From sequence record OQ703618.1: a DNA stretch of 64,000 nt. One strand, given 5' to 3'. The stretch's first letter is position 1; each line of letters starts with the position of its first letter. Position numbers and translations under genes: made by a program. The notes beneath the pieces are model-generated. The model had not been told where the DNA came from. It did not search any database and saw only the letters and a list, made by a program, of their open reading frames with translations. Of this stretch, positions 1 to 64,000 are shown one piece after another. This stretch comes from Escherichia phage GADS24.

Positions 1-297
1 GCGAACTGCATAACCGGATACACGGATGGTCAGCTGCGGATATTTTTCCGGATGCTTAACTGCATCTTCCAGAGTTTCACGACGCAGAACGTTAACGTTC
101 AGGTGTTGACCACCTTCAATTTTAACTTTAGGTTGATGTTCAATTTCAATTTCACGGGCATTCAAACCGTAGAAAATTTCCGGGTCTACAATAGCGTCTT
201 CTTTAAAAGTCTTAGAGACGATAATCCGGGCTTGAGTACCGTCTTCAAAATAAATAGTGCCTTTATGTGCACCTTCAAGAATTTGATATGCTTTCAT
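1..297 (-). CDS. GrcA/YfiD-like autonomous glycyl-radical cofactor (T4 Y06I-like); 3' end beyond window start
   Basis: Minus-strand ORF from ATG at 295-297 with GAGG SD; translation ends ...[40 protein letters not shown], matching the E. coli GrcA glycyl-radical motif; frame runs off the window edge. Confidence 0.8.
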
Positions 298-303
298 ATA
301 ACC

Positions 304-612
304 TCAATTAGAAAATAAATTTATCCAAGTCTTTTCTTTAATCAAAAATGGGTCGGAATTAAACGCCATTAAACTTTGAGTGATTAATCCCTTAAATGGC
401 CCATCAATAAATTCCATTTTGAAATGCGGAATACTAGTCATTAACCGTGTATTAGGAGCAGTACAAAGAACATGCTGCCCTGCGAACGGACCTTTAGTCA
501 AACGATATCGTTTAGGTTTAAAATGGTAGATCTCGTAATTTTCTACAAGAGCCCTTTTATTGCATACTGGGCTGTTATAACAATACTCAAAAACTTCAAT
601 AGTGGTCATCAT
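304..612 (-). CDS. hypothetical protein (102 aa)
   Basis: ORF track 304..675; likely start at ATG 610-612, which overlaps the upstream TGA (ATGATGA). Confidence 0.45.
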   Translation of the reverse strand: MMTTIEVFEYCYNSPVCNKRALVENYEIYHFKPKRYRLTKGPFAGQHVLCTAPNTRLMTSIPHFKMEFIDGPFKGLITQSLMAFNSDPFLIKEKTWINLFSN

Positions 613-1148
613 TGCATTCCAATCACAAAAAATTGAGGACGAGCAATACCGCCGATGCAATATTTGCTTTTGCAACAGTACTGTACTGATTTAATATGGA
701 CATTGTAAATCTTATCCATATCAGGAGCTTTAATAGGCTCGTCAATTATATACAGAATACGAGAAAGCGTTAATCCACGGAATTTAGAACCTTCATTGCC
801 AATAAAACTACGGACAGAATCAGTAAATAAACGGAATCGAATATCGTCGCTAGAATAACGAGAAAATTCTTTTTTAATATTGTCAGCAGAAATTTTAGAA
901 TAAGCTGAAGTATTAGAAAGAACAATAACTGTTCCACCATCGTGCAGCCAATTAACGGCAAAATTAGTTACTGCAGTTGATTTACCGGATTGTCTGCCAC
1001 CATCTAAACGAAGTGTACAGTACTGCTTGAGTACGTCTTCAAATGGTGGGATATAACCGTTCTTACAAATTTCTTCTACTCTAGCATCAGAATGGTGTGT
1101 AAAAGCATTCATCAGGGATAGATAAGGTCCAGTTAAAAATGTTCTCAT
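609..1148 (-). CDS. P-loop NTPase-like hypothetical protein
   Basis: Walker A-like GGRQSGKST and Walker B-like ILYIIDE; start moved to ATG 1146-1148 preceded by AAGAGAAATAAT SD-like sequence. Confidence 0.5.
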   Translation of the reverse strand: MRTFLTGPYLSLMNAFTHHSDARVEEICKNGYIPPFEDVLKQYCTLRLDGGRQSGKSTAVTNFAVNWLHDGGTVIVLSNTSAYSKISADNIKKEFSRYSSDDIRFRLFTDSVRSFIGNEGSKFRGLTLSRILYIIDEPIKAPDMDKIYNVHIKSVQYCCKSKYCIGGIARPQFFVIGMQ

Positions 1149-1320
1149 ATTATTTCTCTTAAGGTTTGGGCCATTCCGTGGCACATGTTATGTCCTTCGA
1201 CTCGCTATGTAAACCCATTACCGCATTGCGCTCGACCTTATTACAGGTTGGAAAAGGTACATCACTCAGAGGACTCGACGTTCATGAGGAGAGGTTGCGT
1301 TTCCCTTTATTAGGCAAGAA

Positions 1321-1650
1321 TTATACTCTAGGCTTTTGAGCTTGTTTGGTATTGGATTCCCATGCGGCTTTGGTAATTTTGTTAGCGGCATAACCAAAGG
1401 CATTAGATAGAACACCTTTAGAGTTGAATACATCCAATCCAATAAGTACACCGGCTGTGTTAAATTTAGGAGCAAAGTACGCATTAGTTTTAGAAAGAGC
1501 TTTTTTCAATTCAGGGTCTTGAACCAAGCCATCAAAAATGCCTTTACTATTTACTTTATATGTTACTTTGGGATTTTTACCTTCTTCGATAGCAGCTTTC
1601 TGTTCCGCAGATAATGTAACTTCAGTGATAAACTCTTGATATGTTTTCAT
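1321..1650 (-). CDS. internal protein (IP)-like, capsid-targeting N-terminus
   Basis: Begins MKTYQEFITE, as in T4 IPI/II/III; AGGAA SD; lies in the denV/e neighbourhood. Confidence 0.65.
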   Translation of the reverse strand: MKTYQEFITEVTLSAEQKAAIEEGKNPKVTYKVNSKGIFDGLVQDPELKKALSKTNAYFAPKFNTAGVLIGLDVFNSKGVLSNAFGYAANKITKAAWESNTKQAQKPRV

Positions 1651-1675
1651 TTTGTTCCTATTGTTTTAATTTATG

Positions 1676-1990
1676 TTATTCTTTAGGGAAGTTTTTAGAG
1701 TATGCATCGTAAAGTTTATTACCAATACGGCGGAAGACTTTAGCTGCAAAACGGTTTTCAGGGTTTTTAATCATGATTTGCATCATGTAAGTTCCTGCAT
1801 CCGAAAGAGCTTCTTCATAGTACCCATTAATTTCTTTAAGAGTCCTACGTTTACCACCAGGACCATCAACAGTAATTTTCCATTTACCTGTAGAAGTGCG
1901 GCTCGGTGGCTCAACTTGTTCAATCCAAATATAACCACCTTCAACGCGTTGGTTGGCGGATTCTGCAATAAATTCTTTATACGTTTTCAT
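1676..1990 (-). CDS. internal protein (IP)-like, capsid-targeting N-terminus
   Basis: Begins MKTYKEFIAE; AAGGAAA SD; GTTTAC-18-TATAAT promoter upstream. Confidence 0.65.
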   Translation of the reverse strand: MKTYKEFIAESANQRVEGGYIWIEQVEPPSRTSTGKWKITVDGPGGKRRTLKEINGYYEEALSDAGTYMMQIMIKNPENRFAAKVFRRIGNKLYDAYSKNFPKE

Positions 1991-2018
1991 TTTTGTTTCC
2001 TTGTTTGTTTTGATAAAG

Positions 2019-2051
2019 TAATTATACTATATTAATACTTAAGCGTAAACA
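2019..2051 (-). promoter_or_regulatory. sigma70/T4 early-type promoter (GTTTAC -35, 18 nt, TATAAT -10)
   Basis: Minus strand reads GTTTAC (rc of 2045-2050), 18-nt spacer, TATAAT (rc of 2021-2026); upstream of IP-like gene 1676..1990. Confidence 0.5.
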
Positions 2052-2053
2052 AT

Positions 2054-2314
2054 TTAAGCTTTACCGCCAGAAATAATTCCGAAGTTGTTAAAATCGTATC
2101 CAATATCGTCAACATCTACTTTAGGGCTTGCTACAACATAAGCAATTTCACTACGTTTTGCATAGGTGTTGATTTCTTTACCATCGCCACCTAAGAAAAA
2201 ATACCCATTACGTTTTAATGAGCCAAAGTCTTCCGCATCACCAATGAAAGCTTTAACTTTAAATTTAGGACCTTTGGCATCTGCTTCAGCGATAAATTCT
2301 TGATACATTTTCAT
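2054..2314 (-). CDS. internal protein (IP)-like, capsid-targeting N-terminus
   Basis: Begins MKMYQEFIAE; SD AAGGA overlaps the denV stop. Confidence 0.65.
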   Translation of the reverse strand: MKMYQEFIAEADAKGPKFKVKAFIGDAEDFGSLKRNGYFFLGGDGKEINTYAKRSEIAYVVASPKVDVDDIGYDFNNFGIISGGKA

Positions 2315-2320
2315 TTTTCC

Positions 2321-2734
2321 TTAGTAAATTGATTTACCATAGTATTTGTACCAAGTAGGACGTTGAGCAATTTTTTCATCTAAGCGTGCTTGACTTATCG
2401 CAATGGACGCTTCGGACGGGACATAATTATTACGAAATTCGGCAGGGATGTCGGAAATATCCTGGACAGTCGTGTCCTTGATTTTGAAACCACGTTTCAA
2501 GCATTCAGCGATTAGCTCGATTTGACGTAAACGTAAAAATTCGAGTTTGTCGTAAAAGAATGTTACGTGACCTGTGCCTAAGATAAATGTTGGAGAGATT
2601 TTAAAATCCTTTACACGTTTACCGTTTTGAACATGTTTACGGACTGCACCAAATACGCGTGGTAATTCACGATACTCAGCCATAAGATGTTGGTCGGTCA
2701 GTTCAGAAACAAGTGTTAAATTGATACGAGTCAT
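2321..2734 (-). CDS. denV: endonuclease V (pyrimidine-dimer DNA glycosylase)
   Basis: [12 protein letters not shown]...[19 protein letters not shown]...[10 protein letters not shown] matches T4 DenV; start placed at MTRINL ATG (2732-2734) with GGAGGA SD. Confidence 0.9.
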
Positions 2735-2792
2735 AATTTCCTCCAAGTAGTTGATGAATGTATAGTATCAAAGTCCTTGGAGGAAGTAAACA

Positions 2793-3074
2793 CTATTTTT
2801 CTGAAGCGCCTGAAATATATTTTTCAAGACGTTGTTTCATCAGCGAGCCGTTCTTAGCGATTTCTTCCGGTTTATCGCACATACGCAACAAGGCTTCAAG
2901 CTTAACGATATCGCTGGTACGTTCAAATTTGCGAGTATCTATCTTACTAGCAAGTTCAGAAATACGTGCTAATAGACTTTCGGCTTCAACCAAAGCTGCA
3001 CCTAGCTTAGTTGCAAATGTGTCAGTAGCTTCGTTAAGAATAGATTCTGATAAAAATTCACTATATGTTTTCAT
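2793..3074 (-). CDS. internal protein (IP)-like, capsid-targeting N-terminus
   Basis: Begins [10 protein letters not shown] at ATG 3072-3074, overlapping the e stop (ATGA); ORF track has a 5-codon upstream extension. Confidence 0.65.
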
Positions 3075-3559
3075 ATATACGCTTTCCAAGTTCCTGTTTT
3101 AAATGTTGAGATTACGCGTTTCGCGCGATTAGGTGTCTGACGATACCATTTAGATTGGGCTAGATTTACTGCCGCTTCATCCCAACGTTTCTGTTGAAGC
3201 ATACGAAGAGAATTAGTAAAACCAGCGACGCCTGCTACACCCATTTGGAAGACCATATTGACCAATGCACATCGACGAACCGCATCTAAAGAATCATATA
3301 CCGGTTTAAGTTTAGCATTACCCAAGATTCCGCGAACGGCTTTATCAACGTCTTCATTAAATAGCTTTTCAGCCTCATCAAGGGTAATTGTACCGTTGCA
3401 TTTACGTCCGATCATTCTGTCAAGTTCAGCTTTAGCTACGGCTAAAGACGGGTTCTTTGTTACTAAATGGCCTATGCCAATCGTCCAAAAGCCTTCAGTG
3501 TCTTTGTATAAAGACAGTCTAAGACCTTCGTCATTACGAAGCATTTCAAATATATTCAT
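3071..3559 (-). CDS. e: endolysin (T4 lysozyme, muramidase)
   Basis: [15 protein letters not shown]...TIGIGHL...TGTW near-identical to T4 lysozyme; start at MNIF ATG (3557-3559) with GGGAGG SD. Confidence 0.95.
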
Positions 3560-3596
3560 AATACCTCCCACGTTTATAGGAGGTATTTATTACTTA
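3560..3596 (-). promoter_or_regulatory. RBS-sequestering stem-loop upstream of e with TATAAACG/TATAAGTA late-promoter-like motifs
   Basis: 8-bp inverted repeat ATACCTCC (3561-3568) / GGAGGTAT (3578-3585) includes the e Shine-Dalgarno; minus strand carries TATAAACG in the loop. Confidence 0.45.
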
Positions 3597-4052
3597 TAGG
3601 AGGGTAGTGAGCACCTTATATAATGATTTGCCCATTACATATTCCCATTGAGAAGGTTTAATTAAAGCGAATGCATCAAATTCAGGAATCTGTCGTCCGT
3701 CTGGGAAGGTATGATAGGAATTACAAACACTGTTTCTGAATTGCTCGTGCTCTACAGGGATGGTATATAGGAACAGATGAATATTCTTATTGTCTGAGTA
3801 ATGATGTTCACCTAGGTCTTTCAGGAAGGCAGGGACATATTGTGTGAACCCAGTTTCTTCTTCGCATTCACGAATAGCGGCTTCAATAGGAGATTCACCG
3901 GGCTCGACACGACCTTTAGGAATATCCCACCGATGAGCTAAAGAACCTTTAGGACGAGAACCAGTTACACGCCCCATGAATAATTCTTTATCTTCTGTAA
4001 GGAAAATAATACCGGCCGATAGTTCTTTCACTTTATTTTTCTTACTCATCAT
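3594..4052 (-). CDS. nudE: Nudix hydrolase
   Basis: Nudix box GRVEPGESPIEAAIRECEEETG (Gx5Ex7REUxEExGU); immediately downstream of e on minus strand as in T4. Confidence 0.85.
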   Translation of the reverse strand: MMSKKNKVKELSAGIIFLTEDKELFMGRVTGSRPKGSLAHRWDIPKGRVEPGESPIEAAIRECEEETGFTQYVPAFLKDLGEHHYSDNKNIHLFLYTIPVEHEQFRNSVCNSYHTFPDGRQIPEFDAFALIKPSQWEYVMGKSLYKVLTTLL

Positions 4053-4278
4053 CTCGGTCCCATGATTTGGACATTAATTCGGACATAAATTCTTCAATGC
4101 GCGTTTCTTTAGATGGACTTTCACTATCAGATATTTGGACCATATAATCAGAAATAGGTCGGAACATATCCAAGTCGCTTTCTAAATCTTCTTTGATTTT
4201 CTCTTCTGACGTTCCGGTATCATAGGAATACAGATAAGAATCACATGATTCTGATTTAATGTAAATTGCTATACTCAT
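4042..4278 (-). CDS. hypothetical small acidic protein
   Basis: ORF track 4042..4293; likely start at ATG overlapping upstream TGA (ATGA) with AGGAA SD. Confidence 0.4.
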   Translation of the reverse strand: MSIAIYIKSESCDSYLYSYDTGTSEEKIKEDLESDLDMFRPISDYMVQISDSESPSKETRIEEFMSELMSKSWDRDDE

Positions 4279-4766
4279 CTCAAATTCCTGCATTCGGTAA
4301 TAAAACGTTCAACTTCATTATTCTTGGCTTTTATCTTGTCTTTACGTTCCTGTAAACTACTTTTAATAAGACTAATAATGATGCCTATAGTACCTCCACC
4401 AATAATACCACCAACAACACTTATGATACTAGATGCTAATAAGATAGCGATAATATCAACAAAACCGAAAGAACTCACCTTAGTACTAAAAAACCATACC
4501 GACGGTACAAATATAATCCATCCTGTTATCCATTGGCACTTATTGAAAAACTTTTCAAGCTCAGCTTGAGTTGTTCGTATTACTTCATCGATAGGTTGAT
4601 ATCCATTAATGTATCTGTTCACGATAATACCTGCTGGCTGGTCGATTTTAAATTCTTGGCAAATACGTTTCACTAAGTAGGATGGACATCCTGTCCAATC
4701 TACTGAATAGTATGAAATACCTTCATTGCCATCGTCTATATTAGACCAATATGTTTTGTTAATCAT
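4275..4766 (-). CDS. hypothetical membrane protein with C-terminal FIxECR tail
   Basis: Hydrophobic, Gly-rich C-terminal half; ends ...ERFITECRNLR; start overlaps upstream stop (TAATG). Confidence 0.5.
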   Translation of the reverse strand: MINKTYWSNIDDGNEGISYYSVDWTGCPSYLVKRICQEFKIDQPAGIIVNRYINGYQPIDEVIRTTQAELEKFFNKCQWITGWIIFVPSVWFFSTKVSSFGFVDIIAILLASSIISVVGGIIGGGTIGIIISLIKSSLQERKDKIKAKNNEVERFITECRNLR

Positions 4767-5452
4767 TACCAGCCTTCCATAGGGAATTCCAGATAAACTT
4801 GAGCATTGACACGAATTTCATTGGTAATCTTTTTAACTCGGTCTGTATTACGAGATACACGTCCGAACCAACGCCACCCATTACTAATTGCACGAGAACC
4901 AGTGTGCCATGTTTGCCAATCAAACTGAAGAAGAGTACGATCTGGAGCTTCCCATTTCTCTAGTTCACCTTTTTCAATTTTTTCGAGGACTTCTTTGTGC
5001 CACTGACGATAGATAAGTTCGCCATCAGGAATCTGACTGAACTCTGCAGTTCCTGTTGCAAAATGAGTAGGACACACGTCAGCGTTAACAAGACCAAGAA
5101 TATGTTCAGAATGGTAACGAGGGTTATCATAATCAGGTTGTCCTGCAGTAATAAAGTGTTGACCAACCGGAATATCCGGTCGTGGTACATCATCATGGTG
5201 ATAACCTGGGATAGCAGGGTACCAACCAGGCATCAGCATGTGGACTCGTGAATCAAATACAACCTGGTCGGTGTTCCAATCATCTGGCAAGTTCATGATG
5301 AAGCTGCGAGTAATAGGACCACCATTATTATAAGCAAATTCTAAACTACAGTTGAAGAACATAGGCTCGTTTTTAATCTGGTCATTTTTAATCGCGTGAG
5401 CAAAACCACCTACTGCACGAGCTTGACTATTAAACACTTTAGAACTATTCAT
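4766..5452 (-). CDS. hypothetical protein, His/Asp-rich (possible metal-binding)
   Basis: 228-aa ORF containing GYHHDD...H...H; GAGG SD. Confidence 0.5.
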   Translation of the reverse strand: MNSSKVFNSQARAVGGFAHAIKNDQIKNEPMFFNCSLEFAYNNGGPITRSFIMNLPDDWNTDQVVFDSRVHMLMPGWYPAIPGYHHDDVPRPDIPVGQHFITAGQPDYDNPRYHSEHILGLVNADVCPTHFATGTAEFSQIPDGELIYRQWHKEVLEKIEKGELEKWEAPDRTLLQFDWQTWHTGSRAISNGWRWFGRVSRNTDRVKKITNEIRVNAQVYLEFPMEGW

Positions 5453-5453
5453 A

Positions 5454-5759
5454 TTATTTTCCTCGACATTCTTTAATGAAATTTTCTAGATTGGTAGATT
5501 CAATAGCTTTTTTACGAGCTTCTGCGTGTTCTTCTTCGGACAATTTACGTTTATAATTGACCCAGACATTATGGTCGAAACCAGACGTGGCATATAATAA
5601 CAAAGCTCCGACGAATAATAAAAACGGTGATAAGAATACAAAACCAGGAACACCATCCATATCGTAAGCCTTTTGTAATACTGCAACAGAAAGAGATGCG
5701 TAAAAAGGTGATGCAAGTATTGTTAAAAGACCGATTCGATTGGTTTCTGTTAATTTCAT
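5454..5759 (-). CDS. hypothetical membrane protein with C-terminal ENFIKECR tail
   Basis: Two predicted TM segments; ends ...LENFIKECRGK; CATGAGGAGAATATT-ATG RBS; promoter/stem-loop cassette upstream. Confidence 0.5.
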   Translation of the reverse strand: MKLTETNRIGLLTILASPFYASLSVAVLQKAYDMDGVPGFVFLSPFLLFVGALLLYATSGFDHNVWVNYKRKLSEEEHAEARKKAIESTNLENFIKECRGK

Positions 5760-5826
5760 AATATTCTCCTCATGTTTTAATAGGACTACTATAACATAGT
5801 CCTATAATTGTGTAAACAGTTTTGTG
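5760..5826 (-). promoter_or_regulatory. PeSL-like early promoter/stem-loop cassette
   Basis: Minus strand: GTTTAC (rc 5812-5817), 18 nt, TATAGT; 8-bp perfect inverted repeat TAGGACTA (5781-5788)/TAGTCCTA (5798-5805); conserved RBS CATGAGGAGAATATTATG. Confidence 0.55.
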
Positions 5827-5829
5827 AAG

Positions 5830-6786
5830 TTATTTGAAAGGTTTTACCATATGGAAATTTTGTTTGAAACGTTTGACGTAATCGTCATGTCCTAAGCTTT
5901 GGTACATACTTACTACTTTGCTGTAGTTTTCCCAGGCATACTCACGGAACCAGCCGGAGGTTATGCTTGTGCAGACTTTTTCTAATGCCATCATAAAACT
6001 GGCTTCAGGGTTAATTTTAAAGTCATTAGGAATCTGAGAACGTTCTAATGCTAGTACACATGATTCTTCATATACACCGGCCAATTTGACCATTTCTGGT
6101 AATGATTCGAACTTCTCGCGTGAGGTCATGACTTCAGAACCGTCTTTCATATAAAATGTATACGCTGGCCGGTCTGTTAGTGCAATGGCTTCATGAATAG
6201 TATCATGGTCATATGTATAGATGTCATCTTTAAAGAACGCACTTTTAGAAGTGTCAAGAACTGGGTGAGCATAGTTCAAGGTTTCTTTCTGGCGTTTCAG
6301 CATAATTTCAGTAAGTTCATCGTTCAGTGTAACACCTTTACCACGAAGATACTGAATATGGTTCATAGTCTTTAAAAAGAATGGATTATTTTTCTTGAAA
6401 CGATGAGACATCTTAATTGCAAGACATATCTCAGGAGTTGCCCAATAAAACCCGGTCAAACGATCTTTAGTCAAATTTTTCTTGGCGTATTTTAAAAGGT
6501 CATAAGAAGACGTGAAATCTTCAGGAGTGAGTTCACCTACTAATTCGCGGACATTAGTGATTGCCGGAACAATATATGCTTCAAAATGAGTTTCGCGTCC
6601 ATTATGGAAGCATTTGAAAACTTGGACATCAGGGTTATCTTGATGAACATATACACCCATCATTTGATTTTTGAATGCATTCCAAGAACCTTGGTCTGCA
6701 ATAAAGTCCCAGTCACTATTTTTGATAGCGTTAGAATCAATAAGACCATGATAGTGAAGTGCACGAGAACCAATAACTAACATCAT
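5830..6786 (-). CDS. hypothetical protein with nucleotidyltransferase-fold-like N-terminus
   Basis: 318 aa; N-terminus LVIGSRALHYHGLIDSNAIKNSDWDFIAD resembles the hG[GS]...[DE]h[DE]h pol-beta NTase signature; GAGGAAAATATT-ATG RBS. Confidence 0.5.
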   Translation of the reverse strand: MMLVIGSRALHYHGLIDSNAIKNSDWDFIADQGSWNAFKNQMMGVYVHQDNPDVQVFKCFHNGRETHFEAYIVPAITNVRELVGELTPEDFTSSYDLLKYAKKNLTKDRLTGFYWATPEICLAIKMSHRFKKNNPFFLKTMNHIQYLRGKGVTLNDELTEIMLKRQKETLNYAHPVLDTSKSAFFKDDIYTYDHDTIHEAIALTDRPAYTFYMKDGSEVMTSREKFESLPEMVKLAGVYEESCVLALERSQIPNDFKINPEASFMMALEKVCTSITSGWFREYAWENYSKVVSMYQSLGHDDYVKRFKQNFHMVKPFK

Positions 6787-6814
6787 AATATTTTCCTCGG
6801 ATTAATTCATTAAC

Positions 6815-7054
6815 TTAAATTTCACGACATGCGATATTATATTCATCCCAGAGGTCATCATGTGAAGCCTCTACCAATGGAACGATTGTACCATTTATGT
6901 CTTCATTATAAGGGCAAATTGTGCAGTGTGCATCTTCAAATCGGATGCCTTTGTGTTCAGATTTTTTATAACGCATATCGAATATCTTTGCAAACTTTTC
7001 ACGAGTAATGGTTTTACCAACCACTTTAGTTCCTATACTTTCATAATAAATCAT
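6815..7054 (-). CDS. hypothetical protein
   Basis: ORF track 6815..7066; start likely at MIYY ATG with GGAG SD. Confidence 0.4.
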   Translation of the reverse strand: MIYYESIGTKVVGKTITREKFAKIFDMRYKKSEHKGIRFEDAHCTICPYNEDINGTIVPLVEASHDDLWDEYNIACREI

Positions 7055-7066
7055 TGTGGACTCCAT

Positions 7067-7116
7067 TTAATTTGATAGGACTACTATAACATAGCCCTAT
7101 CTTGTTGTAAACTGTT
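7067..7116 (-). promoter_or_regulatory. PeSL-like early promoter/stem-loop cassette
   Basis: TGATAGGACTACTATAACATAG core shared with cassette at 5781; GTTTAC (rc 7107-7112); imperfect stem TAGGACTA/TAGCCCTA. Confidence 0.5.
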
Positions 7117-7314
7117 TTAGCAAGAATAACTAGACGATACCCAGCCTTGAACAGTGATACTATTGTTGGATAATGAGATCGCGTTCTGGAGATTCAGACC
7201 TGCGTTATCTTCAATCCATAATGTAACTTCTTCGCGTTCTTCTGTTGCAATTTGGAACAGGTTTTCCAGAGCAGCTACTGCCGTACGTACAGCACAATCT
7301 AATTCACGAGACAT
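7117..7314 (-). CDS. small protein, GW[VI][SA]SS..C paralogue family member
   Basis: Ends ...QGWVSSSYSC; similar to the next two ORFs. Confidence 0.45.
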   Translation of the reverse strand: MSRELDCAVRTAVAALENLFQIATEEREEVTLWIEDNAGLNLQNAISLSNNSITVQGWVSSSYSC

Positions 7315-7323
7315 ATGATTTCC

Positions 7324-7596
7324 TTAGCAAGTGTGAGAAGATGCAATCCAACCACCAGTTTCGAGGCTCAGGTTGTAGTCGTATTGGTAAACGTCGGCCC
7401 ATTCAGCATAGCCGTTTTTTGTACAACGTTCAAGATCGGCTTTAAGCTGTCCGGGTGAATGATAAGTTCCACCCATACCATAAGCTGGATACAAGTCGAA
7501 TGTTGTGTTTTGTTTATCAGCGATTTCTTTGGCAGCCTCAATAGCTGCATAGATTTTTGCTACAGCTTCAGCCAGTTCGGTTTGTTCTTTAGACAT
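7324..7596 (-). CDS. small protein, GW[VI][SA]SS..C paralogue family member
   Basis: Ends ...GGWIASSHTC; junction TGCTAAGGAAATCATATG. Confidence 0.5.
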   Translation of the reverse strand: MSKEQTELAEAVAKIYAAIEAAKEIADKQNTTFDLYPAYGMGGTYHSPGQLKADLERCTKNGYAEWADVYQYDYNLSLETGGWIASSHTC

Positions 7597-7605
7597 AATG
7601 ATTCC

Positions 7606-7911
7606 TTAGCACAAAGCAGAAGACGAAACCCAAGCACCTTCAGTAATAACGTAACCATTACCTTCACGCTTAACATCGCCACCATTATTTTCAATTTCAT
7701 TTTTCATCCACTGGGATACGATTTCACCCTTAGGATAATAAGTACGACCGCTACCATAATCACCTACAGAAAATGATACGGCATATTGGTCTGCGATCTT
7801 TGTTGCTTCTTCTTCGATACGTTCAGCTTGATTCAGAAGTTTATAAATTGCATCTGAAGCGGATTTGGCATCGTTAAACTCTGGTACTTTAATTTCAATA
7901 ATCTTACTCAT
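7606..7911 (-). CDS. small protein, GW[VI][SA]SS..C paralogue family member
   Basis: Ends ...GAWVSSSALC; start overlaps upstream stop (ATGA). Confidence 0.5.
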   Translation of the reverse strand: MSKIIEIKVPEFNDAKSASDAIYKLLNQAERIEEEATKIADQYAVSFSVGDYGSGRTYYPKGEIVSQWMKNEIENNGGDVKREGNGYVITEGAWVSSSALC

Positions 7912-8267
7912 TTTCTACATTCCTTAATAAAGTTTTCGATTGTTTCATTTTCACGTTTAGCTAAAAGTTCATTATAACTAACCATTTGAGAAGCGTAAAC
8001 CTTTTTATTTTTCTTGTTATGGTTTATAAAATCGTAGTAAAAATAGACTACAGTACAAAATGATGCGATGGATGCAAAGGCTTGGGTATACCGTAAGTCC
8101 TGCCATTGGTCTGTGAATCCACCAGTGTTCCCTATAAATCCTAACACAACGCCGTCAATAAGAAATCCAACTAATCCAAAGGCAAATCCCATGCCAATAC
8201 TCATAATAAAAATTAGAATGTTCTCACCAAGAGAAGGCCGTACGGTTAAGAGTTGAGGCTTTTGCAT
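7908..8267 (-). CDS. hypothetical membrane protein with C-terminal ENFIKECR tail
   Basis: Hydrophobic N-terminal half; ends ...IENFIKECRK. Confidence 0.5.
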   Translation of the reverse strand: MQKPQLLTVRPSLGENILIFIMSIGMGFAFGLVGFLIDGVVLGFIGNTGGFTDQWQDLRYTQAFASIASFCTVVYFYYDFINHNKKNKKVYASQMVSYNELLAKRENETIENFIKECRK

Positions 8268-8641
8268 CTTATTTCCTTAACGAATTCCATAGCTTCTTCG
8301 TATTCATACTTTTTAACAGCTTCATTATACTGAGCTTGGGCTTTTGCGCACTGAACTTTCCATTCTCTTAATCTGGCTCTGTGATGTCGTCCTTGGTACC
8401 AATATCCCACCCAGTTAATAGGCATTAATAAAAATGGTACAATAAACGACCCGGGTATAATAAGTAAAAACACTGCATCAGACGATATAACTCCACTAGA
8501 ATCTAAAACAGCTCCTATAATCATAAAGATTAAAAATGCTAAAGCTAAAATAGGGCCAAACAACACTTCATTAGGAATTAATTTACGTTTGTATTCGTAT
8601 GCCCAGGGCTTAATTGGCATGTACAGGGTTGGCTTTGACAT
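8246..8641 (-). CDS. hypothetical membrane protein
   Basis: ORF track 8246..8671; start moved to ATG 8639-8641 (MSKPTLY) with GGAATGTAGAGAAT SD region; hydrophobic core; ends ...EFVKEIRCKSLNS. Confidence 0.45.
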   Translation of the reverse strand: MSKPTLYMPIKPWAYEYKRKLIPNEVLFGPILALAFLIFMIIGAVLDSSGVISSDAVFLLIIPGSFIVPFLLMPINWVGYWYQGRHHRARLREWKVQCAKAQAQYNEAVKKYEYEEAMEFVKEIRCKSLNS

Positions 8642-9215
8642 ATTCTCTACATTCCATAATAAATTGCTCAAGGATTAAATTGTTAGTGAAATTAGGACTA
8701 ACAACCATGGTTTCATAAAGCGCATCAATAGCACTTAAAGCATCAACTCTCTTAAGCAAAGGCTTGCCTTCATACATAGTTTCAGAATCGACGATTAATG
8801 TAAAGTAATATTTTTTATTATCGACTAGAACTTCAGTATCGATATAAAACATGTTAGACCTTAAAAGCTTATCTCTAAAGCCTATGTAATCATCTGAACG
8901 TTCGCTGATATATTCCCATTCAGTGTTTAAACAACAAACAGACCATGTAGGAGCAACGAAATCAGTAAATCTAATATCATGGTCTGCAACTAGTTTAGCA
9001 ATAGCTCCGATATCATGAATCATAATACCTGGGGCTAATAAAGATTTTCGGTTATTTGCATATTCAGTTGTCTCATAAGAAGACGACCAGTACCATTTAC
9101 GTCCAGTTGCAACATATCGTAATGAATCAACTAAAGACGTAGGTGGATTTACCTTATTTCGGAACTCTTCGAACATTGAGTCAATATCATTATTTTGGTT
9201 TCGCATGTTAACTCC
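8610..9215 (-). CDS. hypothetical protein
   Basis: ORF track 8610..9227; start moved to ATG 9213-9215 with AAGGAG SD; C-terminal region contains EQFIMECR. Confidence 0.5.
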   Translation of the reverse strand, partial: GVNMRNQNNDIDSMFEEFRNKVNPPTSLVDSLRYVATGRKWYWSSSYETTEYANNRKSLLAPGIMIHDIGAIAKLVADHDIRFTDFVAPTWSVCCLNTEWEYISERSDDYIGFRDKLLRSNMFYIDTEVLVDNKKYYFTLIVDSETMYEGKPLLKRVDALSAIDALYETMVVSPNFTNNLILEQFIMECREYVKANPVHAN

Positions 9216-9228
9216 TTTATTATCCAAA

Positions 9229-9247
9229 AGGAGGACCGGAGTCCTCC
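9229..9247 (-). terminator. GC hairpin (GGAGGAC-CGGA-GTCCTCC), candidate terminator
   Basis: 7-bp stem with tetraloop between genes 9256..9849 and 8610..9215; short T-run follows on minus strand. Confidence 0.35.
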
Positions 9248-9255
9248 GTATTATT

Positions 9256-9849
9256 TTATTTCAAAGAGTTAATATATTCTTGTACATCAGCAGAAGTGGT
9301 TTCGACACCAGCTGGAGTGCCATTGAACGTTTCAACACGAGTCAGAGTGTCTTCGATATCAACCTTAGTCAGTGCAGCGATTTCAATTACATCATCAGCC
9401 GTAGAGATACCAAGGGCATTGGCTGCTCGAGTTTCACGAATGTATTCGAGTTTGATTGCCAGATTCTGACGAGCATCATCAAGTTCAACCACCTTACGAG
9501 CAATTTCAATTCGCATAGCAGCATACCCGTCAGCTTTTGTATTAAGTTGTTCGGCAGTTCGACGATACAGAAGACCAAGCTTAGCATGCATGGTAACATC
9601 TTGTCCTTCAGCCAGGAGCTTACGAATTTCACGTTCCTTAGAAGCGGCTTGTTTGTTCTTTTCATTAACAAGTTCGCGAATACGTTTTTCTTCATTAATA
9701 GATTTAACAGAAGCCGTTTTTAGTTCTTTGATCTGGGTAATCAACTTATCTGCAGCTGCGTTATACTGTTCTTCGACAGTCAGATTTTTAGCCATAGCAG
9801 TACCCAGTTTAGTGCGGATGAATTCAACAAGTTTCTTCAGTGTGTTCAT
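9256..9849 (-). CDS. hypothetical coiled-coil protein
   Basis: Start at MNTLKK ATG (9847-9849) with AAAGGT SD; composition strongly helical/charged. Confidence 0.5.
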
Positions 9850-9884
9850 ATTATTACCTTTCAATTGGTGGTTTATTATCCAAT

Positions 9885-9919
9885 GAGAGCATTATACTCT
9901 GCTCTCAAGAGTTTGTAAA
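9885..9919 (-). promoter_or_regulatory. sigma70-type promoter (TTTACA-17-TATAAT) with -10 inside a stem-loop
   Basis: Minus strand TTTACA (rc 9914-9919), 17 nt, TATAAT (rc 9891-9896); stem GAGAGC (9885-9890)/GCTCTC (9901-9906) encloses the -10. Confidence 0.5.
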
Positions 9920-10147
9920 TTATTTTTTAATCAAATTGACATAAAATTCTGCATCTTCAGGGTGCATGCCTTCGCAGTATTCTTCAACCATGAACTTCTT
10001 AACAGCTTCATAAGGACCACTCAGATTAAGCTCAGTTGTCCAGAACTTGGAATCTTGGACTGAATCGATACGAACTTCAGGGTGACGGTTGCGAATAACT
10101 TCTTCTGTGTATTCATAATCAACGACATCAATACTAACTGTAGCCAT
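9920..10147 (-). CDS. hypothetical protein (75 aa)
   Basis: ORF track; GAGGAAAAC SD; promoter cassette upstream. Confidence 0.45.
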   Translation of the reverse strand: MATVSIDVVDYEYTEEVIRNRHPEVRIDSVQDSKFWTTELNLSGPYEAVKKFMVEEYCEGMHPEDAEFYVNLIKK

Positions 10148-10210
10148 TTTGTTTTCCTCTTGATTTGATAGGACTACTATAACATAAACTTACTTAGATG
10201 TAAATTATTT
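10148..10210 (-). promoter_or_regulatory. PeSL-like cassette (degenerate stem)
   Basis: TGATAGGACTACTATAACATA core (10167-10187); ATTTAC -35-like (rc 10199-10204). Confidence 0.4.
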
Positions 10211-10358
10211 CAACGTCACCTTTAGCTGCTTTATAACCTTCAGCCCAAGATACAACAGAGTTTTTATCTGAGGATTCAAATTCAGGCATTGGACTTTCAC
10301 CAATATTCACACAGTATGTTTCTTCATTTTCATCGAACCAAATAATTAAAGTAGTCAT
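10194..10358 (-). CDS. hypothetical small protein (54 aa, below ORF-track cutoff)
   Basis: ATG 10356-10358 preceded by GAGGAG SD inside the 43-nt cassette shared with 47260..47302; translation MTTLIIWFDENEETYCVN... Confidence 0.35.
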   Translation of the reverse strand: MTTLIIWFDENEETYCVNIGESPMPEFESSDKNSVVSWAEGYKAAKGDVEIIYI

Positions 10359-10398
10359 TTTGTTTACTCCTCTGTAGTTGATAAGTCTATAGTATCAC
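10356..10398 (-). repeat. 43-nt cassette identical to 47260..47302 (-10/RBS/start-codon module)
   Basis: CATTTTGTTTACTCCTCTGTAGTTGATAAGTCTATAGTATCAC is identical at both loci; minus strand reads ...TGATACTATAGACTTATCAACTACAGAGGAGTAAACAAAATG. Confidence 0.8.
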
Positions 10399-10425
10399 CA
10401 TCCTTGGTGCTTGTACATCATTATT

Positions 10426-10731
10426 TTAATTTTTCCAACTTAACAACTTGTAGTATCCTTCATTCATACGTGGTTTATCCCAAGAAATACTAATATATGA
10501 TTCACTGTCAATAGAAGTCGCCGGGTTTTTCTCTACCGTAAGACCTTCACTTTCCAGCCATTCAATAGTATTTGCGCATAAATCTGAAGAACACCTAATC
10601 GGAAACCGGCAAGATTTTTCACCTTTAGCTGCAGTGTTATACATCTTTTCTAAAATACGCTTTTGCACGTTTTTAAAAATAGTTTCGGCAGATTCTTCAG
10701 ATTTTTTATTCAGTTCAGTGTAAAGACTCAT
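10426..10731 (-). CDS. hypothetical protein (101 aa)
   Basis: ORF track 10426..10773; start moved to ATG 10729-10731 with CATGAGGAGAATATT RBS identical to that of gene 5454..5759. Confidence 0.5.
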   Translation of the reverse strand: MSLYTELNKKSEESAETIFKNVQKRILEKMYNTAAKGEKSCRFPIRCSSDLCANTIEWLESEGLTVEKNPATSIDSESYISISWDKPRMNEGYYKLLSWKN

Positions 10732-10795
10732 AATATTCTCCTCATGTTTTTTAATAGGACTATAGTAACACATCTAGGGAAGAAGTAAACAACTT
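10732..10795 (-). promoter_or_regulatory. PeSL-like early promoter cassette
   Basis: GTTTAC (rc 10785-10790), 17 nt, TACTAT; TAGGACTATAGTAACA core. Confidence 0.45.
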
Positions 10796-10805
10796 TTTCA
10801 GTAAG

Positions 10806-10838
10806 TTATAAACCCCCTAAAGGGACCCGAAGGTCCCC
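10806..10838 (-). terminator. rho-independent terminator (GGGACC-TTCG-GGTCCC + TTTAGGGGGTTTAT)
   Basis: 6-bp GC stem 10822-10837 with tetraloop; T-rich tail on minus strand, directly after the stop of 10844..11470. Confidence 0.5.
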
Positions 10839-10843
10839 ATTCT

Positions 10844-11470
10844 TTACTTACGAGTTTTTGCATACTGAGCAGCATCAGCAGCCAAACGACCTGCCTGACG
10901 AAGTTTTTCTTTAATCGCATCGTGAAGTGGTTGAGTATACTTCAAACCTTCGATAGTCAAATAAAGACGATAAAGGTCTGGGGTATCAAGGTTGTTGATA
11001 TGTTGACCATTGCGAAGAATATTGAATTCACGAACGAGTGAAGATGTATCGGATTCAATATCACGAACAAGCGAAGATAGTTGTTTATATTTTTTTTCCA
11101 GGCTAGAAGTATCAAACTTAAGAGCAGGAGCTTTAGGAGTTGCTTTTACTTCAGGCTTAGGCTCAGGTTTTGCTATTGCTTTAGGGGTCGCAGGTTTAGG
11201 AACGGTAGGAGCAGGTTTTACTTTAGGCGAACCAGATTTAGCAGGAACACCACCACTAACAATATCTTTGAATGCTTTAGAAGCTCTGTAATATTCTTTT
11301 TGGCTCGAAGTGTCGATACCGTACATGGCTTGAACGTTTTTGAAAAACTCTGTACTAGTTTTTGTACCAGAAATAGCATCATAAGCAGCTCGCCATTTCT
11401 CTTTTGTCATACGTACACCGGCTTCGGTGATTACTTCCGTTTCGGCTAAAAATTCATTAAAAGTATACAT
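10844..11470 (-). CDS. internal protein (IP)-like with capsid-targeting N-terminus and Pro/Ala/Lys-rich linker
   Basis: Begins MYTFNEFLAE; central PKVKPAPTVPKPATPKAIAKPEPKPEVKATPKAPA; late promoter TATAAATA about 36 nt upstream. Confidence 0.6.
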   Translation of the reverse strand: MYTFNEFLAETEVITEAGVRMTKEKWRAAYDAISGTKTSTEFFKNVQAMYGIDTSSQKEYYRASKAFKDIVSGGVPAKSGSPKVKPAPTVPKPATPKAIAKPEPKPEVKATPKAPALKFDTSSLEKKYKQLSSLVRDIESDTSSLVREFNILRNGQHINNLDTPDLYRLYLTIEGLKYTQPLHDAIKEKLRQAGRLAADAAQYAKTRK

Positions 11471-11505
11471 CGATGGTCCTTAGAAAGTAGGTTTATTGTT
11501 TACTA

Positions 11506-11513
11506 TATTTATA
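11506..11513 (-). promoter_or_regulatory. T4 late promoter TATAAATA (minus strand)
   Basis: Plus tatttata at 11506-11513 = TATAAATA on minus, upstream of IP-like gene start 11470. Confidence 0.55.
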
Positions 11514-11544
11514 CAAAAAAAAGCCCCAACCTTTCGGAAGGGGC
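11514..11544 (-). terminator. candidate rho-independent terminator
   Basis: GC-rich imperfect hairpin 11523-11544 followed on minus strand by T8 (rc of A-run 11515-11522). Confidence 0.45.
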
Positions 11545-11574
11545 TATATACCTTGTCGGGGTTTCCACCTACTA

Positions 11575-11740
11575 GGTAAGTGTTTGTACGAAACGCCGGG
11601 ATTTGAACCCGGTTATTAAGTAGTTGACGCTACTCAATATTTTTAAAAGGCCATATCTCGACCATATCCGAACGTTCCGTCAAAAACGCTACTCGGCTTA
11701 CGGCAAAGATATTTCCTCGAATCGTTAATTAGGTGCGCCG
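11575..11740 (-). ncRNA. candidate small stable RNA with tRNA-like T-arm (rnaC/rnaD-like) or tRNA remnant
   Basis: Minus strand carries CCGGG-TTCAAAT-CCCGG (rc of 11596-11612); no canonical D/anticodon arms or 7-bp acceptor stem found by hand; lies 3' of the tRNA genes, where T4 has species 1/2 RNAs. Confidence 0.25.
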
Positions 11741-11847
11741 TTTCTGCTGTGATGTAAGGGGATATTAACAAATCGTAAAGATTTATTAAGACCAGTCCTT
11801 ACTCAGGGAACATCAGTCCGACGACTTGCCGGTAGCGACCCGGCTTC

Positions 11848-12192
11848 TTATTTTGGCATATCATCAATTTGCTCTCGACGCCGACGCCATAGATTAATCG
11901 CTTCATAAACACATTCAGCATTTGGTATATGGCGACAATAGTATAGTGATTCGCGTTTCTGGAATCGATGTTGTAATGGAATTTCGTTTAAAAGGTCTTT
12001 ACGGTCAAAGTATTCAAAACTAGTTAACCCGGAACGGTTTTTAAGAAACTTCCAATGGCCGAATTCATTTTGGAAATAAACGTAATCAGCGTGTTGATAT
12101 AACGAATTAATCAACCGGTCGGAAATAACTGTATCCTGTTCGTTAAAATAAAACGTTAAATCATGAACTACTAGATAAATATTGCCTTTCAT
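11848..12192 (-). CDS. hypothetical protein (114 aa)
   Basis: ORF track 11848..12240; start moved to ATG 12190-12192 (MKGNIYL) with GTGAGGAAAAT SD so it does not overlap tRNA-Arg. Confidence 0.45.
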   Translation of the reverse strand: MKGNIYLVVHDLTFYFNEQDTVISDRLINSLYQHADYVYFQNEFGHWKFLKNRSGLTSFEYFDRKDLLNEIPLQHRFQKRESLYYCRHIPNAECVYEAINLWRRRREQIDDMPK

Positions 12193-12210
12193 ATTTTCCT
12201 CACTTAAAGT

Positions 12211-12287
<77 letters not shown>

Positions 12288-12290
12288 GAT

Positions 12291-12365
12291 TGGTGACCCT
12301 GGCTGGTTTCGATCCAGCTACCTATCAGTTATGAGCTGACAGCTCTCCCATTGAGCTACAGGGCC
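12291..12365 (-). tRNA. tRNA with CAT anticodon (Met, or Ile if lysidine-modified)
   Basis: Hand-folded 75 nt: acceptor GGCCCTG/CAGGGTC, D-arm GCTC-AATGGGA-GAGC, anticodon stem GTCAG/CTGAT with loop CT-CAT-AA, T-arm GCTGG-ATCGAAA-CCAGC, encoded ACCA. Confidence 0.8.
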
Positions 12366-12444
12366 TAAATAACTTTCTATTATGAAAGGCACTTTAGAGT
12401 ACCTTTGGTAATAGAGGGTATGAATTAATAATAACACATAATTC

Positions 12445-12960
12445 TTAAAGCAAATCAATCATTTTAACAGTTGGTAAAACAATTTCCTTTTCAATATAAG
12501 CAAATTCGACACGTTCAACTACACGCAAGAAATCGTAATCATAATATTCAGAAGCGTGGCCGAGAATATCAATAAGGCCTTTGGATACCTCATCACCTTT
12601 CACAAAGAACAGGTCGAATACACGCGATTCGTCTTCTTCAGATTTATTACCAAGGTCGACTTCAATATCAAAGACCTTTTTAATGAATTCTGGATAAAGC
12701 TGGTCTGAGAACAGTCCTTCAACCAAGTATTCATAGATTAAAAGTGAGCAATCACTGAACGGTGTATTACCACAGTAACGTTCAGCTTTAGTGCTAGAAT
12801 GACGACTCTTAAATTTCTTCAAGAGATATTTAAACTGTTGGAGCTCATGCTCTTCTACACCAAATAATGTTTTGGTTTTATAGTTGTCACCGTCATTTTC
12901 CCAAGTAGTGACATCAATTACGTAACCTTTAGGAATTGTACTGCCTAAACAAATATTCAT
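12445..12960 (-). CDS. hypothetical protein (171 aa)
   Basis: ORF track; tightly packed with the two genes upstream. Confidence 0.5.
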   Translation of the reverse strand: MNICLGSTIPKGYVIDVTTWENDGDNYKTKTLFGVEEHELQQFKYLLKKFKSRHSSTKAERYCGNTPFSDCSLLIYEYLVEGLFSDQLYPEFIKKVFDIEVDLGNKSEEDESRVFDLFFVKGDEVSKGLIDILGHASEYYDYDFLRVVERVEFAYIEKEIVLPTVKMIDLL

Positions 12961-12964
12961 TTAT

Positions 12965-13255
12965 TCACCGTACCATATTAATGTAATTATATTCAATGCA
13001 ACGTAATTTCAAAGGATTCTTGAAAATATCATATTCAAGAGGACCTGATTCAGTTTCAATAAAGAAATCAAAGTTCACACTATTAAATTTGCGGTCTTCC
13101 CAAAGTAATTTAACCTGTGAAGATGAACGGTCGACGTAAACCTTTTCAACTTCAAAATTAGTCAAAATACCATAGTAATCGACTAGTGCTTTAGCTGCAC
13201 GTTGATCGCTTTCATATCCATTCTCGACAGATTTTACTTTAGCATAAAGAATCAT
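12965..13255 (-). CDS. hypothetical protein (96 aa)
   Basis: ORF track; overlaps upstream gene by 4 nt. Confidence 0.5.
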   Translation of the reverse strand: MILYAKVKSVENGYESDQRAAKALVDYYGILTNFEVEKVYVDRSSSQVKLLWEDRKFNSVNFDFFIETESGPLEYDIFKNPLKLRCIEYNYINMVR

Positions 13256-13614
13256 GAGTGTTCCACCACTTCAAAAGTATGTGCATTGACAATCTGATAC
13301 CAGTCAAAATTTTCTTCAGCATTTTTGTAGATTTCACGAAGAGCTTCAACAGTTTTTCCTGTAGCAACAAGATCGTCAATACCGCCAAGAGGATAACAGT
13401 CGTAACCAGCAAACAGAAGGAAATTAATAGTTTCTGTAGGTTCTGGATGCAGAACACCGTTATCGTCTACCACTTCAAAGAAAATGTAAGAAGGAGTACA
13501 AGTTTTAATCCAGGCCCAAGCTTGAGCTGCTGAATCAAATGGTCTGCGTATCAAACGACAATCCGGGTCTTTAGAAGGATTTGCTTCAAAATCCGCATAT
13601 ACGTGATATTTCAT
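13252..13614 (-). CDS. hypothetical protein (about 120 aa)
   Basis: ORF track 13252..13632; probable start at MKYHVY ATG. Confidence 0.45.
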   Translation of the reverse strand: MKYHVYADFEANPSKDPDCRLIRRPFDSAAQAWAWIKTCTPSYIFFEVVDDNGVLHPEPTETINFLLFAGYDCYPLGGIDDLVATGKTVEALREIYKNAEENFDWYQIVNAHTFEVVEHS

Positions 13615-13615
13615 T

Positions 13616-13822
13616 TTACTCACCTTTTGCAATTTTATCCATAACGATAGCGATTAAGCCGATTAGAAATGCTACTACCAATGAGATAGAATTTTCTGTT
13701 GTTGTCAGTAGTCCACAAATGAATCCTACAAACATCGAAAAACTAAAAGCCATTGAAGCAATTACTACAGCAACATTACGAATCAGTTCAGCGCGTTTCA
13801 TTTTATTTCTCCATTTACTCAT
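13616..13822 (-). CDS. small membrane protein (68 aa)
   Basis: Single long hydrophobic segment; promoter cassette directly upstream. Confidence 0.4.
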   Translation of the reverse strand: MSKWRNKMKRAELIRNVAVVIASMAFSFSMFVGFICGLLTTTENSISLVVAFLIGLIAIVMDKIAKGE

Positions 13823-13871
13823 TTGTTTTGATAGGACTACTATAACATAATCCTATCAGCATGTAAACTAC
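13823..13871 (-). promoter_or_regulatory. PeSL-like early promoter/stem-loop cassette
   Basis: GTTTAC (rc 13863-13868), 17 nt, TTATAG; TGATAGGACTACTATAACATAATCCTATC inverted repeat. Confidence 0.5.
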
Positions 13872-14159
13872 TTACAGAAGAGTTTTTGCAATAATTTTAA
13901 GCTGAGCTACAGAAATATGCTTAGCTTTAAACAGTGCAGTCTCTTCAGCCGGAGAGATAACAATAGTAGCGCCATCTTTCTTAGCAGACCATCCATCCCC
14001 TAAGTAAACAGTACCTTTTACTTCTTCGCCGTCAACCAGACTAATCATTGGTTTACCCTCACGTCCTTTATTTGCTTTAATAACTTCGGAAGTAAGGGTT
14101 GCTTCGGTCAGAGTAGAAACGTTAGCATCAGGTGATATAAATTCTTTATAGGTTTTCAT
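13872..14159 (-). CDS. internal protein I-like (IP with capsid-targeting N-terminus)
   Basis: Begins MKTYKEFIS; 95 aa like T4 IPI precursor; adjacent to 57B as ipI is in T4. Confidence 0.6.
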   Translation of the reverse strand: MKTYKEFISPDANVSTLTEATLTSEVIKANKGREGKPMISLVDGEEVKGTVYLGDGWSAKKDGATIVISPAEETALFKAKHISVAQLKIIAKTLL

Positions 14160-14236
14160 TTTATTTCCTTGAGGTCGTTTATTTGATAGGATGATAGTAA
14201 CACGCCATCATCCTTATGTAAACTGTTTTTGTGAAA
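14160..14236 (-). promoter_or_regulatory. PeSL-like early promoter/stem-loop cassette
   Basis: GTTTAC (rc 14218-14223), 17 nt spacer; inverted repeat GGATGATAG (14189-14197)/CCATCATCC (14204-14212). Confidence 0.45.
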
Positions 14237-14922
<686 letters not shown>

Positions 14923-14926
14923 TTTA

Positions 14927-15661
14927 TTACCTTAAGATTGTTTCAATTTTAGAATAAAGCTCTTCTAAAGAGCCGTCGTTTGTAATAACTAAATCGCCTT
15001 CTTCAATAGGCAACCCAGCTTCTGTAATATGTTTATCGGTGGATTCCGTACCAGAGCGAACCACATGAATAACTGTAGCACCCATCGCTCTAGCGGTTTC
15101 CATTTCATGGACTTGGCGTGTATCGGTTACAACATAGTAATCGAAATCACTTCCAATATAATCCATATAGTTTAATGCAAAAAGTTTAACCCAATACATA
15201 CGGTCAAATAAATTAACGACAACATCCGTACCGAGGGCTTGCATAAGACGGCGGATTGACCATGTGTCGTTGATATTATTTATAGCTTCACGCAGGGCTT
15301 CATATGGTTTAATATCTAGATATGAATACCCACCTTCTAATGATGATAATACTTTAACATTATTAATTGGTAAATATTGACTTTGTAAATAAATTAGCGC
15401 TTCTTCCATTAATTCAATAACATCCAACTTATTGATATTTAATGGTGTTTCACGGTCGTATCCAACACCTTCGAAGTATTCATATTTCAACTCAGTGAAT
15501 ACATCAGGGTTTTCGGCATGTCTACGCCCCCAGGCTATTGCTAGAGCGTCTTTAATAGGATATGCCAATTGGTATTTTACGGATTTAAAGTTTGAATTGA
15601 TGTAATCAGCAGTGGTGTCTTTACCACTACGTTTGATGCCGCTTAAAAAGATTAGCTCCAT
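14927..15661 (-). CDS. 1: deoxynucleoside monophosphate kinase
   Basis: MELIFLSGIKRSGKDTTADYI...DRMYWVKLFAL...HEMETARAMGATVIHVVR matches T4 gp1. Confidence 0.9.
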   Translation of the reverse strand: MELIFLSGIKRSGKDTTADYINSNFKSVKYQLAYPIKDALAIAWGRRHAENPDVFTELKYEYFEGVGYDRETPLNINKLDVIELMEEALIYLQSQYLPINNVKVLSSLEGGYSYLDIKPYEALREAINNINDTWSIRRLMQALGTDVVVNLFDRMYWVKLFALNYMDYIGSDFDYYVVTDTRQVHEMETARAMGATVIHVVRSGTESTDKHITEAGLPIEEGDLVITNDGSLEELYSKIETILR

Positions 15662-15714
15662 AGGTTTTCCTCATATAATTTATGAGTGATTATAACATAC
15701 GGAGCTAGAAGCGA

Positions 15715-16299
15715 TTAACGCAAGGAAGGGTGTCTAGAAATGGATTTAGATTCGACTGCTTGACGTGGTTGTTGAGATACAATGACTTCGCCATCCTTTT
15801 CTATCGTCATATACGCGTAGTGAATAGTTGCTACGCACGTAACGGCAGGGTCGGAGTCTTCGGTGTAACTAAATTCAATTTCACTCAAATCAGAAATCCA
15901 TGGTTTATAGAAATTTGCCGTCAAAACTACTTCAGTCTTATTGTTGTTTAAAATGTGCAAAGTAACAAACTCAGGACCATCTGAGTGGGCCGTATTATGT
16001 CCGGTTATATAGTTATTAGTGCTGAGCATCCATTTATACATGTTCATCCAGGACGTCATGTCTTCATCAACTATAAATCGTACAACAAAAGGGTCGTATT
16101 CAAATGTGGTGCCTGCACGCATTGCACGTCCTAACCCCATTGTGCCTGTAACAGTTTCAACAACAGGAATTCTCACACCTGGCAATGGAGCCGTTTGGGC
16201 ATTGAGCACAAAACCCGAAGTTCGTGTACTATCTGGGATATCCACAACAAAGTTTGTTATATTTGTTTGGTTAAAAATCTGTCTCGCTGGACGAGTCAT
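15715..16299 (-). CDS. 3: tail completion / sheath stabiliser protein (gp3-like)
   Basis: Position between genes 1 and 2; start placed at ATG 16297-16299 with GAGGTG SD. Confidence 0.65.
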   Translation of the reverse strand: MTRPARQIFNQTNITNFVVDIPDSTRTSGFVLNAQTAPLPGVRIPVVETVTGTMGLGRAMRAGTTFEYDPFVVRFIVDEDMTSWMNMYKWMLSTNNYITGHNTAHSDGPEFVTLHILNNNKTEVVLTANFYKPWISDLSEIEFSYTEDSDPAVTCVATIHYAYMTIEKDGEVIVSQQPRQAVESKSISRHPSLR

Positions 16300-16393
16300 A
16301 AGCACCTCAAAAACGCTTTAATAAAAATGCAGTATAATGGTTTTAGGTCTCTTCCATTAATCTGGTTCAACAGAAGAACAGAAGAGAATAGAA

Positions 16394-17215
16394 TTAAGAT
16401 TTCCAAACAGTATTCGCAGAGAAACGTTTTCCTTTTGACATAAACTGCTGAGTAGGTAACATGATTATGTTAGCCCAGTCTTTAGGAGCTATTTCTGTTA
16501 TTGTTCCTCTAATGTGGCCTGGCAGGTATGCTTTAATCATTTTGTCGGCACCTTGAAATCCTTTCACCTTGCTCCAGTCTATCTTCAACTTTGTGTTATT
16601 AGTAATAGTAGTTGTGCTAGCATATTGCTTCAGCAATTCTTCAAGAAACTGTTGACGTGCTTTAGGTGGGATATAGTGCAAGTTTAACCCATACATCAAA
16701 TTATGTTTACCTAATCCTAAATAAATAATCAAAGGATATCGGTCCCAATACGGCAGAGTATCTTTATGTTTAGCATCATACACGTAAGTATAAATTTTGC
16801 CTGGCGTAGGCTTGACTACTTTATGACCTTTTACACTTTTCTTAATTGTTTCAACAAACCACTTAGATGATTTGTTGTTTACTGCTGCGCCTTCATTTCT
16901 AATCTTTTCTCGTATTGAACTGCGAAACGAGTTTATCATCAGAAGTTGACGTTCTTGCTTATTGAGTTTATTTTTAGGTTTAGATTCAAGCGTTTCAATT
17001 TTCTGTGCAGTCTTAATAGATGATGCATATCTAGACATTGCAGATGTAAACGACGAGTATTTTATTCCTTTTGATTCTGCAAATGCTTTTGCAGTGATTC
17101 CTTTCTCTTTAGCTTTCTTGTATTCTAATCCTATCTCAATCCATTTTCTTTCATTCATAGACTGAGCAATCTTAGGGGCTTGTACGCCTTCAGATATAAT
17201 TTGGAATATGCTCAT
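16394..17215 (-). CDS. 2: DNA end-protector protein (gp2-like)
   Basis: 273 aa (T4 gp2 about 274 aa); basic; positional. Confidence 0.7.
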
Positions 17216-17862
17216 TCAACTTTCCTCATTTTACAATTATCACCATGCCAACGTTTATAAGGCGCAGGTTTACATTCTATACCGCAGTATTGGCATATCT
17301 TATTAGGAGTATTTAAGTATCCTAATCTCATGTTTTCCTTTTCTTCAGGAGTTCTATTTCGTCCTGTAAGAGTATTTTTTATTTTGTCTCTAATCTCTTT
17401 AGGCATTATCCTGCCTCGGCCTGCTTTACCTATTTTAGCTTTATGCTCTTCGGATAATTTCTTACCCTTCTTAGCTAAACTCATTTTCTTTTTAGATTCT
17501 TCGGAAATAGGACCTAATTTTCTACCTCTGGATGAATCGCCTATTCTTTTTCGCACATCAATAGAACGGCCTCGTCCTCCCTTTCCTCCTAGGTCTATAT
17601 TATATGTATCTTCTCTATCCACAAAAGATTGATCAACTAATTCCGCTTCCTTTTGGAAAGCCATTTCTTCATTTAGTAATTCGTCACCGGTATCATACAC
17701 ATATAATACTTCTTTTACAAAATTATCTAATCCGTATTTAGCATGGGCTTTTAAGATAATTTTACCTGTTCCTTTATAAGAATCATCCGGATTATTAGTT
17801 TTATGAACACCTATATAAATTTTATTATTTACGATGTTAGTTATTTTATATACAGTATACAT
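17212..17862 (-). mobile_element. free-standing GIY-YIG homing endonuclease (Seg/I-TevI-like) inserted between genes 2 and 4
   Basis: N-terminus VYKITNIVNNKIYIGVHKT (GIY...YIG); Lys/Arg-rich NUMOD-like repeats; C-terminal Cys/His cluster; T4 has no gene here. Confidence 0.8.
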
Positions 17863-17863
17863 A

Positions 17864-18313
17864 TCATCCCTTATATCCTAAACGACGTAAACCGTCTTCT
17901 GTGAGAATTCTGAATTTAATATTTCTTTTAGCCGCTAATGCTGACGCCGCTTTCCATTTATCACAGTTCACAGACCACACGTAGATCTCGTTCATATAAC
18001 GTTTCTTTGCTGCGGTAGTAAGATTTGCAGGCTTAATAGGTGGTTGAGTTTCTTTCTTTGGTTTTATTTCTACAAAGAACTCTTGACCTGATGCATCTTT
18101 CATCCATATATCCATAAAGTATCGACGTTTTTTACCTTCAGCATTACAAAAATATGGAATTACTGCTGTTTCACTACCCCATGCAATAATTTCTGGATTT
18201 TTATCCAACCATTCGAAAAAGAATTTTTCCCAGTTTGAACGATACGTTATTTTGGTATGGTCTCCACGGTATTTTTTTAAATTTTTTGGGACCCATTTAC
18301 CAGAGTAGGCCAT
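17864..18313 (-). CDS. 4: head completion protein
   Basis: MAYSGKWVPKNLKKYRGD...ILTEDGLRRLGYKG matches T4 gp4; start moved to ATG 18311-18313 with AAGGAGGA SD. Confidence 0.85.
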   Translation of the reverse strand: MAYSGKWVPKNLKKYRGDHTKITYRSNWEKFFFEWLDKNPEIIAWGSETAVIPYFCNAEGKKRRYFMDIWMKDASGQEFFVEIKPKKETQPPIKPANLTTAAKKRYMNEIYVWSVNCDKWKAASALAAKRNIKFRILTEDGLRRLGYKG

Positions 18314-18324
18314 GTTGTCCTCCT

Positions 18325-18347
18325 TATAAATAGTATTATTATTTATA
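18325..18347. promoter_or_regulatory. divergent late promoters: TATAAATA plus strand 18325-18332 (gene 53), minus strand 18340-18347 (gene 4)
   Basis: Exact TATAAATA on each strand, each 25-45 nt upstream of its start codon. Confidence 0.55.
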
Positions 18348-18374
18348 CCAATTTCATATTGGAAGGAGACTATC

Positions 18375-18950
18375 TTGTTATTTACATTCTTCGACCCAAT
18401 AGGATATAGTGCTAAAACAGTTGATAAGAATGCACCTACTATTCCTATGACAGACATATTTCGTAACTATAAAGAGTACTTTAAGCGTGTGGCTGCCAAT
18501 TATAGATTACGTTCTTATTATATTAAAGGCTCTCCGCGTCCTGAAGAACTAGCAAACATAATTTATGGCAACCCTCAATTATACTGGGTCCTTTTGATGT
18601 GTAATGACAACTATGATCCGTATTATGGTTGGATTACATCTCAGGAAGCAGCGTATCAAGCTTCTATTCAGAAATATGCTAATGCCGGCGGCGACCAAGT
18701 TCTTTATCATATCAATGAAAATCGTGAGAAATTTTACAATTTGGTTTCATATCCGGACGAGCCTTTAGTGTGGTATGATAAAGGTGATGAAGCTCGTAAG
18801 TATCCGCAATATAAAGGACCTTTAGCTGCAGTAGATACTTATGAAGCGGCAGTATTAGATAATGAAAAACTTCGTAAAATAAAAATTGTTGCAAAAGAAG
18901 ATATAAACTCGTTTATCACAGATTTGATTCGTGAGATGGAGATTGCATAA
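18375..18950 (+). CDS. 53: baseplate wedge protein gp53
   Basis: MLFTFFDPIGY...WITSQEAAYQASIQKY matches T4 gp53; apparent TTG start 6 nt after GGAAGGAGA. Confidence 0.85.
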   Translation: MLFTFFDPIGYSAKTVDKNAPTIPMTDIFRNYKEYFKRVAANYRLRSYYIKGSPRPEELANIIYGNPQLYWVLLMCNDNYDPYYGWITSQEAAYQASIQKYANAGGDQVLYHINENREKFYNLVSYPDEPLVWYDKGDEARKYPQYKGPLAAVDTYEAAVLDNEKLRKIKIVAKEDINSFITDLIREMEIA

Positions 18951-20683
18951 TGGAAATGATTAGCAGTAGCCTTAATTGGTTCGTGGGTGTTGTCGAGGAC
19001 AGAATGGACCCATTAAAACAAGGGCGAGTTCGAGTTCGAGTCGTTGGTCTTCATCCGGCACAGAGAGCACAAGGTGATGTACAAGGTATTCCTACAGAAA
19101 AACTTCCATGGATGACTGTTATTCAACCTATTACGTCTGCATCAATGTCAGGTATTGGTGGTTCTGTTACAGGTCCTGTTGAAGGAACTCGAGTATATGG
19201 TCATTTCTTAGACAAATGGAAAACAAACGGGATTGTACTTGGCACATATGGCGGAATTGTACGTGAAAAGCCTAATAAACTTGAAGGTTTTTCAGACCCG
19301 ACAGGTCAGTATCCGCGTCGTTTAGGTAATGATACGAACGTGTTAAACCAAGGTGGTGAAGCTGGTTATTATTCGAACTCTAACGTAATTCAAGATAACA
19401 ACTTGGATTATGGTATAAACCCAGACGATACAGATTTAGCAAATATTCCAGAAGATGATGACCCTAATTTTACAATAACAGAAATGTTACGTCGTGACGA
19501 AGGTCTTCGTGATAAAGTGTATTGGGACCATCTCGGGTATCCTACAGTAGGTATTGGACACCTTATCGTAATGGAAAAGACCCGAGATATGTCTCGAATT
19601 AATAAATTGTTATCTGATCAAGTAGGGCGTGAAGTAACAGGAAATCCGGGAACTATTACATTAGAAGAAGCAACAGCGTTATTTGAGAAGGACCTTGCTA
19701 AGATGCAGAAAGACATTCGTTCTAATTCTAAAGTAGGTCCTGTTTATGCTAAAATGAACAGATCTCGCCAAATGGCATTAGAAAACATGTGCTTCCAAAT
19801 GGGCGTTGGTGGTGTAGCAAAATTCAATACTATGCTTAAAGCAATGGCCGATGGTGATTGGAAAACCGCATACAAATCCGGACGCGATTCATTATGGTTC
19901 CAACAGACTAAAGGACGCGCTTCACGTGTAACAACAATTATTTTAACCGGTAACATGGAATCATACGGTGTTCCTGTTAAAACACCGCCTTCACCAGGAG
20001 TTGGTGCCGATTTAGTTACTAGAAATACCGATCCAGAAGACCCGGCTGGTCCTCCTGTTCCGTTAGATTCACGTATCCTTTTTAAAGAACCGGAATCAAG
20101 TTATCGTGGTGAGTATCCATACGTTCATGCTATGGAAACAGAAAGTGGCCATATCCAAGAATTTGACGATACTCCAGGTAATGAACGTTACCGCTTAGTT
20201 CATCCAACAGGGTCATATGAGGAAGTTTCTCCGTCTGGGCGTCGTACTCGTAAAACTGTAGAAGACCTTTTTGACATCACTAATGGCGATGGGAACTTCT
20301 TGATTTCTGGTGATAAACTTGTTAACGTTGGTGCTAATGAAATATATTATAACATGGCAGACCGCCTCCATCAAATAGACGGCAATGACACAATCTTTAT
20401 TCGTGGTAATCAAACTAAAACTGTTGAAGGCGATGGAACTCTTTACGTTAAGGGCAATATCAAAATAGTTGTTGACGGAAATGCAGATATTCTTGTTAAA
20501 GGTGATGCTAAAACTCAGGTCGAAGGGAATCATGATTACACCGTCAACGGAAACGTTAAATGGACTGTTAATGGTAATGTTGATATGACTGTTGCCGGGG
20601 ATTGGGCAGAAACAATGTCTACAATGAGCTCAGTAGCTTCAGGACAATACACTGTTGACGGATCTCGTATTGATATTGGGTAA
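18950..20683 (+). CDS. 5: baseplate hub / tail lysozyme and cell-puncturing device gp5
   Basis: MEMISSSLNWFVGVVEDRMDPLKQGRVRVRVVG..., central lysozyme domain, C-terminal VxGxxxxx beta-helix repeats. Confidence 0.95.
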   Translation: MEMISSSLNWFVGVVEDRMDPLKQGRVRVRVVGLHPAQRAQGDVQGIPTEKLPWMTVIQPITSASMSGIGGSVTGPVEGTRVYGHFLDKWKTNGIVLGTYGGIVREKPNKLEGFSDPTGQYPRRLGNDTNVLNQGGEAGYYSNSNVIQDNNLDYGINPDDTDLANIPEDDDPNFTITEMLRRDEGLRDKVYWDHLGYPTVGIGHLIVMEKTRDMSRINKLLSDQVGREVTGNPGTITLEEATALFEKDLAKMQKDIRSNSKVGPVYAKMNRSRQMALENMCFQMGVGGVAKFNTMLKAMADGDWKTAYKSGRDSLWFQQTKGRASRVTTIILTGNMESYGVPVKTPPSPGVGADLVTRNTDPEDPAGPPVPLDSRILFKEPESSYRGEYPYVHAMETESGHIQEFDDTPGNERYRLVHPTGSYEEVSPSGRRTRKTVEDLFDITNGDGNFLISGDKLVNVGANEIYYNMADRLHQIDGNDTIFIRGNQTKTVEGDGTLYVKGNIKIVVDGNADILVKGDAKTQVEGNHDYTVNGNVKWTVNGNVDMTVAGDWAETMSTMSSVASGQYTVDGSRIDIG

Positions 20684-20686
20684 TAT

Positions 20687-21202
20687 ATGGCACAAATACT
20701 TCCTTTAAATACCGACTTAGGAGAAGACATGGAAGGGGCGTCTATTGACGTCCTTTTTACTCCACAGTTAGAAACAACCGAAACTTTAGTGTCAATAAAT
20801 ATAACAGATTATGAACCGACACAAGGCATTACGGTAGATGGTAATCGTTTACATGGAACATATGAAAGTGTGTTTAGCTTTTCTTCGGATGCATTGAAAT
20901 ACCGATTAAATGATGATTTTGAAACCTCATCTTCATGGGATGATTTACCAAAAGATGAATCCACACAGTTATATTTGTGGAGAGCTCCTCAGAATCTTCG
21001 TAAAGTGTTTAGTTATACGGTTGAAATGATTTATAACCACCAAGAAGAAAGTTCATCAGGCGGTTCTGGAAGTGATTCTGGTACAGAACCTCCACCGGCT
21101 CCAGTACAAAAAACTCTTACTAAGGTTTATACAAAAACTATAGTAGGAAATTGGAGCAAATGGGCTCATCAATTACGAAACTATGTTTATGCGAGGCCGT
21201 GA
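20687..21202 (+). CDS. 5.1: gp5.1-like protein
   Basis: 171 aa between 5 and 5.4; positional. Confidence 0.65.
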
Positions 21203-21204
21203 AA

Positions 21205-21498
21205 ATGTCTGGCTTAAGTTACGACAAGTGCGTTACAACAGGTCATGAAGCATGGCCTCCTACTGTAATAAATGCTTCCCAATCTAAAGTGTTCACCGGC
21301 GGTATTCCTGTTCTTGTGGCAGGAGACCAAATAACACCTCATACAGAAATTAAAAAACCATACGAGACTCATGGAGGTGTTACTGAACCTCGTACATCTA
21401 AAGTATACGTCACCGGTAAAAAGGCCGTTCAAATGGCTGACCCAATTTCATGCGGGGATACTGTTTCTCAGGCCTCGTCAAAAGTCTTTATAAAATAG
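21205..21498 (+). CDS. 5.4: PAAR-repeat spike-tip protein gp5.4
   Basis: 97 aa from MSGLSYDKC with GAGG SD; size and position as T4 gp5.4. Confidence 0.75.
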
Positions 21499-21506
21499 GA
21501 ATTAAA

Positions 21507-23480
21507 ATGGCAAACACTCCTGTAAATTATCAATTAACCCGAACAGCGAATGCTATTCCCGAGATTTTTATCGGGGGCACATTTGCCGAAATCAAACAGA
21601 ACATTATCGAATGGCTCAACGGACAGAATGAATTTCTTGATTATGATTTTGAAGGTTCGCGTTTAAACGTATTGTGTGACCTTTTAGCATATAACACTCT
21701 TTACATCCAACAGTTCAGTAATAGTGCAGTGTATGAAAGTTTTATGCGTACTGCAAACTTGCGTAGTTCTGTCGTACAAGCGGCTCAAGATAACGGATAT
21801 CTGCCTTCATCTAAATCAGCAGCACAAACAGAAATTATGCTCACATGTACGGATGCATTAAATAGAAACTATATCACCATTCCACGTGGCACTCGTTTCT
21901 TAGCATACGCTAAAGATACTTCTGTTAACCCGTATAACTTTGTTTCTACTGAAGATGTCATTGTAGTTAAAGACAAAAATAACCAATATTTTCCACGTCT
22001 TCGATTAGCTCAAGGACGTATTGTTCGAACTGAATTAACATTTGATAGATTAAAACCTATCATTATTCGTGATAAGAATATTGACCGTAATTTGGTTAAG
22101 TTGTATGTTGACGGAGCAGAATGGATTAACTGGACTCGTAAGTCGATGGTTCACGCTGGTTCTACGTCAACAATCTATTATATGCGTGAAACAGTTGATG
22201 GGAACACCGAATTTTATTTTGGTGAAGGCGAAATCTCTATTAACACATCAGAAGGTGCGTTAACATCTAACTATATTGGCGGCCTTAAACCTGTTCAGGG
22301 TTCTAAAATCGTAATTGAGTATATTTCTACTAACGGCGCAGATGCTAACGGTGCTGTGGGATTTTCTTATGCTGACACATTAGCTAATATAACGGTAATC
22401 GATATTAACGAGAACCCTAGCAATAACCCAGACTTTGTTGGGGCTGATGGCGGCGGCGACCCTGAAGATATTGAACGTATCCGCGAATTAGGCACAATTA
22501 AACGCGAAACTCAACAACGTTGTGTAACCGCTTCCGACTATGACACATTCGTCTCTGAACGGTTTGGTTCTATTATTCAAGCGGTTCAAACATTCACAGA
22601 TTCATCTAAACCCGGGTACGCATATATTGCTGCTAAGCCTAAATCTGGATTGTATTTGACTTCTGTTCAACGTGATGATATCAAAAACTATTTGAATGAT
22701 TATAACTTAGGGACTATTACACCTGTTGTTATTTCGCCTGATTATTTGTTTATCAAAATGAATATCAAAGTTACATACGCGTTGAATAAACTCCAAGAAT
22801 CAGAACAATATCTTGAAGGGCAAATTATTAATAAAATTGACCGATACTATATTGAAGATGTAGAAATTTTTAACTCATCGTTTGCAAAATCTAAAATGCT
22901 AACTTATGTTGATGATGCAGATATTTCTATTATTGGTTCTTCAGCTACTATTCAAATGGTTCGCGAAGTACAAAACTTCTATAAAACGCCTGAGGCCGGT
23001 ATTAAATACAATAATCAGATTAAAGATAGATCGATGGAATCTAATATATTCTCGTTTGATTCGCACAGACCTAATCCAGAAAATGCAAACGAAACTATTA
23101 AATACGGTGTTCGCATAGTATCTTCTGACCGTAATGACCGTGGCATAGGTCAAGTTATTATTGGTCCATTTGCGGACGGTGATGTTGTTGAAAACGAAAA
23201 TATACAACCTTATACAGGTAATGATTTTAATAAACTTACTGTTACTGACGGACGAAACAAATACTATTCAATTGGTGAAGTGAATTATCCTGCCGATTCG
23301 ATTTATTGGAACATTGCTAAAATTGACCTCACTTCAGATCGTTTTGAAGTTCAAACAATTGAACTTTATTCCGACCCTGCAGATGATATTATTTTTACAA
23401 AGGATGGTTCTTTAATCGTATTCGAAAATGACTTACGTCCTCAGTACTTAACTATAGATTTGGAGCCTATTTCACAATGA
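21507..23480 (+). CDS. 6: baseplate wedge protein gp6
   Basis: MANTPVNYQLTRTANAIPEIF... as T4 gp6. Confidence 0.9.
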   Translation: MANTPVNYQLTRTANAIPEIFIGGTFAEIKQNIIEWLNGQNEFLDYDFEGSRLNVLCDLLAYNTLYIQQFSNSAVYESFMRTANLRSSVVQAAQDNGYLPSSKSAAQTEIMLTCTDALNRNYITIPRGTRFLAYAKDTSVNPYNFVSTEDVIVVKDKNNQYFPRLRLAQGRIVRTELTFDRLKPIIIRDKNIDRNLVKLYVDGAEWINWTRKSMVHAGSTSTIYYMRETVDGNTEFYFGEGEISINTSEGALTSNYIGGLKPVQGSKIVIEYISTNGADANGAVGFSYADTLANITVIDINENPSNNPDFVGADGGGDPEDIERIRELGTIKRETQQRCVTASDYDTFVSERFGSIIQAVQTFTDSSKPGYAYIAAKPKSGLYLTSVQRDDIKNYLNDYNLGTITPVVISPDYLFIKMNIKVTYALNKLQESEQYLEGQIINKIDRYYIEDVEIFNSSFAKSKMLTYVDDADISIIGSSATIQMVREVQNFYKTPEAGIKYNNQIKDRSMESNIFSFDSHRPNPENANETIKYGVRIVSSDRNDRGIGQVIIGPFADGDVVENENIQPYTGNDFNKLTVTDGRNKYYSIGEVNYPADSIYWNIAKIDLTSDRFEVQTIELYSDPADDIIFTKDGSLIVFENDLRPQYLTIDLEPISQ

Positions 23481-26400
23481 CAGTAAAAGCGCCAGCAGTC
23501 ACAAGTCTCAGAATATCCAAGTTGTCCGCTAACCAAGTTCAAATACGCTGGGATGACGTTGGTGCTAATTTCTACTATTTTGTAGAAATCGCTGAGACTA
23601 AAACGGCAGACGGGGAAATAATTCCCCCTGCCAGCTACAGATGGATAAATTTAGGATATACTCCTAATAGCAACTGGTTCGAAAATAGCTTAGACCCATT
23701 AACTTCTTATATTATTCGTGTATCAACTGCCGCCGAAGGCTTCGAGAGGTCTGATTGGGTATATACCGAAATATTTGAATCATTTCAGACTAACGCGTAT
23801 ACATTTCAACATATGATTGAAATGCAATTGGCTAACACTTTTATTAGAGAAAAATTTACAAATAACAACATGGCTTATGTCGATTTTAATAACGACACTA
23901 TAATGGCAGCTCTAATGAATGAATCGTTCCAATTTAGCCCTGCTTATGCGGATATTTCATCTATTAAAAATTTCATTATTGGCGAAAATGAGTATCATGA
24001 AATTCAAGGTTCGATTCAACAGGTGTGTCATGATATAAACCGTGTTTATTTGATGGAATCTGAAGGAATTCTTTATTTGTTTGAACGGTATCAGCCTGTG
24101 GTTAAAGTCTCTAATGATAAGGGACAAACCTGGAAATCGGTTAAATTGTTTAATGACCGTGTAGGGTACCCTGTATCAAGAACAGTGTATTACCAGACAG
24201 ATTACACCACGTATGTTCTTGGGTATGATAAATTATTTTACGGCCGTAAATCAACAGACATTCGTTGGTCTGCTGATGATGTGAGATTTAGTTCTCAAGA
24301 TATAACATTTGCTAAAATTGGCGACCAGTTAAATTTAGGATTTGATGTAGAAATATTTGGTAACTACGCATCATTACCTGCTAACGTATCACGTATTGCA
24401 GAAGCTATCGTTTGCAATGACGATTATGTATACGTTGCTGCTCGAGATAAAGTTCGTTTTATTAAAACTAGTAATGCCCCTATTGATTCAGACCCGTTAT
24501 CTCCGACGTATTCCGAACGTTTGTTTGAACAAGAAACATTTAACATCACAGGTAACCCTAAGGCAGTTTGCTATAAAATGGATTCTGTCGGTGGTAAAAT
24601 ATTTGCACTGATTATCGGTGAAGTTGTTAATCTTAATGACGACCCGAGGACCACTCCTATTGTTGATTCTGCTGATAAGGGTATTTACGTTCTAGACCAT
24701 GATGCTGGCACATTTAAACGTGTGTTTGGTAATACTGAAGAAGAACGCCGTCGTATTGAACCTGGGTACACCAGTATGTCTACTGATGGTGTTGAGTTAT
24801 CTATTTCATCTAGTAATTTTAAATTTTTAGAATCAGACATTGTTGATGACCCAAAAACACAAGTCAAGTACGGTTTAATCGGTGCTGTTAAATACGAGTA
24901 TCCTCGCGAATGGTTGGCCGATAAACATTATCATATGATGTCATTTATTTCAACTGAAGACTCTCAATGGGAATCGTTCACTCCTCAACCGATGGAATAC
25001 TATGCTGAGCCATTCTTTAGTTATTCTAGAAAGTCTGGTACTCGATGCTGGATTAATAACTCAGACAAGGCCGTTGTAATTTATTCTGATTTACTTTACA
25101 CTAAGGTTATTGAGAATCATCCACTTAGTTCTTCAGACCGTGAAGTTCATGAATATTGGAAGGACGGTGACTGTACAATAGTGATGCCTAACGTGGATTT
25201 CACCGGATTTAAAAAATATGCATCTGGCATGATTTTCTATAAAGCATCAGGTGAGATTATTTCTTATTATGATTTTAGTTACCGTGTTAGAGATAATGTT
25301 TCTATAATTTGGAAGCCTACTAATATATTCTTAACAGCATCGTTACAAAACCAAGAAAAAGATACCACATGGACTCCTGTGGAAGAGAATGGTATTGCGG
25401 ACCCAGATTTACGTCCATTGCTCACTACAATGATGCCAGAGTCTTATCTTTTAGATAATACAAACTTCGAAGCATTCTGTGAGGCTTATATCCAGTATCT
25501 TTCTGACGGCTATGGGACCCATTATAACAACCTTTTAAATCTTATTAAAAATCAATATCCGCGCGAAGAACATGCGTGGGAATATTTATGGTCTGAGATT
25601 TATAAACGAAACATTTACTTAAACGCAGAAAAACGCGATTTAGTGTCTCGTTTCTTTGAATCAAGAAGTTATGACTTCTATTCAACTAAAGGAACTGAAG
25701 CATCATATAAATTCTTGTTTAAAGTGCTTTATAACGAAGATGTTGAAATTGAAATTGAATCTAGTTCCGGGACCGAATATGATATCGTCATTGAATCTGA
25801 TTCGTTGACAGAAGATTTGGTCGGACAAACCATATACACCGCTACAGGACGTTGTAATGTGACGTATATCGAGAGAAGTTACTCTAAAGGTAAATTACAA
25901 TGGACTGTAACAATTCACAACCTCTTAGGTCGTTTAATCCAAGGACAGGAAGTTAAAGCTGAAAGACTCCCTGGTTTTGAAGGTGAAATTGTTCGCGGTA
26001 TTAAAGGTAAAGAGCTTTCTCAGAACAACATCGATTACATAAATCGTGGTAGAGCATACTACGTAATGAAGATTAAATCTAAACTTCCATCATCTCGTTG
26101 GAAATCAGACGTATTACGTTTTGTTCATCCGGTTGGATTTGGATTTATCGCAATTACCCTTCTCACAATGTTTATTAACACCGGATTAACACTTAAACAT
26201 GTTGAAACCATTATTAATAAATACAAAAACTATAAGTGGGATTCTGGATTACCAACTAAATATGCAGACCGAGTGGCTAAATTAGACCCACAAGGAAATG
26301 TTGAGTTTGACCCTATTACAGGTAAAGCTATATATGAAATAGGCCCTATGGCTGGTCAAGATTATCCATTGCCTGAAGATTATAACTCTGAAAACAATAA

Positions 26401-26575
26401 CTCCATATTTCAAGGTCAACTTCCATCGGAACGACGTAAACTGATGAGCCCATTATTTGATGCGTCCGGAACAACATTCTCTAGATTTAGAGATTTGGTT
26501 GAACAACGGTTAATCGATAATGTAGGAAATCCAAGAGACCCCGTGAATCCACCACAGGTTAAATTAGATGAATGA
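23477..26575 (+). CDS. 7: baseplate wedge initiator gp7
   Basis: 1032 aa, same length and position as T4 gp7. Confidence 0.9.
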   Translation: MTVKAPAVTSLRISKLSANQVQIRWDDVGANFYYFVEIAETKTADGEIIPPASYRWINLGYTPNSNWFENSLDPLTSYIIRVSTAAEGFERSDWVYTEIFESFQTNAYTFQHMIEMQLANTFIREKFTNNNMAYVDFNNDTIMAALMNESFQFSPAYADISSIKNFIIGENEYHEIQGSIQQVCHDINRVYLMESEGILYLFERYQPVVKVSNDKGQTWKSVKLFNDRVGYPVSRTVYYQTDYTTYVLGYDKLFYGRKSTDIRWSADDVRFSSQDITFAKIGDQLNLGFDVEIFGNYASLPANVSRIAEAIVCNDDYVYVAARDKVRFIKTSNAPIDSDPLSPTYSERLFEQETFNITGNPKAVCYKMDSVGGKIFALIIGEVVNLNDDPRTTPIVDSADKGIYVLDHDAGTFKRVFGNTEEERRRIEPGYTSMSTDGVELSISSSNFKFLESDIVDDPKTQVKYGLIGAVKYEYPREWLADKHYHMMSFISTEDSQWESFTPQPMEYYAEPFFSYSRKSGTRCWINNSDKAVVIYSDLLYTKVIENHPLSSSDREVHEYWKDGDCTIVMPNVDFTGFKKYASGMIFYKASGEIISYYDFSYRVRDNVSIIWKPTNIFLTASLQNQEKDTTWTPVEENGIADPDLRPLLTTMMPESYLLDNTNFEAFCEAYIQYLSDGYGTHYNNLLNLIKNQYPREEHAWEYLWSEIYKRNIYLNAEKRDLVSRFFESRSYDFYSTKGTEASYKFLFKVLYNEDVEIEIESSSGTEYDIVIESDSLTEDLVGQTIYTATGRCNVTYIERSYSKGKLQWTVTIHNLLGRLIQGQEVKAERLPGFEGEIVRGIKGKELSQNNIDYINRGRAYYVMKIKSKLPSSRWKSDVLRFVHPVGFGFIAITLLTMFINTGLTLKHVETIINKYKNYKWDSGLPTKYADRVAKLDPQGNVEFDPITGKAIYEIGPMAGQDYPLPEDYNSENNNSIFQGQLPSERRKLMSPLFDASGTTFSRFRDLVEQRLIDNVGNPRDPVNPPQVKLDE

Positions 26576-27572
26576 TTCAAGTGTTATCTATCGTGCAATA
26601 GTTACATCAAAATTTAGAACAGAGAAAATGCTGAATTTTTATAATTCAGTTGGGGATGGAGATGATAAAAACTCCATTTATATTACGTTTGGACGTTCAG
26701 AGCCTTGGGCGTCAAATGAAAATGAGGTGGGCTTCGCCCCACCTTATCCTACAGATTCTGTTCTTGGTGTTACTGATATGTGGACCCATATGATGGGTAC
26801 AGTTAAAGTTTTACCTTCAATGTTAGATTCTGTTATTCCTAGACGTGATTGGGGAGATGTGCGATATCCAGACCCTTACACGTTTAGAATTAACGATATA
26901 GTCGCATGTAATACTGCTCCTTACAACGCGACAGAAGTTGGAGCTGGTTGGTTAATTTACCGTTGTTTAGATGTCCCTGACGTAGGGCTCTGTTCAATAG
27001 AATCTTTAGATAATAAAGATGAATGTCTTAAATTAGGCGGTAAATGGACTCCGTCTGTTCGTTCTATGTCTCCTCCTGAAGGCAGAGGCGATGCTAATGG
27101 GGTTATCGAAACCGGTGATGGATATATTTGGGAATATCTTTATGAGATTCCTGCCGATGTGTCAATTAACCGTTGCACTAATGAATATCTTGTAGTTCCA
27201 TGGCCGGAAGAAATTAAAGAAGACCCCACCCGTTGGGGATATGAAAATAACTTAACTTGGCAACAAGACGACTACGGCTTGATTTACCGTGTTAAAGCCA
27301 ATACGATGCGGTTTAAAGCATATTTTGATTCTGTTTATTTCCCTGAGGCAGCTTTGCCTGGTAACAAGGGTTTTAGACAGATATCAATTATCGCAAACCC
27401 GCTAGAAGCTAAGAAAAATCCAAATGACCCTAATGTTAAAGCAGAAAAGGATTATTACGACCCTAGAGACCTGCAGCGTCATTCTGGTGAAATGATTTAT
27501 ATGGAAAACCGACCACCTGTTATTATGGCAATGGACCAAACAGAAGAAATTAACATTTTGTTTATGTTTTAA
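26568..27572 (+). CDS. 8: baseplate wedge protein gp8
   Basis: 334 aa as T4 gp8. Confidence 0.9.
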   Translation: MNDSSVIYRAIVTSKFRTEKMLNFYNSVGDGDDKNSIYITFGRSEPWASNENEVGFAPPYPTDSVLGVTDMWTHMMGTVKVLPSMLDSVIPRRDWGDVRYPDPYTFRINDIVACNTAPYNATEVGAGWLIYRCLDVPDVGLCSIESLDNKDECLKLGGKWTPSVRSMSPPEGRGDANGVIETGDGYIWEYLYEIPADVSINRCTNEYLVVPWPEEIKEDPTRWGYENNLTWQQDDYGLIYRVKANTMRFKAYFDSVYFPEAALPGNKGFRQISIIANPLEAKKNPNDPNVKAEKDYYDPRDLQRHSGEMIYMENRPPVIMAMDQTEEINILFMF

Positions 27573-27575
27573 TTA

Positions 27576-27600
27576 GGGAGCCTTCGGGCTCCCATTTTTG
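27576..27600 (+). terminator. rho-independent terminator (GGGAGCC-TTCG-GGCTCCC + ATTTTTG)
   Basis: 7-bp GC stem with UUCG tetraloop then T5, just after gene 8. Confidence 0.7.
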
Positions 27601-27604
27601 TATC

Positions 27605-27612
27605 TATAAATA
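27605..27612 (+). promoter_or_regulatory. T4 late promoter TATAAATA (gene 9)
   Basis: Exact TATAAATA about 34 nt upstream of gene 9 ATG. Confidence 0.6.
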
Positions 27613-27645
27613 GAATTATAATATAGGACAACAAAAGGCAGAATT

Positions 27646-28518
27646 ATGGCATTTTTTAAGCAAACTCCTAAACAATTAATCGATACTGGCGAAATTGGTA
27701 ATGCCTCAACAGGTGATATCTTATTCGACGGTGGTAATAAAATAAATGACGATATCAACGCTATTTACAACGCATTTGGCGATCAACGTAAAATGGCTGT
27801 AGCAGATGGAACCGGACCTACAGGTCAAACTATTCATGCCACAGGTTATTATCAAAAAGGAAAGGCGGTCGATTATCAAACTCCTATTAAACCCGGCACC
27901 ATGCATGATATTGATGCCTCTGATGGCGGTGTGATTGTTATTATTGACCGTCCTGAATTAGGTGACTCTGTAGAATTCATAAACTCTAATGGGTCTATTT
28001 CTGTTAACAATCCTTTAAGTATCCAAGTAACTGATGGTTCAATTAAAGGTGTTCTTAATAATCTTGTTATTTCCACCCCTTATACTCATGTTGTTCTTCG
28101 TTGTATTGAACTTAATGGGCCAACTTCAGTATGGAATTATTCTACTGATAGCATGTTTGGGCAGAAAGAATCTCCTGTCGATGGGACTTGGAGTCTTACA
28201 GGAAACACCGTTTCTATTCCTCTGTTTTATCGCACAGATTATAACATGGCTAAATTGCTTGTTACATGCCAATCCGCTGACGGTAGAAAAATAAAAACAT
28301 GCGAAATAAATATTCTAATAGATACAATTAACTCAGAAGTTCTTTCTACCGAATTTGCAGTAATGCGAGTTGGTAATGTAGATGAAACCGACGAGATTGC
28401 TAATATTAGCTTTAGTATTATTAACAACTTTGCTACTATGACGATTACATCCGATATTATTGGATTACGTTCAGCAGTTAAAATTATCTCAACTCAGAAA
28501 ATTGGGGTCGCTCAATAA
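27646..28518 (+). CDS. 9: baseplate long-tail-fibre attachment protein gp9
   Basis: 290 aa; MAFFKQTPKQLIDTGEIGNASTGDILFDGGNKIN... Confidence 0.9.
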   Translation: MAFFKQTPKQLIDTGEIGNASTGDILFDGGNKINDDINAIYNAFGDQRKMAVADGTGPTGQTIHATGYYQKGKAVDYQTPIKPGTMHDIDASDGGVIVIIDRPELGDSVEFINSNGSISVNNPLSIQVTDGSIKGVLNNLVISTPYTHVVLRCIELNGPTSVWNYSTDSMFGQKESPVDGTWSLTGNTVSIPLFYRTDYNMAKLLVTCQSADGRKIKTCEINILIDTINSEVLSTEFAVMRVGNVDETDEIANISFSIINNFATMTITSDIIGLRSAVKIISTQKIGVAQ

Positions 28519-30323
28519 TGAAACAAAATATTAAAATTGGTAACGTCGTTGATGACGGACAAGGCGATTACCTTCGTCGAGGTGGTGAAAAAATAAATGA
28601 GAACTTCGACGAAATCTATTATGAATTAGGTGATGGTGAAGTTCCTTACGCCGCTGGCGCATGGAAGACTTATGATGCGGCTGATGGTCTTAATCTTAAG
28701 GCTGCTTGGGGTAAATCTTATGCAATTAATACTACTTCTGGGCGAGTTTCGGTAAATCTTCCTAAAGGGACAATTGCAGACTATAATAAAGTTATTCGTG
28801 CCCGTGACGTATTTGCAACTTGGAACATTAACCCTGTTACTTTAATTCCGGCAAACGGAGACACGATTAAAGGTTCTTCATCTCCGGTAGAAATTAACGT
28901 TCAGTTCTCTGATTTAGAATTAGTTTATTGTGCTCCTGGACGTTGGGAATACATCAAGAACAAACAAATTGATAAAATAGTTAGCTCTGACATTAGTAAT
29001 GTTGCTCGTAGAGAATATCTGGTTGAAACCCAAGGTCAGACCGATTTCATGGATGTTTTTAATGGGACCTCTTATAACGTTAACAACATTCGCGTAAAAC
29101 ATCGCGGTAACGAATTGTATTATGGTGATGTATTCAGTGATAATAGTGATTTTGGTTCTCCGGGCGCTAATCCTGGTGAACTGGTTGCACTTGATGGATT
29201 TAATATTAGATTACGCCAACCATGTAATGTTGGCGACACCGTACAAATTGAGACGTTCCTAGATGGTGTTTCTCAGTGGCGTAGTTCATATACTCGACGC
29301 CAAGTTCGCATTTTAGATAGTAAATTGACTGCTAAAAAGTCTATTGATGGAAGTATTTACGTCACTGATTTGAGTACGTTCCGGTCTATTCCATTTACAG
29401 CATTTGGTGTTAATCCTACGGAGCCACCTAACCCTAATTCGTTAGAAGTTCGCTTCAATGGTATTCTCCAAGAATTAGCTGGTACTGTTGGAACTCCTAT
29501 TTTCCGTTGTGAAGGTGTGGATGCTGATTCTGAAGAGTCATGCGCTAATCTCGGTGGGACATGGACTCAATCGTATACAGATTATGCGATTGAATATACC
29601 GATAATATCCCTAGCGCAATTCTGTTTGACCGTCAATTTGAAGACCAAGACATTATTACCATCACATGGTTTAATAACGATTTAGGAACTCTTCTTGAAA
29701 TGGAAGAAATCCTTGATGTCGCTGATGAGAAATATGTTTCTCAAGGGTCTAACATTGAAATTACTGGTGACGTTGCATTAACCGATTTCGATAAAATTGG
29801 ATGGCCTAATGTAGAACCTGTTCCTAAATATGAACGTGAATTCTCAACTATCTCAGCAATATTTGATTCAATTTATCCTGTCGGGACTATTTACGAAAAT
29901 GCGGTTAACCCTAATAATCCGGCAACTTATTTAGGTTTTGGTTCGTGGAAAATTTGGGGACAAGGCAAAGTATTAGCAGGTTGGAATGATGACGCGTCAG
30001 ATCCTAATTTTGCATTAAATAATAATGACCTTGACATCAATGGTAACCCTACTCATACCGCAGGTGGGACCGTTGGTGTAACAACCATCACATTAGAAAA
30101 TGCTGATTTACCAGCTACACAAACCGATGAAAAGGTTCTTATTTCTGATGATAATGGTACAGTAATTATAGGCGGTTGTCAATATGACCCAGATGAAGAA
30201 GGACCTATTTACACTAAATATCGTGAAGACCATGCAAAGACTAATGGATCTCATGTTCCAGCGCGTTCTATAACTAATATTCAGCCATCTATAACTGTAT
30301 ACCGTTGGGTAAGGATTGCATAA
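28518..30323 (+). CDS. 10: baseplate wedge / short-tail-fibre attachment gp10
   Basis: 601 aa; N-terminus paralogous to gp9 (GDxLRxGGxKIN). Confidence 0.9.
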
Positions 30324-30982
30324 TGACTGTACTTAATACAAAGGCGGGAGTTATTTCCCGTCATGCTGATTTTTTGAATTACAGAAAAAATCCAGCTCAA
30401 ATTGATGTTTTAAACAACCAAGCTGTAGGTTCCGTGACTATTTCTCAGTTAGCTCGCGGTTTTTATGATGCTAACGTAGAATCTGCAATAAATGATGTCC
30501 ATAATATGGCACGAGCTGATATTGGTACTGTTGTCACAAACACTTCAGGTGTATCGCCTGAAGGTGCAGCACAAGTTGATTATTGGACTTTTTCTGGTGA
30601 TGTTCTCGACGATACTTTGGCCCCTGGAACGCCGGTCGTTATTAACGTATTTGGACTTGCTGTTAAAGCAACAATCGGTATGACTGATAACGAATTAACG
30701 GCACAAGTTCGTATAGCTTTACAAGAAGCCATTGCTAATCAAATCGCTATTTCTTCTTATAAAGACCATCCATCCGAAGGTAATAAACTTCAGGTGACAT
30801 ATTTAGATAACCAACGTCATGTGTTGCCAACATATGCTTCGTTTGGTGTAACAATTTCGCAAGAAATTTTGTCTGAAGCAAAATCCGGATACGGAACATG
30901 GAATTTATTAGGTGCCCAAACGGTTACTCTTGATAACCATGATACTCCTACCGTTTTCTACCACTTTGTGAGAGCCTCATGA
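30323..30982 (+). CDS. 11: baseplate wedge protein gp11
   Basis: 219 aa from MTVLNTKAG; TAATG overlap with gene 10. Confidence 0.85.
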
Positions 30983-32562
30983 GTAATAACAATACATACC
31001 AACACGTTTCAAATGAATCTATTTACGTTGAATTCGACCCTACTGGGTCGAATTTTCCAGATACGGTCACTAATGTCCAAGCCGCATTAGCTGCTATTTC
31101 TCCTTCAGGTGTTAACGGCGTCCCGGAAGCAACAACTACTACACCAGGAATTATTCAAATAGCTACTCCACAAGAAGTTATTGATGGATTAGATAATAGT
31201 AAAGCTGTTACTCCGGCATCACTGAATGCTCGTCTACAATATCCTAATGCAACCGAAACTCAATATGGCTTAACTCGTTATGCTACTGAAGACGAAGCAG
31301 TAACCGGAGCTATTGACGATGCATCAATTACTCCGCTTAAATTGAATCAAAAAATAGACAATGTATTTCAGACAAAAGTGTCAACAGAAGCAACAAATGG
31401 TGTAATTAAAATTTCAACTTCTGCTGCGGCATTAGCTGGTTCTGACGATACGACGGCAATGACTCCGTTAAAAACGCAACAATTAGCAATTAAACTTATT
31501 TCGCAAATTGCTCCAAATAATAGTGACGCCACCGAATCTATTACAGGTGTTGTTCGTTTGGCTACAGTTGCTCAAGCACAACAAGGCACCCTGCGTGAAG
31601 GCTATGCAATTTCACCTTATACCTTTATGAATTCAGTAGCATCAGAAACTAATAAAGGTGTCGTTAAACTAGGGACACAGACTGAAGTAAATAGTAACAA
31701 CTCTTCAGCTGTAGTGACCGGCGCAACATTAAACGGACGCGGGGCTACAACTTCTTTACGTGGAGTTGTTCGTTTAACTACACAAGCGGGTAGCCAATCA
31801 GGTGGTGATGGTTCTTCTGCCCTTGCTTGGAATGCTGATGTTATCCACCAACGAGGCGGACAAACTATTAATGGTACGCTTCGCATTAATAATACGTTGA
31901 CGGTCGGTTCTGGTGGCGCTAATATAACTGGTAATGTCAATATGTCTGGTGGTTATATTCAAGGCAATCGTATTGTGACTCAAAATGAATTAGACCGAAT
32001 TCTTCCAGTTGGCGCTATTACAATGTGGGCTGCAGATAGTTTACCGAGTTCTGACTGGCGCTTCTGTCACGGTGGGACCGTTTCTGCTTCAGAATGTCCA
32101 GTATATGCTTCCAGAATTGGGACACGATATGGTGGTAGTTCTTCTAACCCAGGCTTGCCTGATATGCGTGGATTATTTGTTCGCGGCTCAGGACGTGGTA
32201 ACCATTTAACTAACCCTAATGTTAATGGTAATGACCAATTCGGTAAGCCTCGTCTGGCGGTAGGTTGTACCGGTGGATATGTTGGTGAAGTGCAAAAACA
32301 ACAGATGTCATATCATAAGCATGCTGGCGGTTTTGGTGAACATGACGATGCAGGAGCATTCGGTAATACTCGTCGTTCAAACTTTGTTGGTACTCGTAAA
32401 GGACTTGACTGGGATAACCGTTCGTATTTTACTAACGATGGATATGAAATTGATCCAGCGTCTCAGCGTAACTCTAAATATACCCTGAATCGTCCAGAAT
32501 TAATTGGAAATGAAACTCGCCCATGGAATATTTCTTTAAACTATATCATTAAGGTAAAATAA
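30979..32562 (+). CDS. 12: short tail fibre gp12
   Basis: 527 aa as T4 gp12. Confidence 0.9.
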
Positions 32563-34010
32563 TGACTGATATAACTCTGGTAGATTTACCATATGTTGAC
32601 GGCCCGCCAGACGCGGGTCAGAGTCGTATTGAATGGATTAAAAACGATGAAGAAATAACAGGTGCTGACACAAAATACGGTTCTGAAGGTGTAATGAACC
32701 GTCCTATTGTTGAAGTTCAACGTAACGTAGAAGCGTTAGATGTTAATATTAAAACTATAGCATCTTCTTTGAATACAGCCAATGAAGATATCAAAGCTAT
32801 TCAAGGTATTTTAGATGTTTCTGGGGATGTTGATGCTCTTGCACAGATAGGCCAGAACACCCAAGATATCGATGTCATTAAAGTCACAGTTCAAACCCAT
32901 GCTAGTGAATTGAATGATTTGAATGAACATATTGATGCGAATACTGATGATATTGGTGTTTATAATCAGGAAACAGATTCAGTTTATAGAACGGTTCGTA
33001 ACGACCTGCTTTGGATTAAAAATGAATTAGGACAATATACCGGTCAAGATATTAATGGGGTTCCTACTCCAGGAAATGATAGCACTGGTATGAAACGCCG
33101 TATTATGACTAATAGCTCCGTAATTGTTGACCACGGTGTTCGATTAACTGATTTAGAAACTAAATTTGCTGATTCTGACGTCGGCTCTTTAACTATTGAA
33201 GTCGAACACTTGCGCGAAGAAATGGGGCCTCGCACTTCTTTCACTACTCCAGTGTTTAGTCGTCTTTCCGGTATTGATTTAACTTTGTCGCGTCAAAATG
33301 CTGACTTGGATGGCATTAAACAGTCTATTGGGTATCCTAATACGACTTCTATTATTACTACCACTAATGCAAATAGTTCAGCAATAAATGACATTAATCT
33401 TGAGCTCAATCAATCAGGTGGTATTAAACCTCGTTTGACTACGGTAGAAACTGCCATTGGCGCTGATGATTTGCCTACTACAATCCAAGGACGTATTAAA
33501 CTCAATACTGATGCTATCGGAGCATTGAATACTGTTGTCGGCTCTGATTCTTCGTCAGGATTGCGTTTTAATGTGTCATGGTTAAATAACGTAGTTGGTG
33601 TTGACGCTTCAGGTGGGAAACCGGAACCAGACGGCTCTTTGCTTTATCGTACTCGAGAGCTTGAAGGAACTATCGGTGGGCTGAGTAATGACATTCAGAA
33701 CATTCAAACTGATGTTGGGACTAATTCCACAGGAATTAAGGGTTCTGTAAACACATTAAATACTCTTATAAATGGCACCAACCCAAATGGTTCGACTGTT
33801 GAAGAACGCGGTATATTGCCTACAGTTAAAAGTCATGATACGACAATTAATGGTTTAACTTCTAGAATTGCTACTCTTGAAACTGATTTGGCCGCTGCAG
33901 AAGCTGAAATCCAAACTCTTAAGGACGCTGGATATATTGAAGATGCTCCTTCAGACGGTAAATTCTATGTTCGCAAAGATGGTGCATGGGTTGAACTTCC
34001 TACAGCTTAA
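32562..34010 (+). CDS. wac: fibritin (whisker antigen control)
   Basis: 482 aa coiled-coil; C-terminal foldon GYIEDAPSDGKFYVRKDGAWVELPTA. Confidence 0.92.
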   Translation: MTDITLVDLPYVDGPPDAGQSRIEWIKNDEEITGADTKYGSEGVMNRPIVEVQRNVEALDVNIKTIASSLNTANEDIKAIQGILDVSGDVDALAQIGQNTQDIDVIKVTVQTHASELNDLNEHIDANTDDIGVYNQETDSVYRTVRNDLLWIKNELGQYTGQDINGVPTPGNDSTGMKRRIMTNSSVIVDHGVRLTDLETKFADSDVGSLTIEVEHLREEMGPRTSFTTPVFSRLSGIDLTLSRQNADLDGIKQSIGYPNTTSIITTTNANSSAINDINLELNQSGGIKPRLTTVETAIGADDLPTTIQGRIKLNTDAIGALNTVVGSDSSSGLRFNVSWLNNVVGVDASGGKPEPDGSLLYRTRELEGTIGGLSNDIQNIQTDVGTNSTGIKGSVNTLNTLINGTNPNGSTVEERGILPTVKSHDTTINGLTSRIATLETDLAAAEAEIQTLKDAGYIEDAPSDGKFYVRKDGAWVELPTA

Positions 34011-34016
34011 TGAAAA

Positions 34017-34030
34017 GGGCCTTCGGGCCC
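34017..34030 (+). promoter_or_regulatory. GC hairpin with TTCG tetraloop after wac (possible weak terminator or processing element)
   Basis: GGGCC-TTCG-GGCCC; no T-run; followed by AAAGGA SD of gene 13. Confidence 0.4.
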
Positions 34031-34042
34031 TAAAGGATTTAT

Positions 34043-34969
34043 ATGTCAGGTTATAATGCACAAAACCCTAAAGAATTAAAGGATGTAATATTACGTCGTT
34101 TAGGCGCTCCTATTGTAAATGTTGAATTAACTACAGATCAAATTTATGATTGTATTTCACGAGCGTTAGAACTTTATGGCGAATACCATTTTGACGGGTT
34201 GAATAAAGGTTTCCATGTATTTTTTGTTGATGACGAAGAAAAATACCGTCACGGCGTATTTGATATGCGTGGTTCTAACGTATTTGCTGTAACAGGAATT
34301 ATAAGAACAAACGTTGGCTCTATTACTTCAATGGATGGTAATGCAACTTATCCATGGTTCACTGATTTCCTTTTAGGAATGGCCGGTGTTTCAGGTGGTA
34401 TGGGTAGTAATTGCGGTAAATTCTACGGGCCAAACGCTTTTGGCGCTGATCTCGGGTATTATTCTCAATTAGTATCTTATATGGGTATGCTTCAAGATAT
34501 GATTGCTCCTCTTCCAGATTTTTGGTTTAACTCTGCAAACGAGCAATTAAAAGTAATGGGTAACTTTAGACAGAAAGATGTCATTATCGTTGAATCGTAT
34601 GTTCGCTCTTATATCGAGACCCATAAGATGGTAGGAAATACAGTAGGGTACGGTCAAGTAGGTCCTCGTGATTCATGGTCTATTTCTGAACGTTATGATA
34701 ATCCAGACCATAATTTGGTCGGACGTCGAGTTGGTGAAGATCCTGCAACTAAACAAGGCGCATATAACAACCGCTGGGTTAAAGATTATGCAACTGCATT
34801 AGCTAAAGAGCTTAATGGACAAATTCTTGCTAAACATCAAGGTATGATGTTACCCGGTGGTGTCACTGTTGATGGTGTTCGATTAATTGAAGAAGCTCGT
34901 TTAGAGAAAGAAGCTTTACGAGAAGAGTTATATTTACTGGACCCTCCTGCAGGTATTTTGGTAGGTTAA
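34043..34969 (+). CDS. 13: head completion (neck) protein gp13
   Basis: 308 aa, position after wac. Confidence 0.85.
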
Positions 34970-34970
34970 T

Positions 34971-35735
34971 ATGGCAACTTATGATAAAAATCTTTTCGCC
35001 AAACTAGAAAATCGCGGTGGGTATTCTCAGACAAATGAGACTGAAATTCTCAATCCATTTGTCAATTTTAATAACTATGAGAATAGTCAGACATTAGCCG
35101 ATGTTCTAGTGGCAGAAAGCATACAGATGCGCGGTATTGAATGTTTTTATGTTCCACGTGAATATGTTGCCGTGGACCTTATCTTTGGTGAGGACCTTAA
35201 AAATAAATTTACTAAAGCATGGAAATTTGCTGCATATCTGAACTCTTTTGAAGGTTATGAAGGAGCGAAATCGTTCTTCAGCAACTTCGGAATGCAAGTT
35301 CAAGACGAAGTTACATTATCTATTAACCCGGGTCTTTTCAAACACCAGGTCAACAATCAGGAGCCTAAGGAAGGTGATTTAATATACTTCCCAATGGACA
35401 ACAGTTTGTTTGAGATTAACTGGGTTGAACCATATGACCCATTCTATCAAGTAGGTAAAAATGCGATTCGTAAAATTACTGCAGGCAAGTTTATTTACTC
35501 TGGTGAAGAAATCAATCCGGTGCTTCAGAAAAATGAAGGTATCAATATACCTGAATTTAGTGACTTGGAACTTAACCCTGTTAGAAATCTTGACGGTATC
35601 CATGACATTAATATCGATGAATATTCTGAAGTTGAGCAAATCAATTCAGAGGCAAGTGAATACGTTGAGCCGTACGTAGTAGTTAACAACCGTGGTAGAC
35701 AAAATTCACCATTTGACGATGGGTTTATGAATTAA
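34971..35735 (+). CDS. 14: head completion (neck) protein gp14
   Basis: 254 aa. Confidence 0.85.
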
Positions 35736-35784
35736 TAAATAGATAAGATAAAGCAAACACCGGTCGAAAGGCCGGTTAGGAGAA

Positions 35785-36609
35785 ATGATGTTTGGCTATT
35801 TTTACAACTCGTCGTTCAGGCGATATATCACAATGATGGGCGATTTGTTTTCAAATATCCAAGTTAACCGTCAATTGTCTACAGGCAATAAATTAATTAG
35901 AGTTCCTATTACGTATGCATCTAAAGAGCACTTTATGATGAAACTTAATAAATGGACCTCTATAAACTCACAAGAAGATGTGGCTAAAGTCGAAACTATT
36001 CTACCACGTATAAATCTCCAAATGGTAGATTTCGTTTATAACCCAACGTTTAAAACGAATATATTGAATAACTCTCTTTTGAGTAAATCGACTAAGGATA
36101 TTGTAGACCAATACAACCCATCACCAATTAAAATGATTTTTGAACTGAGCATCTTTACTCGTTATGAAGATGATATGTTCCAAATCGTTGAGCAAATTAT
36201 TCCATATTTTCAGCCGCATTTTAATACGACTATGATTGAGCAATATGGGCAGGATATTCCATTTGAAAGGGATATTAAAGTCGTATGGATGGCAGCAGCA
36301 ATGGATGAACAAATAGACGGTGATAATTTATCTCGTCGACGTTTAGAGTGGTCATTAACATTTGAAGTAAATGGATGGATGTATCCTCCGGTAGGCGCAG
36401 CTGAAGGCCTTATTAAAACGACTTATCTTGATTTTCATGCTAATGAACGAGACCTTCAAACAGCCGCCAGCGTTTTTGAATCAGTTGATACAGAAATTAA
36501 ACCGAGAGACGTTGAAGCACAAGATTGGAATGGTGAAGTTGAACAAACTTATACTCATGATATTCCAATCCCGACTCCACCAACCCCTCCTGGTCCTAGA
36601 AAACAATAA
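35785..36609 (+). CDS. 15: tail sheath stabiliser / tail terminator gp15
   Basis: 274 aa. Confidence 0.85.
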   Translation: MMFGYFYNSSFRRYITMMGDLFSNIQVNRQLSTGNKLIRVPITYASKEHFMMKLNKWTSINSQEDVAKVETILPRINLQMVDFVYNPTFKTNILNNSLLSKSTKDIVDQYNPSPIKMIFELSIFTRYEDDMFQIVEQIIPYFQPHFNTTMIEQYGQDIPFERDIKVVWMAAAMDEQIDGDNLSRRRLEWSLTFEVNGWMYPPVGAAEGLIKTTYLDFHANERDLQTAASVFESVDTEIKPRDVEAQDWNGEVEQTYTHDIPIPTPPTPPGPRKQ

Positions 36610-38935
<2,326 letters not shown>

Positions 38936-38962
38936 AAATAAAGCAAATTAAGAGGAATTAAA

Positions 38963-40945
38963 ATGGCACTTCTCTCTCCGGGCGTTGAGCTCAAAGAAAC
39001 TACCGTACAGAGTACTGTAGTTAATAACTCCACTGGTACTGCTGCCCTGGCTGGAAAATTCCAATGGGGACCTGCATTCCAGATTAAACAAATCACTGAT
39101 GAAGTTGCATTGGTTGATATGTTTGGTACTCCTAATACGGATACAGCAGATTATTTCATGTCTGCTATGAACTTCCTTCAATACGGTAATGACCTTCGTG
39201 TTGTACGCGCAGTTGATCGTGATACTGCTAAGAACTCATCTCCTGTAGCAGGCAATATTGAATTCACAATCTCTGCTGCTGGTAGTAACTATGCAGTTGG
39301 TGATAAAATTATCGTTAAGTATTTGACCGAAACTGTTGAAGCAGATGGTTATGTCACTTCAGTTGATGTCGATGGTAAAATTCTTAACATTTATATCCCA
39401 ACTGGTAAAATTATTGCTCGTGCAAAAGAAATTAATGAATATCCGGCATTGGGTTCTAACTGGACCGCCGAAGTTGCCAGTTCTTCTTCTGGACTTTCTG
39501 GCGTTATTACAATTGGTTCTATCGTAACCGATTCGGGTATTCTGTTAACTGAAGTTGAAACTTCTGAAGAAGCTATTACTTCTCTAACTTTCCAAGAATC
39601 TATTAAAAAATATGGTGTCCCAGGCGTAGTTGCTCTTTATCCTGGTGAACTTGGTGACCAGCTCGAAATTGAAATCGTATCTAAAGCAGACTATGACAAA
39701 GGTGCTTCAGCCCAGTTAAAAATTTATCCTGATGGTGGTACTCGTGCATCTACGGCTAAAGCAATCTTTGGGTATGGCCCACAAACTGATGACCAATATG
39801 CAATTATCGTTCGTCGTAACGATGCAGTAGTTCAGAGCGTAGTTCTTTCTACTAAACGTGGTGAACGCGATATCTATGGTAGTAATATCTTTATTGATGA
39901 TTTCTTTGCTAAAGGCGCAAGCAATTATATTTTCGCTACTGCACAAGGTTGGCCAAAAGGTTTCTCCGGCGTAATCAAATTGGGTGGTGGCTTATCATCT
40001 AATGAAACGGTTGACGCTGGTGATTTAATGGAAGCTTGGGATTTGTTTGCCGACCGCGAATCTGTTAATGCGCAGTTGTTTATTGCCGGTTCTTGTGCAG
40101 GTGAATCTTTAGAAGTTGCTTCTACAGTTCAGAAACATGTTGTAGCAATTGGTGATTCTCGCCAAGATTGTTTGGTTCTTTGCTCACCGCCACGTGCAAC
40201 TATAGTCGGTATTCCTGTTAATCGTGCAGTTGATAATCTGGTTGATTGGCGTACTGCGTCAGGAACTTACACTGATAATAACTTTAATGTAAGTTCTACT
40301 TATGCTGCTATTGACGGTAACTATAAATATCAATATGACAAATATAATGATGTGAATCGTTGGGTTCCATTAGCTGCTGATATTGCTGGTCTTTGTGCTC
40401 GCACAGACAATATTTCTCAGCCTTGGATGTCTCCTGCTGGTTATAACCGTGGACAAATTCTTAACGTTATTAAGCTTGCAATTGAAACTCGTCAACCGCA
40501 GCGTGATCGTTTGTATCAGGAAGCTATTAACCCTGTTACTGGTACAGGTGGTGATGGGTATGTTCTGTATGGCGATAAAACTGCCACTTCTGTTCCTTCA
40601 CCGTTTGACCGTATTAACGTTCGTCGTTTGTTCAATATGGTTAAAACGAACATTGGTTCAGCATCTAAATATCGTCTGTTTGAATTGAACAACGCATTTA
40701 CCCGTTCTTCTTTCCGCACAGAGACTTCTCAATATCTACAGGGTATTAAAGCTCTTGGTGGTGTATATAACTTTAAAGTTGTTTGTGATACTACCAATAA
40801 CACCCCAGCAGTTATCGACCGTAATGAATTTGTAGCTACTTTCTACTTACAACCTGCCCGCTCGATAAATTATATTACGTTGAACTTTGTAGCAACAGCA
40901 ACTGGTGCCGATTTCGACGAACTAATTGGTGCTGTAGGTGGCTAA
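38963..40945 (+). CDS. 18: tail sheath protein gp18
   Basis: 660 aa; MALLSPGVELKETTVQS... Confidence 0.95.
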   Translation: MALLSPGVELKETTVQSTVVNNSTGTAALAGKFQWGPAFQIKQITDEVALVDMFGTPNTDTADYFMSAMNFLQYGNDLRVVRAVDRDTAKNSSPVAGNIEFTISAAGSNYAVGDKIIVKYLTETVEADGYVTSVDVDGKILNIYIPTGKIIARAKEINEYPALGSNWTAEVASSSSGLSGVITIGSIVTDSGILLTEVETSEEAITSLTFQESIKKYGVPGVVALYPGELGDQLEIEIVSKADYDKGASAQLKIYPDGGTRASTAKAIFGYGPQTDDQYAIIVRRNDAVVQSVVLSTKRGERDIYGSNIFIDDFFAKGASNYIFATAQGWPKGFSGVIKLGGGLSSNETVDAGDLMEAWDLFADRESVNAQLFIAGSCAGESLEVASTVQKHVVAIGDSRQDCLVLCSPPRATIVGIPVNRAVDNLVDWRTASGTYTDNNFNVSSTYAAIDGNYKYQYDKYNDVNRWVPLAADIAGLCARTDNISQPWMSPAGYNRGQILNVIKLAIETRQPQRDRLYQEAINPVTGTGGDGYVLYGDKTATSVPSPFDRINVRRLFNMVKTNIGSASKYRLFELNNAFTRSSFRTETSQYLQGIKALGGVYNFKVVCDTTNNTPAVIDRNEFVATFYLQPARSINYITLNFVATATGADFDELIGAVGG

Positions 40946-40956
40946 TAAGACGCCTG

Positions 40957-40985
40957 ATGGGCTATTTCGGTAGCCCATATAAATA
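40957..40985 (+). promoter_or_regulatory. hairpin ATGGGCTA-TTTCGG-TAGCCCAT overlapping late promoter TATAAATA (40978-40985)
   Basis: 8-bp stem after gene 18; TATAAATA begins at the last stem base; a second ATGGGC...GCCCAT hairpin at 41013-41040. Confidence 0.5.
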
Positions 40986-41058
40986 TAACTATATCGTTTA
41001 AAAATTAATTCTATGGGCATCCGGTTAATCCTGAGCCCATATTACTACAGAGGCTAAT

Positions 41059-41550
41059 ATGTTTGTAGATGACGTAACTCGTGCCTTCGAATCAGGTGAT
41101 TTCGCTCGCCCTAACCTATTCGAAGTAGAAATCTCTTATCTTGGGCAAAACTTTAGCTTCCAGTGTCGTGCTACGGCTCTTCCTGCTGCGATCGTTGAAA
41201 AGGTTCCTGTTTCTTATATGAACCGTAAAATTAACGTGGCTGGTGATCGTACATTCGATGATTGGACTATTACAGTAATGAACGATGATGCTCATAGCAT
41301 TCGTCAGAAATTTGTTGATTGGCAAGGTATTGCAGCAGGACAAGGTAATGAAATTACCGGCGGTAAACCTGCTGAATATAAAAAGACTGCTATCGTTCGT
41401 CAATTTGCTCGTGATGCTAAAACGGTCACTAAAGAAGTTGAAATTGTTGGCTTGTGGCCTACTAACGTTGGTGAAGTATCTCTTGACTGGGACAGCAATA
41501 ACGAGATTGAAACGTTCGAAGTAACTCTTGCTCTTGATTGGTGGGAATAA
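41059..41550 (+). CDS. 19: tail tube protein gp19
   Basis: 163 aa as T4 gp19. Confidence 0.95.
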   Translation: MFVDDVTRAFESGDFARPNLFEVEISYLGQNFSFQCRATALPAAIVEKVPVSYMNRKINVAGDRTFDDWTITVMNDDAHSIRQKFVDWQGIAAGQGNEITGGKPAEYKKTAIVRQFARDAKTVTKEVEIVGLWPTNVGEVSLDWDSNNEIETFEVTLALDWWE

Positions 41551-41556
41551 TCTGGT

Positions 41557-41572
41557 TGGGGAGAAATCCCCA
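41557..41572 (+). promoter_or_regulatory. GGGGA-GAAA-TCCCC hairpin after gene 19
   Basis: GNRA-tetraloop hairpin without T-run. Confidence 0.4.
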
Positions 41573-41598
41573 GCTTCCCGTGATGACGGAGAAGTCCA

Positions 41599-41606
41599 TA
41601 TAAATA
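41599..41606 (+). promoter_or_regulatory. T4 late promoter TATAAATA (gene 20)
   Basis: Exact TATAAATA 29 nt upstream of gene 20 ATG. Confidence 0.6.
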
Positions 41607-41634
41607 TAACTATAATTCCCATTCGGAGAATACA

Positions 41635-43206
41635 ATGAAATTTAATATCTTAAGTTTGTTTGCTCCATGGGCAAAAATGGACGAACGTGATTACAAAGAC
41701 CAAGAAAAAGAAAATTTAGAATCTATCACCACACCAAAATTGGACGATGGCGCTAAAGAATATGAAGTATCTGAAAATGAAGCACAGCAAACATATAATG
41801 CTATGTTTCAGAGAATGTTCGGTAGTCAAGAACCAGGGCTCAAGTCAACCCGTGAATTAATCGATACGTATCGAAATTTGATGACGAACTATGAAGTGGA
41901 TAACGCGGTCTCTGAAATAGTTTCTGATGCTATCGTATATGAAGATGATACAGAAGTCGTTTCTATAAATTTAGACAACACAAAATTTAGTCCAAATATC
42001 AAATCAATGATGTTGGATGAATTTAACGAAGTGTTAAATCATTTATCTTTCCAACGTAAAGGTTCAGATCATTTTAGACGTTGGTATGTGGATTCTCGAA
42101 TTTTCTTCCATAAAATTATTGACCCTAAACGCCCTAAAGAAGGTATTAAAGAGCTTCGTCGTTTAGACCCACGTCAAGTTCAATATGTCCGTGAAGTTAT
42201 TACAACCACTGAAGCTGGTGTTAAAATAGTCAAGGGTTATAAAGAATATTTCATTTATGACACATCACACGAATCTTATGCTTGTGATGGTCGCATATAT
42301 GAAGCTGGCACAAAAATAAAAATCCCTAAAGCCGCGATTGTTTATGCCCATTCTGGTTTAGTTGATTGTTGTGGTAAAAATATCATCGGTTATTTGCATC
42401 GGGCTATTAAGCCAGCAAACCAATTAAAACTTCTTGAAGATGCTGTTGTAATTTATCGTATTACTCGTGCTCCCGATCGTCGTGTATGGTACGTTGACAC
42501 AGGTAATATGCCTTCAAGAAAAGCAGCAGAACATATGCAACATGTTATGAATACAATGAAAAACCGTATTGCATATGATGCTACTACAGGCAAGATTAAA
42601 AACCAGCAGCATATTATGTCGATGACCGAAGATTATTGGTTACAACGACGTGATGGTAAAGCAGTAACAGAAGTTGACACATTACCAGGTGCAGATAATA
42701 CTGGAAATATGGAAGATGTACGTTGGTTCCGTAATGCGCTTTATATGGCTTTACGTATTCCTATTACCCGTATTCCAAGTGACCAAGGTGGTATACAGTT
42801 TGATGCTGGTACTTCTATTACACGAGATGAATTGTCATTTGGTAAATTTATTCGTGAACTGCAACATAAATTTGAAGAGATATTCCTAGACCCGCTTAAA
42901 ACTAATTTAATTCTTAAAGGAATTATTACAGAAGATGAGTGGAATGATGAAATAAATAATATTAAGATAAAATTTCATCGGGATAGTTATTTCTCGGAAT
43001 TAAAGGATGCTGAGATTCTGGAGCGTCGCATTAATATGCTTCAGATGGCCGAACCATTTATTGGTAAATATATTTCTCACAGAACAGCTATGAAAGATAT
43101 TCTTCAGATGTCTGACGAGGAAATTGAACAAGAGGCTAAGCAAATTGAAGAAGAGTCGAAAGAGGCTCGTTTCCAAGACCCCGACCAAGAACAAGAGGAT
43201 TTTTAA
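41635..43206 (+). CDS. 20: portal vertex protein gp20
   Basis: 523 aa. Confidence 0.95.
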
Positions 43207-43442
43207 TGGACGATTTAATTCAAGCTATTAAATCAAACGACCTCGTTGCTACTCGAAAGTTTTTTGAAAGTGCAATGGCAGAAAAAACGGTTCGTTTGAT
43301 TGAAGCACGCAAAGCAGAAATCGCTTCTCAATTTTTGATTGAAGGCGAAGAACCTGAAGAAGAAAAGAAAGCTAAAGCTTCGGAAGACGACGCTGATGAA
43401 GGCGATGACGATGAAGACGAAGATGATGAGGACGATGAATAA
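43206..43442 (+). CDS. 67: prohead core protein gp67
   Basis: 78 aa with acidic tail [11 protein letters not shown]; TAATG overlap with gene 20. Confidence 0.8.
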
Positions 43443-43867
43443 TGTATCTTATCCCTGAATCTTATGAATTGGTACTCGAAAATGTCGAAGCACTTATTCC
43501 TGAAGCACAGGGCCGAATCGATGCATTGTCTTCTGCTCTCGATATTGACGATATAAATACTATTATCGAGAACATGCTTGAAACTGAAACGGATTTAGCT
43601 GTTGCAATGGCTTCCATTATTAATGAAGAACAGTTAAATGAGTTTATCGTTAAACATGTTTCTTCTCGTGGTGAAGTCACCCGCACTAAAGACCGTAAAA
43701 CTCGTGAACGTAACGCGTTCCAAACAACTGGTCTTTCTAAAGCAAAACGTAGACAAATCGCTCGTAAGGTCGTTAAAGCTAAAAAAGCTAACCCTTCAGG
43801 CCAAGTTAAAGGCTTGCGTAAGCGTAAAAAAGCTCTTAAACGTCGTAAAGCATTAGGATTAAGCTAA
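43442..43867 (+). CDS. 68: prohead core protein gp68
   Basis: 141 aa, basic C-terminus. Confidence 0.8.
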
Positions 43868-44508
43868 TGAATAAACCCGAGTTACTTATTGAAACTTGGG
43901 GTCAACCTGGTGAGATTATTGATGGCGTTCCAATGTTGGAATCTCATGATGGAAAAGATTCTGGCTTAAAACCAGGGCTTTATATAGAAGGTATTTTTCT
44001 TCAGGCAGAGGTTGTTAACCGAAATAAACGTTTATATCCTAAACGTGTTTTGGAAAAAGCCGTAAGCGACTATATTAAAGAACAAGTCGCAACCAAACAA
44101 GCCCTTGGAGAATTAAATCATCCACCTCGTGCAAATGTTGACCCTATGCAAGCCGCTATCATTATTGAAGATATGTGGTGGAAAGGAAACGATGTATATG
44201 GACGTGCTAGAATTATTGAAGGTGACCATGGCCCCGGCGATAAATTAGCTGCTAATATACGAGCTGGTTGGATTCCAGGTGTTTCCTCTCGTGGTCTTGG
44301 TTCTTTAACCGACACCAATAAAGGGTACCGTATCGTGAACGAAGGATTTAAATTAACCGTCGGTGTAGATGCCGTATGGGGTCCTTCTGCTCCAGATGCT
44401 TGGGTTACTCCTAAACAAATATCAGAATCAGAAAATTCGGTGGAAATCACCAAAAACAGTGCTGACGAAGCATTTAAAGCTCTCGCAGAGAGTTTAAAAG
44501 CATTATAA
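43867..44508 (+). CDS. 21: prohead core protease gp21
   Basis: 213 aa, position before scaffold gene. Confidence 0.9.
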   Translation: MNKPELLIETWGQPGEIIDGVPMLESHDGKDSGLKPGLYIEGIFLQAEVVNRNKRLYPKRVLEKAVSDYIKEQVATKQALGELNHPPRANVDPMQAAIIIEDMWWKGNDVYGRARIIEGDHGPGDKLAANIRAGWIPGVSSRGLGSLTDTNKGYRIVNEGFKLTVGVDAVWGPSAPDAWVTPKQISESENSVEITKNSADEAFKALAESLKAL

Positions 44509-44511
44509 ATA
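44504..44511 (+). promoter_or_regulatory. T4 late promoter TATAAATA (gene 22)
   Basis: Exact TATAAATA 31 nt upstream of gene 22 ATG. Confidence 0.6.
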
Positions 44512-44541
44512 ATAATGTAATCTAAACCACAGGACACTAAA

Positions 44542-45354
44542 ATGATCAAAGAACAACTTTTGAAAGAAGCTCAGAACATCGAGACTTCAGTTGCTCTTAA
44601 TAGTGTTTTCGAATCAGTAGAACTGTCTCCGGACGTTAAAGCTAATTTCAGCACTGTATTCGAAGCCACCGTTAAGCAGGAAGCAGTCAAACTGGCTGAA
44701 TCTCATATCAAAGCCATCGCCGAAAAGGCCGAAGAAGAAGTTGAAAAGGCTAAAGAAGATGCTGAAGAGAAAGCTGATAAAAAATTGGCTGAACAAGCTT
44801 CTAAATTCCTGGACCATCTTGCAAAAGAATGGCTCGCAGAAAACCAAATCGCAGTTGATAAAGGCATTAAAGCTGATTTGTTCGAATCCATGCTTGGTGG
44901 TCTGAAAGAACTGTTTGTTGAACATAACGTTGTTGTTCCAGAAGAATCTGTAGATGTTGTAGCAGAAATGGAAGAAGAGCTGGCCGAACATAAAGAAGAA
45001 ACCGCTCGTTTGTTCGAAGAAGTTACCAAACGTGATGCATATATCAATTACGTTCAGCGTGAAACCGCTATTAATGAAAGCGTAAAAGACCTGACTGAAT
45101 CTCAGAAAGAAAAAGTTATTGGCCTGGTTGAAGGTATGGATTATTCTGACGCATTTGGTACTAAGTTAACTGCTATTGTAGAAATGGTTAAAGGTTCTAC
45201 TAAAGAAGAAGCCGCTATTACCGAAAGTATAAATACAGTTGACAATGACGCTGCCGGTCTTAATTTTGTTGCCGAAGCAGTTGACACTACCACAACTCAG
45301 GTAGAACAGAATTCTAATGTAAGTTTATATGCGAAAGTCGCATCTCGTTTCTAA
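44542..45354 (+). CDS. 22: prohead scaffold core protein gp22
   Basis: 270 aa, highly acidic and helical. Confidence 0.9.
   Translation: MIKEQLLKEAQNIETSVALNSVFESVELSPDVKANFSTVFEATVKQEAVKLAESHIKAIAEKAEEEVEKAKEDAEEKADKKLAEQASKFLDHLAKEWLAENQIAVDKGIKADLFESMLGGLKELFVEHNVVVPEESVDVVAEMEEELAEHKEETARLFEEVTKRDAYINYVQRETAINESVKDLTESQKEKVIGLVEGMDYSDAFGTKLTAIVEMVKGSTKEEAAITESINTVDNDAAGLNFVAEAVDTTTTQVEQNSNVSLYAKVASRF
45228..45235 (+). promoter_or_regulatory. T4 late promoter TATAAATA inside 3' end of gene 22 (candidate P23)
   Basis: Exact TATAAATA about 137 nt upstream of gene 23 ATG. Confidence 0.4.
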
Positions 45355-45371
45355 TTTAAAGGTTAACACAA

Positions 45372-46940
45372 ATGACTACTATCAAAACTAAAGCTCAGCT
45401 CGTAGACAAATGGAAAGAACTGCTGGAAGGTGAAGGCCTGCCGGAAATCGCTAATAGCAAGCAGGCTATTATCGCTAAAATCTTCGAAAACCAGGAAAAA
45501 GATTTCGAAGTATCCCCTGAATATAAAGACGAGAAAATCGCTCAGGCATTTGGTTCTTTCTTGACCGAAGCTGAAATTGGTGGTGACCACGGTTATAATG
45601 CTCAGAACATCGCAGCAGGTCAAACCTCTGGTGCGGTAACCCAGATTGGGCCAGCAGTTATGGGTATGGTTCGTCGTGCTATTCCTAATCTGATCGCTTT
45701 TGATATTTGTGGTGTTCAGCCTATGAACAGCCCTACCGGTCAGGTATTTGCTCTCCGTGCAGTATATGGTAAAGACCCTATCGCTGCTGGCGCTAAAGAA
45801 GCTTTCCATCCGATGTATGCCCCAGACGCGATGTTCTCTGGTCAGGGTGCTGCTAAGAAATTCCCAGCTCTGGCTGCTGACACTACTACTGTTGTAGGTG
45901 ATATCTATACTCACTTCTTCCAAGAAACTGGTACTGTATATCTGCAAGCTTCTGCTATCGTAACACTTGATTCTGGTGCAACTGATGCAGCTAAATTAGA
46001 TGCAGAAGTTAAGAAACAAATGGAAGCTGGTGCACTGGTAGAAATCGCTGAAGGTATGGCTACTTCTATCGCTGAACTCCAGGAAGGTTTCAACGGTTCT
46101 ACCGATAACCCATGGAACGAAATGGGCTTCCGTATCGATAAACAAGTTATCGAAGCTAAATCTCGCCAGCTGAAAGCTGCTTACTCTATCGAATTAGCAC
46201 AAGACCTCCGTGCAGTACACGGTATGGATGCTGATGCTGAACTGAGCGGTATTCTTGCTACTGAAATTATGCTAGAAATCAACCGTGAAGTTGTTGATTG
46301 GATTAACTACTCGGCACAGGTTGGTAAATCTGGTATGACCCTGACTCCGGGTTCTAAAGCTGGCGTATTTGACTTCCAGGACCCGATTGATATCCGTGGT
46401 GCTCGTTGGGCCGGTGAAAGCTTTAAATCTCTGTTGTTCCAGATTGATAAAGAAGCAGTTGAAATTGCTCGTCAAACCGGTCGTGGTGAAGGTAACTTCA
46501 TTATCGCTTCCCGTAACGTAGTTAACGTACTGGCTTCAGTTGACACTGGTATTTCTTACGCTGCACAGGGTCTGGCTTCTGGTTTTAATACCGACACTAC
46601 TAAGTCCGTATTTGCCGGTGTACTTGGTGGTAAATACCGCGTATACATCGACCAGTATGCTAAACAGGATTACTTCACCGTTGGTTACAAAGGCGCTAAC
46701 GAAATGGATGCAGGTATTTACTATGCTCCTTACGTTGCACTTACCCCACTGCGTGGTTCCGATCCTAAGAACTTCCAGCCGGTAATGGGCTTTAAAACTC
46801 GTTACGGTATCGGTGTTAACCCGTTTGCTGAAAGTTCCCTGCAGGCTCCAGGTGCTCGCATCCAGTCCGGTATGCCGTCTATCCTGAACAGCCTTGGTAA
46901 GAACGCTTACTTCCGCCGTGTATATGTAAAAGGCATCTAA
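45372..46940 (+). CDS. 23: major capsid protein gp23
   Basis: MTTIKTKAQLVDKWKELLEGEGLPEIANSKQAIIAKIFENQEKDF... near-identical to T4 gp23. Confidence 0.97.
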   Translation: MTTIKTKAQLVDKWKELLEGEGLPEIANSKQAIIAKIFENQEKDFEVSPEYKDEKIAQAFGSFLTEAEIGGDHGYNAQNIAAGQTSGAVTQIGPAVMGMVRRAIPNLIAFDICGVQPMNSPTGQVFALRAVYGKDPIAAGAKEAFHPMYAPDAMFSGQGAAKKFPALAADTTTVVGDIYTHFFQETGTVYLQASAIVTLDSGATDAAKLDAEVKKQMEAGALVEIAEGMATSIAELQEGFNGSTDNPWNEMGFRIDKQVIEAKSRQLKAAYSIELAQDLRAVHGMDADAELSGILATEIMLEINREVVDWINYSAQVGKSGMTLTPGSKAGVFDFQDPIDIRGARWAGESFKSLLFQIDKEAVEIARQTGRGEGNFIIASRNVVNVLASVDTGISYAAQGLASGFNTDTTKSVFAGVLGGKYRVYIDQYAKQDYFTVGYKGANEMDAGIYYAPYVALTPLRGSDPKNFQPVMGFKTRYGIGVNPFAESSLQAPGARIQSGMPSILNSLGKNAYFRRVYVKGI

Positions 46941-46964
46941 TCTTAATTGATTAAATCTTATTTT

Positions 46965-46990
46965 GGGAGACTTCGGTCTCCCATTTTTGG
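46965..46990 (+). terminator. rho-independent terminator (GGGAGAC-TTCG-GTCTCCC + ATTTTTGGTTTT)
   Basis: 7-bp stem with UUCG tetraloop and T-run after gene 23. Confidence 0.75.
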
Positions 46991-46992
46991 TT

Positions 46993-47262
46993 TTATTTCT
47001 GTGCAATTTCAATGTAAGTTTTCAAAATATTTTGCCAATTAGGCATACCTTCTTGGACATATGCCGGAGAACCATCTTTGTTTTTGAATGACGCAAGTTT
47101 ATCAGTGGCCCAATAACCTTTAGCTCGAGCTTCGGAATCAACTTTCATCCATACTTTGTTGAAGGCATTACCATTAACTTTTGCACCATATTTTTCTACT
47201 AACTTAACTGCTTCAGCTTCCAGAACTTTTAAAGTATCTCGTAAGAAACGTGCTTTAGTCAT
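46993..47262 (-). CDS. hypothetical protein (89 aa) at the position occupied by segD in T4
   Basis: Minus-strand ORF between 23 and 24; not GIY-YIG; preceded by the 43-nt cassette shared with 10356..10398. Confidence 0.5.
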   Translation of the reverse strand: MTKARFLRDTLKVLEAEAVKLVEKYGAKVNGNAFNKVWMKVDSEARAKGYWATDKLASFKNKDGSPAYVQEGMPNWQNILKTYIEIAQK

Positions 47263-47322
47263 TTTGTTTACTCCTCTGTAGTTGATAAGTCTATAGTATC
47301 ACATACCAAATACGTTGTAAAC
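47260..47322 (-). promoter_or_regulatory. PeSL-like promoter cassette; 47260..47302 identical to 10356..10398
   Basis: GTTTAC (rc 47317-47322), 18 nt, TACTAT, then the identical -10/RBS/ATG module. Confidence 0.55.
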
Positions 47323-47328
47323 AATCTT

Positions 47329-47336
47329 TATAAATA
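47329..47336 (+). promoter_or_regulatory. T4 late promoter TATAAATA (gene 24)
   Basis: Exact TATAAATA 28 nt upstream of gene 24 ATG. Confidence 0.6.
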
Positions 47337-47363
47337 ATCTATATCACATAAGGAAAAAATGCA

Positions 47364-48647
47364 ATGAGTAAAATCCAAAAATTATTGCGTGAATCTACAA
47401 CGTCTACTAGCAACTCAGTTGGTCGCCCAAATCTCGTTGCTTTGACTCGCGCTACGACTAAATTAATATATTCTGACATTGTAGCAACACAAAGAACTAA
47501 TCAACCTGTTGCTGCTTTTTATGGTATCAAATATCTTAACCCAGATAACGAATTCACATTTAAAACTGGTGCTACTTATGCAGGCGAAGTTGGATATGTG
47601 GACCGAGAAAAAATTACTGAGCTCACAGAAGAATCAAAAGTCACACTAAATAAAGGCGATTTTTTCAAATATAATAATATCGTCTATAAAGTGTTAGAAG
47701 ATACACCATTTGCAGATATTCAAGAAAGTGATCTAGAATTAGCTCTTCAGATTGCAGTCGTTCATTTAAAGGTACGGTTATTTTCAGATGCAGCGGTAAC
47801 AAGCAAATTTGAAAGCTCTGATAGCGAAATTTCTGATGCAAGATTCCAGATTAATAAATGGCAAACTTCAGTCAAATCTCGTAAACTTAAAACCGGCCTC
47901 ACGGTTGAATTAGCGCAAGATTTGGAAGCGAATGGATTTGATGCCCCTAACTTCTTAGAAGATTTGCTTGCTACTGAAATGGCTGATGAAATTAATAAAG
48001 ATATCCTTCAGTCTTTAATTACTGTATCGAAACGTTATAAAGTTACTGGAATTACTGACACCGGATTTATTGACTTGAGCTATGCATCCGCTCCAGAAGC
48101 AGGTCGTTCATTATATCGAATGGTGTGTGAAATGGTATCACACATTCAAAAAGAGACAACTTATACTGCAACGTTTTGTGTAGCCTCAGCTCGTGCAGCT
48201 GCTATTCTTGCTGCTTCTGGTTGGTTAAAACATAAGCCAGAAGATGACAAGTATCTTTCACAAAATGCTTATGGATTCTTGGCAAATGGATTACCTCTTT
48301 ACTGCGATACCAACAGTCCGTTAGATTATGTTATTGTGGGTGTTGTAGAAAATATCGGCGAAAAAGAAATTGTAGGGTCCATCTTTTATGCTCCATACAC
48401 TGAAGGAGTAGATTTAGATGACCCGGAACATGTTGGTGCATTTAAAGTTGTAGTTGATCCAGAAAGCTTGCAACCGTCTATCGGATTATTGGTTAGATAT
48501 GCTTTATCAGCAAATCCTTACACAGTAGCAAAAGACGAAAAAGAAGCGAGAATAATTGATGGTGGGGACATGGATAAAATGGCAGGACGTTCAGACTTGT
48601 CTGTTTTACTCGGTGTTAAATTGCCTAAAATTATTATAGATGAATAA
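47364..48647 (+). CDS. 24: capsid vertex protein gp24
   Basis: 427 aa, paralogue of gp23. Confidence 0.9.
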   Translation: MSKIQKLLRESTTSTSNSVGRPNLVALTRATTKLIYSDIVATQRTNQPVAAFYGIKYLNPDNEFTFKTGATYAGEVGYVDREKITELTEESKVTLNKGDFFKYNNIVYKVLEDTPFADIQESDLELALQIAVVHLKVRLFSDAAVTSKFESSDSEISDARFQINKWQTSVKSRKLKTGLTVELAQDLEANGFDAPNFLEDLLATEMADEINKDILQSLITVSKRYKVTGITDTGFIDLSYASAPEAGRSLYRMVCEMVSHIQKETTYTATFCVASARAAAILAASGWLKHKPEDDKYLSQNAYGFLANGLPLYCDTNSPLDYVIVGVVENIGEKEIVGSIFYAPYTEGVDLDDPEHVGAFKVVVDPESLQPSIGLLVRYALSANPYTVAKDEKEARIIDGGDMDKMAGRSDLSVLLGVKLPKIIIDE

Positions 48648-48648
48648 A

Positions 48649-48681
48649 CAAAAAAAAGGGACCGTAAGGTCCCTTTTTTTG
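48649..48681. terminator. bidirectional rho-independent terminator (A9 GGGACC-GTAA-GGTCCC T8)
   Basis: Symmetric A-run/stem/T-run between convergent genes 24 and rnlB. Confidence 0.8.
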
Positions 48682-49680
48682 TTATGATACTAATTCAATC
48701 CATGCAGGACGCAGAACATCTTGCACCATTCGGACTAATTCTTTCTTAACAAGATTCGGATTATCAGATGATGTTAATACAATACCTTCACGAGAAGTTT
48801 CTTCCAGAATATCTTGAACAGTCAATCCCATCACTTTACCAAAATCTTTTGGCGTTACAGTCCCAATCTTAGAAATCACATTATTAACACGATTTAATGT
48901 AACATAACAAGCTAGAACATCAAGCAAGTTTTTGTCAATTTCGGTTAATGGAACCTGAGTTTTAACAGGCTTATCAGACTTTTTCTTTTCACTGAATTTA
49001 GAGTTCTTGCACTTAATAGCTACACGAGTACCGTTTGGCAGCCATTTAGGGAAACAAGGCTTCAGAACATAACCTTCTGCAGTATTATCACCAATAACAT
49101 TAGCATCAAATACGCAATTATTTGCTTCGACAAGGTCTTCTGACGCAGTAGCATTATAAGCGGCTAAGACAGAATCAAGGTCGTTTGGAATCATGATAAG
49201 AGCATCAAATGTGCCACGTCCAAGCATTGGTGCCATTTTAAAACCGAATTCATTACAGAAATCTTGCATTTCGTAATCGGTCAAATACGTATTATCACCA
49301 CTTTCTGTATTGATAAGGATATCGAACACATAAAAATCTTTTTCACCGTAGTCAACACCTTTCTGGATTCCACCACCAGCGAATTCACCGAATACTTGAT
49401 ATGATACTGCTCGAGCCGTGTGCATGAATTCCTGAACGGCTTTAATAGCTTTATCATACTTCTTGAGTACGATTTCATAACCATAAAAATCTTCTGCTGG
49501 AAGAATAGGGCCTGTGCGCTTGGCGCATGTGACGTTGTCACGTTCAATTATTAACGAGAAGTTAGTCCCATGGATTTTCTCACGTGCTACCCAAACACCA
49601 GTAGTCAAACCATTAGTGTAGAGTTTTTCAATAAACTTAGAGTTGTAGTGGTTTTCAAGACTGCTGTATTTCTTAAACAT
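48682..49680 (-). CDS. rnlB: RNA ligase 2
   Basis: N-terminal KIHGTN nucleotidyl-lysine motif; 332 aa; position after gene 24 as in T4. Confidence 0.88.
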
Positions 49681-49796
49681 AAATCACCATTATAAATAAT
49701 ATCAAAATAATTAGCAGAGACTCTGTCTCTGACCCGATGTTTAATTTGAATGGGTATAACCTAGATTCATTATACCATCAAAAAATGTAAAGCATA

Positions 49797-50048
49797 TTAG
49801 AACTTGATTTCTATCCAATGACCATCACGCTGGTCGTGATTAATTTTATACTGAAAGCCATTATCACGTAACCACTGCCCGACTTGCTCGGTGATAGTTA
49901 AATCATTCTTTGATGGATAGTACGTGAATTGTGTCTGACCTTTGTCAGCGGCTTTCTCTGCCATCACAGAGAAGTTAGTAATAAAATCACTCAACAAATT
50001 AGCTTTAGTGGCCAGAGCCCTTTCTCTTAATTCCTGTGCAAAACTCAT
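49797..50048 (-). CDS. hypothetical protein (24.x-region)
   Basis: 83-aa ORF between rnlB and hoc. Confidence 0.5.
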   Translation of the reverse strand: MSFAQELRERALATKANLLSDFITNFSVMAEKAADKGQTQFTYYPSKNDLTITEQVGQWLRDNGFQYKINHDQRDGHWIEIKF

Positions 50049-50251
50049 TTCTTCACCTTTTTGTTAATCAAACGTTTACGGTATACAACTTTTTCTTTTG
50101 CTTTAAACTTTGACCGAGCTGTCTCGGCTTTAGTCCATAGTAATCCAACTTCTTTAGGTTGTAAACCAATTTTTTGAGCAATTTCTACGAATGAAAATCC
50201 CGCCTCGTGTAATGTATAAACTTCAACTTCAGCTCTCATAATCAATCCCAT
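50045..50251 (-). CDS. small HTH-like basic protein (24.x-region)
   Basis: 68 aa; AGFSFVEIAQKIGLQPKEVGLLWTKAE helix-turn-helix-like; basic tail. Confidence 0.45.
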   Translation of the reverse strand: MGLIMRAEVEVYTLHEAGFSFVEIAQKIGLQPKEVGLLWTKAETARSKFKAKEKVVYRKRLINKKVKK

Positions 50252-50300
50252 ATTATTTGGTTTGTGCCATTATATACATCAATCTCAAGTTGTGTTTTGT

Positions 50301-50333
50301 ATGCTTTAAAAACGAAGAAAGGGGCCGAAGCCC
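50301..50333 (-). terminator. rho-independent terminator after hoc (GGGGC-TTCG-GCCCC + T-rich)
   Basis: GC stem 50320-50333; minus strand continues TTTCTTCGTTTTT. Confidence 0.55.
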
Positions 50334-50340
50334 CTTACGA

Positions 50341-51471
50341 TTATGGATATGTATAGATGATACCAGTTTCCAAAGCAGTTTTATGGATGATGTATCCATT
50401 ACGTGATTCTTGAACATCAACTTCCGGATAATCTTTCATCATCTTCTGAAGCGTGTAACGATGCAAGTAGTACTTACTATCTGGATCTTCAGTTTTCCAA
50501 TCTTTACCTTCTTCAGCCATTTTTTGGATTTCATCCATAACCCACCATCCGCACCAGATGTAAGCTGAAGTACGATGTGGAAGAGGATGAACATAAGGTA
50601 GTTCACCTTCTGGTTCTGGAGCAACTTTATCAGTTACCTGAACTTGACCTTCTGCTGTAATAGTTTTGCTATCGTAATCAGTTGCTGTAATAGTTGCAGT
50701 AACTTCAATAGTTTGACTTCCAATAGATGAGGTATCAACAGTATATACATTAGTTGACCCTTCTACAGGAGAAGAATCTTTCTTCCACGAGTAAGTAATT
50801 TGTGCTGCGTCAGGTGCGCCAGTCACATTAGCCGTAAATGTAGCCGAAGCATCTTGTTGAACATTAATAGAAGGAGGAGTCAATGTAATCTGTGGATTCA
50901 TTGTCTTCTTATTAACAGTCAGTGATACTTCATTAGAAGTAACGCTCAGCGCATCATAATTTGCTGCAGTTACTTGAGCTACACACTTGATTTTTTTAAC
51001 TCCGCTTGTGGCAGGAGTGTAATTGAATGTAGCGCTAGTCGCTTCGCTCACAGGAGAATCGTCAACATACCATTGATACGTAGCAGATGCACCTGATGGC
51101 TGCGAAGCCAAAGCAGCAGTAAATTTAACAGCTGTTCCAATTACTCCTGCTGGAGGACTATTGGGAGTTACGGCTAATGTAGTCGTCTGGGTTTTGTTTT
51201 TGACTGTAATAGTTGTACTAATTTCAGCTGTTTCAGCTTCACTGTCAGGAACTGGATTTGTTGCAACTACTTTAATAGTTTTTTGTCCAGCAGGACCCTT
51301 TAATACATAACTAAAAGTTGCTGATGTTTCTTCCTGTGGAGCACCGTCTACAGTCCAAGCATATGTAATAGGACCATCTCCAGTTTGACCGCTGGGTGTA
51401 GCAGTAAACTGCTTAGTCTGATCTATAACTCCAGTAGGCGTTTTAGGAGTTATATCAACTGTAAAAGCCAT
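50341..51471 (-). CDS. hoc: highly immunogenic outer capsid protein Hoc
   Basis: MAFTVDITPKTPTGVIDQTKQFTATPSGQTG..., Ig-like repeats, C-terminal ...HKTALETGIIYTYP, near-identical to T4 Hoc. Confidence 0.92.
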   Translation of the reverse strand: MAFTVDITPKTPTGVIDQTKQFTATPSGQTGDGPITYAWTVDGAPQEETSATFSYVLKGPAGQKTIKVVATNPVPDSEAETAEISTTITVKNKTQTTTLAVTPNSPPAGVIGTAVKFTAALASQPSGASATYQWYVDDSPVSEATSATFNYTPATSGVKKIKCVAQVTAANYDALSVTSNEVSLTVNKKTMNPQITLTPPSINVQQDASATFTANVTGAPDAAQITYSWKKDSSPVEGSTNVYTVDTSSIGSQTIEVTATITATDYDSKTITAEGQVQVTDKVAPEPEGELPYVHPLPHRTSAYIWCGWWVMDEIQKMAEEGKDWKTEDPDSKYYLHRYTLQKMMKDYPEVDVQESRNGYIIHKTALETGIIYTYP

Positions 51472-51480
51472 AAGTTATCC

Positions 51481-52149
51481 TTATTTTAATGTTACGAAAG
51501 AAGAATTACGAGTTTCACGAATTAGAACTGATCCATCGCGATTAATATAATAAATTAAGCTAAATAATGTTTGGTGTGCAGACGCATGTTCAAAACTGGT
51601 TGGGCGAGATTTCCAATCAGGTGTTTCGGCTATCCATTGATAAATCCACCAAGGAACAGTAACATACCCTGGGCCTTTGCCTAATTTAATGAGTGTAGGA
51701 CTAAAATTTTCAGGCAGAACAAAATTTACTTCTTTATTTACTTCTGGCTCAGGCTCTTTTTCAGATTCAACAACCTGAGTAATTGCTTCTTCGAATTTAT
51801 CATGGTCGAATTCTTTTTCTTGTTCGACAACTTCTAATACTTCAACTTGTTCTGTTGGAGAATCAAACAACAGAATAGCTTCTTCTTTAACTTCTTCGTT
51901 GGTGAAATTAACACCGTCCACATCATCTGCGGCAGTAATTAAATCAGTGATAGATAATCCATCAGTTTCAGGTAATGGTTCATTAGCCAGTGCGTTAAGA
52001 GCTTCTTCGATATCAATAACAATATTATCGAATGATTTTGTTTTCTTAACACTAATACCAAATTGTGCCGCGTATTCAAACAGTTTAGCTTTGGCTTCCT
52101 TTTTATCAGAAAGAGCACGTAACTCTTCAATATAGTCTTTATCGATCAT
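51481..52149 (-). CDS. inh: Inh-like protein (inhibitor of prohead protease)
   Basis: 222 aa between hoc and uvsW as in T4; positional. Confidence 0.65.
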   Translation of the reverse strand: MIDKDYIEELRALSDKKEAKAKLFEYAAQFGISVKKTKSFDNIVIDIEEALNALANEPLPETDGLSITDLITAADDVDGVNFTNEEVKEEAILLFDSPTEQVEVLEVVEQEKEFDHDKFEEAITQVVESEKEPEPEVNKEVNFVLPENFSPTLIKLGKGPGYVTVPWWIYQWIAETPDWKSRPTSFEHASAHQTLFSLIYYINRDGSVLIRETRNSSFVTLK

Positions 52150-52162
52150 GGTATTTCCTCAT

Positions 52163-52170
52163 TATAAATA
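52163..52170 (+). promoter_or_regulatory. T4 late promoter TATAAATA (uvsW)
   Basis: Exact TATAAATA 30 nt upstream of uvsW ATG. Confidence 0.6.
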
Positions 52171-52199
52171 TAACTATATTTATTACATGGTAATTTGAC

Positions 52200-53714
52200 A
52201 TGACTGACATTAAAGTACATTTTTATGATTTTAGTCACGTGCGCATTGAATGCGACGAAAGTACGTTTTACGAACTTCGTGACTTTTTTAGCTTTGAAGC
52301 TGACGGGTATAAATTTAACCCAAAATATCGCTATGGGCAATGGGATGGTAGAATTCGACTTTTAGATTACAATCGTTTGTTACCATATGGGCTTGTAGGA
52401 CAAATAAAAAAGTTCTGTAACAATATGAGTTATTCTGTATGGATTGACCCTAAAATCTTTGAGACCGAAGACCTTACCAGGGAAGATTTTGACGCATGGC
52501 TTTCTAAACAAGAAATTTATTCGGGCAACTCCAAAATCGAACCACATTGGTATCAAAAAGATGCAGTATATGAAGGATTAGTTAATCGTCGTCGAATTTT
52601 AAACCTTCCGACATCAGCAGGTAAATCACTAATCCAAGCACTTTTAGCTCGATATTATCTAGAGAACTATGAAGGTAAAATTCTCATTATCGTCCCTACA
52701 ACAGCATTGACAACCCAGATGGCTAATGATTTTGTTGATTATCGCTTGTTTAGCCATTCGATGATTAAGAAAATTGGCGGCGGTGCTGATAAAGCGGACA
52801 GAGCTAAAAACGACGCTCCAATTATTGTTGGCACATGGCAAACGGTAGTTAAGCAGCCTAAAGAATGGTTCTCTCAGTTCGGTATGATGATGAACGATGA
52901 ATGCCACTTAGCAACAGGCAAAAGTATTTCTTCAATCATCTCTGGATTAAATAATTGCATGTTTAAATTCGGTTTATCTGGCTCATTAAGAGACGGAAAA
53001 GCCAACGTAATGCAGTACGTAGGTATGTTCGGCGAAATCTTCCGTCCTGTTAGCACGTCTAAATTAATGGAAGACGGGCAGGTAACTGAGCTTAAGATTA
53101 ATAGTATTTTCCTTCGTTATCCGGACGAATTCACCGTTAAATTAAAAGGTAAAACATACCAAGAAGAAGTTAAAATTATTACCGGACTAAAACGACGTAC
53201 AAAGTGGATTGCTCAACTTTCAGTCAAATTGGCTAAGAAAGACGAGAACGCCTTTGTAATGTTTAAACACGTTACGCACGGTAAAGAAATATTTGAAGCT
53301 ATTAAAGAGCTTGGATACGAAAAAGTTTATTACGTATCAGGTGAAGTTGATACTGAAACACGTAACGCGCTTAAAGTCATGGCAGAAAATGGCAAAGGCA
53401 TTATTATTGTCGCATCATATGGAGTATTCTCTACTGGTATTTCAGTCAAGAATCTTCATCATGTTATTTTCGCCCATGGTGTTAAATCAAAAATTATCGT
53501 ACTTCAAACCGTAGGTCGCGTGCTTCGTAAGCATGGGTCTAAAGCTGTTGCTACAGTTTGGGATCTCATCGATGACGCAGGTGTAAAACCTAAATCATTA
53601 AATACTAAAAAGAAGTATACTCATCTTAATTACTTGTTAAAACACGGTATTGATCGTATCCAACGTTACGCTGATGAGAAATTTAACTATGTAATGAAAA
53701 CAATTAATTTATAA
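52200..53714 (+). CDS. uvsW: UvsW DNA/RNA helicase
   Basis: SF2 helicase motifs (LPTSAGKS, DECH); 504 aa; close match to T4 UvsW. Confidence 0.92.
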   Translation: MTDIKVHFYDFSHVRIECDESTFYELRDFFSFEADGYKFNPKYRYGQWDGRIRLLDYNRLLPYGLVGQIKKFCNNMSYSVWIDPKIFETEDLTREDFDAWLSKQEIYSGNSKIEPHWYQKDAVYEGLVNRRRILNLPTSAGKSLIQALLARYYLENYEGKILIIVPTTALTTQMANDFVDYRLFSHSMIKKIGGGADKADRAKNDAPIIVGTWQTVVKQPKEWFSQFGMMMNDECHLATGKSISSIISGLNNCMFKFGLSGSLRDGKANVMQYVGMFGEIFRPVSTSKLMEDGQVTELKINSIFLRYPDEFTVKLKGKTYQEEVKIITGLKRRTKWIAQLSVKLAKKDENAFVMFKHVTHGKEIFEAIKELGYEKVYYVSGEVDTETRNALKVMAENGKGIIIVASYGVFSTGISVKNLHHVIFAHGVKSKIIVLQTVGRVLRKHGSKAVATVWDLIDDAGVKPKSLNTKKKYTHLNYLLKHGIDRIQRYADEKFNYVMKTINL

Positions 53715-53727
53715 GGGCTTCGGCCCT
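53714..53727 (+). promoter_or_regulatory. AGGGC-TTCG-GCCCT hairpin after uvsW
   Basis: GC tetraloop hairpin directly before the uvsW.1 RBS. Confidence 0.4.
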
Positions 53728-53739
53728 TAGGAGATAAAA

Positions 53740-53973
53740 ATGGTACTTGAATTTAAACAATTTTTATACGAAGCATCTATTGACGAATTCATGGGTAAAA
53801 TTGCTAGTTGTCATACCTTAGAAGGGCTTGAAGAATTGGAAGCTTATTATAAGAAACGTATAAAAGAAACGGAATTAAAAGATACAGATGATATTTCTGT
53901 CAGGGATGCCTTAGCAGGTAAGCGTGCCGAACTTGAAGGCGACGATGATGAGGATGAGGAAGAAGACTTCTAA
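53740..53973 (+). CDS. uvsW.1: UvsW.1-like small acidic protein
   Basis: 77 aa with acidic tail; position after uvsW. Confidence 0.7.
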   Translation: MVLEFKQFLYEASIDEFMGKIASCHTLEGLEELEAYYKKRIKETELKDTDDISVRDALAGKRAELEGDDDEDEEEDF

Positions 53974-53974
53974 T

Positions 53975-54005
53975 TAAAAAAAGGCCCGACCTTTTTGGAA
54001 GGGCC
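53975..54005 (-). terminator. rho-independent terminator (GGCCC...GGGCC, T-run on minus strand)
   Basis: Hairpin 53983-54005 followed on minus strand by T7; downstream of 54031..54198. Confidence 0.5.
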
Positions 54006-54030
54006 AAAACCATAGGCAAAAAAGGTAACA

Positions 54031-54198
54031 CTATAGTAAAAGTTGGGTTTCGTTCAATTGCTCTTCTGAACTTTCTGAAACCGGCATTTGTTGGACATAA
54101 TTATAACAAGGCCCAGGATGTGCCGGACCTTTGTCTGTTTCAACAACCAATGCAGAATCGATTGGAGTTTTACAGACAACACAAATCTTATCTGACAT
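54031..54198 (-). CDS. small Cys-containing protein (uvsY.-2-like; below ORF-track cutoff)
   Basis: 55-aa ORF MSDKICVVCKTPIDS...; start at ATG 54196-54198, 30 nt from the stop of 54231..54455. Confidence 0.45.
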   Translation of the reverse strand: MSDKICVVCKTPIDSALVVETDKGPAHPGPCYNYVQQMPVSESSEEQLNETQLLL

Positions 54199-54230
54199 GA
54201 TTGCCTCCTAAGTTGAAATTACATATCTAT

Positions 54231-54455
54231 TTATACCACTCGCATGCACATATCGATACCCATATCTTTTGTATAAAAATACTCGTCGATGTATCCAGCA
54301 AACTTCCCTTTAATATAAAGGACGTCTTCGCCACAAGGATGGTCTGCCAGAATACGAATATCCTGGCGACGTAGACGATACTTTTCCATTAAGAATTTAA
54401 TTTCGGTTTCAAATTCTTCATCATTATTAAAGGCATCTTCAATTGAATAACGCAT
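54231..54455 (-). CDS. uvsY.-1-like protein
   Basis: 74 aa, immediately downstream of uvsY. Confidence 0.6.
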   Translation of the reverse strand: MRYSIEDAFNNDEEFETEIKFLMEKYRLRRQDIRILADHPCGEDVLYIKGKFAGYIDEYFYTKDMGIDMCMRVV

Positions 54456-54868
54456 TATTGCCCCGCTTCAAATTCTCGCATATCTTGGATATGTTTAAGT
54501 GCAAAACTACGAGACTTAACTGCGTCAAGTGCACCACTACAGAACTCAAGTAAAATTCCCCAGTATTGTAAAGTAGTCTCTATTTTAAGCACATCTTTAT
54601 CTGCAGCCAGGACAGTTTTCATTTCAGATTTCTCGTATCGGTCCATACTGAATTCATCACCGTCACCTCGTCCCGAGTAGTAGTCTAATCTTGCTTTTAG
54701 AGCAGTTTTCTTCTGAGTCTCTATACGCAACATTTCTTTACGAATAAATGAATGCTTACGTAGCCATTTGCTGTATAACTTAACATTATTCGCCGTCTCA
54801 TATTGCAACTTTGTCGTATCAATAGCTAAGTCTGCGTCTAACTCTTCCTGTAAATCTTCCAGCTTCAT
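54455..54868 (-). CDS. uvsY: recombination mediator UvsY
   Basis: MKLEDLQEEL...TKLQYETANNV...LRIETQKK matches T4 UvsY; start moved to ATG 54866-54868. Confidence 0.85.
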   Translation of the reverse strand: MKLEDLQEELDADLAIDTTKLQYETANNVKLYSKWLRKHSFIRKEMLRIETQKKTALKARLDYYSGRGDGDEFSMDRYEKSEMKTVLAADKDVLKIETTLQYWGILLEFCSGALDAVKSRSFALKHIQDMREFEAGQ

Positions 54869-54948
54869 AATGTTCTCTCTTTTAACTAATAATCTCCCGG
54901 CTGTATCGGAAGGACCTAAAACCATTATACATAGGTTGCCTTGAAGCA

Positions 54949-55347
54949 TTACACTCTATTGCTTGATGCTAACTGAAGTTTGATTTGTTCGATATCATCA
55001 GGGTTATCTACGACCGAAAATCTAATCTCTACTATAACCGTATAGTCATCATATACTGGCGTTACACTTACAGAAAGTTTGTCGATGCGTGGCTCATAGT
55101 TACGGACGGCTGCCTGGATATTACGCTCAATCGTATCGGCTGTAAGTGGTGTCATGTTCTCGAAAAGTTCATCAACCAAATCGCATCCAAATTCAGGGTC
55201 GAAGGGGCGTGAGCCTTTTCTAGTTGTCACTATACCAAGAAGACTATTTTTAATAGAACGAAGTCCTACAGAACGAGCAACGTCCTTGTTCCAATCCATA
55301 CGCATTTCTGGGTCGATATCTGAATAAAGTTTATTGATATTGGACAT
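54949..55347 (-). CDS. 25: baseplate wedge protein gp25
   Basis: 132 aa as T4 gp25. Confidence 0.9.
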   Translation of the reverse strand: MSNINKLYSDIDPEMRMDWNKDVARSVGLRSIKNSLLGIVTTRKGSRPFDPEFGCDLVDELFENMTPLTADTIERNIQAAVRNYEPRIDKLSVSVTPVYDDYTVIVEIRFSVVDNPDDIEQIKLQLASSNRV

Positions 55348-55973
55348 TATAATAACTCAAAGAATTCTTTGAGGCCTCGTATTGTGTGAACGTGTGACGC
55401 CCCACATTTGGGACATTTAATAGGGGTTGCCAGATAAATTGATGGCGATACTAAAAGATTTTTAATATTGATCATGTCATCTTCTGTTATAAGGCCGTAA
55501 AGGTCGTTTATTTCTGCTTCAGTTAAATCTTCAACAGGGATGGACTCTCCATTGACAAAAACTGCCTCAATACATGAAGCAATCATTAATGCGATATTTT
55601 TATCGTCAAATAATTTAGGTTGACGGAACTTAATTTTAATACCACTGAACGAATACCAGGGATCGGCCTGTTCATCTAATTGAGTGTGCAATAAATTCAT
55701 ATAGACTTGAAATGAATGCCCACAGGAACAATTCCAGGTGTGTTCTTGATTCACTTCACCTAATGAATGTGCCCACAGATTTACCAACAATAACTCGGCT
55801 TCTTGTTTAGTCAAGTTTTTAGCGTTAGAGCAATTAGTGATAATATTGTTCACTGCTGATTCAATAGTACCGGTAGCGCGCGCACCTATGAGTCCTAAAT
55901 ATTCTTTTAAAGTAAAGGCTCTACAATTCACTTCTTTATCGCCTAAACGTACGGTAAACGTATATTTGTACAT
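55347..55973 (-). CDS. 26: baseplate hub protein gp26
   Basis: 208 aa; position. Confidence 0.85.
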   Translation of the reverse strand: MYKYTFTVRLGDKEVNCRAFTLKEYLGLIGARATGTIESAVNNIITNCSNAKNLTKQEAELLLVNLWAHSLGEVNQEHTWNCSCGHSFQVYMNLLHTQLDEQADPWYSFSGIKIKFRQPKLFDDKNIALMIASCIEAVFVNGESIPVEDLTEAEINDLYGLITEDDMINIKNLLVSPSIYLATPIKCPKCGASHVHTIRGLKEFFELL

Positions 55974-55991
55974 GTTAACTCCTTTATTGAG

Positions 55992-56003
55992 TATTTATAA
56001 ATA
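55992..56003. promoter_or_regulatory. palindromic divergent late promoters (TATTTATAAATA) for genes 26 and 51
   Basis: Plus-strand TATAAATA 55996-56003 (gene 51) and minus-strand TATAAATA 55992-55999 (gene 26) overlap by 4 nt. Confidence 0.6.
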
Positions 56004-56020
56004 ATAGAAAAGGAGTAATT

Positions 56021-56773
56021 ATGGCTAATATAATTCGTTGTAAATTACCGGATGGTGTTCATCGTTTTAAGCCGTTCACTGTGGCGGATTATAGAGACTT
56101 TTTACTAGTTAGAAATGATATCGAACATCGTTCGCCGCAAGAACAAAAAGAAATAATTGCCGATCTGATTGATGATTATTTTGGCGAGTACCCTAAAACA
56201 TGGCAACCATTTATATTCCTGCAAGTTTTTGCAGGCTCTATAGGCAAAACAAAAGTTCCCGTTATTTTCACTTGCCCTAAATGCTCTAAAGAAAAAACTG
56301 CACCATTTGAGATATATCAAAAAGAATTAGTCGAACCTGAACTTGATGTTGCTGGTATAAAAATACGTTTTTCTTTCCCTGAAAAGTTTTATGACAATAA
56401 AGCATTAATGATAAGTGAAAACATAAAAGAAATATATTATAATGACGAATGGTACCCATGGAATGATTTGACTGAAGAGAACCAAATCCAAGTAATAGAA
56501 GCAATAGACATTGACTCGCTCGAGAAGGTTATTGCTTCTATGAACCCTATTAATTTGACCCTTAGATTAGGTTGTTGTGAACGTCATGTTAAAACATATA
56601 CTGATATCTTAGAGGTTTTTAAATTGTTAGTTAACCCTGATGAGATTTTTACATTCTATCAGATAAACCATTCACTAGTAAAGAGTCAATACACATTGGA
56701 TTCTATTATGCAAATGATTCCTGTTGAACGTGGTATTGCTTTAACATTAGTAGAAAAGGACCATAAAAAATGA
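56021..56773 (+). CDS. 51: baseplate hub assembly protein gp51
   Basis: 250 aa. Confidence 0.85.
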
Positions 56774-57942
56774 CAGTATTCCAACGTCCAGGATATCCTA
56801 ACTTAAGCGTTAAATTATACCAAGATTATTCGGCTTGGCAAGAAAATAGATACGTTGAACTCGCAGCAACAATAACAACTTTAACCATGCGAGATTCGTT
56901 ATATGGAAGAAATGAAGGGATTCTTCAATTTTATGACACTAAAAACATTCACACTAAAATGGACGGTAGACAGATAGTCCAAATCTCTGTTTCAAATTCA
57001 AACACACCTCTCCAAGTTAGAACTCGAATTTACGGATGTAGACATTATTCTGTGTCTGTGGACTCAAAAGGTGACAATATTATTGCAATTGAGCTTGGAA
57101 CAATACATTCTATAGAGAACCTTAAATTTGGGCGACCATTCTTCTCAGACGCAGGAGAATCTATACGTGAAATGTTAGGTGTCATATATAAAGACCGTAC
57201 GTTAATTACTCCGCCAATAAACACTATTAACGCTTATGTTCCTGATATTCCTTGGACAAGCACATTTGATGATTATTTGGCATATGTCAGAGAATTAGGA
57301 CTTGCTACAGCGAGTGATAAGTTCGTATTCGTATGGCAAGATATTTTAGGCGTAAACATGATTGACTATGATACTCTTATTGGTCAGGAAGGCATTAAGA
57401 TGATTGTAGGCGAGCCAAATACTGTAGGTCAGTATATTCAAGAGCTTGAGTATCCATTAGTATGGGATTTCACCTGGATGACTAAAGCTAACCAATTTAC
57501 AAGAGACCCTATTAAAAACGCCACGATATTCGCTCATTCATTTTTAGATACATCTATTCCGGTTATTGTTACAGGTGATGGTGATAATGCTATTCTTGTG
57601 TCAAGATCCGGTGGATATTCCGAAATGACCTATCGTAATGGATTTGAAGAAGCAAGTCGTCTTCAGACAATGGCTCAATATGATGGATATGCTAAATGCA
57701 CTACTACAGGTAATTTTAACATAACGCCTGCTACTAAAATTATATTTGTTGACCAAAAGAACCAATTCAAATCCGAATTTTACGTCGATGAAGTTATTCA
57801 TGAGTTATCAAATAACAACTCACAAACTCATCTGTACATGTTTACCAACTCAATGGTGTTAGAACCTGTTAACCCAGTTAAGGTTAAAAATGAACTTAAA
57901 TCTGATTCTACCTCTAAAGAAAATAATTCTACCACAGTCTAA
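56770..57942 (+). CDS. 27: baseplate hub protein gp27
   Basis: 390 aa. Confidence 0.9.
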
Positions 57943-58423
57943 TAAAAAGGTAATGATTCCCAAATTAGGGCTCAAACATTATAATCTTTTAAAGGACGTT
58001 AAAGGTCCTGACGAAAACATGAAAATCTTAGCTGATTCTATTTGTAAAAATATGAGTCCTGCAGATTTTGATTTTGCATGTCTACACATATTGGAATTTA
58101 ATAACAAACTTAAGTCTGAAGTTGAAAAAGACGGATTCACTTATAAACTAGATGACGTCTACGTATGCCAACGAACAGAATTCCAATTTCAAGGTAATAC
58201 TTTTTATTTTAGACCACCAGGTAAATTTGAACAATTCGCTACAATTAGTGAAATGCTATCAAATTGCTTAATAAAAGTTAATGACGAAGAGAAAGAAATT
58301 TCTTTCCTTGAGATGCCTGCTTTTGTAATCAAATGGGCAGAAGACCTTTCGACAACTATTGCTATTCCAGGCCCTAATGGCCCTATTAAGGGTATAGCAG
58401 AAATTATTGGATTGCTTGAATGA
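57890..58423 (+). CDS. 28: baseplate hub distal protein gp28
   Basis: 177 aa overlapping the 3' end of gene 27. Confidence 0.85.
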
Positions 58424-60192
58424 AACCTGAAGAAATGAAATCCATGCGTAGAAATAAGGTCATTGCCGATAATAAACCACAAAAAGTAGCTGCAACAGCA
58501 GCTACCGATTCATTAGAAGCATTGAATGACATTTCAACAAAACTAGACGATGTCCAAGCCGCGTCTGAACTCACATCACAAAGTGTAGAAGATAAAGGCA
58601 ATGGAATTATTGAATCGATTGGAGACTTAAAGAATTCGACAGATAATACTGCTGAAGGCACAGAGCTTATCGCAGAAGTTATTGAAAAACAAACTGAAGT
58701 CGCTAAAAGTATAAACGAAGTTTCTAGTGCAATAAGCTCTAAGTTAGATCGATTAGCTACATTATTAGAGCAAAAATTACAAACATCTACCGCTATTCAA
58801 AATACAGGAGGCACCTCTCTTGAAGTAATTGAGAACGCAATACCTGTTAAAGTGGTTGAGAATGAAACTTCTGATGAGCTGTTTAAAGCATTACCTACGC
58901 CTGAAAAGATTGATAATAAGCCAGACGAAGATTTCTTCCCGGCCCCGGTTCAAGAAAGTGCTAATTCTACTTCCGATTCTAAAGGCGGAATTAGTTTTAA
59001 ATTGAGCGATAAAATTGCAATGCTCACCAAAACAGTTCAAACCGGGTTTAATAAATCAATATCAATTTCAGACAGAATTGCTGGAATGCTTTTCAAATAC
59101 ACTATAACGGCTGCTATTGAAGCAGCAAAAATGGCCGCACTTATTCTTGGTATTGTTATCGGTATTGATTTATTGATAGTCCATTTCAAATATTGGACAG
59201 ACAAGTTCACTTCTGCCTGGGATTTATTTGATGAAAACTTTACTAAATTCTCCGATGAAGCTAAAGAGTGGGGTAAATTCTTAAGTGATATATTCACTTC
59301 TATTGACTCGATAAAACAATTGTGGGAAGCTGGAGACTGGGGCGGTTTAACAGTTGCTATTGTCAAAGGTGTAGGAACAGCATTAATGAACTTAGGCGAA
59401 CTAATTCAATTAGGAATGGCTAAACTCTCCGCGTCTATATTGCGTGCTATAGGTTTTGGTGATACCGCGGACGAAATAGAAGGACGTGCTTTGGAAGGAT
59501 TCCAAGAAACTACTGGGAACAAATTAAAGAAAGAAGACCAAGAGAAAGTCGCTAAATATCAAATGAAACGTGACGATGGGGAATTAGGAACCGTTTCTAA
59601 AGGTCTTGATATGTTACAACGCGGCAAAACATTCGTTACTAACTGGGTTCGTGGTAATGACAATAAAGAAGAGTTTAGTACAAGCGATGAGCGTGCTGCG
59701 GAATCAGCAAAATTAAAAGAGTTACCTGAAGAGGAGCGTAAAGAGGCGTATATAAAAGCTAATGAAACTCGTGCGGCACTGGTTAGATTTGAGGATTATA
59801 TCGATAAAATCGATATGACTAATCCGGAAAATGCTAAAAACGTCGAGAAGTCTTATGCTGATTTAAGTAAACTTATTAAAGACCCTGAACTTAATAAAAC
59901 TCCTGTTGTTAAAAAGGAATTAGATGCTAGATTTGAAAAGCTAAATAATAAAATGGCTGAAGCCAAAAAGGCTCAGACGACAGTTAAGCCTGAATCTTCG
60001 ACTAAATCTCCGGAAGCAAAACAAGTTCAGTCAATAGAGAAAGGACGTGCTTCTGAATCTAAACAACAGCAACCGGTAGCGGCGATTAGTAACACAAATA
60101 ATGTCGTCAAAAAGAATACCGTAGTCCAGAATATGACCCCTGTAACAAGTACAACGGCTCCTGGAATTTTCCATGCCACCGGTGTTAATTAA
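58420..60192 (+). CDS. 29: baseplate hub / tail-length determinator gp29
   Basis: 590 aa. Confidence 0.9.
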   Translation: MKPEEMKSMRRNKVIADNKPQKVAATAATDSLEALNDISTKLDDVQAASELTSQSVEDKGNGIIESIGDLKNSTDNTAEGTELIAEVIEKQTEVAKSINEVSSAISSKLDRLATLLEQKLQTSTAIQNTGGTSLEVIENAIPVKVVENETSDELFKALPTPEKIDNKPDEDFFPAPVQESANSTSDSKGGISFKLSDKIAMLTKTVQTGFNKSISISDRIAGMLFKYTITAAIEAAKMAALILGIVIGIDLLIVHFKYWTDKFTSAWDLFDENFTKFSDEAKEWGKFLSDIFTSIDSIKQLWEAGDWGGLTVAIVKGVGTALMNLGELIQLGMAKLSASILRAIGFGDTADEIEGRALEGFQETTGNKLKKEDQEKVAKYQMKRDDGELGTVSKGLDMLQRGKTFVTNWVRGNDNKEEFSTSDERAAESAKLKELPEEERKEAYIKANETRAALVRFEDYIDKIDMTNPENAKNVEKSYADLSKLIKDPELNKTPVVKKELDARFEKLNNKMAEAKKAQTTVKPESSTKSPEAKQVQSIEKGRASESKQQQPVAAISNTNNVVKKNTVVQNMTPVTSTTAPGIFHATGVN

Positions 60193-60200
60193 GGATTATT

Positions 60201-61310
60201 ATGATTAGTGTAAAAGAAATAGTAGTAGATGCAAAGGATTTAAATAAAGCAATCCCAGTCTCAGAAAGTGCTGGGCAAAGCACTAAAACCGAAACAACTA
60301 CTAAAACTTATGTTGCTCAATTTCCTACAGGAAGAGCAGCCGGAAATGACTCCACAGGAGACTTCCAGGTAACAGACCTTTATAAGAATGGATTATTATT
60401 TACCGCGTACAATATGTCTGCACGCGATTCAGGATCCCTCAGGAATTTACGTCCAGCATATGCCGGCACTTCATCTAATGGTATCATATCAGATTTAACT
60501 GATAATGTGAAAGATGCAGTGACTAAATTCTCTAATGGGTTGCTTCCTGCTGGAGCTAATAAACCTACTATAAATAAAACTCCTGTTGCTAATATACTTT
60601 TGCCACGTTCCAAATCTGATGTTGATACAACTTCACATCGTTTTAATGATATCGGCGATAGCCTTATTACTAAAGGTGGAGGTACTGCTACGGGTGTTTT
60701 AAGTAACATTGCTTCTACTGCAGTTTTTGGTGCATTAGATTCTATTACTCAAGGGCTTATGGCTGATAATAACGAACAGATTTATACGACTTCTCGTAGT
60801 ATGTATGGCGGTGCTGAGAACCGTACTAAAGTCTTTACATGGGATTTAACTCCGCGTTCAACTGAAGACCTTATGGCTATTATAAACATTTACCAGTATT
60901 TTAACTATTTCTCATATGGTGAGACCGGTAAATCACAGTACGCCCAAGAGATTAAAAGTTATTTAGACGAATGGTACCGTTCAACGTTTATTGAGCCTAT
61001 GACGCCAGACGATGCAGTAAAAAATAAGACATTGTTTGAAAAGATTACTGCGTCATTAACAAATGTATTAGTTGTAAGCAACCCTACAATTTGGATGGTT
61101 AAAAACTTTGGTTATACGTCTAAATTTGATGGATTAACTGATGTATTTGGCCCATGTCAAATTCAAAGCGTACGTTTTGATAAAACTCCAAACGGACAAT
61201 TTAATGGACTCGCTGTTGCTCCTAACTTACCGTCAACATTTACGTTAGAGATAACAATGCGAGAAATTATTACATTAAACCGTTCTTCACTTTATGCGGG
61301 GACTTTCTAA
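60201..61310 (+). CDS. 48: baseplate-tail tube junction protein gp48
   Basis: 369 aa. Confidence 0.9.
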   Translation: MISVKEIVVDAKDLNKAIPVSESAGQSTKTETTTKTYVAQFPTGRAAGNDSTGDFQVTDLYKNGLLFTAYNMSARDSGSLRNLRPAYAGTSSNGIISDLTDNVKDAVTKFSNGLLPAGANKPTINKTPVANILLPRSKSDVDTTSHRFNDIGDSLITKGGGTATGVLSNIASTAVFGALDSITQGLMADNNEQIYTTSRSMYGGAENRTKVFTWDLTPRSTEDLMAIINIYQYFNYFSYGETGKSQYAQEIKSYLDEWYRSTFIEPMTPDDAVKNKTLFEKITASLTNVLVVSNPTIWMVKNFGYTSKFDGLTDVFGPCQIQSVRFDKTPNGQFNGLAVAPNLPSTFTLEITMREIITLNRSSLYAGTF

Positions 61311-62272
61311 TGTACTCTTTAGAAGAATTTAATAACCAAGCTATAAATGCAGATTTCCAACGAAACAATATGTTTAGTTGTGTATTTGCTACTACACCAT
61401 CGACTAAATCATCTTCACTAATTTCGTCAATTGGTAGTTTTGCTTATAATAACTTAGGGTTGAATTCTGATTGGTTAGGATTGACTCAAGGTGATATCAA
61501 TCAGGGCGTAACAACCCTGATTACAGCAGGAACACAGAAATTAATTCGAAAATCAGGTGTAAGTAAATATCTGATTGGAGCAATGAGTCAACGTACGGTA
61601 CAAAGCTTGTTAGGTGAGTTCACAGTAGGAGCTTATCTGATAGACTTCTTCAATATGGCATATAATAATACAGGTTTAATGATTTATTCTGTAAAAATGC
61701 CTGAGAACCGATTATCTTATGAAACAGATTTCAACTATAACTCACCGAACATCCGAATTACCGGTCGTGAAATGGACCCGTTAGTAATAAGCTTTAGAAT
61801 GGATTCTGAGGCATCTAACTTTAGAGCAATGCAAGACTGGGTAAACTCAGTCCAAGACCCTGTAACAGGTCTTCGTGCTTTACCACAAGACGTCGAAGCA
61901 GATATTCAGGTTAATTTACATGCACGAAATGGTTTACCACATACCGCTGTCATGTTCACCGGATGTATTCCTGTTAGTGTCTCTTCTCCTGAGTTAACGT
62001 ATGATGGTGATAATCAGATAACAGTTTTTGATGTAACATTTGCTTATCGCGTTATGCAATCAGGTGCTGTAAATAGACAGGCTGCTTTAGAATGGCTGGA
62101 ATCAGGACTTATTAGTAGTGTTTCAGGAATGTTTGGAAATAATCAGAATGATTCTGGTCTAGGAAGCGCAGTATCAAGACTTTCTAGATTAGGTGGGACT
62201 GCTGGAGGTGTGTCTAATATAAACACATTGACAGGTGTGGTGAATTCTGCGTCAAGAGTTTTAGGACTATAA
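61310..62272 (+). CDS. 54: baseplate-tail tube initiator gp54
   Basis: 320 aa. Confidence 0.9.
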   Translation: MYSLEEFNNQAINADFQRNNMFSCVFATTPSTKSSSLISSIGSFAYNNLGLNSDWLGLTQGDINQGVTTLITAGTQKLIRKSGVSKYLIGAMSQRTVQSLLGEFTVGAYLIDFFNMAYNNTGLMIYSVKMPENRLSYETDFNYNSPNIRITGREMDPLVISFRMDSEASNFRAMQDWVNSVQDPVTGLRALPQDVEADIQVNLHARNGLPHTAVMFTGCIPVSVSSPELTYDGDNQITVFDVTFAYRVMQSGAVNRQAALEWLESGLISSVSGMFGNNQNDSGLGSAVSRLSRLGGTAGGVSNINTLTGVVNSASRVLGL

Positions 62273-62278
62273 GAAAAA

Positions 62279-62310
62279 GGGAGACAACGTCTCCCTTTAG
62301 GGGTTTATTT
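62279..62310 (+). terminator. rho-independent terminator (GGGAGAC-AACG-GTCTCCC + TTTAGGGGTTTATTT)
   Basis: Same 7-bp stem sequence as the gene 23 terminator; T-rich tail. Confidence 0.65.
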
Positions 62311-62598
62311 ACGGAATGAAAGGAATGCCGGTGCTCGGAATGGAGTATCATCTTTAGAGTATTTAACTAATACGACCATTGGTACCTCTGTTTCTAAATG
62401 ACCTGTCACTACACCCATAAAAATTTGATCAGTGTGCTCAGGGTCACGAAAGTTTTTAAGAGGTTCCATAGCAATATGGAATGCACCTGGGAATACTCGA
62501 TTCAATTCGTCAATCACAGCTTCGTTAAAAACATCATCCGCTGGGATAGCATCTTCAACTACTAGTTCTTGACCATTAAAGCGAAGCATAGATTTCAT
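62305..62598 (-). CDS. hypothetical protein (alt-adjacent)
   Basis: ORF track 62305..62670; start moved to ATG 62596-62598 with CATGAGGAAAACGTT RBS. Confidence 0.5.
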   Translation of the reverse strand: MKSMLRFNGQELVVEDAIPADDVFNEAVIDELNRVFPGAFHIAMEPLKNFRDPEHTDQIFMGVVTGHLETEVPMVVLVKYSKDDTPFRAPAFLSFRK

Positions 62599-62657
62599 AA
62601 CGTTTTCCTCATGTTGTTGATGGGATGATAGTATCACACATCCATGTGTTTGTAAAC
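62599..62657 (-). promoter_or_regulatory. PeSL-like early promoter/stem-loop cassette
   Basis: GTTTAC (rc 62652-62657), 18 nt, TACTAT; stem GGATGATAG (62623-62631)/ATCACACATCC region. Confidence 0.45.
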
Positions 62658-64000
62658 TATCCTTGGACAAATTTAAACGGAACTGATTCTAAATCCATTA
62701 AAGATGCTAACAATTTCAATCCTTTAGGAGCACTAGTTTTTTCTACAAATGAGGAGAACGATACCGGCTCATCTGATTCGATTTCACCCGTCATAGCAAC
62801 CACCTCGCCTGTTTCCATGAGAACATCACCATCGTAAATGACAGCTTCGTCCAACTGGTCCGAGGACATGACTTCAGCTTGAATAAATTTAAGGTTGGAT
62901 TCTAAACCTGCACCAGTGTCAGATGACGCATCTGTAATTTTATTTATCTGCAAGAGAATGCCTCTAGGCAAAATAATTTCTTGCTCATTAGGGTGATTAC
63001 TCAACTGTCCCGGATAAATCACGTTAACTTTATGGGCGCCATCAATAGCCCATCCAACGTTAACACGGATTTGTTCTGGTGCATGCATAGCTGTTCTTAC
63101 TTGGCTAGGAGAAATAGTAACACCTTCGTCATTATTATCAATGTTAAGCTCTTTGCGAACTTCTTCAGGAGCAAGTCCAAGGGCAACGTTCTCTTTAAAC
63201 CCGCCGAAAATAATAGGAGCTAGTGAAGTGGAAACATAGTTTCTGAAGTAGAATACCTTATTTTTAACCATTGCTTCGTAAATAGGCATTCTGATAGACT
63301 GAGCTCTATATAACGTTAGTCCTTCAGGTAAACGGTCTCCATTTAAAAACGCTGAATCAAGACCATCAATAGCGCGTTTAACTTCATCTTCATCTGCAAC
63401 ATCGTAAAAATCCGGTTTATAACGACCTAACAACATATTATTGATATCGATATACGCAGAAGAGGCATATTCACGAATAGCTCGTTTTTCAGCAACAGAG
63501 TATTGTTTAGGGTCCCGATTCATTGTTATATTAAAGGTGCCTCTAGCCGATTCTCGTGCATAAGTATACATCACATTAGACAAGAACGCTGATTTACGTT
63601 GTTTCCAAGTTCTTTCAGATACTTCAGCTAAAACGTCGTCAGGCAGTTGGAAATTATCGCGTCTAAAATCTTCAAACCATTCGTCTTTAATAGAGTCTGC
63701 AATTTCATTTGCAGCTTCAACAAAAGCAGCTAATGCTTTAACAGATGTTGTTTTTTCGGTTTTAATTTTCTTAGCAAACTTTTCTAAAGTCGGCTTAATA
63801 ACACTACCATAAGAAACTTCATCGGCAAATTTAAAGGATTCATCAATACGATTATAAATCTTATTTTCGATATCAGCAACTAAAGTGCCTTTTGCTGTGG
63901 ACGATGCTTGAGCTAGTACAATTTCATATGCTTCAGGAAGTAATTCGGCTGTAGCTGGGCCACTAACTTCTTTAGCAGAATTTTCATATTTCTGGAATAA
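62657..64000 (-). CDS. alt: Alt ADP-ribosyltransferase (5'-truncated by window end)
   Basis: Frame is open from 62657 to the window end with no ATG/GTG/TTG between 63584 and 64000, so the N-terminus lies outside; gene order 54 ... alt as in T4. Confidence 0.8.
   Translation of the reverse strand, partial: LFQKYENSAKEVSGPATAELLPEAYEIVLAQASSTAKGTLVADIENKIYNRIDESFKFADEVSYGSVIKPTLEKFAKKIKTEKTTSVKALAAFVEAANEIADSIKDEWFEDFRRDNFQLPDDVLAEVSERTWKQRKSAFLSNVMYTYARESARGTFNITMNRDPKQYSVAEKRAIREYASSAYIDINNMLLGRYKPDFYDVADEDEVKRAIDGLDSAFLNGDRLPEGLTLYRAQSIRMPIYEAMVKNKVFYFRNYVSTSLAPIIFGGFKENVALGLAPEEVRKELNIDNNDEGVTISPSQVRTAMHAPEQIRVNVGWAIDGAHKVNVIYPGQLSNHPNEQEIILPRGILLQINKITDASSDTGAGLESNLKFIQAEVMSSDQLDEAVIYDGDVLMETGEVVAMTGEIESDEPVSFSSFVEKTSAPKGLKLLASLMDLESVPFKFVQG

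Follow-up and report, generated by a model that had tools for sequence, protein, structure and literature searches.

Here, we describe the region between capsid genes 23 and 24 in a 64,000-nucleotide stretch of DNA, hereafter referred to as the window, from Escherichia phage GADS24 (OQ703618.1), a T-even phage that resembles RB69 and belongs to the genus Mosigvirus. Segment 45300-48700 of the window aligns over its full length, with identities of 98.5-99.3%, to the best 30 matching phage records, for example NHEP11 and PhAPEC2, the genus among these 30 having been checked for PhAPEC2. Gene 23 is 99% identical to genes annotated as major capsid protein in Mosigvirus records, and its terminator hairpin has equivalents in T4, T2, LF82-5, VR5 and GEP001. 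An open reading frame (ORF) of 89 codons lies between the two capsid genes, on the opposite strand. The features of the locus, and those of a second place in the window to which it is linked by a repeat, are the following.

45372-46940, plus strand: major capsid gene 23, serving as left homology arm for a variable slot (from the list of ORFs)
46964-46983, plus strand: GGGAGACTTCGGTCTCCC plus a T-run, the hairpin of the intrinsic gene 23 terminator, which marks the left edge of the slot (terminator scan)
46993-47262, minus strand: 89-aa ORF with an ATG start, family phrog_6003, Mosigvirus "M" allele (from the list of ORFs)
47256-47302, minus strand: 47-nt block comprising a TG-extended -10 element, 5'UTR, GAGGAG ribosome-binding site and ATGACT, repeated exactly at 10352-10398
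47271-47276, minus strand: ribosome-binding site (RBS) GAGGAG of the 89-aa ORF, 8 nt upstream of its ATG (read from the sequence)
47321..47293, minus strand: predicted T4-type early (sigma-70) promoter of the 89-aa ORF, TTTACA-17-TGaTACTAT (promoter scan)
47329-47336, plus strand: TATAAATA, the box of the gene 24 late promoter, with the ATG of gp24 28 nt downstream (read from the sequence)
47364-48647, plus strand: gene 24, capsid vertex protein, the right homology arm (from the list of ORFs)
10352-10398, minus strand: second copy of the 47-nt block, an exact match, preceding an unrelated 54-aa ORF
10194-10358, minus strand: this 54-aa ORF, phrog_5461, unrelated to the 89-aa ORF, behind the second copy of the block

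The initial annotation of the window had placed a duplicated cassette upstream of the 89-aa ORF and had noted that the ORF adjoins the late promoter of gene 24. Both statements are confirmed. The stretch 47256-47302 is identical to 10352-10398, a match that was obtained in none of 100 shuffles, and the predicted early promoter stands back-to-back with TATAAATA at 47329-47336, its -35 hexamer being 7 nt from the late promoter box. This box is kept in all 23-24 gaps compared. The putative early promoter has the -35 hexamer, the 17-nt spacer and the TG-extended -10 element of its class (TTTACA-17-TACTAT with TG), from which we infer promoter activity and early timing for the ORF. The 47-nt block occurs in 1 or 2 copies per genome in 144 Mosigvirus records, at 231 places in total. 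Since approximately 87 of these 144 records have both copies, the duplication is polymorphic within the genus.

T4-type phages have ORFan cassettes, termed PeSL (promoter-early stem-loop), in which early-promoter blocks are repeated (Arbiol et al. 2010, PMC2839356; Comeau et al. 2014, PMC4122927). The promoter of the 89-aa ORF matches the PST/T4 PeSL consensus TTTACW-N17-TAYWAT (PMC4122927). Like a PeSL element, the locus has a repeated early-promoter block in front of a small uncharacterised gene, with an exact 47-nt repeat elsewhere in the genome, so that the block borders variable ORFs at both 10352-10398 and 47256-47302; furthermore, a recombination junction falls within the block in phage LF82-5, as described below. 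However, the stem-loop that should be joined to the promoter is missing. The arms TAGGACTA...TAGTCCTA are absent from the copy at 47277-47328, which gives only a 62% alignment to the palindromic repeat family of the window, and the 47256-47302 copy has no palindromic stem-loop, unlike the repeats at 5772, 7067, 10160, 13823 and 14178. The cassette also differs from PeSL elements in its setting, which is the conserved structural core and not a hyperplastic region.

The palindromic repeats themselves, of 52-66 nt, are located at 5772-5823, 7067-7118, 10160-10211, 13823-13874 and 14178-14229. They contain an early promoter, GTTTACA ... TATAGT, in the palindrome TAGGACTA-N8-TAGTCCTA and, standing before small minus-strand ORFs, look like PeSL elements. 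Another repeated block, of 38 nt and ending in ...GTTTTCAT, is found at 1615-1652, 1955-1992, 2279-2316, 3039-3076 and 14124-14161. It matches 5' ends (ATGAAAAC...) that are alike among several small minus-strand ORFs, suggesting that these ORFs are a paralogous family. The region of the gene 23 terminator, 46947-46996, has 78% identity to 27558-27607, another hairpin terminator of the window (GGGAGCCTTCGGGCTCCC).

Distribution of the gene among phages

A tblastn search found the ORF family in 239 GenBank phage records, nearly all of them from Escherichia or Shigella phages. About 120 of the copies are at least 80% identical to that of the window (M allele), and 119 are 30-38% identical. The genera represented are Mosigvirus, Dhakavirus, Gaprivervirus and at least one Tequatrovirus. 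In every T-even genome inspected, namely PhAPEC2, Gaprivervirus VR20, Dhakavirus VR5, 04086 and IME08, Tequatrovirus GEP001 and two metagenomic T4-like contigs, the ORF occupies the 23-24 gap and runs opposite to both capsid genes. Dozens of Mosigvirus records encode a protein that is 100% identical, at the same position and on the same strand, and the Dhakavirus and Gaprivervirus copies occupy this position with 30-38% identity. Several deposited genes are the same gene as the ORF of the window: LD34_gp220 of PhAPEC2, RB69ORF188c together with RB69ORF189c, the VR7 gp190-like genes of VR5 and VR20, and orf166 of IME08. The gene is thus already known, being catalogued and annotated as "hypothetical protein" in more than 200 phage genomes; our search of the literature found no paper that mentions it. 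The initial annotation had counted it as a refutation of its reading if the ORF should prove to be a conserved known T-even gene at this position. Essentially this is the case, with phrog_6003, 239 records, and the same position and strand wherever these were inspected. The part of that reading which survives the family search is the lack of any match to GIY-YIG or SegD proteins, but the protein belongs to a catalogued family and is not a one-off.

Some copies are broken. In the RB69 reference (NC_004928, locus positions 6292-6532), two frameshifts, +1 and -1, divide the ORF into RB69ORF188c (41 aa) and RB69ORF189c (29 aa), and it is locally scrambled near codons 17-23; these frameshifts could reflect a real pseudogene or errors in an old sequence. 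Frameshift fragment proteins are annotated in phage mogra, and phage 310Ecol104PP has a truncated D-type product of 64 aa. These broken copies indicate that the gene is dispensable in at least some isolates.

Beyond the T-even phages, a divergent branch of the family, with 33-39% identity, is present in rV5-like phages of about 140-150 kb, represented by ABPH49, which is labelled an Acinetobacter phage, and by three metagenomic contigs. There, the family member lies within arrays of small genes on the same strand. No conserved partner gene was found in the rV5-like contexts, where only the usual synteny among related contigs is seen. The family forms 26 clusters among 5.8 billion proteins. A profile search of 1.84 billion representatives gave nine matches, two of which are long repeat proteins, one of 1347 aa (a Big_2/LRR surface protein) and one of 3916 aa (Ig-like filamin and YtkA-type), each matched in many weak stretches. 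These two were judged spurious because they look all-beta and the aligned part of the query is helical.

Occupancy of the 23-24 gap and exchange between genera

In T4, the 23-24 gap holds segD, as stated in the initial annotation; segD is 672 bp long, lies on the minus strand and occupies the same place as the 89-aa ORF. A review from 2010 describes segD as inserted at 23/24 in antisense orientation and reports that no segD-specific promoter is identifiable (PMC2988022). Across T-even phages, the slot has four states: it is empty, or it holds segD alone, the ORF alone (M, D or G allele), or the ORF followed by segD. The empty gap is about 83 bp long, with the terminator and the late promoter only. 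It was found in T2 and in all 17 Tequatrovirus rows sampled that span 1361 bp, against 1701 bp in the query, and likewise in the sampled phages of Gelderlandvirus, Winklervirus and Moonvirus and in sampled Klebsiella T4-likes, with S16, X20 and Merlin as named examples. The second state, segD alone, is that of T4, Gelderlandvirus CGG4-1 and Winklervirus Vettismorki. The third, the ORF alone, comprises the M allele in Mosigvirus, the D allele in Dhakavirus and in GEP001, and the G allele in Gaprivervirus; approximately 200 records have the ORF without segD. In the fourth state, a D-allele ORF is followed 3-7 nt further on by a SegD orthologue, also on the minus strand, and only one promoter-like site lies upstream of the pair. 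Its members are Dhakavirus IME08, Mosigvirus LF82-5 and, from pairs of coordinates, Dhakavirus IME341 and 04086 as well as AV116, ATK47 and JK45. The SegD orthologue of LF82-5 is 57% identical to T4 SegD and contains the GIY-YIG motif region. Proteins at least 80% identical to it are encoded in 38 records, and proteins at least 95% identical in 33, for example AV116 and JK45, the genus of these 33 having been checked only for LF82-5.

Among the genomes sampled, an empty gap is seen more often than any other state, and segD is a sporadic, minority insert. The empty gaps of T2, of other Tequatrovirus and of further genera imply that segD itself is a sporadic mobile insert and that T4 is not the reference state, which corrects a T4-centred view of the locus. 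The initial annotation had presented the ORF as a cargo swap inside an otherwise invariant capsid operon, to be examined by comparing the 23-24 region across T-even genomes. This comparison bears out a variable cargo slot whose content here is unrelated to SegD. However, segD turns out to be the minority insert in a sample where the gap of about 83 bp is widespread, and the ORF is a normal resident in three genera. The ORF and segD coexist in about 38 genomes, and so they are not alternatives. Moreover, since the contents of the slot vary, the operon is not otherwise invariant at 23-24, which is a known kind of hot spot.

The segD gene of T4 resembles the ORF in its slot, in its minus-strand orientation against the late capsid genes, and in an early-type promoter that abuts the gene 24 late promoter. 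In all occupied gaps, including those with segD only, a few nucleotides separate the gene 24 late promoter from a TGTAAAC box, which the empty gap of T2 lacks. This box is the -35 element of the predicted minus-strand early promoter. Upstream of T4 segD (NC_000866, locus positions 7254-7282, minus strand), we noticed TTTACA-17-TGaTATTAT, a 10/12 match to an early promoter. This match and the promoter of the ORF in the window have equivalent places relative to the gene 24 late promoter. The two genes differ in their products, which are unrelated, SegD having 223 aa with a GIY-YIG domain and the ORF 89 aa without one, and in their nature, segD being a selfish nuclease gene and the ORF not. Two further observations were made on neighbouring genes. 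Phage 04086 (OR842557) has an unannotated SegD orthologue, 81% identical to that of LF82-5, at locus positions ~3271-3939, and the annotation of its gene 23 is truncated. In Gaprivervirus, Dhakavirus, Gelderlandvirus and two metagenomic T4-likes, two tandem copies of gene 24 lie 3' of the slot, and Mosigvirus and T4 have one.

The sequence of LF82-5 illustrates cleanly how, in nature, about 1 kb of DNA with segD and the ORF has crossed genera. This genome is 96-100% identical to the window up to approximately 40 nt before the stop codon of gene 23, and again from the early promoter on. Between these points, a patch of about 1,050 bp (locus positions ~2100-3150), which runs from the end of gene 23 through the terminator and segD to the RBS of the ORF, has only 36-66% identity or gapped alignment to the window. 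It is mostly 82-100% identical to Dhakavirus IME08, with about 70% at the 3' end of segD. The alignments thus indicate the transfer of segD and the ORF from a Dhakavirus-like donor into a Mosigvirus backbone. The right junction of the patch is at the CTCCTC of the RBS, within the repeated 47-nt block. An analogous D-allele patch is found in GEP001, a Tequatrovirus; one of its junctions falls within the final ~30 nt of gene 23, the other in the leader of gene 24. Crossovers are therefore located in the last ~30-40 nt of gene 23 on one side and, on the other, either in the block of promoter and RBS or in the leader of gene 24. From these two patches, it can be concluded that the contents of the slot have been swapped between genera by homologous recombination in the capsid genes and the promoter block. 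Where segD is present, the adjoining ORF allele appears to move along with it. Seg endonucleases are described as co-converting flanking markers (PMC2988022), and PeSL-mediated shuffling has also been described (PMC4122927); the joint transfer and the crossovers in the promoter block fit both.

Joint transfer also raises the question of whether the ORF is part of the homing system, either as a degenerate endonuclease remnant or as a helper or immunity factor of SegD, the ORF and segD then being one two-gene mobile element. The tight arrangement of the pair in about 38 records, 3-7 nt apart on one strand with a single promoter, speaks for this, as do the joint move of the pair into the Mosigvirus backbone and the single early -35 box common to all occupied gaps, segD-only gaps included. 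However, co-conversion of flanking markers predicts joint transfer for any neighbouring gene. SegD occurs in T4, CGG4-1 and Vettismorki without the ORF, no remnant of which was detected in the gaps of these phages or of T2, and the ORF is found on its own, with no segD, in about 200 records and, in rV5-like phages, with no endonuclease close by. The sequences point the same way. As the initial annotation had it, the product of 46993-47262 is a minus-strand-encoded protein of 89 aa without GIY-YIG. Pfam gave no GIY-YIG match and no DNA-binding domain for the ORF or for 20 family members, and hhalign of the family profile against T4 SegD, which covered all its domains including the C-terminal DNA-binding part, gave a probability of 1.5% over 23 columns. 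We therefore consider a homing-related origin or function of the ORF to be unlikely.

The 89-aa protein

The 89-aa ORF is a real gene and not a chance ORF. Its product matches the phrog_6003 HMM with an E-value of 2.1e-45, residues 1-89 aligning to profile positions 1-90, and this profile is also matched by the D allele and by the rV5-like homologue. The homologues have 84-93 aa, and the reading frame is kept down to 30% identity. Among closely related D alleles, the dN/dS ratio (Nei-Gojobori) is 0.06-0.14 at dS values of 0.2-0.6, a range taken from alleles with unsaturated dS, and it is 0.16 between the M allele and a metagenomic allele. These ratios show purifying selection on the protein.

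The protein is basic, with a pI of 9.6 and a mass of 10.1 kDa. Residues M1, K3, F6, G31, N32, N35 and Q70 are invariant in the family, and N30, L14, A45 and S57 are nearly so. A first AlphaFold2 model, from 7 sequences, was poor (pLDDT 65); with an alignment of 20 sequences, AlphaFold2 gave a pLDDT of 94 and a pTM of 0.80. The predicted topology is alpha-alpha-beta-hairpin-alpha, and it consists of helices 3-25 and 31-48, a β-hairpin formed by strands 52-60 and 66-70, and helix 76-88.

Searches by sequence and by structure found no specific relatives outside this small phage family. In PHROGs, phrog_6003 is the sole family, apart from a very weak match to an internal virion protein (E 0.09). 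Sequence searches of the PDB, with the single sequence and with the profile, gave nothing, and Foldseek against the PDB gave no match at E <= 0.001; against BFVD, its only match was a member of the same family (TM 0.87). NCBIfam and PADLOC gave no significant match; these are curated libraries with most anti-defence proteins outside their coverage, so that the result is compatible with such a function. A sub-threshold Pfam match to DUF4859 was dismissed as noise, only 2 of 20 family members having it.

A different reading places the function in the divergent early promoter and its transcript, which would, for example, damp read-through or early expression of genes 23 and 24, with the ORF being incidental. 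The geometry is suitable, since 7 nt separate the early promoter from the late promoter box of gene 24, the transcript would be antisense and directed at the gene 23 3' end, and, read along the minus strand, the terminator hairpin lacks a U-run. Such a role would nevertheless leave unexplained the strong purifying selection on the protein sequence, the confident fold prediction, the conservation of the protein at 30% identity where the DNA has diverged beyond alignment, and the homologues in unrelated genomic contexts. The signal of RNA structure is absent as well: the ORF has no match in Rfam and its RNA folding is unremarkable (z = -1.1), and it was rejected as an RNA element on these grounds. 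We regard a functional antisense transcript with an incidental ORF as very unlikely.

Proposed role

The explanation that we favour, and hold to be reasonably probable as a whole, is that of an early-gene cassette encoding a dispensable binder protein, with segD as an independent selfish co-occupant of the slot. The unit flanked by the terminator of gene 23 and the late promoter of gene 24 is a self-contained cassette, with a T4-type early promoter, a strong RBS and an 89-codon gene, which would be transcribed by the host RNA polymerase immediately after infection. The frameshifted copies of RB69 and mogra and the truncated product of 310Ecol104PP suggest that the gene is dispensable. The product, a predicted 10-kDa basic bundle of three helices with a β-hairpin, most likely binds a macromolecule of the host or of a competitor and does not act in catalysis. 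Its likely interaction site is the conserved polar patch N30-G31-N32, N35 and Q70. This patch is invariant (N30 nearly so) together with K3 and F6, and a catalytic-looking constellation is absent. Where segD lies downstream of the ORF, it would be co-transcribed from the ORF promoter and, when spreading, drag the ORF allele with it.

A binder for host takeover or counter-defence is our best guess for the protein. It is based on how small the protein is, on the absence of catalytic motifs, on the early promoter and on the phylogenetic pattern, and it is also the generic expectation for a T-even ORFan. The family is common to unrelated coliphage lineages, and those T4-likes of Klebsiella, Salmonella, Serratia and Citrobacter that were sampled lack it, a distribution that would fit a host-specific takeover or counter-defence factor. 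This argument is weakened by the label of ABPH49 as an Acinetobacter phage and by the metagenomic contigs, which have no assigned hosts. Several small early proteins of T4, for example AsiA, Arn and Dmd, act non-enzymatically by binding to host targets. The product of the ORF resembles them in its size class of approximately 60-90 aa, probable early expression, no catalytic motifs and probable dispensability in the laboratory; however, the PDB and BFVD searches showed it to resemble none of them in sequence or fold. A more far-reaching proposal, in which phrog_6003 would be an unrecognised takeover or counter-defence effector specific to E. coli and Shigella, with a fold of its own, traded between T-even and rV5-like phages, and in which the 23-24 slot would be a site of hitch-hiking with SegD, appears rather doubtful to us.

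Least likely of all, and very improbable, is that the protein serves the capsid, whether by chaperoning its assembly, by decorating it or by partnering gp23 or gp24, because its 23/24 position in several genera and the marginal PHROG match to an internal virion protein are outweighed by a gene that lies on the opposite strand with an early and not a late promoter, is absent from the sampled T4-likes of other genera with homologous gp23 and gp24, is broken in some isolates and has rV5-like homologues among small early-type genes, not head genes.

With the early cassette and its putative binder protein as the preferred reading, the locus is a case of ordinary T-even genome plasticity with an uncharacterised ORFan. 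Its value as a discovery is small, since it is well described that conserved genes of T-even phages are interrupted by homing-endonuclease inserts and by small early genes that vary. The protein, of approximately 10 kDa, predicted to be well folded and under purifying selection, is a tractable candidate for screens of coliphage accessory genes. One metagenomic homologue of 90 aa, 61% identical, has been named "NADPH-dependent curcumin reductase CurA" by JGI, which is evidently a mis-annotation.
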